Shown here: positions 1 through 41,933 of the stretch, one piece after another | Layout: every line of letters starts with the position of its first letter | Numbering within the stretch: position 1 is the stretch's first letter | Assembly (NCBI GenBank): GCA_965371515.1 | Contig: CBDUYR010000023.1 | Span: 1-41,933 of the forward strand | Length of the DNA: 41,933 bases | Direction of reading: 5' to 3' | Source: an uncultured bacterium | GTDB lineage: Bacteria > Krumholzibacteriota > Krumholzibacteriia > Krumholzibacteriales > Krumholzibacteriaceae | Made by a program: the position numbers and the translations under genes | Notes under the pieces: generated by a model | Seen by the model: the letters and a program-made list of their open reading frames with translations, nothing else | The model's database searches: none | Told to the model about the DNA's origin: nothing

Positions 1-5
1 GCGTG

Positions 6-461
6 TTACTTATTCTTTTTCTCCTTCGACTCCTCTTCGCCGGATTTCATGGCGTTTACCGACGCGACATATGCCGCCAGGTCAGCCATCCGCTGGTCGT
101 CCCACGCGAGAGGCGTTCCCTCCATCGGCTTCAGGATGCACCAGTTGATAACCTGGTCCAGCGTCATGATCTTTTTCGCCATCTTGAAGTAACCGGGATA
201 CTTCTTCACAACGTGCGTAAACGGCGAGATCTCCATATCCCCCATCTTGCCGGCTTTCATGCCGCCCTCGATGTGGCAGCTGTTGCAGCTCATGCCCGTC
301 GTTCCGAGTGACGCGTCCATGAACAGGCCCTTGCCGTTCTCAATGGACTGCTTGAGCTCGTTGCCCGCATCGCCCTTCATTTCGGCCTTTTTCTCCTGGG
401 CGATGGCCAGTGTGCCGAACACGATCAACAGCATGCAGAGAAGAATGACAGCAAGCTTCAT
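6..461 (-). CDS. Periplasmic monoheme c-type cytochrome, SoxA/TsdA-like single domain
   Basis: Signal peptide; CxxCH (SCNSCH); downstream YPGY...TLDQVINWCILKPMEG resembles the SoxA/TsdA segment carrying a distal Cys ligand. Confidence 0.8.
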   Translation of the reverse strand: MKLAVILLCMLLIVFGTLAIAQEKKAEMKGDAGNELKQSIENGKGLFMDASLGTTGMSCNSCHIEGGMKAGKMGDMEISPFTHVVKKYPGYFKMAKKIMTLDQVINWCILKPMEGTPLAWDDQRMADLAAYVASVNAMKSGEEESKEKKNK

Positions 462-643
462 GATGCCCCCTTTCTCAAGGTTGTGTGGATGTTACTCGAA
501 ATGATTACGCCACTGAATCAGGGTGGTGTCAAGCCTGTAAATTCTCTCTTCAGCAGGAACCCTGTGATGTGATATACCTTGATATCTGCATATTACCGAA
601 CGCCATGGCAATGCGATGGACGAGCGAAAGGAGACAGAGGATA

Positions 644-2602
644 GTGAGTGAACACGTACCGTATGTTTCCGCCGACACAAAGATGAAGGATTTCAGCCCG
701 AAGACGGTCATCCTGGGTGTGATACTGGGGGCAGTCTTCGGCAGCGCCAACGCCTACCTCGGCCTGAGGGTGGGACTTACGATAAGTACGGCGATCCCCC
801 TGGCGGTCGTCTCGGTGGCGATCCTGAGAATACTGACGCCGCTGTTCGGCAAGCCTACGATCCTCGAATGCAACATATCCCAGACTACCGGCTCGGCCAG
901 TTCCTCGCTCGCTTCAGGATTGATATTTACTGTACCGGCCCTCTTCCTGTGGGGATACGACGCGCCACTGATCCAACTGACGCTGCTCGCCGTATGCGGC
1001 GGGGTGCTCGGGGTCCTCTTCATGATCCCCCTGAGGAACTTCCTGATCGTGAAGGAGCACAAGACCCTGCCCTATCCGGAGGGAACGGCCGCCGCCGAGG
1101 TACTGATAGCCGCGACGGGCGGGGGAGGGGCCTCGGCCAGAAGCGTTTTCAAAGGCCTCGGCATCGGTGGCCTCTACACGGGCCTGATCTCGTTCCTCTA
1201 CCTCTGGCCGTCCAGCGTTGCGATAAGGCTTCCGCTGATCAAGAAAGCGGTCGTCGGGGTCTCGACGACACCGGCCCTCATGGGGGTCGGATACATACTC
1301 GGCAGGCGGATCGGCGCGATCATGGTCGGAGGCGGCCTGATCTCGTGGGTCGTGCTCATCCCGTTCATCGCCTGGAAATTCGGTAACATGGAGATCTGGC
1401 CGAACACGCTGATCTACCTCCAGTCCAAGGGACTCGACCCTTCGATCACCACGGTCGGACAGCTTTCGCCTCAGCAGATATGGGACGGATACATCCGTAT
1501 CATCGGTGCGGGCGCCGTAGCGGCGGCGGGCATCATAACAGTGATCAAGTCGATTCCGACGATGGTCGGTTCGCTCAAGATCGGGATAAAGGAGCTCCGC
1601 TCCAGCGCGGCCCTTCTCAATGCGGGCAAACTGCGGACCGAACGCGACCTCTCGATCAAGTACGTGCTCCTCGGCGTATCGGCAGTCGTACTCCTCGTGA
1701 CATTCATACCGGGTATCATCGGAAATGAGACTCAGATCATCATGAGGTTCTTCAGCGCGATCGCCATCGCGATATTCGCCTTCTGCTTCGTTACCGTATC
1801 GTCACGGATCGTCGGAATGATCGGCGTGTCATCCAACCCGACGTCGGGCATGGCAATCGTCACACTTCTGGGCGTGGGCGTGATATTCAAGCTGCTCGGG
1901 TGGACAGATCTTACCGGAAAAATTACGGCGCTGACGATCGGCACCATCGTCTGCATCGCCGCATCGATAGCGGGAGATATCTCCCAGGACCTCAAGACCG
2001 GTTATATTATCGGCGCCACGCCGAGAAAGCAGCAGATCAGCGAGCTGCTCGGCGCGGTGGGATCGGCATTCTTCGTCTGCCTGGCCATATTCTACCTCGG
2101 AAAGGCGTACGGGTTCGGCTCGGCGGAGCTGCCGGCCCCGCAGGCGACCCTGATGAAAACGGTGCTGGACGGCGTACTCGACGGCAACCTTCGATGGGAC
2201 CTTGTGGGGATCGGCGCGGCGTTCTCCATTGTGATAATGCTCTTCAAGATCCCGCCCCTGCCCTTCGCAGTAGGCATCTACCTTCCCCTCAACACGATGA
2301 CTCCGGTCTTTATCGGCGGGATCATCAGGCACATGGTCGACAAGAAAAGCAAGAAGGACAAGGAAGGGACCGAAAATAACACTGACGACGGCATCCTCCT
2401 CAGCTCGGGCTTCATCGCCGGCGAGGGCCTGCTGGGAGTAGTGATAGCTATAATCGCGGTGATCCTGACGAAGTCGCCGAAGTTCCTGCAGATAGACTAC
2501 TCGCCCGCATGGCTCGGCCAGATCGTCTCGGCGGCGATCTTCGGCCTCCTGGGATGGTACCTGTACAAGGTCGCGGTGAAATCGAAGCAGGCAGGCGCCT
2601 GA
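644..2602 (+). CDS. Oligopeptide transporter, OPT family
   Basis: NAYLGLRVGLTIS, ECNISQT, LPYPEGTA, SSNPTSG, SQDLKTG and LPAPQA motifs; many TM helices. Start moved from 485 to GTG 644 (GAGG upstream). Confidence 0.92.
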   Translation: MSEHVPYVSADTKMKDFSPKTVILGVILGAVFGSANAYLGLRVGLTISTAIPLAVVSVAILRILTPLFGKPTILECNISQTTGSASSSLASGLIFTVPALFLWGYDAPLIQLTLLAVCGGVLGVLFMIPLRNFLIVKEHKTLPYPEGTAAAEVLIAATGGGGASARSVFKGLGIGGLYTGLISFLYLWPSSVAIRLPLIKKAVVGVSTTPALMGVGYILGRRIGAIMVGGGLISWVVLIPFIAWKFGNMEIWPNTLIYLQSKGLDPSITTVGQLSPQQIWDGYIRIIGAGAVAAAGIITVIKSIPTMVGSLKIGIKELRSSAALLNAGKLRTERDLSIKYVLLGVSAVVLLVTFIPGIIGNETQIIMRFFSAIAIAIFAFCFVTVSSRIVGMIGVSSNPTSGMAIVTLLGVGVIFKLLGWTDLTGKITALTIGTIVCIAASIAGDISQDLKTGYIIGATPRKQQISELLGAVGSAFFVCLAIFYLGKAYGFGSAELPAPQATLMKTVLDGVLDGNLRWDLVGIGAAFSIVIMLFKIPPLPFAVGIYLPLNTMTPVFIGGIIRHMVDKKSKKDKEGTENNTDDGILLSSGFIAGEGLLGVVIAIIAVILTKSPKFLQIDYSPAWLGQIVSAAIFGLLGWYLYKVAVKSKQAGA

Positions 2603-2745
2603 GGGCCTTCCCGAGGCATTTCCTCGTCCGGCAACTGACGTAACACTCTCTGTCGACCGCTTTTTTCGGCCGTACGGCGTATAATCGGTACCATAATTGC
2701 ACGATATCCCACCGGCATTTCAGTACCAGCAGCCGGGAGGGTTTC

Positions 2746-4704
2746 GTGTTGAAATATATCAAGTTAGCAGTTTTTCTTGCCGTGTTCGCGGGATTTATCG
2801 GCGTGCCGTCGCTGCATGCCGAGTGGACAAACAACGGTATTCCGCTCGGAGCGGCCAGCGGCGCCCAGGATTCTCCGGCGATTACGGCAGACGGCTCGGG
2901 CGGAGCTGTGATCGTCTGGAGGGACTCGCGCGCCACGGTCAACACCGACATCTACGCCCAGGGAGTCACGGCAGACGGCACTATCAGGTGGTTTCCCGGG
3001 GGGATGGCCGTCTGCACAGCTTCGAATTCGCAGTCGGAACCATTGATCATACCGGACGGTTCCGGCGGTACTATCATCGCCTGGCAGGACGGGCGCACAG
3101 GCGGCTCGCTGGACATCTACGTACAGAAACTCAGCTCTATAGGCTACATACAGTGGCCCGCTGATGGAGTGGCGATCTGCACGGGACAGACCGGCCTTAT
3201 TCTGGGCGGGATCGTATCTGACGGCGCAGGCGGCGCGATCATCACCTGGCACGACCGCAGGAATTTCTTCAACGACATCTTCGCACAGAGGATAGCTGCC
3301 AACGGCGCCGTCATGTGGACCGCCAACGGCGTGCCCGTCTGCACCGCGGCGGAGCATCAACAGACCTCTGCGCTCGCATCCGACGGAGCGGGCGGCGCGA
3401 TCATAGCATGGCAGGATCGCCGAAACGGCGCCTACGATATCTATGCACAGAGGCTCAACGCCAGCGGCGTGCCTCAGTGGACGGCCGATGGGCTCGTGAT
3501 CTGCGACAGCGGGCAGATCCAGATAAATCCCCGGGTAGTCGAGGACGGCTCGGGCGGGGCGGTCATCGCATGGTCGGACATGCGCAACACGATGGATTTT
3601 GATATCTTTGCCCAACGGGTCGATTCGGGCGGAAATCTGGTGTGGGGCTTCGGCATGGCCATTTCAGCCTGGCTGTATGACCAGGCGGAATGCCAACTCG
3701 TACACATCGGCTCAGGCGAAACGATCGTGACGTGGCTCGACGAGCGCAGCGGGACTTCCGCCGATATCTACGCCCAGAAGCTCACCGCGGCCGGCGAGAC
3801 CCAGTGGACCGTAAACGGCGTCGTCGTATGCAGCGCTACTGGCACCCAGGACAACGTAAGAATAGCAAGCAACGGCGTAGGCGGCGCGTTCATATCGTGG
3901 GACGACGAACGCAGCGGGTCGGCAGACATCGACATCTTCGCCCAGAACATCGGACCGGTCGGATCGCCGGCATGGACGGCCGACGGAGAGGTGATCTGCG
4001 GAGCTTCGGGGAACCAGCATGCGGGAGCGATCTCCGCCGACGGATCGAACGGTATGTTCGCAGTCTGGACAGACGGCCGCAGCGGCACGGAAAAGGTCTA
4101 CAATCACAGGGTCGATGCCACCGGGAACATCCCGACGGCTACCCTGCTGTACAACTATACCGCCGAAACGAGAGGGACAGACGTCAGGATCGACTGGACC
4201 CTTTCAGAGATAGATGAAGGAGTGGAATTCCTTGTCTTCCGCGCTGATGGACCGCCGAAGGAATTCGTGGAGATCCCGGCCGTGGATCTGATCGAGGACG
4301 GCCTGTCGTTCACCTTTGTCGACAGGAGCTGCGAGCCAGGCGGCACTTATTACTACCAGATCGTTTGCGTATACGGTACGGAGAGCAGGATACTCTTCGA
4401 GATAGGGCCGATCACCACGCCGGCGACAGCCCTGGCCCTCCATCAGAACATGCCCAATCCTTTCAATCCCAATACGGTCATCGGATACTACGTGCCCGAG
4501 CACTGCCGGGTGCGGCTCGAGGTATTCGACGTCACGGGGCGCAGGGTGAATGTACTTGTGGACGAGACACAAGCGAAAGGCAGCTACAGCGTAGACTGGA
4601 ACGGCCGCGAGACGCACGGCACCACTTCAGCTTCGGGCGTCTATTTCTACCGGCTGACCGCAGGCAAGACAACGCTGTCGAGAAAGATGATTCTGCTGCG
4701 GTAA
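2746..4704 (+). CDS. Secreted repeat (probable beta-propeller) protein with C-terminal FlgD-Ig/T9SS type-A-like sorting domain
   Basis: Signal peptide; eight ~55-aa repeats (DGxGGAIIxWxDxR...DIYAQ...W..xG..C); C-terminus LHQNMPNPFNPNT...VFDVTGRRV...WNG...SGVYFYRL...KMILLR. Confidence 0.85.
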   Translation: MLKYIKLAVFLAVFAGFIGVPSLHAEWTNNGIPLGAASGAQDSPAITADGSGGAVIVWRDSRATVNTDIYAQGVTADGTIRWFPGGMAVCTASNSQSEPLIIPDGSGGTIIAWQDGRTGGSLDIYVQKLSSIGYIQWPADGVAICTGQTGLILGGIVSDGAGGAIITWHDRRNFFNDIFAQRIAANGAVMWTANGVPVCTAAEHQQTSALASDGAGGAIIAWQDRRNGAYDIYAQRLNASGVPQWTADGLVICDSGQIQINPRVVEDGSGGAVIAWSDMRNTMDFDIFAQRVDSGGNLVWGFGMAISAWLYDQAECQLVHIGSGETIVTWLDERSGTSADIYAQKLTAAGETQWTVNGVVVCSATGTQDNVRIASNGVGGAFISWDDERSGSADIDIFAQNIGPVGSPAWTADGEVICGASGNQHAGAISADGSNGMFAVWTDGRSGTEKVYNHRVDATGNIPTATLLYNYTAETRGTDVRIDWTLSEIDEGVEFLVFRADGPPKEFVEIPAVDLIEDGLSFTFVDRSCEPGGTYYYQIVCVYGTESRILFEIGPITTPATALALHQNMPNPFNPNTVIGYYVPEHCRVRLEVFDVTGRRVNVLVDETQAKGSYSVDWNGRETHGTTSASGVYFYRLTAGKTTLSRKMILLR

Positions 4705-4727
4705 ATATTATCCGGATACAAATAGAG

Positions 4728-4761
4728 AACCCGGCTTCACTCCGATGGAGCCGGGTTTTTT
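4728..4761. terminator. Intrinsic terminator between the secreted-protein gene and convergent ssrA
   Basis: AACCCGGCTTCA/TGGAGCCGGGTT stem followed by a T-run. Confidence 0.75.
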
Positions 4762-4764
4762 ATC

Positions 4765-5121
4765 TGGTGGAGGCGGCGGGAATCGAACCCGCGTCCGGAA
4801 ATACTTCCGTGGGACTTCTACGTGCGTAGCCCGGAGTAATTGATTCGCCTCATGATGCCCCTCCGGGCAACGTTATCATGACGCTATCACCCTTAGTTTC
4901 TCGCCGGTTTTCCGGATGAGGGTCCACCAGCCAGCCGCCGGAAATCGTCGCCCGGTATCATCCCCCGCCGGCGCGGGATGAGCGGACGGACAGCCCGTGT
5001 TTAGGCTGCCAGTGCCAAGTTGTCGTTGGCAGTTGTGTTTTGCCACCTGTTTAACGAGGGCTGATGGCACCTCGGCACGCTTCTCCCACTTCATCTATCC
5101 CCGTCGAATCCATTCGCCCCC
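4765..5121 (-). ncRNA. ssrA: tmRNA (SsrA), tag peptide ANDNLALAA
   Basis: 5' GGGGGCGAATGGATTCGAC; 3' GGGTTCGATTCCCGCCGCCTCCACCA; Ala acceptor stem with G3.U; tag frame GCC AAC GAC AAC TTG GCA CTG GCA GCC TAA at 5030-5001; 357 nt. Confidence 0.97.
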
Positions 5122-5144
5122 ACACAAGAAGCTTTGACCGTTTA

Positions 5145-5173
5145 AATATACGCCGTTTTCACACATATGTAAA
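5145..5173 (-). promoter_or_regulatory. Putative sigma70 promoter of ssrA
   Basis: TTTACA-17 bp-TATATT on the minus strand, about 24 nt upstream of the mature 5' end. Confidence 0.55.
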
Positions 5174-5288
5174 GAGGCACGGGAATATTCAATCAAACGG
5201 TCGTTCCAGGGCCTTTTAAGCATATTTCACGCCCTCCCGGCGAATTCCCGGCCGAATATTTTTTTCCATTGATTTTTTTTCTGAAACT

Positions 5289-5317
5289 TTGAATACTCTC
5301 CGCTCGTTCAACATAAT
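5289..5317 (+). promoter_or_regulatory. Putative sigma70 promoter of the S9 peptidase gene
   Basis: TTGAAT-17 bp-CATAAT. Confidence 0.45.
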
Positions 5318-5403
5318 ATCAACGTAACCAGTTCACAGACGGTTTTTCACCGAAAGCTTCCTGTCAGAGCAGGCTTTCACCACGCAAGAGAAGGAGGCTT
5401 CCT

Positions 5404-8127
5404 ATGAGGAAGGCAATTCTGGCCCTGGTCGCCGTCGCACTGATGGCTGCCAGCGCACCGGCAGAGCAGCTCGAGTACCTCGACAAGCTGCCGCCGATCA
5501 TCGACCGTGAGATATTCTTCGGCGATCCCGAGATCTCGTCCGCGCAGATCTCCCCGGACGGCAAGTACATCTCGTTCCTGAAGACATACAGGGGCAAGAT
5601 GAACATCTGGGTAAAAGGTGTCGACGAGCCATTCGAGGATGCCGATCCGATCTCGGCAGACACGGTCCGCAACGTCCGCGGCTATGGCTGGTCGCAGGAC
5701 GCAACATATGTGGTTTACGTTCAGGACAAGGGCGGCGACGAGAATTACCATCTCTACGTGATCGATCCCAAAGGCGAGATCGACGAATCGACGGGCGTTC
5801 CCCCCGCGCGCGACCTCACCGACATAGACGGAATAAGGGCGATGTTCTACTCGTTCCCCGAGGACACCCCCGACATCATCTACATGGGACTGAACGACCG
5901 CGACGAGCGCTATCATGATCTCTACCGCCTGCATCTCTCGACCGGCGAGCGCGAGCTCATCTTCGAGAACACCGAGGGGTACAGCGGATACACATTCGAC
6001 CTGGACGGCAACTTCAGGCTGCTGTCGAAGATAACCGATGACGGCGGCGCCGAGTACTTCCGCGTCGACGGTGACAGCATCGTCTCGATCATCAAGTCGA
6101 CGAATGAAGAAAATGTCGGCGTGCTCCGCTTCCACAAGGACGGCAAGCGGGTATACCTCGACACGAACATAGGCGAGGATATCAATCTCTCCCGCCTGAC
6201 CCTCTTCAACGTCGAGACGGGCGAGGAAGAGTTTGTCGAGGCCGACCCGAAGAAGGAAGTCGACTTCGGCGGGACGATCTTCTCCGACAAGGACGAGAAG
6301 CTCATTGCCACCTACTACGTAGGCGACCGCCTGCGCATCAGGTTCCACGACAAGAAATTCGAGAAGGCATACAAGAAGCTGAAAAAGCAGCTGAAGGACG
6401 GCGACCTCTACATGGGCTCGGGCACCAAGGACGACCGTTACTGGATCGTCGCCGTGACGAGCGACGTCGACCCCGGCGCCAGGTACCTCTACGACATGGA
6501 GACAGGCGAGCTGGAGTTCCTCTACAGGCCGCGTCCGAAACTTCCCGTCGAGTACCTCGCGGAGATGAAGCCGATCAAATACAAGTCCCGTGACGGCCTT
6601 ACGATCCACGGCTACCTGACCGTTCCCAAGGGCGTTAAGGCGAAGAACCTGCCCGTCGTCATCCACCCGCACGGCGGTCCGTGGGCACGCGACATGTGGG
6701 GCTACAGTGCTTATGTGCAGTACCTCGCCAACCGCGGCTACGCGGTCTTCCAGCCCAACTTCCGCGCCTCGACCGGTTACGGCAAGGCGTTCTTCAACGC
6801 CGGCAAAAAGCAGTGGGGATTTACGATGCAGGACGACATCACCGATGGCGTCAACTACCTCATCGACAAAGGCATCGCCGATCCGGAGAAGGTCGCGATA
6901 TTCGGCGGCTCTTACGGCGGCTATGCTACGCTGGCCGGCCTGGCGTTCACGCCAGACGTATATGCCTGCGGCATCTCGTACGTCGGCGTCTCGAACATGC
7001 TGACCTTCCTCAACTCGATCCCGGCCTACTGGGAGACGGCGAGGAAGTTCCTCAACGAGCATGTCGGCGATCCCGAGAACCCCGAGGACATGGAAATGCT
7101 CAAGAAGCAGTCGCCTCTCTTCTCCGCCGACAAGATCACCGCTCCGCTGCTCGTCGTCCAGGGCGCCAATGACCCGCGCGTCGTGAAGGCAGAGTCGGAT
7201 CAGATCGTAATCGCGATGCGCGACCTCGGCCGCGACGTAGAATACATGGTGGCCCCCGACGAGGGTCATGGATTTTCCAATGAGGGCAACCGCGTGGCGA
7301 TGACCGTCGCGATGGAGAAATTCTTCTCGAAGCATCTCGGCGGACGTGTACAGGAGGATATCAGGCCCGAGATCAAGACGTTGTACGACGACCTGATGGT
7401 CCCCGTCGCTTCGGTGACGCTCAAGGAGCCCGAGGGCGACCTCGACGCCGCGATGACGGCTGCACTCCCGGACGTCGACGCGAACCTGATCAAGCCGGGC
7501 AAGCTCTCGTACAAGGCGATCGCCAGCGTACAGGGCATGGAAGTGGACATCGAAATAGTTGTCGACATCTCCGAGGGACAGTTCGACGGCAAGCCGGCGT
7601 GGATGACCGTCTCGACCCAGCAGAGCATGATGGGCGGCGCGATCGACACCTTCATCGTTGACGGCACGAACATGCTGCCCCTCTACCGCGGAGTCAAGCA
7701 GGGCGGCGCTCTCATTACGATGGACTACAGCGAGACGGCCGTAACGGGCAACATCAACATGGGAACGCAGGAGATACCGGTCGACACCGCGCTCGAGGCT
7801 CCCGTCTTTGGAGACGGAACGGCCCTCGACCTCGCAGTGTCCTGCCTGCCGCTCGCTCCGAAGTACAAGACCTCGCTCCGTTACTTCGATCTGCTCTCGC
7901 AGCAGGTGAAGGTATACGTCGTCGAGGTCACAGGAATCGAGGACGTCACCGTCCCGGCCGGAACCTTCGAAGCGTTCAAGATCGAGCTCAGGCCGATGGG
8001 CAACGAACCCGGCGGCGGAACCGTCTTCGTCGACACGAAGACCCGCTACCAGGTCAGGGCGACGATGCAGCTTCCGGCAGCGGCCGGCGGCGGCAGTGTC
8101 ACCTCCGAGTTGACCGCGATCGAATAG
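5404..8127 (+). CDS. Secreted S9 family peptidase (dipeptidyl/acylaminoacyl peptidase) with extra C-terminal DUF3108-like beta domain
   Basis: Signal peptide; HGGPW, GGSYGG (Ser), GANDPRV (Asp), DEGHGF (His); ~240-aa tail with VTVPAGTFEAFKI; SD AAGGAGG. Confidence 0.92.
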   Translation: MRKAILALVAVALMAASAPAEQLEYLDKLPPIIDREIFFGDPEISSAQISPDGKYISFLKTYRGKMNIWVKGVDEPFEDADPISADTVRNVRGYGWSQDATYVVYVQDKGGDENYHLYVIDPKGEIDESTGVPPARDLTDIDGIRAMFYSFPEDTPDIIYMGLNDRDERYHDLYRLHLSTGERELIFENTEGYSGYTFDLDGNFRLLSKITDDGGAEYFRVDGDSIVSIIKSTNEENVGVLRFHKDGKRVYLDTNIGEDINLSRLTLFNVETGEEEFVEADPKKEVDFGGTIFSDKDEKLIATYYVGDRLRIRFHDKKFEKAYKKLKKQLKDGDLYMGSGTKDDRYWIVAVTSDVDPGARYLYDMETGELEFLYRPRPKLPVEYLAEMKPIKYKSRDGLTIHGYLTVPKGVKAKNLPVVIHPHGGPWARDMWGYSAYVQYLANRGYAVFQPNFRASTGYGKAFFNAGKKQWGFTMQDDITDGVNYLIDKGIADPEKVAIFGGSYGGYATLAGLAFTPDVYACGISYVGVSNMLTFLNSIPAYWETARKFLNEHVGDPENPEDMEMLKKQSPLFSADKITAPLLVVQGANDPRVVKAESDQIVIAMRDLGRDVEYMVAPDEGHGFSNEGNRVAMTVAMEKFFSKHLGGRVQEDIRPEIKTLYDDLMVPVASVTLKEPEGDLDAAMTAALPDVDANLIKPGKLSYKAIASVQGMEVDIEIVVDISEGQFDGKPAWMTVSTQQSMMGGAIDTFIVDGTNMLPLYRGVKQGGALITMDYSETAVTGNINMGTQEIPVDTALEAPVFGDGTALDLAVSCLPLAPKYKTSLRYFDLLSQQVKVYVVEVTGIEDVTVPAGTFEAFKIELRPMGNEPGGGTVFVDTKTRYQVRATMQLPAAAGGGSVTSELTAIE

Positions 8128-8166
8128 CGCGCAGCAATCACTCGATCGCGCGGCAATTGATGATTC

Positions 8167-8203
8167 AGGGGCGTCTCCACCGGGAGGCGCCCCTTCTATT
8201 TTT
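8167..8203 (+). terminator. Intrinsic terminator
   Basis: AGGGGCGTCTCC-ACCG-GGAGGCGCCCCT followed by TCTATTTTT. Confidence 0.75.
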
Positions 8204-8210
8204 AATTGAA

Positions 8211-8768
8211 TCAGTCAGGAGAAGGTTCTTTAAATAAGCTTTGATAATCTGATTTGTAGGACGCTGGTATATCTTTATTGTAAATCCAGAAAGACACAAT
8301 CGATCTGATTTGACTCATATCGACAAATCCCTCATCCAACAAATCCTTCAATAAATGCAATGTCTTAATTGTGCGGATTTCAAACTCCTCTGCCACACCC
8401 ACCATATCCATATCATCCGTAACAACAGGGAGGTCCATTGCTTTCGCAAAAGCCAAAACTTTCATATCCACTCTCGACAAACCAATCCCCTGCATTAAGT
8501 CATAATCGTCTATGAACTTATATACTTCATGTATTTTAAAGAGCATTTTCTTAGAAACAGAAAAACAACTCTTCCTATTAATGACATATTCTTCTTCGCC
8601 AACCCAATAGAACTTATGCTTCAACTTCTTGTTTTTACTGTACTCTTCATCGAGGTCCCTTATTACACCAAGCACATGGGATCCCATTTTGGTTTTCAAG
8701 AGAGGGTGAATAGCTTGAGCCAATCTAAAATATGAACATGAATCGAGAATAACGTTGCACGCAACCAT
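8211..8768 (-). CDS. PIN-domain-like protein (putative toxin/nuclease)
   Basis: N-terminal VILDS; LSRVDMKVLAFA...VVTDD...IKTLHLL acidic PIN pattern; ATG overlaps upstream stop (TAATG); AT-rich. Confidence 0.72.
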   Translation of the reverse strand: MVACNVILDSCSYFRLAQAIHPLLKTKMGSHVLGVIRDLDEEYSKNKKLKHKFYWVGEEEYVINRKSCFSVSKKMLFKIHEVYKFIDDYDLMQGIGLSRVDMKVLAFAKAMDLPVVTDDMDMVGVAEEFEIRTIKTLHLLKDLLDEGFVDMSQIRSIVSFWIYNKDIPASYKSDYQSLFKEPSPD

Positions 8769-9901
8769 TACCAAAGCTCTTGGTAAATTTGTTGTGCATC
8801 TGCCAGAGGAATATTGAGGATATTCTGAATGTAGCCTGGAGATTTCCTTTCTTTTGCGAGATATTCCCTTAATATATCGAAGAAATTACTATCGAACAGG
8901 TTTCTTGGGGATTCAATATATTCTCGTGTTGTAGGTTTTTCCTTTTTGAACACAAACTCAGCAACCGTCGGATATTGTTTGTTAAAGACAGTTGAGGCTC
9001 TATATATTTCAGCTCTCGAATCCAAATCTATTTGCTCTTCCCCGACAAAATCAGCGTATCTATTCATTTCAAGATAGACAGTAATAGGAGAAATCAGAAG
9101 TTCCGCTGCAACCTTCTTAATTCTGGATATCCGATGTGGTTTTGTTCGCAATTTTTTTACTTCAAAGTATGTTTGTTTTGCTGTTTCAACATCAATTAAA
9201 AGAGCACCAGCGAATGCATCAGCAAAATCTTCTGCTTCATCTTCATTTAATTCCGGAGCATTGACATGGCCGAGTTCATGAGCCATCCAGAATTTAAAAT
9301 CATGGATATTGCTATCTAGATTAAGATAAATCCAGGTCGTCATCGACCGAGGAAGATAGACATGCAAAGCATTTTCATGATTATCCTTGCTTCCCCATAG
9401 AACAGGGATGATAACAGCATTATAGACGGCAAAGCACTTGATCAAGTTATCAAAAGGAATCGCGCCGTGATCGGAATTTATACTCTCTCTAATTCCGGCA
9501 GCAACTTCATGGATGTATTCATATTCCAAGATTGGATTCTTCAGTGAAGCGGCCTTGGTAAATCTAGATTCGAATGTCAGATAAGGAACCAGGTTTTCAA
9601 GAAGCTTACCCATCCTTGAAGTATTTTTAATGTAATCTTCTGTTATCTTATGCCGACCTTTTTTTCTGAAAGCTATTACGGGCTCAAAACCATCTACTTC
9701 CTTTATAACAATATCCTCAAAGGTAAGATCCAATGATGTCGCTATTTTCAGAAGGTGTCTTGGGCGGGGATACTTTTCTGCTTTGAACCACTGAGATATG
9801 GCTTGACGTGACACTCCGATATGCTCAGCAAGATCTGACCTAGACCATCCAAGTTTATCCAATGTTTCTAGAATTTTCGGGGCATTTAAGCGTCTGTTCA
9901 T
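8768..9901 (-). CDS. XRE-family HTH fused to ImmA/IrrE (M78) Zn metallopeptidase, RmrA-like putative antitoxin
   Basis: HTH WSRSDLAEHIGVSRQAISQW; FWMAHELGH (HExxH) then EDFADAFAGALL; start ATG 9901 with GGAGAGG upstream; AT-rich. Confidence 0.88.
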   Translation of the reverse strand: MNRRLNAPKILETLDKLGWSRSDLAEHIGVSRQAISQWFKAEKYPRPRHLLKIATSLDLTFEDIVIKEVDGFEPVIAFRKKGRHKITEDYIKNTSRMGKLLENLVPYLTFESRFTKAASLKNPILEYEYIHEVAAGIRESINSDHGAIPFDNLIKCFAVYNAVIIPVLWGSKDNHENALHVYLPRSMTTWIYLNLDSNIHDFKFWMAHELGHVNAPELNEDEAEDFADAFAGALLIDVETAKQTYFEVKKLRTKPHRISRIKKVAAELLISPITVYLEMNRYADFVGEEQIDLDSRAEIYRASTVFNKQYPTVAEFVFKKEKPTTREYIESPRNLFDSNFFDILREYLAKERKSPGYIQNILNIPLADAQQIYQELW

Positions 9902-9918
9902 TTCCCTCTCCAACTTAC

Positions 9919-9947
9919 AGGATATACTATTGTCAACTTTTGTCAAC
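9919..9947 (-). promoter_or_regulatory. Putative promoter with tandem GTTGACAA repeats
   Basis: Minus strand GTTGACAAAAGTTGACAATAGTATATCCT: TTGACA-16 bp-TATCCT, with an 8-mer repeated 10 bp apart. Confidence 0.5.
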
Positions 9948-10127
9948 CAAATAATGCATGTTTTGTGCCTGTCCCTGGATTATCCCCAATTTGAAGAGAC
10001 GTTAAGAGATAGCTAAGCAACCCTGTGCCATATTTATATTTTCACTTTTCCGGCTTCCCGAAATCCTGCTATTATCGCTTGGTGACTGATTACGCATTAA
10101 GGCTCCCTGAAGCGGAGGAGATCCGGG

Positions 10128-10568
10128 ATGAAGAATCCGTCATCGATCCAGAAACTCTCACTTATCGCACTGGCTGTCCTGTTGACGGTCTCGTGCACAA
10201 AGATCGACTATATCGGGAAATCGTATTCACCGACGATAGAGGTGGACATCTACTTCTCTCTCGACGACGTCAAGGGAGCATATGAGGTGATGGGGCATCT
10301 CACCGCGTCGGCGGGCACGTTCGTCAGCTCGGAGAAGATGCAGGAGGAGATCCTCAAGAAGGCCCGCGAGAAGGGCGCCGACGCAGTCGTCATCCTCGGC
10401 CTCGACCATTACGTCACCAACAGCGGCAGTTCCTGGACCGAGACGACCGACACGAAGGACACTGCGGGCGGCACGAGGACTACAACGACAGGCTCCACGT
10501 CGAGCAGTACCGAGGAGATGAAGGAGATAACGGCAAGGTTCATCAAGTATACGAGAGAAGGCGAATAA
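10128..10568 (+). CDS. Small lipoprotein (YbjQ/dodecin-like fold suspected)
   Basis: Lipobox LTVSC; YEVMG...KAREKGADAVVI motif; SD GGAGGAG. Confidence 0.7.
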   Translation: MKNPSSIQKLSLIALAVLLTVSCTKIDYIGKSYSPTIEVDIYFSLDDVKGAYEVMGHLTASAGTFVSSEKMQEEILKKAREKGADAVVILGLDHYVTNSGSSWTETTDTKDTAGGTRTTTTGSTSSSTEEMKEITARFIKYTREGE

Positions 10569-10665
10569 GGGATTCCAGAGGGACCGACAGGCTTTGCGGT
10601 AATCGATTCGCCCGCGCGATGCCGGCCTCTTCCCACTTTCTGACAGTTTTTGTAGGCATTGCGGA

Positions 10666-10694
10666 TTGACACGAAACGCCTTATTGCGTAACTT
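10666..10694 (+). promoter_or_regulatory. Putative sigma70 promoter of the 48-aa ORF
   Basis: TTGACA-17 bp-TAACTT. Confidence 0.55.
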
Positions 10695-10723
10695 GACAGC
10701 GTCATACAAACGAGGAGGTCAAA

Positions 10724-10870
10724 ATGAAGAAGTTCAATCTCTGCAGCGAGGGCAAGTGCTGCCCCGAGGTCACCGTCGAGAATGACGAAGTGATCATTGT
10801 TGACGACGACGGCGGCAAGGTAAAGCTGACGAAGGAGCAGGTAAAGATCCTCTGGGAGAACCTGAAGTAG
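10724..10870 (+). CDS. 48-aa Cys-rich small protein (MKKFNLCSEGKCCPEVTVENDEVIIVDDDGGKVKLTKEQVKILWENLK)
   Basis: Not in the ORF track; strong SD GAGGAGG, host-like GC3 codon usage, upstream promoter and downstream hairpin. Confidence 0.75.
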   Translation: MKKFNLCSEGKCCPEVTVENDEVIIVDDDGGKVKLTKEQVKILWENLK

Positions 10871-10901
10871 CTCGCCCTGTATAGCTCCAGGATATTATGA
10901 T

Positions 10902-10930
10902 AGCGCCGGGGACGATCCCCGGCGCTCTTC
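10902..10930 (+). terminator. Hairpin/terminator after the small ORF
   Basis: AGCGCCGGGGA-CGA-TCCCCGGCGCT followed by CTTC. Confidence 0.6.
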
Positions 10931-10951
10931 ATTGAATGACAATATGCGGAT

Positions 10952-11293
10952 ATTACAAAGCGTTTGGTAATCATCGCTGCAGCTGTTTTTTCGGCCGCTC
11001 TTTTCTCTTCGTGCGGGGAAAACTCCTCACCGACTTCGCCTGGGAACGCCCCTCCGAACAATCCTCACTCACCCCAGCCCGCAGACAGTTCCGAGTATAC
11101 GCGGGAGTATCTCACCGCCTCGTGGGAGAGCTCCGACCCCGACGGGGACCTGACGGTGCTCGATCCGATGACCTACCAGATCCAGGTCGTGCTGATCATC
11201 GAGAACAAAGAGTTTATCAATGAGCCTGGTTACGATCCGCGCAGCTGGATACGGGCGCGGACCCTCGCAGCGGCGATCGTGTGCGCGCAGTGA
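10952..11293 (+). pseudogene. Internally deleted paralog of the downstream repeat lipoprotein
   Basis: Signal ITKRLVII...LFSSC begins at ATT; half repeat NAPPNNPHSPQP...WESSDPDGD is joined to a tail resembling the last ~45 aa of 11482-13131. Confidence 0.6.
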
Positions 11294-11481
11294 TCTATTC
11301 CGTCAAACGACGACTATATCGTCTTCTCTGGCGCGTCGTTTCGAACGGTTTGTGAGGACTCCTTCAGCATCCGTAATAACCCCAGAGGATAGTTGACTTT
11401 TATTTCGGCACACGATAGCATCTCTCCATAGTTGCTTTTATTCTAAAACCAATCCCGGTTCCTCTGATACTGGAGGTTCTC

Positions 11482-13131
11482 ATGAGAAACGCAAGGGTGT
11501 CTTTCGCAATTCTGGCGCTGCTTCTTGCCACGACAATGCTGTTCAGCTGTGAGACAGTGGACACCGAAGACGTGGACGACCCTGTCGAAGCAAACGACCC
11601 GCCGGAAGCACCTCATACTCCATATCCGGAGAACCATGTCGTAGGACAGAGCATCAGGCCGATTTTTTATTGGCAGTGCGAAGATCCCGAGTTGGATGAG
11701 CTTACGTTCACGATCTACCTTACTCGTGCCTATGATTATTACGATCATGATCCCATTGTGACCTCCGACAGGTCATATGCCATGGATCTGGACCTGGAAA
11801 AGCAGAGGCGGTACGACTGGCACGTCGAGGCAGACGACGGGAACAACGATCCGGTCAGCAGCGAGACCTGGACCTTCTATACCGGAGAAACGACCAACAA
11901 TCCGCCATTCCCGCCTTTCAATCCCGACCCGCCAGATTACGCGACCGATGTCCAGGCTGAGGATGTGACCTTGAGCTGGGAAGGTTACGACCCTGACGGG
12001 GACCCTCTCGTGTACGATGTATGGCTGGAAGTGCATTATGGGGCCGGCGAATTCATAGTTGAAAACCACCCTGATGCCTTCTATAACATCGGTCGGCTAG
12101 GAACAGGCGTTGACTTCAGATGGTATGTCATCGTAAAGGACGACCAGGGAGGAACGGCTTCCAACCACGATAATGAGTGGCGCTTCGAGACCGAGGAAGC
12201 CAACGACCCGCCGGAGATGCCTTACGATCCGACCCCGGCAGACAATGAAACCGATGTAGCAATAGACGAGCTGCTGGTGTGGCATTGCTCCGATCCCAAC
12301 GGCGATCCCCTGACTTACGATGTCTGGTTCGGTCCGCCGCTTATACCGATGCTCGTCAGCGCCGGTCAGTCCGAGACTACGTACCTTCCTACGGCCATGA
12401 TCAAGGACCACGAGTACGAATGGTGGATCGTTGCGCATGACGACGAGGGAGCGGAAACGCAGGGGCCTTTCTGGAGTTTCACAACGGCGAACGAGATATA
12501 TGTCGAGCTGGAAATTCTGCGCACCATCAACAGCAATTACGGACTCATAATCCGTGATGACATGATCAAGGCGAGATTCGACGCGACCTACGCTCCCGAT
12601 ATCGGCATCTACCCCCTTCAGCCGTCTGAGGTGTGGTGCGATATATACACACTATATTGGCTCGACTTCGAGCAAATCTATTTCTACAGAGACCCTGAGA
12701 ACGATCCTTTTATAGAGCTCGGCCACCACTACGGCTTACGAGCCGAACCCGGAGGAGGCGTGGATAATGTAGTCCACGTGATTATGCCTATGCCTGATTG
12801 CGAGGCATACTTTACGAGCCCGGAAGACAACACATCCGTTTCTCTGATCGACGGCTTTGAAGTGCAATGGGAGTCGAGCTGCCCCGGCACAGGAACGGTC
12901 GACTTATATGTCCGCAATGATATGGGCGAGGACATCGGCATTCATAGGACAACTGAGAATGACGGGGCCTACACCTTCGGGCCAGAAGAACTATCCCCAG
13001 CCTTGGGATCGATGCAGATCTTCGTCGATATTGTCGCAGAGAATTCGGAAAATATCGAACTTATAGGATGCAGCTCGAGAAGCGTCTGGCGAGCACGGAT
13101 CTCGTGCACGCGGATGCTGTACGCGATGTAG
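11482..13131 (+). CDS. Lipoprotein with three FN3-like (NxPPxxP...W...DPDGDPLxYDVW) modules
   Basis: Lipobox LFSC; three ~100-aa repeats each ending W.F.T; SD GGAGG. Confidence 0.8.
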   Translation: MRNARVSFAILALLLATTMLFSCETVDTEDVDDPVEANDPPEAPHTPYPENHVVGQSIRPIFYWQCEDPELDELTFTIYLTRAYDYYDHDPIVTSDRSYAMDLDLEKQRRYDWHVEADDGNNDPVSSETWTFYTGETTNNPPFPPFNPDPPDYATDVQAEDVTLSWEGYDPDGDPLVYDVWLEVHYGAGEFIVENHPDAFYNIGRLGTGVDFRWYVIVKDDQGGTASNHDNEWRFETEEANDPPEMPYDPTPADNETDVAIDELLVWHCSDPNGDPLTYDVWFGPPLIPMLVSAGQSETTYLPTAMIKDHEYEWWIVAHDDEGAETQGPFWSFTTANEIYVELEILRTINSNYGLIIRDDMIKARFDATYAPDIGIYPLQPSEVWCDIYTLYWLDFEQIYFYRDPENDPFIELGHHYGLRAEPGGGVDNVVHVIMPMPDCEAYFTSPEDNTSVSLIDGFEVQWESSCPGTGTVDLYVRNDMGEDIGIHRTTENDGAYTFGPEELSPALGSMQIFVDIVAENSENIELIGCSSRSVWRARISCTRMLYAM

Positions 13132-13165
13132 CGCTTTTTCAGAAAGGTTCGTTGTCGGATAATCC

Positions 13166-13202
13166 ATCGCCCGGCTCGGCGACGCTACTGGTGCCGGGCG
13201 AT
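13166..13202. terminator. Hairpin between convergent genes
   Basis: ATCGCCCGGC...GCCGGGCGAT inverted repeat. Confidence 0.45.
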
Positions 13203-13244
13203 ATTGTAAGTGCGTAGCAGGCGATGATGCCTGCGATGATGGTC

Positions 13245-14192
13245 TTATTCTTTAACATCCGCAAGCCCCATCACCTCTGCCGGGGTCTTCCCTATCTGGT
13301 TGATCTTCCACTCGGAGAGCATGAACGGGAAATCGTACTGCGACGAGGTCACAAGGAACATCTTCTCACCCGACAGCCCGTATATGCTCAGCGTGTCGGT
13401 TTCCGCTCCATTGACGATCAGCGTGAATGTCGGCTCGTTCAGGTCGACCTGAAGATCGTCCTCCGGGAACCCGTCGCACTGAAGGTTGACCACGCGGCCG
13501 AGGATGCCGTTGATCACGGTGCCGTCGGCATCGGTGCTGTCGGCGGTGATCCACGCGGTGACCGCCTGGGGCGGCTCTCCTCCCTCTTCGACCGGCTCGA
13601 CGGGGCGCGAGATCTTCGTCAGGGCCAGGCTCTCTCCGTCGCTCGAGACAGTGATCCCCGTGACTGCTCCCCTGTCGAGGGTCAGCACCTTCTTGTCGCG
13701 AACCGCTGCAATCCCGACGTCGAAGGTGCGCCTGATGTTGCCGCTGACCTGGTAGACCTTGGGATCGTCGACGAGTTTCACGTATGTATGACGTTGGGTC
13801 GACGCGGCCTTGCCGATGTCGAGCTTCAGCAGAGACTCTTCCCCGCCCGACGCCTCGACAAATATGCGCTTGTCCTTCCCCAGATCGTACTGCCCGTAGC
13901 TCTCCGCCTCGGAGACGAGCGAGACGACATCGAGACCGCTCAGCGCATCGAGCATCCCGCCGATCTTGTTATTGTCGAGAGGATACCCTTCCGGCTGCGA
14001 CAGCCAGGCATCGTCGAACCTCTTCAGCACGAACGTGCCGGAGGGCCCCCTGACGTCGAGCCTGGTGATATCTTCCTTCGCGGGCCTTGCGATCTCCGGG
14101 ATATCGTAATGGGTCCTGTCGCTGTCCCTGAGAACGACGTAGAGGACAAGTGCCACGATGGCCACCGCGAGTATTATATATTCTTTCTTCAA
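13245..14192 (-). CDS. DUF4340 domain protein
   Basis: N-terminal TM anchor; repeated W...YPLD...YDL...LDIGK...TYVK pattern; last gene of a Gld-like ABC operon. Confidence 0.75.
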   Translation of the reverse strand: MKKEYIILAVAIVALVLYVVLRDSDRTHYDIPEIARPAKEDITRLDVRGPSGTFVLKRFDDAWLSQPEGYPLDNNKIGGMLDALSGLDVVSLVSEAESYGQYDLGKDKRIFVEASGGEESLLKLDIGKAASTQRHTYVKLVDDPKVYQVSGNIRRTFDVGIAAVRDKKVLTLDRGAVTGITVSSDGESLALTKISRPVEPVEEGGEPPQAVTAWITADSTDADGTVINGILGRVVNLQCDGFPEDDLQVDLNEPTFTLIVNGAETDTLSIYGLSGEKMFLVTSSQYDFPFMLSEWKINQIGKTPAEVMGLADVKE

Positions 14193-14213
14193 TTCTCTTT
14201 CCTCCCGCCTGCT

Positions 14214-16412
14214 CTACTTTGCGAACATCGCCTTGATGCGGCGTTTCCTGCCGGAGCGCCTCGCCCATACAACGATACCGAGAGCCACCACGAGAACGGG
14301 CAGCCCGGCGATATTGATGGTCTTGACGAAAGTCCTCACGCCCGCGCCGGTCTCCCTGAGGGGATTGAAACGCTGCGACTTACCCCTCATGTCGGCGTAG
14401 GCGTCCCTGCCGTTTAGATGATCGATTACGTTCATGATAAAGGTCGCCTGCGTCGATACGCCGCCCTCGTCGAGGATATTGTTGCCGAGGATCTCCGAGC
14501 TGGTGATGAGGAATATCTTCCCCGGCCTGCCCTTCTCGATCACAGCGCCCTCGCCGGTGACAAGATCGGCACCCTGCTCGCCCGATGCGTCGGCGGCCGT
14601 CGTCGAGTCGACATCATCGCCTTCAGGCGACGGCTTCTCGGGAATGGGCTTTCCGGCAAACCAGCTGGGGAACTCACCTGTTATCAGCACAGCCAGTGGG
14701 AAGCTCTCCATCTCGGCCGGGTCCTCGGGGGGCTGCATGGCCCAGGGGCTGAAGTCTATCCTGCCGCTCATCTCCCACGATTCGTCGGACGAGGAGAAGA
14801 TCACGTCGCCCTTCAGGCCCGCCGCCGCGAGGGCGTCCTCCCTCAACTCGAGCGGAGAGACTTTGAGCATGACCAGCGACTTCACATACTTCATGAAATC
14901 GAGCCCGTCGTTGATCTTTTCGTCCCTGATGATCGGCGCGAAATATATCGCCTGCTTGCCGCCGCCGTACCGCCTGGGGAGCTGCTGCTCGAAGCAACTC
15001 TTGTCGAGCACGTACGACTGCTTTATCGACACACCCCAGTGGTCGAGCATTTTCTCCAGCCCCGTGCTGATCGGCAGGAAGACCGGACCCTGCTGGCGTC
15101 CCATCTGGCCCTGCGGCATGTTCATCTCGTCAAACGAATCATGGAATATCGCGAGCGACTTGCCCTTCATCAGGAACTGGTCGATCTGGAAGAGCTCGTA
15201 GTCACTCAGCGCCTCCTTTGTGCCGGCCATGATGAGGCAGTCGATTCCCTCGGGGATCCCTTCCGCGAGGCCGATCTCGCTTACCGAGTAGTTTTCCGAC
15301 AGCAGCTCGTTGAAATTGGTCAGCCCCGTCGAGGGAGGCTGAGGCTGGCCCGGCATCGGCTGTCCTCCCCTCAGCGGCGCCGTGCCGTGGCTCGCGAGGT
15401 ATCCAATTCTCTTGTTGATGTCGATAACATCGTCTATCGCCTCGCCGATCCGCTCTGACAGCGTCGCCATGTCGGCCAGCTGATACTGTGTGCCGAAGAG
15501 GGGCACGTTAAATACCTCGATCAGGGGCAGCGTCCTGAACTTGTCGCCCTTCTCGACGACGATTGCAGCGGCCCCCAGCCCGGCGGGCACGACGACCCTG
15601 CCGGTCGCGTCGGTCATCTCGCGCCACCTGAGGGTGACGAGGTTGTACCTGCTGTTGTCAGCCACGGCCTTTGAATCCGCCGTCGGGTCGACTGCGGAGT
15701 ATTCGAGTTTGCCGTAATACTTGCCGCCGAGTTCGCCGACAATCTCCTCAATGCGGGAGGGTATCTCCGAAATCCCCTCCATGCGGATCTGTGGAGCGAT
15801 ATCGACCAGGGCCGGCGAGAACATCAGCTTCACGCTCACCGGTTCCTGCATCCCGACGAGAGCGCTGATCTTGTTGTTCATCTTTTCGATCTTCGAGGTG
15901 ATCGTATACTCGAGCCCATCGGTCGAGGTTATAGCGGGGATCTTGTCAACAACATCGCCGTGGATGAAGACCATCCCCATGTAGGCTCTCTTGAACTTCA
16001 CCTCGTCCTGCTCGACGTCCTGTATCTGTACCGGTTGGATCCCGAAGTCGCGGGCGAGCTGCTGGTTGTGCTTCTCGTCCTCGCCGAGGTCACCCTCCTC
16101 CGTGCTGACATCGTAGAACCGGTAGTTGAAGTACCTGTTCGACTGGACCGCGTATTCCTCGAGGAGATCCCGCAGGTAGCGCTCCGTGTTGTTATGGGGA
16201 GCGGGCAGGTTTTTTGTGAAGAAGACGTTGATCGTCAGCGGTTCGGCGAGATTCCCCACCGCGTCCCGGCTTGCATCGGAGAGCGAATAGATGCCGTTTG
16301 AAGTGAGATCCGCCCTGAAGAAGAGGGTCTGGCCGGCAATATTGATCAGGATGACGACCGCGAGGTAAACGAGGAATCTGTAGTACTTGCCCAATTTTAT
16401 ATGCCTGTTCAT
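14214..16412 (-). CDS. GldG-family ABC transporter auxiliary component
   Basis: RADLTSNGIYSLSDAS, AYMGMV, LEYTIT, IGYLASHG, IDQFLMKG; N- and C-terminal TM helices. Confidence 0.85.
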   Translation of the reverse strand: MNRHIKLGKYYRFLVYLAVVILINIAGQTLFFRADLTSNGIYSLSDASRDAVGNLAEPLTINVFFTKNLPAPHNNTERYLRDLLEEYAVQSNRYFNYRFYDVSTEEGDLGEDEKHNQQLARDFGIQPVQIQDVEQDEVKFKRAYMGMVFIHGDVVDKIPAITSTDGLEYTITSKIEKMNNKISALVGMQEPVSVKLMFSPALVDIAPQIRMEGISEIPSRIEEIVGELGGKYYGKLEYSAVDPTADSKAVADNSRYNLVTLRWREMTDATGRVVVPAGLGAAAIVVEKGDKFRTLPLIEVFNVPLFGTQYQLADMATLSERIGEAIDDVIDINKRIGYLASHGTAPLRGGQPMPGQPQPPSTGLTNFNELLSENYSVSEIGLAEGIPEGIDCLIMAGTKEALSDYELFQIDQFLMKGKSLAIFHDSFDEMNMPQGQMGRQQGPVFLPISTGLEKMLDHWGVSIKQSYVLDKSCFEQQLPRRYGGGKQAIYFAPIIRDEKINDGLDFMKYVKSLVMLKVSPLELREDALAAAGLKGDVIFSSSDESWEMSGRIDFSPWAMQPPEDPAEMESFPLAVLITGEFPSWFAGKPIPEKPSPEGDDVDSTTAADASGEQGADLVTGEGAVIEKGRPGKIFLITSSEILGNNILDEGGVSTQATFIMNVIDHLNGRDAYADMRGKSQRFNPLRETGAGVRTFVKTINIAGLPVLVVALGIVVWARRSGRKRRIKAMFAK

Positions 16413-16424
16413 CTCTCCCCCTTC

Positions 16425-17138
16425 CTATTTCTTTTCCTGGAGCACCAGGAAAGTCCCGTAGAGCGCCATGAATACGATGCTCACGAAGTACAGAATGTCT
16501 CTCGTGTCGAGTATCCCCCTCGACACGTTCTCGAAATGATAGCCCGCCCCGATAAACTGGAAGAATCCCAGCATAGACTCAGGGAGGAAAAAGAGGATCT
16601 TGTCGATCATCGTCAGGGAGAAGCAGATGATCATCCCGATGATGAACGCTATGATCTGGTTCTTCGTCAGCGCCGAAGCGAAGAGCCCGACGGCGCAGAA
16701 CGCCGCCCCGAGGAGAAGGGCGCCGACATATCCGCCGACCACCGGCCCCCAGTCAAGCTCGCCGAGGAATGAGACCGAGATCGCGTAGCTGATCGTCGGC
16801 AGGAGCATCACTGCGATAAATGCCAGCGCGGCGAAGAACTTGCCGAGGATGATGTCCGTGTCGGTCACCGGCATCGTTACGAGTATCTCGTACGAGCCGA
16901 CGTTGTACTCCTCGGAGAAGAGCCTCATCGTGAGCGTCGGTACGATGAACGAGAATATCAGCGGGAGCAGCGAATAGAAATTCCTCAGCTCTGCCTGGCT
17001 GTACAGGAAGAAGGTCGAAAAGAAGAACCAGCCGGTCAGGATGAGGAATATCGCTATCACGATGTAGGCTATGGGAGTCACGAAATAGTGCCTGAACTCA
17101 CGCTTGAATATGTGCATTGTGTTTGCCGCGGCCATCAT
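16425..17138 (-). CDS. ABC-2 permease (GldF-like)
   Basis: KREFRHYFVTPIAY, TMRLFSEE..GSYEIL.T.P, ILGKF, TKNQIIA, RGILD. Confidence 0.9.
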   Translation of the reverse strand: MMAAANTMHIFKREFRHYFVTPIAYIVIAIFLILTGWFFFSTFFLYSQAELRNFYSLLPLIFSFIVPTLTMRLFSEEYNVGSYEILVTMPVTDTDIILGKFFAALAFIAVMLLPTISYAISVSFLGELDWGPVVGGYVGALLLGAAFCAVGLFASALTKNQIIAFIIGMIICFSLTMIDKILFFLPESMLGFFQFIGAGYHFENVSRGILDTRDILYFVSIVFMALYGTFLVLQEKK

Positions 17139-17139
17139 A

Positions 17140-18078
17140 TCAACCCTCCTTTTCCTGTGTGAGTTCGCTGAAGATGCTCTCGAGGCTCTTCGACTCGCGG
17201 ATCAGCTCGAGAAGGGCCCAGTCCTTCGTCTTGACGCGCGAGTAGACCTGCTCGCGAAGGTCGTCGCCGGTCCTGCAGGAAAGGCGCAGGCGCGTCATGC
17301 CGTCCTCCCCGCTCGTATCGACCGATGCGACACCGTCCAGGCCGGTGAAAAGCTCCTTCGCCTCGCCTTCGGGCGCACCCTTGAGCAGGAGGCTGATCGA
17401 GTAGTCTTCTTCAGTGGTGCGCTTGAGTTCCTCGGTCGAGCCGTCGGCGACTATACGGCCATTGTTGATGATGACCACCCGATCGCAGGTCGCCTCGACC
17501 TCGCTGAGAATATGCGACGAAAGAATGACCGTCTTCTCCCGGCCAATTTTTTTAATGATGTCCCTGATCTCGACGATCTGGTTCGGGTCGAGGCCCGTGG
17601 TCGGCTCGTCGAGGATCAGGATCTCGGGATCGCTTAGCATCGCGTGCGCGAGCCCGACCCTCTGCTTGAATCCCTTGGACAATTCGTGGATCGACCTGTG
17701 CATCACGCTCTCGAGACCGCAGATCGCGGCGATCTCCCTGATCCTTCCCTCGCGGCTCTCCTTCGGCATCTCACGGATGTCGGCGACATACTGGAGGTAG
17801 TCGTAGGTGAGCATATCCTGGTAGACAGGGGCGGATTCGGGGAGATACCCGATCAGCTTCTTGATCTCGAGCATACCGCCGTCGATCGAATGACCCTTCA
17901 CCGTGACCGTACCCTCCGTGGGTGCTAGGTATCCGGTGAGGATCCGCATCGCGGTCGTCTTCCCCGCGCCGTTCGGCCCGAGCAACCCGAGGATCTTACC
18001 CTTCTCGATCGTCAGGCTGATGTGATCGAGGGCGCAAAGGTCGCCGAAGTATCTCGTCAGGCCGGAAATCTCGATCAT
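17140..18078 (-). CDS. ABC transporter ATP-binding protein (GldA-like)
   Basis: Walker A GPNGAGKTT; signature LSKGFKQR; Walker B ILILDEPT; SSH. Confidence 0.93.
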   Translation of the reverse strand: MIEISGLTRYFGDLCALDHISLTIEKGKILGLLGPNGAGKTTAMRILTGYLAPTEGTVTVKGHSIDGGMLEIKKLIGYLPESAPVYQDMLTYDYLQYVADIREMPKESREGRIREIAAICGLESVMHRSIHELSKGFKQRVGLAHAMLSDPEILILDEPTTGLDPNQIVEIRDIIKKIGREKTVILSSHILSEVEATCDRVVIINNGRIVADGSTEELKRTTEEDYSISLLLKGAPEGEAKELFTGLDGVASVDTSGEDGMTRLRLSCRTGDDLREQVYSRVKTKDWALLELIRESKSLESIFSELTQEKEG

Positions 18079-18294
18079 ATACGGCTCCTTTCCTGTGTAA
18101 TTGATTATAGTCGCTACAGTCTAAAAGAGGCGTCCGGCGGTGCGGGCGCCCCTGTTTCGATTAATCCGTCAACAGGTGCAGTATTTTAACGGTCTCCGCA
18201 CGGCCTTTTCAACCTCAAAATACATTTTCGGACCCTTATGTCAATCCCATACGGGGATTATACCGGGATTCGGGGGATTTGTTCCGTGTTAGAC

Positions 18295-18339
18295 AAAAAA
18301 AGTCCCGGTGCCCGGCTGCAGGGCCGGATACCGGGGCTT
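18295..18339 (-). terminator. Intrinsic terminator of the acidic-tail lipoprotein gene
   Basis: Minus strand AGCCCCGGTATCCGGC...GCCGGGCACCGGGACT followed by TTTTTT. Confidence 0.7.
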
Positions 18340-18373
18340 CGCCGCATTGGTGAACAGGGGCGGCGGTTACCTG

Positions 18374-19534
18374 TCAGTCGTCATCATCATCTTTGTCGTC
18401 ATCGTCGTCCTTGTCATCATCGTCATCGTCGTCCTTGTCGTCATCGTCTTTGTCGTCATCGTCGTCCTTGTCATCGTCGTCGCAGTCATCACAGTCACCG
18501 TCAGGAACGGTAGTTATATGATCCCACGCCTCAAACTCGAATCCATCGAGCGTCATGCCCCACAGTACCAGCATCGTGTCGCTGCAGACAACACCGGTCT
18601 CCTTGATGCGGAAGTGGAGCATCAGGTCGATGTCTCCGTCTTCGTCGACATCCGCGTAGTGGCACTTGCCGTGAGTCTCATATGCGCCGAGCGGCCCGAA
18701 GCGGACCGTTGCGCAGTCCACGGCCTGTACGTCGAACCCGTCGGTCGTAAGGATCGCTACCGGAATGACTCCGTTTCCCTTGTTCTTGCAGTTGACAGGG
18801 TTCTTGTCGCTTCCCGGCTTGATGTCGATTGTAACATCCGGAGCGACCGACCAGGTCAGCTCTGCCTCGAACTGAACGTACATGCAGTCGACCGAATCGA
18901 CACTGCGCCCTGCCGGCTCACCGAACTCACCGGTGCCGGTGTTGACCAGGTCGAATCTCAGGAAGTTGATCGCGTCAAGGGTGCTGCACGGTTCGCCGCC
19001 CGGCGGGCAGGCCGGACTGATATTGAAGAGCGAATCGATCGAGATCGTCTCTTCCCAGACTCCGCCCACGAGGCTGGCGGTGCCGATATAATTGTCGTTC
19101 AGATAAATCTCCGCGCCGTCGTCGGCAATCACCTTGAGATGCATCGAGGGAGCGGTAGCACCATTGGGGAAACTGAATTCGGTCTGGAAGACGCCCAGCG
19201 AGTCATCCTGGCTGTGCGTCGTCACTGCTTTCGACATGACAAGCATGCTGGTCGGATCGGGGCAGGGGCACATGGGGCCGCCGCCGCCGATCAGGGCGGG
19301 CCATATCTCTTCGAGAGGCGGTACGGTAACATTGATGTTGGTATCAACGCCGCCGCAGGTGTCAACGCCGCTGTAGATCGTCAGCGTATCGGGACCGTAG
19401 TCCATCGACTCGAAGCTGAAAAAGCTCATCGAGGCGTCGCCCGCGACGGGGTTGTCGTCGCTGCTGCAGCCTCCGTAAAATAGAAGAGCCGCCGATATGA
19501 CCAATGCGGCGGCAAGGATCGTCATTCTTTTCAT
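18374..19534 (-). CDS. Cys-rich lipoprotein with IDIKPGS...PVAIL domain and Asp-rich tail
   Basis: Lipobox-like YGGC; IDIKPGSDKNPVN...VIPVAIL...DVDEDGDIDL; C-terminal (DDDDK)n; SD GGAGG. Confidence 0.75.
   Translation of the reverse strand: MKRMTILAAALVISAALLFYGGCSSDDNPVAGDASMSFFSFESMDYGPDTLTIYSGVDTCGGVDTNINVTVPPLEEIWPALIGGGGPMCPCPDPTSMLVMSKAVTTHSQDDSLGVFQTEFSFPNGATAPSMHLKVIADDGAEIYLNDNYIGTASLVGGVWEETISIDSLFNISPACPPGGEPCSTLDAINFLRFDLVNTGTGEFGEPAGRSVDSVDCMYVQFEAELTWSVAPDVTIDIKPGSDKNPVNCKNKGNGVIPVAILTTDGFDVQAVDCATVRFGPLGAYETHGKCHYADVDEDGDIDLMLHFRIKETGVVCSDTMLVLWGMTLDGFEFEAWDHITTVPDGDCDDCDDDDKDDDDDKDDDDKDDDDDDDKDDDDDKDDDDD
18377..18496 (-). repeat. Low-complexity (GAY)n/AAR codon repeat encoding the Asp/Lys tail
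   Basis: gtcgtcatcatcatctttgtcgtcatcgtcgtccttg... on the + strand. Confidence 0.85.
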
Positions 19535-19732
19535 CTCAGCCCTCCGTTGTCTCAGTACCAGGGAACGATTTATGATTGGGAGTAATTATACGCTATCGAG
19601 CAGCTAGATTCAACAGATAAGAATGATTATCATCTTTTTTTACCTTGTTTCCGGTCGACCGGCGGGATAGTGTCATGTTCCTGCTCACATCCGGAAGGAA
19701 CCGGTGGATTCCAACCGGGTTATTTTTTTACT

Positions 19733-19760
19733 ACCGTTATGCATATCCGTGCATAACGGT
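19733..19760. promoter_or_regulatory. Perfect 11-6-11 palindrome resembling a ModE (molybdate-responsive) box
   Basis: ACCGTTATGCA-TATCCG-TGCATAACGGT versus recalled ModE consensus ATCGnTATATA-N6-TATATAnCGAT; 47 bp upstream of ATG 19808. Confidence 0.65.
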
Positions 19761-19807
19761 CTGGTTCGTTCCTCGATTCGCATCCGGCTATGGAAAGGAC
19801 GGTATCG

Positions 19808-21046
19808 ATGAGGGTCTTGCGATGCATACGGTTGCAGTACATCCTTCTGCCTGCCCTGGCTATCGTCATGGGGCTTCTGCTTAACTGCTCCGACAACGAT
19901 CCGCTGGCGCCTGATGAGATCAGGTCCTCGAGGTCATACCGGGGACATGCCTCAGACACCGATATAAACAACTTCGTCAAGGCTTACCCTCACACGGTCG
20001 GCACGCGCCTAGACGACTGTCAGACCTGCCACAGGGGAGGTGAGGTCACGGGCGACAGGGGTGTCGTCACCGCGAATCCCTGCGACTACTGCCACTTCGT
20101 GATCCATCCGCCTGAAGGATGGACCGGACTTCCGGCGAGCTTTTCCGAGACGCTCAACCCGTACGGGACCGCCTATGACAACGCCGGCAGGAACGGTCCG
20201 GCGCTCGAGGCGATCGCCGGCCTCGACAGCGACGGGGATGACTTCGACAACGATGAAGAAATTGACGACCTGAGATATCCCGGGGACGCTGGGAGCTACC
20301 CCGGCCTCGAGCTCTGCTCTATGGTGAAGGTGACGATGGAGGACCTGCTGCAGATGCCTTCCCACACCCAGTTCGGGCTGGCCAATACCACGAAGCAGCA
20401 GTTCGACTACTACGCGACCTACACCGGCGTGAAGATCAAAGACCTTCTCGATGCCATTGGAGCAGACCTCACCGGGGCGACGAGTGTCGACGTGCTGGCC
20501 CCCGACGGATACGCCCGCTCGTTCACCGTCGAACAGATAACGCGGCAGTATCCCGATCACAGGTTCTGGACGGGATTCGATGTATACGCCCTCGGCGCGG
20601 ACTGCGCTTTCATCGAATATCCCCCCGAGATTTACAACCTGGGTCATGGAGACTGGATAGGCCAGAACACCGGCCACGAGCAGTGGCACATACTCGCCTG
20701 GGAACGCGACGGCGCCCCCCTCGAGAAATCGTACCTCGATCCCGTGACGGGCAGGATCATCGGCGAGGGACCGTTCAGAAACGTGATACCGCCGGGTTCG
20801 GACAACGACGTGTACAACACACCGGACAGGGGAAAGAACCAGGACAACACGGGGTGTACCCTGCGCGAGTGGGATTTCGACCCTGACAAGGACCACAACG
20901 CGGGAAACATGATAAAGGGCGTTGTCATAATCCGAATAAACCCCATGCCCGAGGGATGCGAGGAGTTCGACATCATCAACGGCGGATGGTCGCTCATCGA
21001 TGAGGAGGCAATCCTCGTCTACGGTCACGGGGTGCCGGCGAATTGA
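19808..21046 (+). CDS. Diheme c-type cytochrome lipoprotein (GEGP-motif type) with C-terminal sulfite-oxidase-like molybdopterin-binding domain
   Basis: Lipobox LLLNC; CQTCH and CDYCH; LNPYG...DSDGD; YTGVKIKDLL...APDGY...ILAWERDGAPL...GEGPFR...IKGV; SD AAAGGA before 19808 (ATG 19790 also possible). Confidence 0.8.
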   Translation: MRVLRCIRLQYILLPALAIVMGLLLNCSDNDPLAPDEIRSSRSYRGHASDTDINNFVKAYPHTVGTRLDDCQTCHRGGEVTGDRGVVTANPCDYCHFVIHPPEGWTGLPASFSETLNPYGTAYDNAGRNGPALEAIAGLDSDGDDFDNDEEIDDLRYPGDAGSYPGLELCSMVKVTMEDLLQMPSHTQFGLANTTKQQFDYYATYTGVKIKDLLDAIGADLTGATSVDVLAPDGYARSFTVEQITRQYPDHRFWTGFDVYALGADCAFIEYPPEIYNLGHGDWIGQNTGHEQWHILAWERDGAPLEKSYLDPVTGRIIGEGPFRNVIPPGSDNDVYNTPDRGKNQDNTGCTLREWDFDPDKDHNAGNMIKGVVIIRINPMPEGCEEFDIINGGWSLIDEEAILVYGHGVPAN

Positions 21047-21048
21047 AC

Positions 21049-22245
21049 ATGAGAACAGTTATCACAAAAAGGACGCTCCTTGCCGTGGCCCTGCTGTCTT
21101 CGGCGATCGTATCCACTCCGTTATCCGCGTCGGCGAATGAAACCGAAGGAACTTCCCCGACTCTCGACATGGAGGCCACGGCCAGTTTCTGGTGGACGAT
21201 CCACGAGCAGGTCCAGAACGGCCTGGTCCAGCCGGGAAGCGGAGACAGGGCCGCCGATCACGCGTCCGGATTCGCCTTCAGGCATGGAAGGATCGCCTTC
21301 ATCCTCGGATCGTCAGGCGGCGATCTCGAGCTTCTCCTGAGGTTACGACTGGAGGAGAGAACGGACATCGTCGACTTCTACGGCGGGTGGCTGCCGTCGC
21401 AATACTTCAGGATATATATCGGGCAGATGAAGATCCCCTCGACCGCCGAGGTGCTCACTGCCTACAACGATCTCGACTTCGCGTCGAGATCGACATTCGG
21501 CAGAAAGATCGGCGACTATTCAATGACCAGGACACCTTATATATCGTCGGTCATGGCGGCGAAATCTTACGACAGGGACCTCGGGCTGGCGGTGAAGGGA
21601 TCATGGCCGGGCGACCGGCAGTGGGAGATCCGCTGGTTCCTGATGGCGGGGAACGGCATGGGAGCCAACAGGTACATCGGCGGACGCGAGAACGAGGAAT
21701 TCCTCTACACGAACTCGCTGGGCAACATGTACTACGGCGGGCGGCTGGAGATCACACCCATACACTGGGTTACGGCCGGCATGCATGCGAGCAGCAACGA
21801 GCACAACGACATCGCCCTCGGCGACCGCGGACCAGTGATGGATATCAGCCGCAAGGCCTGGTCGGCCGACATCGCCGTCGGCCACCCGCATGGACCACGG
21901 ATGTACGGATTCTACGGAGCGGGCGAGATGGACGATTACTTCGACGCCCAGCAATACCTCTTCGACTATTCGGGATGGGGCCTGCAGGGGATCTGGCCTC
22001 TGCTGAACGGCAATCTCGAGCTGGCGCTGAGGTTCGACAGGTTCGTCAGCGAATCGGGCCGCGACGGTAACGAGACGATCCAAGACGACTGGACGGCGGG
22101 GATAAACTGGTCACCACTGGAGAACATGAGACTTCAGCTCAACTACGTAAACAAAAGGACGTCGAACGAATTCGAATCAGACATCGATGACGACATCCTC
22201 TACATGAACTTCCAGTTCTACTTCGACACGCGGATCACGCGCTGA
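21049..22245 (+). CDS. Outer-membrane porin, OprO/OprP (anion-selective)-like
   Basis: Signal peptide; FAFRHGRI, IGQMKIP, LDFASRS, RDLG, YGGRLE, ELALRFD, WTAGINW, RLQLNY; starts 2 nt after the diheme gene. Confidence 0.78.
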   Translation: MRTVITKRTLLAVALLSSAIVSTPLSASANETEGTSPTLDMEATASFWWTIHEQVQNGLVQPGSGDRAADHASGFAFRHGRIAFILGSSGGDLELLLRLRLEERTDIVDFYGGWLPSQYFRIYIGQMKIPSTAEVLTAYNDLDFASRSTFGRKIGDYSMTRTPYISSVMAAKSYDRDLGLAVKGSWPGDRQWEIRWFLMAGNGMGANRYIGGRENEEFLYTNSLGNMYYGGRLEITPIHWVTAGMHASSNEHNDIALGDRGPVMDISRKAWSADIAVGHPHGPRMYGFYGAGEMDDYFDAQQYLFDYSGWGLQGIWPLLNGNLELALRFDRFVSESGRDGNETIQDDWTAGINWSPLENMRLQLNYVNKRTSNEFESDIDDDILYMNFQFYFDTRITR

Positions 22246-22249
22246 ATAC

Positions 22250-22801
22250 CTACTCGAGAACGGCCGAATGGCTCTTGTGGACCTCCGGGCCCTCGGTGAC
22301 CGAAAACCCCACCCTGCGCGCCGCATCGAGCGTCTCTTCGAAGGCCTCTGCCTTTACATGCGTCGCCGGTTCGATAACAAGGCACCGTCCGCCGGGCCTT
22401 AGCGCCTGTTGGACTTCCCTGAAGAATTTTTCCGCGTCTGGCACCTCGTGGACGAGGTAGAAGGCCAAAACAAAATCAATCGAGCCGTCCAGGTCGCCCA
22501 CATCCATCGTCTCTGCCGGACAGATCCTCGCCTCGATAACATCAGACAGCCGCGCCCGGCGCACGCGACGCTCGAGGGCGCTGATCATCCTCTGCTGCAG
22601 GTCGACGGCGTAGACCCTGCCCTCCGGACCGGCCAGCCTGGCAGCCTCGAGCGTGAAAAAGCCCATCCCGCACCCCGGCTCGAGGACCCTCATCCCCTTT
22701 TTCACGAAAGGCGAGAGGATTTTCCGGGGATTTTCGAATATTTTTCTGATCGGGCCGAGGTGAAAATACCCCAGCCACCACGGACATACGCGTTCTGCCA
22801 T
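22250..22801 (-). CDS. Class I SAM-dependent methyltransferase
   Basis: VLEPGCGMG motif I, AVDLQ, HEVPD, LRPGG; N-terminal VCPWW. Confidence 0.9.
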   Translation of the reverse strand: MAERVCPWWLGYFHLGPIRKIFENPRKILSPFVKKGMRVLEPGCGMGFFTLEAARLAGPEGRVYAVDLQQRMISALERRVRRARLSDVIEARICPAETMDVGDLDGSIDFVLAFYLVHEVPDAEKFFREVQQALRPGGRCLVIEPATHVKAEAFEETLDAARRVGFSVTEGPEVHKSHSAVLE

Positions 22802-22821
22802 ACGATACACCCCCCTGGCTA

Positions 22822-22851
22822 TTGATATAACCGCTTGATCTATGGTATAAC
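22822..22851 (+). promoter_or_regulatory. Putative promoter of the bcsA-like operon
   Basis: TTGATA-18 bp-TATAAC with extended -10 TGn. Confidence 0.4.
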
Positions 22852-22982
22852 TATGTCATGTTCCCGCATGGATGGGAACAGGGTTGTTCGAACAATTGGG
22901 GCCAAGGTCGCAACGGGAGTCTCGCAACTTTCTCTTGCTGCCCTGACCTGGGGTCACACTTCAATAGTTGAGCATCTGTGCC

Positions 22983-25196
22983 ATGGACTTCAGGAACCTG
23001 AAAGGCGAGCGCCTCAGGCGTGTCATAGCCATTCTGGCGGTCGCCGTCACGAGCTACTACCTCTACTGGCGGGTCACCGAGACGTTCAATCCGAACGCTC
23101 TCTTCTTCTCGTGGACGTTGTGGTGTGCCGAGGTCTTCGGATTCTTCACCACCCTCCTCTTCTTCTTCACCGTCTGGAAACCGACCACGCGCGAGGCCCC
23201 CGAGCCGCTCGAGGGCCGCACGGTAGATGTCCTCATACCGACGATCAACGAGCCCGTCGAGGTCCTCCGCAAGACTCTGCTCGCCTGCAACGACCTGAAG
23301 TACCCGCACAGGACCCTCGTCCTCGACGACGGAAGCCGCGACGAGATCCGCGAGCTCAGTGAAGAACTCGGCTGCATCTACCTCGCCCGCGAGAAGCACG
23401 GGAACGCCAAGGCGGGCAACCTCAACTTCGGCCTCGAGCACTCGGAGGCGGAGTTCATCGCCGTCTTCGATGCCGATCACGCTCCCTTGCCCCATTTCAT
23501 CGACCGCCTTATGGGATATTTCAGGGACGACGAACTCGGATTCGCTCAGGCGCCGCAGGAGTTTTACAACATCGACTCGTTCCAGCACCGCGTCTCGCCC
23601 GAGAAAAAGTACATCTGGGCCGAGCAGGGGCTCTTCTATTATATAATCCAGCCCGGCAGGGACCACTGGAACGCCGCCTACTTCGTCGGCACGTGCGCGA
23701 TCATCAGGAGGAAGGCCCTCGACGACATCGACGGATTCGCCACCGGCTCGATCACCGAGGACATGATGACCTCGATCCGGCTGCAGTCGGAAGGATGGGG
23801 CTCGGCCTACCACAACGAGCCGCTGGCCTATGGCATAGCCGCCGAGACGATCGTCCCGTTCCACATCCAGCGGCGGCGCTGGGGCCTCGGCGGATGGCAG
23901 GTCTTCTTCAAAGCCAATCCGTTCTTCATAAAGGGACTGAGCTTCCCGCAGCGTCTCTGCTACCTCGCCAGCCTTATCTATCCTTTCGAGGGATTCCAGA
24001 AACTGATCTTCTACGTGACTCCGCCGATCATCCTGTTCACCGGTATACTGCCGATGCATGCGCTCGACATAAAGTACCTCCTCCATTTCATACCGTACTA
24101 CGCGCTGTCGATTTATGCGTTCAACGAGATGGGAAGGGGATACGGAGGAAACCTCCTGCTCGAGCAATTCAGCATGGGCAAATTCCTCACCTACATCAGT
24201 TCGCTCTTCGCCTTCCTGCTGCCAAAGAGATCCAGGAAGTTTGCGGTCACCCCCAAGGTAAGCGGCGCATCGTCGGGTAGATATCTCACCCCGCAGATCC
24301 TTGTCGTGCTCGCCAGCATCGCGGCGATCGTCTGGGCGCTTGCTTTCCTGCTGCTCGGCGAGCGGAGCGACGAGTTCATAATAGCCGTAAACAGCCTCTG
24401 GGCCCTCTACAACACAGGCCTGGGGATAGGGATCATTCTGTACGCTCGCAAGAAGTTCTCCCAGAAGAGGGAAAATTTCCGCATCCCCGACAACATCCCG
24501 ATGTTCTACAGGTATGAGAACGGCGAGGGGCGCGAGAAGCGCATCGCCGTCGCCGATAACCTCACCCATGAGGGCATCTCGATAATGACGATCGGGAAAG
24601 CTCCTTCCGTGCGAAAGATCGGCCTCGAGCTGATCCTCCCCGGCGGGAACATAGAGACGGAAGGCTACATCACGCACAGCAGGACTGTGAAGGCGAACGG
24701 CCACCTCGCATCGAGGCTCGGCATCAAACTCAACGGCATGCCGCGCTCGCGAAGGGACCGCCTGACGAGGTATCTCTCATCGTCGTCGGTGTCAAAATTC
24801 CTCGGCGAATTTTCGACGCGGTACGAGACCCACCTCGAGAGGCGGCTGAAGAAAGACGAGGACCTGCCCGAGAGGGCACGGAGGGCACGGTCCTGGCTGC
24901 CCGCCGTCGTGACGAACGGCGACAGCAGGCCGAGGTATTCGTCGATACAAAACGTGTCGGAGACGGGCTGCATGATCGCGACCGAGATCCCCGTGGAACC
25001 TGGAGGCCCCGTGAAGATCAGGGTCATCGTCGGTCAGGATATAGTCGAGCTCGACGGGACTGTGGCCAGGACGATAAGACTGCCGGTGGAGGATTTTCCC
25101 GAAGCGCTGATGGGGATCAAGTTCGACGAGCCGGAAAATGAGTCGGCGAAGTACCTCGTGAAGATCGCCGACCAGATCGGAGAGCTGGTGGAATGA
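22983..25196 (+). CDS. bcsA: Cellulose-synthase-like processive GT2 with two PilZ domains
   Basis: DDG, AKAGNLN, DADH, QAPQEF, TED, QRRRW and gating loop FAVTPK; PilZ1 RENFR...NLTHEG; PilZ2 ...NVSETG. Confidence 0.85.
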   Translation: MDFRNLKGERLRRVIAILAVAVTSYYLYWRVTETFNPNALFFSWTLWCAEVFGFFTTLLFFFTVWKPTTREAPEPLEGRTVDVLIPTINEPVEVLRKTLLACNDLKYPHRTLVLDDGSRDEIRELSEELGCIYLAREKHGNAKAGNLNFGLEHSEAEFIAVFDADHAPLPHFIDRLMGYFRDDELGFAQAPQEFYNIDSFQHRVSPEKKYIWAEQGLFYYIIQPGRDHWNAAYFVGTCAIIRRKALDDIDGFATGSITEDMMTSIRLQSEGWGSAYHNEPLAYGIAAETIVPFHIQRRRWGLGGWQVFFKANPFFIKGLSFPQRLCYLASLIYPFEGFQKLIFYVTPPIILFTGILPMHALDIKYLLHFIPYYALSIYAFNEMGRGYGGNLLLEQFSMGKFLTYISSLFAFLLPKRSRKFAVTPKVSGASSGRYLTPQILVVLASIAAIVWALAFLLLGERSDEFIIAVNSLWALYNTGLGIGIILYARKKFSQKRENFRIPDNIPMFYRYENGEGREKRIAVADNLTHEGISIMTIGKAPSVRKIGLELILPGGNIETEGYITHSRTVKANGHLASRLGIKLNGMPRSRRDRLTRYLSSSSVSKFLGEFSTRYETHLERRLKKDEDLPERARRARSWLPAVVTNGDSRPRYSSIQNVSETGCMIATEIPVEPGGPVKIRVIVGQDIVELDGTVARTIRLPVEDFPEALMGIKFDEPENESAKYLVKIADQIGELVE

Positions 25197-26605
25197 TGAG
25201 ATCGAGCAGGATACATTACATCCTACTTGCAGGCGTCCTCGCCTACGGCCTCGTCATCAGCCTCGTGAAGATCGACTACAACTCGGTCTTCGTCGACGAG
25301 GCATACCACATCGTGATGGGACGCCAGGTCGCGGCCGGCGAATACTGTCCCGGCTGCCCGGCGCATACCGGTTCGGTGATGACCTGGCCCCTCTTCGCTT
25401 CGTACGGCGACGCGTACGGCGGGCTCTACGGCGCCCGCATCATGAACATGATCCTCGGACTCGCTCTCACCGTATGCATCTACCTCGCCACGAGGATTCT
25501 CGCCGGGAAAGACCTCGGCCTCCTTGCAGCGGCGATATTTATGTTTTCCGGCCAGGCGCTCTACCTGATGAAGCTGGCCACTTACGACATGACTGCCGCC
25601 CTCTTCCTCGGGGGGGCGTTCCTGATGACCGTGGCCGCACACAAGGCCGACTCGCCCGCGTACGAGGCGGCGGCCCTCGTCACGGCGACGATCCTGCTCA
25701 GCCTTGCCGCCATCACGAAATACCTCCTGCCGGCGTTCATCCCGGTTTTCTTCATATACGTTATTCTCAGGCATGGCATGCTGAAGACTCTTTTCTTCGC
25801 CCTCGCACCGCTGACCGTATTCATGACGATGTTCTTCTGGTTCTCTCCATATCCGCCCAATCCGCAGGTGATCTATCAGATCGAGAACGCCAGGGAGGTC
25901 TCGAGCCTGCCGTTCGCAACGATATTCGACTGGACCTTCCGCTGGCTCTCGCTCGCCTACCTGCTCGCCGCCTTCGGTCTCTTCCACGAGAAATACAGGC
26001 GTCTTGCCGCCCTGCTTATTCTCGTATCGACGCCGATCCTTCTGATCCACATCATCACGAGAGCGGAGACTTCGGTGAACAAGAACGTCGTGTTTGCCAT
26101 CATATTCCTCGCCCCGGCCGGCGCGATGGGAATCGACCATATCGCCCATCTCTTCTCGATGCGCGAGACGAACCGCGCAGTGAAGGTCTTCTTCACAGTC
26201 TCGGTCATCGCAATCGTGTGGGTGTACGGAATCAACAACCTCAGGTGGCTCGAGAAGCAGCATCCCGACGTCACCCCCGTCATCGAATACCTCAGCCGCA
26301 ACGGTTTCGACGGCATGACCGTAGCGACGAACGGCTGGGACGGAGTGATGTACGAATACGCCCTGGAGGAGCAATACCCCGACGCGAGATTCGACCACAT
26401 CACATGGTTCATACGCGGTGATGAGAACGACCGCAGGCTCGACGAGCGGGTCGATTTCATCATCTGCGAGGACGACTACTACGGAAAGCAGTACCCGAGC
26501 GAGCGCTTCCGGGACATCCTGGACAGCGACTGCAGACTGCTCGAGGACTTTACGATAGAACATTCGTGGGGCGAGACACACGCCCTCGTATTTGGAAGGA
26601 GATAA
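25193..26605 (+). CDS. GT-C fold glycosyltransferase (ArnT/PMT-like)
   Basis: FVDEAYH after TM1, LATYD, LAAITKY; about 10-11 TM helices plus C-terminal periplasmic domain; ATGA overlap with bcsA-like gene. Confidence 0.82.
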   Translation: MMRSSRIHYILLAGVLAYGLVISLVKIDYNSVFVDEAYHIVMGRQVAAGEYCPGCPAHTGSVMTWPLFASYGDAYGGLYGARIMNMILGLALTVCIYLATRILAGKDLGLLAAAIFMFSGQALYLMKLATYDMTAALFLGGAFLMTVAAHKADSPAYEAAALVTATILLSLAAITKYLLPAFIPVFFIYVILRHGMLKTLFFALAPLTVFMTMFFWFSPYPPNPQVIYQIENAREVSSLPFATIFDWTFRWLSLAYLLAAFGLFHEKYRRLAALLILVSTPILLIHIITRAETSVNKNVVFAIIFLAPAGAMGIDHIAHLFSMRETNRAVKVFFTVSVIAIVWVYGINNLRWLEKQHPDVTPVIEYLSRNGFDGMTVATNGWDGVMYEYALEEQYPDARFDHITWFIRGDENDRRLDERVDFIICEDDYYGKQYPSERFRDILDSDCRLLEDFTIEHSWGETHALVFGRR

Positions 26606-26607
26606 CA

Positions 26608-27045
26608 ATGAACCGTTTTATCGGTGGAACACTGGTGACCCTGCTCGTGCTGGTCGCGGGCGCAGGTGGAATCCGTGCCGAAATCGCGGGCCTGCGCGGA
26701 GCCAGCTGGGGAGAGCTCAGATACGATATACCAAAGGAGGGCGAGCAGAACCTCGTTCTCGACGGCTGGGTCAAACAGGGAATCGATTGGGCCAAGTGGG
26801 GCAACACATCCCTCAATACATACGCTAAACTGCGATTCAAGTGGGATACCGAGGGATACGACTGGAACAACCTCTTGGGGCCGACAGTCGGCATATCCCT
26901 CGACACCTTCATGCCCGCCGGGCTCTCCGGGTCTCTCGGCGCCGAGTACACATGGGAGAAGCGGATGTTCGACGGGAACGATATCATGGACCAGAAGGTG
27001 GTCCTCTACGTCAACTGGTACGGATGGTGGGATCTGAAAAACTGA
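26608..27045 (+). CDS. Small Trp/Tyr-rich exported protein, probable outer-membrane beta-strand protein
   Basis: SD AAGGAG; signal peptide; alternating amphipathic strands (LDGWVKQGIDW, YAKLRFKWD, VLYVNWYGWW). Confidence 0.7.
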   Translation: MNRFIGGTLVTLLVLVAGAGGIRAEIAGLRGASWGELRYDIPKEGEQNLVLDGWVKQGIDWAKWGNTSLNTYAKLRFKWDTEGYDWNNLLGPTVGISLDTFMPAGLSGSLGAEYTWEKRMFDGNDIMDQKVVLYVNWYGWWDLKN

Positions 27046-27157
27046 TCTGCGGCTCATAAATCCTCAAAATCACTGCAACAGGCCGACCGCCTTCCCCGTA
27101 TCCATACATGTGGCTGTATTGCGTATCCGGAAATTCACGCTCACGGGAGGAGTAGCG

Positions 27158-28117
27158 ATGAAAAGGACTCTGGGTATACTCGTACTCGTCGTACTCGTAT
27201 GCTCGCTGTCATCGGCCGCCTTCGCCGGCAAGGCGAAGGTGATCGAGAAGACCTTCGACAGGGTGGAATCGCTGAGGATAAAGACCATCCTCGGCGACTG
27301 CATCATCAAGCAGGGCAGCGGTGACAAGATCAACGTCCGTGTCGAGTACACGTACGACGATGACGACTTCGAGGCAAAATTCAAGGAGAAGGGCAGCACC
27401 CTCTACCTCGAGGAAGACCTCGACGGGAACAACATCAAGGGCGAGTCGGAATGGCTCATCGTCGTGCCTGTCGGCATCGACATCAAGTTCGATTCGGCTA
27501 CCGGCGGACTCAAGACTTCGGGGATCGAGGGACGGCTGAGGGCCAAGTCCGGAACAGGCAAATTCGTCGTCTTCGGATTCAAAGGCGAGCTTGAGGCGAA
27601 GAGCGGCACGGGGAGCATCACCCTCGCCGACGCAGAGGGAGAGTTCGAACTCAACTCTGGCACGGGTGACATCACAGTCGAAAATGCCGGGGGCAGCTTC
27701 GATGTCAGCTCGGGAACGGGGGACGTCAAGATCGACGATGCGAAGGGCGATTTCGATGCGAACTCGGGAACGGGCAACATCGAGGCCTCCAATCTCTCGC
27801 TCGAGGATTACGGCGAGTTCACCTCGGGTACGGGAAACGCCGAGGTCGAGCTTCCCGCCGGAGATGCTTACGAACTGGCAGTCAGTTCGGGAACGGGCAA
27901 AGCCTACCTCGAATGTGGCGGCGCCGACCTGGACGCATACGTCGAGCTGTCGGCAAAGAAGCGCAGCGGCAAGATATCTTCCTCGTTCGATTTCGAGGAC
28001 GAGGAGGAGTTCGAGCGCAACGACGACACGTATATCAGGAAATGGTTCACGAAGGGCAGCGGCGCGAGGAAGATCGAGATAAGGACCGGTACGGGAAGAG
28101 CGAAGATAAAGAAGTAA
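27158..28117 (+). CDS. DUF4097 family beta-strand repeat protein
   Basis: Signal peptide; multiple ~19-aa SGTG(D/N)I repeats; SD GGAGGAG. Confidence 0.85.
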   Translation: MKRTLGILVLVVLVCSLSSAAFAGKAKVIEKTFDRVESLRIKTILGDCIIKQGSGDKINVRVEYTYDDDDFEAKFKEKGSTLYLEEDLDGNNIKGESEWLIVVPVGIDIKFDSATGGLKTSGIEGRLRAKSGTGKFVVFGFKGELEAKSGTGSITLADAEGEFELNSGTGDITVENAGGSFDVSSGTGDVKIDDAKGDFDANSGTGNIEASNLSLEDYGEFTSGTGNAEVELPAGDAYELAVSSGTGKAYLECGGADLDAYVELSAKKRSGKISSSFDFEDEEEFERNDDTYIRKWFTKGSGARKIEIRTGTGRAKIKK

Positions 28118-28168
28118 CCTGGCCGGTATCGCGTCAGACCTGCTTAAAGATGTCAGTTCTTATTGAGG

Positions 28169-28209
28169 AAATGGGGCCGGACCTCAGGGTTCGAGCCCCG
28201 TTTTCTTTC
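28169..28209. terminator. Probable bidirectional terminator
   Basis: AAATGGGGC...GCCCCGTTTT between convergent genes. Confidence 0.55.
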
Positions 28210-28234
28210 TCCACCCGGCAATGGAAAGACGCGA

Positions 28235-29332
28235 TCACTCGGGGCTCCGCGGTTCGCGTTCCATGATGTACCTCGCCATCGTGCCGAAGTACTCGCTGAC
28301 CGGCGGCGGCTCGAGTCCGCTATCCCTGACGGCCGCCGAATTGTCGAACGTCATCTCCGTATTGAGGTAGGGCATGTAGAGCTTCAGCTCGTCTGTTATC
28401 CGTTTCTCGTCGTCGGTCAGCTCGCAATCCATCCCCGACAGCCAGGCGAGAAAATCGTCCGGAGGGATTATCGTGAAGGGTTCACGGTCGAAATACTCAG
28501 CCGCCAGGTCCCTGATCTCCGCGAGAGATACCGCCCCGTCCGCTCCCGCCGTAATATGGTAGCACCTTCCCGTACTGGCCTCATTGCCGGAAAGAGCGTA
28601 GATGGCGTCGGTCACGTAGTCGACCGGCACCAGGTCCATCCTGCATGACGGATCGCCGGGAAGCATCTCCACCAGTCCGTTCCAGTAGAGCCGCAGCGCC
28701 CTGTAGAACCCGTTGAAGTCGGAGGCGCGCCCCGTTTTCGAATCGCATATCACTATGCTCGGCCGCATTATCGTTACAGGCATCTCGCCGAAGCTCTCCC
28801 GCACCAGTTTCTCCGCCTCCATCTTGCTGCGCTCATATGTGTTGCGGTGCTCCTGCCCCGTGTCGAGCTCGTCCTCGAGGATCAGCCCCTCCCGAATGCC
28901 CGACACGTAGGCGGTGCCGATGTAATCGAACTTCTCAAGCCCTGCGCACGCACGCGCCAGTTCGAGCATGTTGCGCGTGCCGCCGAGATTGATACCGCGT
29001 GCGTCCTCGAGATCGAGGTCGAACCGGGCCGCCGCGGCGCAGTGGATGATGCGGGTGGTTCTGGAGACCAATTCATCGTAATCCCTTCCCTCCAGCCCGA
29101 GCCTCTCGAGGGTGATATCACCCTCGAACACACTGAACCTGTCAGCAAAAATCTCAGGATCGGACCCCGGATAGAGTTCCTCGAGAACTGCCTGCATCCT
29201 GTCGGCCGGATTCCTTTCGCGGCGGCTCCGGACGAGCAGGTTCATCTTCATGTCGGTATCGTCTAGGTACTTCTTCAGAAGGCTCGAACCTATATATCCG
29301 GTCACCCCCGTCAGAAAGAGTGTTCCATTCAT
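28235..29332 (-). CDS. Extended SDR, thioester/fatty acyl-CoA reductase (NAD_binding_4/male-sterility type)
   Basis: FLTGVTGYIG, IHCAA, YERSK, MRPSIV, DLVPVDYV; start ATG 29332 overlaps ligase stop (ATGA). Confidence 0.88.
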   Translation of the reverse strand: MNGTLFLTGVTGYIGSSLLKKYLDDTDMKMNLLVRSRRERNPADRMQAVLEELYPGSDPEIFADRFSVFEGDITLERLGLEGRDYDELVSRTTRIIHCAAAARFDLDLEDARGINLGGTRNMLELARACAGLEKFDYIGTAYVSGIREGLILEDELDTGQEHRNTYERSKMEAEKLVRESFGEMPVTIMRPSIVICDSKTGRASDFNGFYRALRLYWNGLVEMLPGDPSCRMDLVPVDYVTDAIYALSGNEASTGRCYHITAGADGAVSLAEIRDLAAEYFDREPFTIIPPDDFLAWLSGMDCELTDDEKRITDELKLYMPYLNTEMTFDNSAAVRDSGLEPPPVSEYFGTMARYIMEREPRSPE

Positions 29333-31143
29333 ACCTCTCCTCCGTCCCGGCCGTCGTACATGGCCTCGATCGTATTCCCGTATTTTTCTATGACGCGTTT
29401 CCGCCTCAGCTTCAGCGTAGGCGTGAGGAGCTTGTTTGCGATTGTAAAGCTCTCCGGCACAATGGAGAACACCTTGACTTTCTCGTACCGGGCGCGATCC
29501 GCCGTCGTTTTCTCGATCTCGCCGGATATGAGGTCCCTTATCTCCCTGTTCTTGAGAAGCTCCTCGTACCCGGCAGCGATAAGATCCCTGTCGCGGGCAT
29601 ACTCCTCTATCGCGCATTTCTCCGGCACGATGAGCGCGGTGATATACTTCCTGTTATCCCCGTACAGGAGCGCCTGATCTATGTACCAGCTCTTCATTAT
29701 CTCCGCCTCGATCGGGACGGGAGCGACGTTCTTGCCGTAGGAGGTGACTATCAGTTCCTTGATCCTCCCCGTTATGACGAGATTGCCCAGCTCGTCGAAT
29801 CTTCCCTGGTCGCCCGTGTGCAGCCATCCATTTCGATCTATTACCTTCGCCGTCTCTTCCGGCTTGTTGAAATACCCCTTCATGATGTTCGACCCTCTTA
29901 CGAGGATCTCGTCGGCATCGCCGATCCTGATCTCGACGCCGTCGAGCGGCTTGCCGACCGTTCCAAGCCTGTTGTCGCCGGGAAGCGCCGTTGCGACGAC
30001 GGGCGAAGCCTCGGTGAGCCCATACCCTTCGAGTATGTTGAATCCCAGGACGAGCAGCGTCTTGGCGAGTCCCCTGTCGAGCGGCGCCCCGCCCGATACG
30101 AGCAGACGGACCCTCCCACCTGCTATCATCCTGAACTTCGACGCAACGAGCCTGTCGGCAAGTGAACTCCGTATCCTGAGCAGCGCGGGGACCTTCTCCC
30201 CCCTGAACTCGCGGTTTACGCGTTCGTTCAGGGTACGGATGGCACCATACACCATCCTTCGCCGTACGAGCGAGCTGGCGAGGACCTTCTTTTCGACCGC
30301 CTCGTAGATCTTCTCGACGATACGCGGGACGACTATAAGAATCGTGGGGTGTATCGTCCGCACATCGTCGACGATCGTCGTCAGGTCGCCGGCGTAGGCG
30401 ATCGTCACGCCGCTGAACAGCATCGAGTAATAGCCGCACGTCTTCTCGAGCATGTGGCAGAGGGGCAGAAACGAGAGGAACGAGTCGCTGCTGCTCACTC
30501 CGAACCTCGCGGCGACAGCAAGGGCGTTCGAGGTGATGTTCCCGTGCGAGAGGACCACGCCCTTGGGTTCTCCGGTCGTCCCCGACGTGTAGACGATCGT
30601 GGCAATATCATCAGGTGACACTTCGGGAAACTCGATCTCTGGATTGTCGGTCCCATCGCCGCCCTTGAGAAAATCGCTGATATAGAGGCATGTCTCCCGC
30701 CTGCACTCCCCCTCGTCCTCGAACATCACGGCGTGCTCGAGCGCCGGCAGCTCTACCCTCACAGCGTCCACGGACGAGAGCATCAGCGCGTTCTCGACAA
30801 AGACGAGCCTGCACCCCGCATCGGCGAGGATATAGCTCATCGCCGACGGCGTCAGCGTGTGATATATCGGAACGACGATCGCGCCGAGCTTGATCACGGC
30901 GAGGTCGGCGATTACCCATTCGGGGCCGTGATAAGAGATGATCGCGACCTTGTCTCCCCGCGCGACTCCGAGCTGACGCAGCGAGGAGGCGAGCCGGCTT
31001 GAAAGCAGGTCGAGTTCTCCGTATGAGATTCCGGTATACTTCCCGGAACTGTCCTTGTAATTCAGCGCGGTTTTATCGGAATACTGCCGGACAGATTCCA
31101 AAAAGGCCCCGCAGATCGTAATAGGCTTCTTCCCGTCTGTCAT
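29329..31143 (-). CDS. Long-chain fatty-acid--CoA ligase (AMP-dependent synthetase)
   Basis: YTSGTTGEPKG, FLPLCH, GYGLTE, HTGD, GRIKE, LTPTLKLRR. Confidence 0.92.
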   Translation of the reverse strand: MTDGKKPITICGAFLESVRQYSDKTALNYKDSSGKYTGISYGELDLLSSRLASSLRQLGVARGDKVAIISYHGPEWVIADLAVIKLGAIVVPIYHTLTPSAMSYILADAGCRLVFVENALMLSSVDAVRVELPALEHAVMFEDEGECRRETCLYISDFLKGGDGTDNPEIEFPEVSPDDIATIVYTSGTTGEPKGVVLSHGNITSNALAVAARFGVSSSDSFLSFLPLCHMLEKTCGYYSMLFSGVTIAYAGDLTTIVDDVRTIHPTILIVVPRIVEKIYEAVEKKVLASSLVRRRMVYGAIRTLNERVNREFRGEKVPALLRIRSSLADRLVASKFRMIAGGRVRLLVSGGAPLDRGLAKTLLVLGFNILEGYGLTEASPVVATALPGDNRLGTVGKPLDGVEIRIGDADEILVRGSNIMKGYFNKPEETAKVIDRNGWLHTGDQGRFDELGNLVITGRIKELIVTSYGKNVAPVPIEAEIMKSWYIDQALLYGDNRKYITALIVPEKCAIEEYARDRDLIAAGYEELLKNREIRDLISGEIEKTTADRARYEKVKVFSIVPESFTIANKLLTPTLKLRRKRVIEKYGNTIEAMYDGRDGGEV

Positions 31144-33782
31144 GAGCCACTCTTTCCCGAGTACTTTCTGACAATACGTTTGAAGCGCGGAAGCTCCCGG
31201 ATCGGATCGAACTTCGGTGAGCTCTCGAGGAATGGAACTGATACGAAGGCGGGAACAGAGAGAAGATGCTCAATATTATCCATCGCCGCAGCGTATTCAC
31301 CGACCATGATATATATCTCCGTCATATCCTGGATTCTGTAGTCCTCCAGCAATTTGTCCCATGATACGAGCTCAAGGGCCTGTTCCGCCTCACGGATCGC
31401 GTCATCCTTTCGTCCGAGCCCGGCGTAGGCCTGCCCGAGAGCGCTGCGGATTGCGCTTTCCATAATCCTGTCGTCCCCGTTGATACGAGCCATTTCTTCG
31501 AGAATCACCCTTGCCGAATCGAATCTCGCGCGAGCCATGGTGGTGTCACCCATCATCCTGTAGGCTAATCCCTCTAGGAGGGATCGAATCGTGAGATCCC
31601 GGCTGAAGAAATAAGTCTCCCTCTCAGGCATCGGACCGAGTGCTTCGAGAGCGCCTTCGGGACCCCTCTCCACCATGCACTGATTATAGAAACCCGGCGC
31701 AAGCTCGTTCAACCTCGCTTGAGGAGCCGATTCGAGGATCGAGCGGGATCTGGAAATATCTCCGGTCCATAGAAGCTCGTTCAACCATCGCATCGTATAA
31801 GACGCTACCTGATCCGGTTCAAGCTCAAGCGAGCGGACGAGTTGACGATCTGCCTCTTCGTATCTCCTCAGAAACACGTTCGTGATGCCCATCTGCATCT
31901 GGTACCAGTACTGTCCGGGAGCAAGAACCGCTGCTTTCTCGAGATACTCGAGAGCTTCCTCGAGCAGTCCCTGCCGCCGCCATATATAGGCAATCGCCTC
32001 GATTTCCTCATGACTGTTGGGCATCCCGCGGGCTGCGATCGAGTGGTAATGCAGGGCCTTCTCGAAGTCCTGGCGTCCTGTGTAATAGTAGCTCCCGAGA
32101 GCGGCATAACCTTCGGGAAGATCGGGGTCGATCTCGAGGGCCCTGTCGGCTGCGGCCTTCGCCTTTTCCAGCCGCCCAGGCGTCCTGTCGTACCCCCAGA
32201 AGTAATATTCCGAATGCACAACTGACAATTTCGCATAGGCGAGGGCGAACTGCGGATCGAGATCGACTGCCTGCTTCAGAAGGGTCTCCGCCTTCTCCCA
32301 TCTTTCTCTCACTGCGCCCGCTTTGGACAAATAGCCGATACCGCGCAAGTAGGTCTCGTATGCGAGTAGGTTTTCGGTGGGTTTAGCTTCGACGAGGTCG
32401 CGTTCACGGTCGAGCATCGTCACGCCGAGCTGCCCGATTATCTTTTCCGCGATCTCCGACTGTACGGCAAAGATGTCCTCGATGACGCGATCGTATGTCT
32501 CTGCCCAGAGATGCGTATCGTCCGAAACCTGGATGAGCTGCGGAGTGACCCTGACGCGGCTACCCGCCGCCGCGCCCTTGTTCCAGCGAACCGTCCCCTC
32601 GAGTACGTAGTCGACTCCCAGATCATCCCCGATCTGCCGGAGCGTCTTTCCCTCGCGATCGTACTGGACCGCGCTGGTGCGGGATATCACGCCGAGGCCG
32701 CTCACCGCTGCGAGACGGCTCGTGATCTCCTCGGTCATCCCGTCGGCAAAGTACTTATCATCGGGAGATCCAAGGTTCTCGAAGGGGAGCACGACGAGCA
32801 TCTTCCTGTCGTCCACTGCCGAAGTCTCCCGCTCCGCCCGAAAAAGCTTCGGGACGACCAGTGCAGCCACCACGATCAGCGGGACAGCGATTACGATCCA
32901 CGGCCAGCGTGCGCCCAGAGTCCTCGGAGCAGGCGCCTGAGCGGCTGCTACAGTCCTCCCGGCAGGTGTAAAAGCCTCATGAACCTGCCTCAGATCGGCC
33001 GCGAGATCCGCCATGCCCTGGTATCTCCGGCCCGGGTCCTTTCGCAGGCATTTCGAGACGATACGCTCGAGCTCCATCGGCACGCCTGTCCGCAGCGCCG
33101 TTACAGGTTCAGGCTCCTCGCTGAGTATCGAGTAGACTACAGCCTGCTCGTAATCCCCCCTGAAAGGCAGCCGCCCGGTTATCATCTCGTACAGGACGAC
33201 CCCGAGCGACCATATATCGGTACGGCTGTCGACGTCTTCCCCCCTGGATTGCTCCGGAGACATGTAAGCATAAGTGCCAAGTGTAGAGTCGGCCCTCGTC
33301 AGCATCGTCCGCCCGAGCGCCTTGGCCAGACCGAAGTCCATGATCTTCACCCGGCCCTTGCCGCTTAGCATTATGTTGGCCGGCTTTATGTCGCGGTGTA
33401 CGATATTCTTCTCGTGCGCCTCCTGGAGGCCGGCGGCCGCCTGAAGCGCGATATCGACAGCTTCATCGATCTTGAGAGGTCCCTGTCCGATCAGTTCCCC
33501 GAGGTCCTGGCCCTCAACGTACTGCATCGCGATGAAGGGTTGTCCGTCCGCTTCATCGACCTCGTAGATCGTGCAGATGTTGGGATGGCTGAGCGCCGCC
33601 TCGGCCTTCGCTTCGTGGAGGAATCGTGCCCGGTCCTCCTCGCCCCCTATAGCGCGGGGCGCGAGGAACTTAAGCGCGACGATGCGATCGAGCTTCGTAT
33701 CCTCGGCCCGGTACACCACGCCCATCCCGCCCCGGCCGAGCTCCTCGAGGATCTTATAGTGCGATACTGTTTTGCCTATCAT
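31140..33782 (-). CDS. Hanks-type Ser/Thr protein kinase with TM helix, TolB_N-like domain and TPR repeats
   Basis: GRGGMG, VALK, HRDIKPAN, DFGLA, YMSPE, DIWSLG; TM; VLPFENL..DKYFADGMTEEI; TPRs. Confidence 0.92.
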   Translation of the reverse strand: MIGKTVSHYKILEELGRGGMGVVYRAEDTKLDRIVALKFLAPRAIGGEEDRARFLHEAKAEAALSHPNICTIYEVDEADGQPFIAMQYVEGQDLGELIGQGPLKIDEAVDIALQAAAGLQEAHEKNIVHRDIKPANIMLSGKGRVKIMDFGLAKALGRTMLTRADSTLGTYAYMSPEQSRGEDVDSRTDIWSLGVVLYEMITGRLPFRGDYEQAVVYSILSEEPEPVTALRTGVPMELERIVSKCLRKDPGRRYQGMADLAADLRQVHEAFTPAGRTVAAAQAPAPRTLGARWPWIVIAVPLIVVAALVVPKLFRAERETSAVDDRKMLVVLPFENLGSPDDKYFADGMTEEITSRLAAVSGLGVISRTSAVQYDREGKTLRQIGDDLGVDYVLEGTVRWNKGAAAGSRVRVTPQLIQVSDDTHLWAETYDRVIEDIFAVQSEIAEKIIGQLGVTMLDRERDLVEAKPTENLLAYETYLRGIGYLSKAGAVRERWEKAETLLKQAVDLDPQFALAYAKLSVVHSEYYFWGYDRTPGRLEKAKAAADRALEIDPDLPEGYAALGSYYYTGRQDFEKALHYHSIAARGMPNSHEEIEAIAYIWRRQGLLEEALEYLEKAAVLAPGQYWYQMQMGITNVFLRRYEEADRQLVRSLELEPDQVASYTMRWLNELLWTGDISRSRSILESAPQARLNELAPGFYNQCMVERGPEGALEALGPMPERETYFFSRDLTIRSLLEGLAYRMMGDTTMARARFDSARVILEEMARINGDDRIMESAIRSALGQAYAGLGRKDDAIREAEQALELVSWDKLLEDYRIQDMTEIYIMVGEYAAAMDNIEHLLSVPAFVSVPFLESSPKFDPIRELPRFKRIVRKYSGKSGS

Positions 33783-33985
33783 GAGAGTTCCCCGTGTCCG
33801 CCGGAATTATACCACGTATCGCCGCACGGACAGCAAGAATAACCGCCTCGGGAACCGGGAAGGACATTTCGTCCTGAATGCTGGAACTGCTCCGGAATTT
33901 CAGCTATACTCGTGCGGATTTCAATGACCACTTTCCCGGAACGGGGCTGAAGTATGAACATCAATATCATCAACGGGAGGTTGCC

Positions 33986-36067
33986 TTGAGCGCCATCAGG
34001 CCGATCGGACGTTTATCGTTAATCGTTGTCCTTACTTTGATAACGGGTATCCTCTGTATATCGGCCGTCATGGCCGACGAACCGGGCGTTCCGCCCGGAG
34101 AGAAGCCGCCTGCCGACGTATTTTCGCGTGTAAAAGACGCGGGGACGGCGGACGAACACGAGGGCGCCGATCATCTCGTCGTCTTCGACTACGCGATGAA
34201 CCACATGAAGCCATCGGGCGTTACCTACGTCGATAGCTATATCATATACAAGGTCCTCACAGCCGCCGGCTGCCGCGACAGGTCGGTCCTGAGATGGAAC
34301 TTCGATCCACAGAGCAGCTACGTCGAGGTGCGGGAGGTCAACATCATCCGCGACGGGAAGAAGATCCCCGTCGACGTCTCGAAGGTCCATGACCTGCCGG
34401 CGCCGCAGCGGGCGATCTACTGGAATGATCGCATCAAGACCCTGCAGCTGCCGAGACTCGAGATAAACGACGGGATCGAGATCACAGTCTTCCGCAAGGG
34501 ATTCACCTACGCCTTGCTAAACGGCGGCTCATCCAGTACATCACCGTCCGGCGCCGGGCAGGAGCCCTCCGCCCAGGCCCCCGACGACGACCGCTACATC
34601 CCGCCGATGCCTGGCGAGTATTTCGATATAGTCCTGTTCGCCGGCTCCGAGCCGATCATTGAGAAGAAATACGTGCTCAGCCTGCCTGCAGACAAGAGGC
34701 TTCACTCCGAGATCTACAACGGCCCCCTCTATTCGGCCACTACATACACCGGGGACCGGACAGAGTACTCGTGGTGGGGGCTCGACCTCCCGCCGGCAAA
34801 GCGCGAGGCGCGCCAGCCCGCCCAGAGCGACTTCACAGCCAAGGTCGTGATGGCAACCGCCGAGAGCTGGGAAGCGAAGAGCCGATGGTTTTTCGACGTC
34901 AACCGGGACCAGTTCGAGGTGACGCCGGAGATCCAGGAGAAGGTCGACGAAATCCTCAGGGATGCGGGCGTCTCTAAAGCGTCGGAGGAGAAGAAGGCCA
35001 AGGCGCTCATCCACTGGGTCGCGCAGAATATCAGGTACAGCGGCCAGACGATGGGCGAGGGCGAGGGATTCACCCTGCATCCCGCCCCGATGATACTCGA
35101 GCAGCGCAGCGGCGTCTGCAAGGACATCGCCGGCATGCTGATCGCGATGATGAGAGGCGCGGGACTCGACAGCTATGCGGCGATGACTATGGCAGGCAGC
35201 AGGATCGACCTCGTGCCGGCCGATCAGTTCAACCACTGCGTCTGCGCCCTGAAGAAAGAGGACGGGACCTTTGAGATGTACGATCCGACGTGGGTACCAT
35301 ACAACAACTCGATATGGTCACTGCTCGAGGCGGAGCAGCATTACCTCGTCGGCACGCCCGAAGGAGAATTCCTCTCCCGTATCGATTACAGTCCCCCGGA
35401 GGAATCGCCGCTGATTATCACGCATAACGCAAAGATGAGCGATGACGGCACCCTCGAGGGAACACTCAGGATGTCCGGCTCCGGCGCCCTCGACGGAAGG
35501 CTGCGGCGCATGGTCGCCAACACGAGGCGTGCGGAGGTGGCGCATACGGTAGCGCAGCTCTTCGCTCATGTGAGCGACCGCGTCGAGGGAATCAGCATCA
35601 AACATCACACGCCCGAAGATTTCAGCAAGGACATGTGGATCGAGATCAAGTACCGCATCCCGCGCTACGCCAGTCCCATAGCGGATGGTTTCGAATTCCA
35701 GAGCCCGATGATGCAGATCGTCCTGAATGACGGGAACCTCTTCCGCGCCGCGACGGGACGCCTGGAAAAGGAGCGCAAGACCGACGTCTTCCTCTACTAC
35801 ACCCAGCTGATTGAAGGTACAGAGAAGATCCGGCTGCCTAAGGGTTTTAAAGCGGTCGATCCGCCATCGTCGAAAAAGATCGACGAGACATACGCGGCAT
35901 TCAAGGGAACAAGCGAGATGGATGGACGTGTGTTGAAAATAACCCAGCATGCCGAGATCAGGAGGCGTCAGATCCCGCCCGACGGGTACGGGGGATTCAA
36001 GGCGGCCGTCGACGAGGCGAAGGAGTGGGGCGGCAAATCCTATCGGATAGAGAAAGGAGGCAAATGA
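33986..36067 (+). CDS. DUF3857 + transglutaminase-like protein with intact Cys-His-Asp triad
   Basis: TTG start after GGGAGG; signal peptide; WVAQNIRY, GVCKD, FNHC, YDPT. Confidence 0.85.
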   Translation: MSAIRPIGRLSLIVVLTLITGILCISAVMADEPGVPPGEKPPADVFSRVKDAGTADEHEGADHLVVFDYAMNHMKPSGVTYVDSYIIYKVLTAAGCRDRSVLRWNFDPQSSYVEVREVNIIRDGKKIPVDVSKVHDLPAPQRAIYWNDRIKTLQLPRLEINDGIEITVFRKGFTYALLNGGSSSTSPSGAGQEPSAQAPDDDRYIPPMPGEYFDIVLFAGSEPIIEKKYVLSLPADKRLHSEIYNGPLYSATTYTGDRTEYSWWGLDLPPAKREARQPAQSDFTAKVVMATAESWEAKSRWFFDVNRDQFEVTPEIQEKVDEILRDAGVSKASEEKKAKALIHWVAQNIRYSGQTMGEGEGFTLHPAPMILEQRSGVCKDIAGMLIAMMRGAGLDSYAAMTMAGSRIDLVPADQFNHCVCALKKEDGTFEMYDPTWVPYNNSIWSLLEAEQHYLVGTPEGEFLSRIDYSPPEESPLIITHNAKMSDDGTLEGTLRMSGSGALDGRLRRMVANTRRAEVAHTVAQLFAHVSDRVEGISIKHHTPEDFSKDMWIEIKYRIPRYASPIADGFEFQSPMMQIVLNDGNLFRAATGRLEKERKTDVFLYYTQLIEGTEKIRLPKGFKAVDPPSSKKIDETYAAFKGTSEMDGRVLKITQHAEIRRRQIPPDGYGGFKAAVDEAKEWGGKSYRIEKGGK

Positions 36068-37989
36068 TGAACTACAGGAATATCATCAGAACGGCGATCG
36101 TCATTGCCATCCTTTCGCTCGCGGCGACGGGCGGATACGGAGCGGAGACAATGGGCATTTCCCGCGGACATGACCTCGACGCCCTCTGGTCGCAGGCGCA
36201 GAAAGAGTTCGATCTGTCCGCGCACGACGCGATCCTGCTCCTCGAGAGCAGGCATGAGACAATACTCGAAGGCGGCGGACTGCGGACAGTAGTCCACCGC
36301 GTCGTCTGGATAGGAACGTCGCCGGGACTGCGCGACCATGCCGACCTGAGGATTCCGTGGAACTCAGCCGTCTCGACCTTCAAAGTGCATATTCTCAGGA
36401 CCTGGCGCGATGGAAGATGGTGGCCCGACGAGTCGAAAGTCAGTCCGACGGCCGTGGTCGAGACCCTTCCAGGCGCAGCCGCTGCAGCAGACGATTATAC
36501 GACGATGCGTGAGACGATGCTCCTTCACGACGGCGTGGAGCTCCCGTGCATCATGGAAACGGCCTACGAGATCGAAGAGCAGCCGGGCCGGGCCGGATAC
36601 GACGGATTCTTCGTGATGCAGAGGAGGGACCCGGCCGTGCTGGTCGAGTTGAAGATCAACGTACCCGAAGAGATATCCCTGCAGCTGAAGGGATACAACG
36701 GCGCTCTTCTTCCCGATGAGGCGGGCGACGACAAAAAGGCGATCCATATCGTCACGATGGAAAACCTCGAACGGCTCGGCTCGCCGAGGATCGCGGACCC
36801 GGCAACTTACGCACCAGGCGTCGCCTGGTCTACATGGGGCAGCTGGGCCGAAATAAATGATGCTGTCATGTCGAGTTTCGACGAAACCGCCGTCCTGGGA
36901 CCGGAGCTGGCAGACCTCATCAAGGAACCTCTGAAACAAGAGCCGAGCGAGGCGGCCAGGGCGAGAAAGGTCGCAGATCTCGTAAACGAATACACGCGCA
37001 GCATCCATTACGATTCACGGTTCTGGCGTTTCTCTCCCCGCCCGGCGTCCCGGACGTACGAGACGGCCTACGGCCACGCTCTCGACCGGGCCGTGCTCGC
37101 GGCGGCGATGTTCCGAGCGGCGGGCTTCAAGGCCGAGCCGGTATACGTCTCCTCCGGCCCGAGCGGTACCGACAACGATATACCCGGCCTCTCCCGGTTC
37201 GGTGAGATAAGAATCTGCGTTCACACGGAGACCTTCAGGGCAATATACGACCCCGCCGAGGGAATCCTCTCCGAGGGACCGCGAGCGATCTACGGCAGGA
37301 CGGCCTGGAAGCCCGCGTCCGACGACGCTCCGTGGAGCTATCCGCCCCTCGATGCAGCTGCCAGCTCGTACGACATCACGCTCACGCTCGAGCCCGACGG
37401 CAACGGCGGCTGGAAAGGGACGGGATACATCGATGCCGACGGCATCTTCTGCCCTTACGCCGACATGGCCGGCCTCGAAGGAGAAATGAAGGCTGCAATC
37501 AGCAGGATCGCCAACTCGGTCTTCGCGGGAGCCGAAGTGACCGGTTACAACCCGGAAGTATTCGAGAAAACGCATGTCGCGGCAGGATTCGGCTTCACTC
37601 TTAAAGAATCGAAGCCCGACGATCACGACCGGAAGGGCCTGACAATCGGGAACCCGCACGGCGGGGTCGCCGAGGTCCTCCCTGACGATATTCACACCTA
37701 CCATGCGCACCGGACATCGCCGGTCATACTGCCCGGCGCCATGTCACAGACGGTAAGGGTCCGCATCAAGGCATGTAAAAAGAGCATCCTTCACCTGCCG
37801 GAGGCGCGGACCATACAGAACGAGGCTGGCAAATTCGCTATATCCGTCGAAATGCAAGACGGCTGGGTGACGATTGAGCGGAAGCTGACGATCATCGGTG
37901 GAAAGGTGGAGCCCGAAAACTGGCCGCACCTGCGGGCGCTGCTGCTCGAAGCAAACGATACGGCCGGACGGACTATATTAATGGAATAG
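36064..37989 (+). CDS. DUF3857 + degenerate transglutaminase-like protein
   Basis: Same architecture; catalytic segment reads YGHALDRAVL with no Cys and no FNH; ATGA overlap. Confidence 0.8.
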   Translation: MMNYRNIIRTAIVIAILSLAATGGYGAETMGISRGHDLDALWSQAQKEFDLSAHDAILLLESRHETILEGGGLRTVVHRVVWIGTSPGLRDHADLRIPWNSAVSTFKVHILRTWRDGRWWPDESKVSPTAVVETLPGAAAAADDYTTMRETMLLHDGVELPCIMETAYEIEEQPGRAGYDGFFVMQRRDPAVLVELKINVPEEISLQLKGYNGALLPDEAGDDKKAIHIVTMENLERLGSPRIADPATYAPGVAWSTWGSWAEINDAVMSSFDETAVLGPELADLIKEPLKQEPSEAARARKVADLVNEYTRSIHYDSRFWRFSPRPASRTYETAYGHALDRAVLAAAMFRAAGFKAEPVYVSSGPSGTDNDIPGLSRFGEIRICVHTETFRAIYDPAEGILSEGPRAIYGRTAWKPASDDAPWSYPPLDAAASSYDITLTLEPDGNGGWKGTGYIDADGIFCPYADMAGLEGEMKAAISRIANSVFAGAEVTGYNPEVFEKTHVAAGFGFTLKESKPDDHDRKGLTIGNPHGGVAEVLPDDIHTYHAHRTSPVILPGAMSQTVRVRIKACKKSILHLPEARTIQNEAGKFAISVEMQDGWVTIERKLTIIGGKVEPENWPHLRALLLEANDTAGRTILME

Positions 37990-38005
37990 ACCCGCTGCAG
38001 CCTGT

Positions 38006-38248
38006 CTACCAATCTGATGTCGCGAGAGAAACGCCCTGGAGATGCTCGATAACTGAATCGAGCCTGGTCTCTGTGGCCGCGCCACCATAAAGCGCATCGA
38101 GGGATTCGGTGATGCAGTTCGCCCTGTGCTGCTCGACGTACAAACGCATTGCGCGTTGATAGAACTCGCTTCGAGAAACGCCGAACCGTTTCGCGAGCTT
38201 CTCTGCGGCATTGAAAAGTGCGTCGGGCATTGAAATCGTAATCTTCAT
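38006..38248 (-). CDS. Ribbon-helix-helix (CopG/ChpI-like) antitoxin-type protein
   Basis: MKITISMPDALFNAAEKLAKRFGVSRSEFY...ITESLDALYG, ending in DW. Confidence 0.8.
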   Translation of the reverse strand: MKITISMPDALFNAAEKLAKRFGVSRSEFYQRAMRLYVEQHRANCITESLDALYGGAATETRLDSVIEHLQGVSLATSDW

Positions 38249-38304
38249 ACTGCCAGTATAATAAAAATCATACCATCGTGAAGCAAGTAATTATGGGGGA
38301 TCCC

Positions 38305-38703
38305 CTAGTCGTCATCCCCGGTCGAGACCTCGCTCGACGGGAAAAGCCAGCTTATCGCTTCCTCGTATGACTGGAAGGCGCCTACGTCGAGCCCCCTGTT
38401 GGTGGCGCAGAGCTCGAAGAACTTCGCATTGTCGAAATTCCTTTCCGGACTGATCAGAACGGCGATCTTTTCCTTGAAGGCCGTCCTGTGTTTTTCCAGT
38501 TCTGCCGCAAGATACCAGATGTCTGTCGTAGTCAGTTCAGCCCGGGCCTGTCTGAAATCGAGGAGGATTTCGAGTTCTGAGGCCTTCGTATCGACGGAAA
38601 CTGCCTCGATGAGCAGGTCCCTGGTCGAGTCGAAGTCGAACTCTCCCTCGGGAGTCATCTTCACGAATTCCTTCGCGTGGACGACGTGGAGTTTCAGCGT
38701 CAA
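38305..38703 (-). CDS. Hypothetical protein, STAS/SpoIIAA-like
   Basis: ILLDFRQA, KIAVL, FFELCATNRG...F.SYEEAISWL; TTG start uncertain. Confidence 0.65.
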   Translation of the reverse strand: MTLKLHVVHAKEFVKMTPEGEFDFDSTRDLLIEAVSVDTKASELEILLDFRQARAELTTTDIWYLAAELEKHRTAFKEKIAVLISPERNFDNAKFFELCATNRGLDVGAFQSYEEAISWLFPSSEVSTGDDD

Positions 38704-38750
38704 TATATGTCCAATCGTATCTGACGTTCTATTCTATACCATCAGGGCCC

Positions 38751-39368
38751 TCAGAGCGGATCGAGCATCTCGGTATCGACCGTGAATATCAACTGCACGT
38801 TGAGACAAGCCTCCCAGATGAAATCCAGCGGATCGCCTTCGCTCGGGAGTGGCTCCACTTCGCCGCTGACTACCATGAGCAGGAGCGAGGGATTTGCCCC
38901 GGTGATGTAGTCGTCCATCGCCTGGTTGACGATGGCGACGCCGTCCGCGTGAAGATCGACCTGAGTCTTGACGCCGAGCTCGTTCTCGAGCGATATCTCC
39001 GAGTAGACGATCAGCGTGTCGGGTCCAACATCAGTGATATCAAGTCTCTCGACGGTGATGATGCCGCTGATCTCCCAGTCGTGCGTATGCGTGAACTCGC
39101 TCACCTCGTAGAATGCGCTGACCAGGAACGCGTCGACGAGCTGGTCCAGGGAAATTTCGTTATCGACCAGCAGGCTGTCCAGGTCCTCGCCCAACTCTAT
39201 GATTGCCGGCGTCGTGTAGTTCGCAATAATGTGATGCTCCACGAACTCCTCGCAGTGCTCGTCGTTCAGGACTACCTCTACCTCCCGGTCCTCCAGCAGG
39301 CAGCCGCCAAGTCCCAGTACAGCGGCGACAGGTACAAGCAGGGCAGCCGTTATGAATAATTTCCTCAT
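38751..39368 (-). CDS. Acidic lipoprotein, hypothetical
   Basis: Lipobox LGGC; SD AAGGAGG; directly downstream of the barrel gene. Confidence 0.75.
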   Translation of the reverse strand: MRKLFITAALLVPVAAVLGLGGCLLEDREVEVVLNDEHCEEFVEHHIIANYTTPAIIELGEDLDSLLVDNEISLDQLVDAFLVSAFYEVSEFTHTHDWEISGIITVERLDITDVGPDTLIVYSEISLENELGVKTQVDLHADGVAIVNQAMDDYITGANPSLLLMVVSGEVEPLPSEGDPLDFIWEACLNVQLIFTVDTEMLDPL

Positions 39369-39396
39369 GTGTCAGAGACCTCCTTGAACTTCGGCA

Positions 39397-40317
39397 TTAC
39401 AGCGCGAGGCCGAGACCGGCGGCAAAGCTGCTGCGGTCGGCCATGTTGTATTCGCCGAAAACATTGAGAATCCAGAGATTGAGCTCGAGTCCGATCGTGA
39501 ACTGCACGTAACTCTCTTCGAACGATAACTCGATGGGGCCCGTCTCTCCGATGACTTCGCTCTCGTATTTAATATCGGTCTTGTACGTGTTGTAGTAGAG
39601 ACCGGCGAATGGCGTGAAGATCGTCCCGAACTTCTTGCTCGCCTGCACCCCGAGCGAATACGTCTTCGTCTCGCTCAGGTTGTCGCCGTTCGAGTTCTCT
39701 CCCAGCTTGAAATCCTGCCAGAAGAAACTCGCCGCCATATCCACGACGGGCACCTGCCCCATGTACTGGGAAAGGCTGTGCCGGACACCAAATCCGGCGA
39801 GCATCACGTCGCCCAACTCGCTGTCTCCGATCCTGAACGCAATGAAGCGTATCATTGCCTCGGTTCCTAAGACCGAACCGACCCGCAACTGAGGCGCCGT
39901 CAGGGCGAAAGAGCCGACGTCGAATCCGCCGGGAAAGGCGAACTGGGTACCCCCGTCGCCCGGCACTACCACCGTTCCCGTAGGGCCGACGACTGTCGGG
40001 ACCGGGACGGACGTCTCAGGCGAAAACCCGGCCTCGGTCGTACCCAAGAAGGTCTTGTCCTCATCGCTGAAGTACAGCCCGACGAACGGGAACTCGATAG
40101 CGATGTTGAGCCCCGACTTCGGGATATATCCCGAGCGGTACTGTCCCCCGTTCAGCGTCGTACCCATCGCACTCACGAGCGGATTGAGGTAGCCGGTGGC
40201 ATTTTCCCCCGTATATGCGGAGAGATGATCCTCGATCTGGGCCGACAGAGGTGATGCAACAAGGAGCACGAGCACGGCAGACCAGATTCCCTTACGGAAT
40301 ACGGAAGAGAAATCCAT
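39397..40317 (-). CDS. Outer-membrane beta-barrel protein, DUF6588-like
   Basis: Signal peptide; GYLNPL, PTVVG, APQLRVG..GTEAMIRF, GFGVRHSLSQY; amphipathic C-terminal strands; start ATG 40317 after GAGGGG. Confidence 0.72.
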   Translation of the reverse strand: MDFSSVFRKGIWSAVLVLLVASPLSAQIEDHLSAYTGENATGYLNPLVSAMGTTLNGGQYRSGYIPKSGLNIAIEFPFVGLYFSDEDKTFLGTTEAGFSPETSVPVPTVVGPTGTVVVPGDGGTQFAFPGGFDVGSFALTAPQLRVGSVLGTEAMIRFIAFRIGDSELGDVMLAGFGVRHSLSQYMGQVPVVDMAASFFWQDFKLGENSNGDNLSETKTYSLGVQASKKFGTIFTPFAGLYYNTYKTDIKYESEVIGETGPIELSFEESYVQFTIGLELNLWILNVFGEYNMADRSSFAAGLGLAL

Positions 40318-40534
40318 ATCTTCCCCTCTCGAATGAGATCCAGATTGACCGATGAGCCTATCTATATTGTACAGCAACCATTATCAACAAGTAAAGGTGA
40401 TTTGCTGACACGATCCCTCGGTGAATCCGGACCATCCGTTTCGCTGAAAACCCCCTGTTGTGTTGTTATGAGCCGTCTGTATAATGAACAGGACTGTTTT
40501 TCTGGCGATTTCGCCTGGAGGCAACGATATAACC

Positions 40535-41485
40535 ATGAAACGCCGACTGATCATATCGGTCCTGTCGATCGCAATCCTGCTTCTCGCAGTTTACATAACC
40601 GGCGAGATATACAGGTCGATCGACTACTCGGAACGTTTCCTCGAGCGTCGCGGTACGCTAGTCGAAACTTCGGAGTATTTCGTCGGAGAGAGCGAGGACC
40701 ACCGCCTCTTCGAGGTGACGATCGAGAGCTCCACCGGCATAAAATCAAACGGCTTTCTCAAGGCTCCGGCCGAAGAGGGCGGCCTGCGCCCCGCCTTTCT
40801 CATCCTTGGAGGCCTGCGCACCGGCAGGAAGACCCTCGAATACATACACAACACACGGGGAATAGTTCTCCTGGCACTCGACTACCCGTACGAGGGCAAG
40901 ACGAGCAGGATGAACACCCTGGAATTCATAAGGTCGGTGCCTCGCATCCGTCGCGCTGTGATCGACACGGCGCCGGCGGCGATGACGGCCGTCGACTATC
41001 TCCTCGAGAGAGACGACGTCGACCCCGGCCGCATCATCGTCATCGGCGGTAGCCTCGGCGCCTTCTTCATCCCCGCTCACGCTGCTATAGACGACCGTCC
41101 CGCCGCCGCCGTGATGATATACGGTGCGGGCGATATCCAGTCGATCCTCAGCGCGAGCCACGACATGCCTCGATGGATCGCAAGACCGGCAGGCTGGCTC
41201 TGCGCCGTACTCGTCTCGCCGGTAGAACCACTGAAGTATGTCGGATTAATATCGCCCCGGCCCCTGCTGATGATAAGCGGCACGCAGGATCCGAGGATCC
41301 CAGAACAGTGCAGCCGCCTTCTCCACGAAGCGGCGAACGAGCCGAAGTCGGTGAAATGGATAGACGCGGGCCACGTCTCGATACAGGAAGATGAGTTCCA
41401 CAGGCTGATCAGCGATGCGATGATCTCTTGGCTCGTCGAGCAGCAACTCGTTCCGAGGGAATGCTTCGTCACAGATATCGATTGA
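40535..41485 (+). CDS. Alpha/beta hydrolase with N-terminal anchor
   Basis: GGSLG nucleophile elbow, GTQDPRIP (Asp), DAGH (His). Confidence 0.85.
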   Translation: MKRRLIISVLSIAILLLAVYITGEIYRSIDYSERFLERRGTLVETSEYFVGESEDHRLFEVTIESSTGIKSNGFLKAPAEEGGLRPAFLILGGLRTGRKTLEYIHNTRGIVLLALDYPYEGKTSRMNTLEFIRSVPRIRRAVIDTAPAAMTAVDYLLERDDVDPGRIIVIGGSLGAFFIPAHAAIDDRPAAAVMIYGAGDIQSILSASHDMPRWIARPAGWLCAVLVSPVEPLKYVGLISPRPLLMISGTQDPRIPEQCSRLLHEAANEPKSVKWIDAGHVSIQEDEFHRLISDAMISWLVEQQLVPRECFVTDID

Positions 41486-41610
41486 CTATCGGTCCTGTGG
41501 AAAATCTTACTCCTATGATAAGAATTTTATGGAGAATCGTTCTCGAAAATGTATAATTTCCGAATAATGGTACGAGTGGGCTTTATATACCCCAACCTGG
41601 GAGGGCCAAG

Positions 41611-41933
41611 ATGCCTCTATTCGACCGTATCGTGCTGCTCCTGACGGGCCTGACTGCGATATATCTCGTCGTCCGGTTCATTCAGGACTACCGCCGCGAG
41701 GGCAGGAAACCGGCATATAACGTCTACTACATCATCTCCTTCGCTGTTCTCCTCGTAGCCGGCCTTCTCCTGATCGCGAACGGCTACGAAGTGCTGGCGA
41801 ATCCTCTCGTGGTGATCGTCGCGTACCTGATACCGTTCTGCCTCGCATTGGGACTCGTTGCCGAGTTCTATCCGAACATGGAGAAGGGATACCTGGTATT
41901 CGGCGTAATCGGCCTTGCGGCCATCGCCGTGAC
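41611..41933 (+). CDS. Polytopic membrane protein, partial (runs off the window)
   Basis: SD GGGAGG; MPLFDRIVLLLTGLTAIYLVVRF...; open to the window end with several hydrophobic segments. Confidence 0.75.
   Translation, partial: MPLFDRIVLLLTGLTAIYLVVRFIQDYRREGRKPAYNVYYIISFAVLLVAGLLLIANGYEVLANPLVVIVAYLIPFCLALGLVAEFYPNMEKGYLVFGVIGLAAIAV

Follow-up and report, generated by a model that had tools for sequence, protein, structure and literature searches.

A diheme lipoprotein-porin pair predicted to form a ModE-controlled, outer-envelope front end of tungsten uptake

A diheme lipoprotein gene followed by a porin gene

The window, the whole stretch of 41,933 nucleotides that was analysed, carries a lipoprotein gene and a porin gene behind an inverted repeat (Table 1). 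The lipoprotein open reading frame spans 19790-21046, and residue numbers count from its ATG at 19790 rather than from 19808. The probable translation start is the ATG at 19808, since homologue starts align at this point and a database entry of 412 aa matches with 100% identity. The porin ATG at 21049 follows the lipoprotein TGA (21044-21046) by 2 nt.

Table 1. Features of the lipoprotein-porin locus and the basis of each assignment
Feature	Position	Strand	Basis
Candidate sigma-70 promoter, -35/-10 hexamers 17 nt apart	19645..19673	+	by eye, inferred
Short G+C hairpin then T run, just before operator, attenuator-like	19701..19729	+	terminator-like match
ModE-type operator (very likely), perfect 11-6-11 inverted repeat	19733..19760	.	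repeat search and wtpA-trained matrix
GEGP-motif diheme lipoprotein gene, 412 aa (probable start)	19808..21046	+	NF041762, 448 bits
Cys33, predicted lipidation site behind hydrophobic signal peptide	19886..19888	+	homologue alignment
Heme c motif 1, C77-x-x-C80-H81	20018..20032	+	invariant in alignments A1, A3
Heme c motif 2, C98-x-x-C101-H102	20081..20095	+	invariant in alignments A1, A3
Acidic D-x-D-x-D ... PG segment, temptin/TSP3-like	20225..20284	+	invariant residues and Temptin_C
Sulfite-oxidase/PruR-fold domain, residues 176-387, no metal-ligating cysteine	20315..20950	+	fold searches
OprP-like 16-stranded outer-membrane porin gene, dedicated	21049..22245	+	Porin_O_P, fold match

The lipoprotein is a full-length member of NF041762, exceeding the profile cut-off of 300 bits and covering positions 1-358 of 359. 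The family name, GEGP motif-containing diheme protein, states no function, and no paper on the family was found in the open-access literature searched. Among 8000 candidates scored, 1193 homologues were recovered. The GEGP motif and two CxxCH motifs are present, the latter invariant in 40/40 aligned homologues, and Cys33 is a cysteine in 39 of the 40, with 93/103 homologue leaders lipobox-like by a loose pattern. Family membership, the paired heme motifs and the lipoprotein-type cysteine together bear out the original prediction of a lipoprotein with two c-hemes. H53 is also invariant and is a candidate distal heme ligand. Invariant D146, D148, D150, E157, P164 and G165 (alignments A1 and A3), with weak Temptin_C matches in 22/40 members, make the acidic segment a likely calcium site. 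Acidic residues past Cys33 resemble the Bacteroidetes surface-export signal (PMC5080379) but occur across phyla, so placing the lipoprotein at the cell surface is a guess. A sequence search of solved structures with the lipoprotein returned no real relative, and an ESM Atlas search only unnamed clusters.

The predicted model of the lipoprotein (pLDDT 87) places residues 176-387 close to structures of the sulfite-oxidase family and PruR, with Z 8.8-11.5, rmsd 2.1-2.5 and 120-126 residues aligned, the next unrelated row reaching Z 2.8. Entries 2blf and 2xts head the fold rows, and PruR structures head the Foldseek matches (E 8e-4). The molybdopterin-binding-type domain of the original prediction is thereby retained as a clear predicted sulfite-oxidase fold, but PF00174 is weak (E 0.009) and below its cut-off, and the metal-binding cysteine is missing. 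Across positions 196-203, cysteine is absent from the five commonest residues (234-239 rows) and tryptophan from the common ones; the MsrP cysteine aligns to T200, in a weak alignment (E 0.13). Conserved residues of the domain are N199, D206, Y208, R330, H369, N370 and K/R376. R330 and K376 may have pocket roles, as suggested by known structures and by the same weak MsrP alignment; a literature search on MsrP cofactor contacts gave nothing of relevance.

The combination of a sulfite-oxidase fold with c-hemes is the arrangement of SorAB and SoxCD, to which the top fold rows belong, and might denote a tungsten or molybdenum enzyme working outside the cytoplasm, an analogue of these in a single chain. 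It would bind a metal-pterin with Asp206 or Asn199 replacing the cysteine, its hemes would export electrons and an anionic substrate would enter through the porin. Conservation suits such an enzyme, with N/D199 in 239/239 rows, D206 in 236/237, R330 in 208/210 and K/R376 in 203/205. Exported Mo-pterin enzymes are, however, normally loaded in the cytoplasm and exported by Tat, whereas a strict Tat (twin-arginine) motif occurs in 0/103 homologue leaders, and the ligand hairpin offers no cysteine. We regard an enzyme as unlikely. A separate argument, from the absence of TatC in this genome, was dropped, as TatC is present in 58/61 relatives and an assembly gap is probable.

The porin matches Porin_O_P with E 9e-14 and 51.9 bits against a cut-off of 20.9, its model is a predicted barrel of 16 long strands and its best fold match is OprP (2o4v; Z 29.7, rmsd 3.2, 315 aligned), in agreement with the OprO/P-like porin initially proposed at this spacing. 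R81, R176, R232, R268 and R328 are invariant in 49 sequences, and there are further near-invariant Arg/Lys residues but also invariant Asp/Glu, so that an anion-selective arginine ladder is a candidate feature. Prediction of a lipoprotein-porin complex scored 0.00 without controls and weighs neither way. A c-type cytochrome lipoprotein gene directly 5' of a barrel gene would also suit a minimal porin-cytochrome conduit moving electrons across the outer membrane, the alternative first offered for this locus. Such a conduit is very unlikely given an OprP-like barrel of 16 predicted strands, for which MtrB gives only Z 12.9 at rmsd 9.3, and the presence of two hemes only; moreover, no multiheme or quinol-oxidase partner occurs among the labelled neighbour clusters, and the tungsten regulation described below would be left unexplained.

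Operator, control elements and genomic context

The arms of the palindrome (19733-19743 and 19750-19760) are 11 nt each and 100% complementary around a 6-nt spacer. Five other loci, the nearest ones, and one distant locus (L112) keep the arms while the spacer varies. Its 9+9 core has a single 0-mismatch copy in the genome, the next best having 4 mismatches. Scored over 3,077,427 genome positions, a matrix trained only on wtpA leaders from 25 relatives ranks the palindrome first (32.3 bits) and the genome's own wtpA site second (27.6 bits), and for this reason the palindrome is very likely a ModE operator, as the original prediction had it. Rank 3 is a site ahead of a second porin gene (19.8 bits). 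The palindrome differs by one mismatch from the gel-shift-tested ModE motif RTTATGT-N8-RCATAAY (PMC12327845). Features of a ModE regulon are present, namely a motif-matching palindrome, a modE gene in the genome and a motif common to wtpA. The modE gene lies within wtpABC-modE-moeA-moaA, divergent from an AOR-domain gene, and encodes 127 aa comprising the DNA-binding domain only. An RNA-hairpin reading of the palindrome (z -2.4) was rejected, since any palindrome folds; a DNA operator is favoured by the variation in spacer and by the match to wtpA sites.

Upstream, the candidate promoter is absent from the promoter-scan output; better sigma-70 matches stand at the same place in two other loci (L035, L036). 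The attenuator-like hairpin is not significant alone, with 3 terminator-like matches found against 1.9 expected. A comparable hairpin and T run is seen by eye in L035-L038.

The lipoprotein and porin genes occur in the same 13/61 relatives and are always adjacent. In more distant genomes the porin follows the lipoprotein in 53 of the 75 loci with room to assess, and reciprocally the lipoprotein lies upstream in 41/45 porin loci, counts that, like all others given here, are inflated by related genomes; this porin clade pairs near-obligately with the lipoprotein. The other 22/75 loci lack this porin, and outer-membrane alternatives stand instead in some: in L112 an SLH/Porin_5 gene behind a separate ModE box of 28 bits, and in L085, L109 and L110 TonB-dependent receptors. 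The module is dispensable, because 15/28 relatives with WtpA go without it. Neighbouring genes for a gliding-type ABC exporter, a methyltransferase and glycosyltransferases were placed outside the module, as they are common to close kin only.

Molybdenum/tungsten genes lie within about 8 kb at 42/80 loci, compared with 0.8% of random windows from the genome studied, and across phyla the module is often found beside tupABC, moeA or AOR, with moeA and moaA/C common neighbours. Gene order is lipoprotein-porin-tupABC in L051, L058, L060 and L070, and riboswitch-tupABC-lipoprotein-porin in L066. By locus, the control elements are ModE boxes (10), TaoR-type repeats (18) and Rfam RF01055 riboswitches (5), with Rfam applied to 22/80 loci and the remainder judged by pattern; the three kinds sit on separate branches of a quick tree of 73 rows. 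Neither a molybdenum/tungsten gene nor a recognised element was seen in 25/80 loci, some of them short contigs. Homologue neighbourhoods thus yielded each of the links on which the original prediction turned, to porins, to molybdenum/tungsten genes and to upstream boxes. A PBP_like protein of the studied genome, considered as TaoR, proved PstS-like instead.

In E. coli the Moco RNA acts as an OFF switch, and RNAs of the P3-less form accompany tungsten genes (PMC2408646). The RF01055 riboswitches at module loci resemble the P3-less type. Among the 61 relatives, the 13 carriers have WtpA (13/13) and an AOR domain (12/13) and lack ModA (0/13). Since carriers combine WtpA and AOR with no ModA, and the riboswitches look P3-less, tungsten is favoured over molybdenum as the metal. 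The molybdenum/tungsten link put forward originally is accordingly strongly supported by operator and neighbours but narrowed to tungsten, with molybdenum less likely. In L058, L060, L068, L070 and L112, as read by eye, the ModE box lies across the predicted -10 or downstream of it, whereas TaoR-type repeats adjoin the -35 hexamer, the usual activator position. The ModE box at wtpA also adjoins the -35 hexamer, so the module may be either repressed or activated. For the enzyme reading these elements cut both ways: TaoR is a characterised tungsten-enzyme regulator (PMC11980592) and its presumed sites are in activator position, but control by an OFF-type riboswitch and a transcript shared with tupABC would suit metal supply more than metal use.

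The PruR matches would also suit a pterin receptor for signalling, whose hemes would read redox state, and a histidine kinase cluster does occur near lipoprotein copies in 9/80 loci. These kinases have no constant position or strand, the downstream gene is a porin rather than a DcpA-like partner, and the control elements are molybdenum/tungsten-specific, all of which makes a signalling receptor highly improbable.

A proposed outer step of tungsten acquisition

The module probably acts as an outer step of tungsten acquisition, and we consider it reasonably likely that lipoprotein and porin form a ModE-controlled unit that begins tungsten uptake at the outer envelope. In this model, a tungsten-bearing anion would be captured by the lipoprotein beyond the cytoplasm, and tungstate would reach a WtpABC or TupABC importer by way of the porin, the module being switched on, we infer, when tungsten or tungsten cofactor is short. 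Because the lipoprotein would leave by Sec, any bound pterin or metal would have to enter its pocket outside the cytoplasm. The cysteine-less pocket with Arg330 and Lys376 may hold a tungsten species that WtpA or TupA cannot take directly, such as spent tungsten-pterin cofactor or thiotungstate, and the two hemes may take electrons from it, freeing tungstate. This heme-driven oxidative release is a tentative part of the model. Equally speculative is a surface redox machine that would capture tungsten-pterin left by dead cells, or thiotungstate in sulfidic water, and oxidise it, the freed tungstate then passing through a selective porin to the ABC importer. If true, it would be the first system for acquiring tungsten at the outer membrane and would put the sulfite-oxidase fold to a new use, and many uncultured anaerobes would mine tungsten at the cell surface.

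Alternatively, intact tungsten-pterin cofactor may be salvaged, with the pocket holding and protecting it and the hemes maintaining its reduced state; entry would be through the porin or through a TonB-dependent receptor. PruR, the source of the top Foldseek matches, is a cysteine-less fold that binds pterins in the periplasm (PMC11194511), TonB-dependent receptors flank the lipoprotein gene in three Acidobacteriota loci and the riboswitches at 5 loci sense cofactor. The inner-membrane partners in the operons are, however, tungstate ABC importers, the neighbour clusters of the 80 loci brought no conserved candidate for a cofactor importer to the fore, and the common neighbours moeA and moaA/C build cofactor from free metal. 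Salvage is therefore a doubtful alternative to delivery of tungstate through the porin.

Comparison with known systems

Tungsten uptake has been described at the inner membrane, by TupABC and WtpABC; judged by titles, no outer-membrane route for tungsten was found in the open-access literature searched. The porin shares with OprP and OprO of Pseudomonas aeruginosa (PDB 2o4v, 4rjw) a 16-strand barrel, conserved arginines and a profile match (E 2e-4), and with their pairing to the Pst phosphate importer co-regulation with an oxyanion ABC importer. It differs in its 16% identity, in molybdenum/tungsten rather than phosphate control and in its tie to a heme lipoprotein. The pst operon of the studied genome carries a different porin (Porin_5).

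Like PruR (PDB 7kos, 7kom, 7rkb, 7kp2; PMC11194511), the lipoprotein has an exported fold of the sulfite-oxidase type that lacks the cysteine ligating Mo. PruR consists of one small domain, has DcpA as its partner and carries Trp in place of the cysteine, within a Pro-Trp pair at the ligand hairpin, whereas the lipoprotein has 412 aa, two hemes, a lipid anchor, long insertions, no such Trp and a porin partner. SorAB, SoxCD and MsrP (PDB 2blf, 2xts, 1xdq) have the same cofactor-domain fold, and c-hemes adjoin it in SorAB and SoxCD, but the lipoprotein has no ligand cysteine and no Tat signal, carries its hemes in the same chain and is partnered by a porin. MtrAB (PDB 6r2q) likewise sets a cytochrome gene beside a barrel gene; here the barrel is far smaller than that wide, multiheme-holding one, there are two hemes only and regulation is that of metal supply.

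The ModE, TaoR and Moco/Wco-riboswitch regulons resemble the module's control in motif geometry, HTH_17 plus PBP_like architecture and RF01055, as far as excerpts of PMC12327845, PMC11980592 and PMC2408646 describe them, and those excerpts list no heme lipoprotein-porin target. In S. wolfei, genes for a 'putative sulphite oxidase' are preceded by two RNAs of the P3-less type (PMC2408646).

While the component families are known, their combination matches no system found. A porin clade joined to one heme lipoprotein under three unrelated molybdenum/tungsten controls in several phyla provides a concrete outer-membrane candidate through which the crossing of this membrane by tungsten, and bacterial scavenging of spent tungsten cofactor or thiotungstate, can be put to the test. 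It also provides a likely role for the unexplained NF041762 family and, after PruR, a second job for cysteine-less sulfite-oxidase folds.

Predicted operator and gene pair

The original prediction had set a ModE-like operator, a diheme lipoprotein with a molybdopterin-binding-type domain and an anion porin side by side, and the palindrome, lipoprotein and porin are all genuine and lie where it placed them. The palindrome is 47 nt upstream of the likely lipoprotein start, and the porin gene starts 2 nt past the lipoprotein stop. To avoid circularity, a palindrome matrix was trained solely on the wtpA leaders of relatives (n=25). Over 3,077,427 genome positions its top score falls on the window site (32.3 bits) and its second-best on the genome's own wtpA site (27.6 bits), with only three positions above 15 bits. 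The wtpA-leader palindrome matches the Methanosarcina ModE motif, itself tested by gel shift, at all but one position (PMC12327845). Third in rank, at 19.8 bits, is a site upstream of a Porin_4 gene. One relative has a 25.5-bit site before this gene; two others of the genus and a fourth genome have none. In another genus, three genomes place the gene beside moeA/moaA/moaC, and it is a possible candidate for a second tungstate entry route.

The genome's wtpABC-modE-moeA-moaA operon, on another contig, diverges from an AOR-domain/NuoEF fusion gene, and a similar-length open frame with the AOR N-terminal domain is present in many relatives. ModE there consists of the DNA-binding domain only, and WtpC, which carries the genome's sole TOBE domain, might supply its metal sensing. 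The leader directly before the predicted window operator recurs in four close relatives and is a possible attenuator.

Coordinates of the gene pair and of other features in the window, its genome (G000) and a distant locus (L112)
Feature	Location	Strand	Detail
Perfect inverted repeat	19733-19743 + 19750-19760		6-nt spacer
Leader	19685-19729		several CCGG blocks, hairpin, T run
Lipoprotein gene	19808-21046	+	likely start ATG 19808
Porin gene	21049-22245	+	Porin_O_P product
Lipoprotein-like ORF	18374-19534	-	divergent; 386 aa; long Asp/Lys low-complexity tail
HTH + Peptidase_M78 gene, then PIN-like gene	8211-9946	-	resembles toxin-antitoxin or mobile-element pair
wtpABC-modE-moeA-moaA operon	G000:C25:8674-18057 (L032)		divergent fusion 1068 aa, AOR N-terminal + NuoE/NuoF-type domains
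modE	G000:C25:14987-15370		begins 4 nt after wtpC
Porin_4 gene	G000:C107:908-2013 (L144)		
Temptin_C protein	G000:C41 (L146:1814-2248)		small; single CxxCH
Porin gene preceding pstS	G000 (L145:1389-2483)		same porin family as next row
SLH + Porin_5 gene	L112:7030-8520		converges on diheme gene; own 28-bit ModE box

The porin model has 16 long strands and OprP is its best fold match (Z 29.7, rmsd 3.2, 315 residues), followed by general porins at Z 26 or less; across 49 sequences, five arginines never vary. MtrB lies far lower (Z 12.9, rmsd 9.3), and that porin and diheme protein form an electron conduit is scarcely credible. Among 61 related genomes the lipoprotein occurs in 13 (11 over the cut-off, 2 split into pieces), and the porin is confined to the same 13, adjoining it in all. 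In a GTDB survey of the best 80 of 144 confirmed lipoprotein loci, 75 have room for the porin and 53 of these carry it downstream; the other five end at a contig edge. A reciprocal porin scan gave 61 metagenome loci, with the lipoprotein upstream in 41 of the 45 having at least 250 nt upstream, a count valid for this porin clade alone because the search patterns came from paired porins. Alternative outer-membrane routes beside the diheme gene are the SLH/Porin_5 gene and, in Acidobacteriota L085, L109 and L110, flanking TonB-dependent receptors. A further, divergent copy of the diheme gene is present in both L109 and L110, and L085 carries a fusion of Oxidored_molyb with a tetrapyrrole methylase.

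The lipoprotein and its sulfite-oxidase-type domain

The first gene's product belongs to NCBIfam NF041762 (448 bits). It has a signal peptide, a cysteine of lipoprotein type that 39/40 homologues share, and two CxxCH motifs invariant among the homologues aligned; the closest named relatives are Candidatus Krumholzibacteriota genomes (86-88% identity). The genome encodes a cytochrome c assembly gene. Strict twin-arginine motifs were found in none of 103 lipoprotein leaders. Attachment of c-hemes follows Sec export, so any ligand must be acquired outside the cytoplasm. A role at the cell envelope is also indicated by the FlgD-Ig, SLH, cell-wall-binding or carboxypeptidase-regulatory tails of distant homologues (11 of 39 scanned). 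The Temptin_C protein resembles the lipoprotein's N-terminal half, and similar weak matches occur in most relatives; the 386-aa ORF has no match in Pfam or NCBIfam.

In a confident structure model (pLDDT 87, pTM 0.80), structure search assigns residues 176-387 (numbered from ATG 19790) to the sulfite-oxidase cofactor fold. Ten matches reach Z >= 8 (SorA, SoxC, SorT, sulfite oxidases, nitrate reductase, MsrP and PruR) before a drop to Z 2.8. PruR is the top Foldseek match; pterin signalling is a very unlikely role. The metal-ligating cysteine is absent: a weak alignment (E 0.13) sets T200 opposite the MsrP cysteine and R330 opposite an MsrP arginine, and Cys is not among the five commonest residues at positions 196-203 across homologues. 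A tungsten enzyme operating without a cysteine ligand is rather unlikely. Fixed columns are N/D199 (239/239), D206 (236/237), R330 (208/210), N370 (205/206) and K/R376 (203/205), of which R330 and K376 are presumably where family enzymes hold the cofactor phosphate. Salvage of intact cofactor by such a pocket is doubtful.

Control elements and choice of metal

In 10 of 80 loci, spread over four separate branches of the tree, the module lies behind a ModE-type box. Twelve loci have a regulator of HTH_17 + PBP_like type, the architecture of TaoR (PMC11980592), immediately upstream. It is preceded by three 11-bp direct repeats that abut a -35 hexamer and that we infer to be TaoR sites. A matrix from these 12 finds four further loci at 17-29 bits and two weak reversed ones at 12-15, with 14 of 2382 control windows reaching 15 bits. 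An RF01055 riboswitch heads the operon in five loci (Rfam scan of 22), and a pattern search over all 80 added none. P3 is absent in two riboswitch alignments, the remaining riboswitches being similar in length; PMC2408646 associates P3-less forms with tungsten genes and describes the E. coli RNA as an OFF switch.

Among the 13 related carriers, seven outside the window's genus have a TaoR-type gene upstream and six inside it a ModE box instead, which looks like a regulator swap; in a quick tree the genus falls among the TaoR-type rows. Within about 8 kb, 42/80 loci contain Mo/W genes, versus 0.8% of random own-genome windows, and a Mo/W gene or control element is present in 55/80 and neither in 25/80, counts inflated by kinship (one layout is common to nine Aminicenantes-like loci). 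Four loci (L079, L082, L083 and L084) have the diheme gene after a nifU-nifS-thi4-like run of genes, a possible link to sulfur transfer.

WtpA is present in 13/13 carriers and 28/61 relatives overall, the AOR domain in 12/13 and 34/61, and ModA in 0/46 genomes of the order searched; tupABC is present at distant loci. WtpA also binds molybdate, and the window's genome encodes molybdopterin-family proteins. Tungsten is the likelier metal.

Proposed mechanism and relation to known systems

The system is real and very likely tungsten-linked. Co-transcription with tungstate importers, an OFF-type cofactor riboswitch and interchangeable outer-membrane routes make a supply role the most likely, and the module probably serves tungsten supply. 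As two conserved hemes would be superfluous for a plain binding protein, a redox step is suggested. We tentatively propose that the lipoprotein pocket binds a tungsten species unusable by the importer, either spent tungsten-pterin or thiotungstate, whose oxidation would release tungstate to pass through the porin to WtpA/TupA. Three points count against this mechanism: the TaoR-type repeats and the ModE box at wtpA occupy activator positions, the genome's own ModE has no domain for metal binding, and the module is missing from more than half of WtpA carriers.

Searches of open-access literature listings turned up no description of the system. Its parts come from known families (NF041762, Porin_O_P and ModE sites), yet it belongs neither to the sulfite-oxidase enzymes, nor to porin-cytochrome conduits, nor to PruR-DcpA (PMC11194511). 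In its proposed working mode it comes closest to OprP with Pst, with the addition of a capture protein of redox capability.
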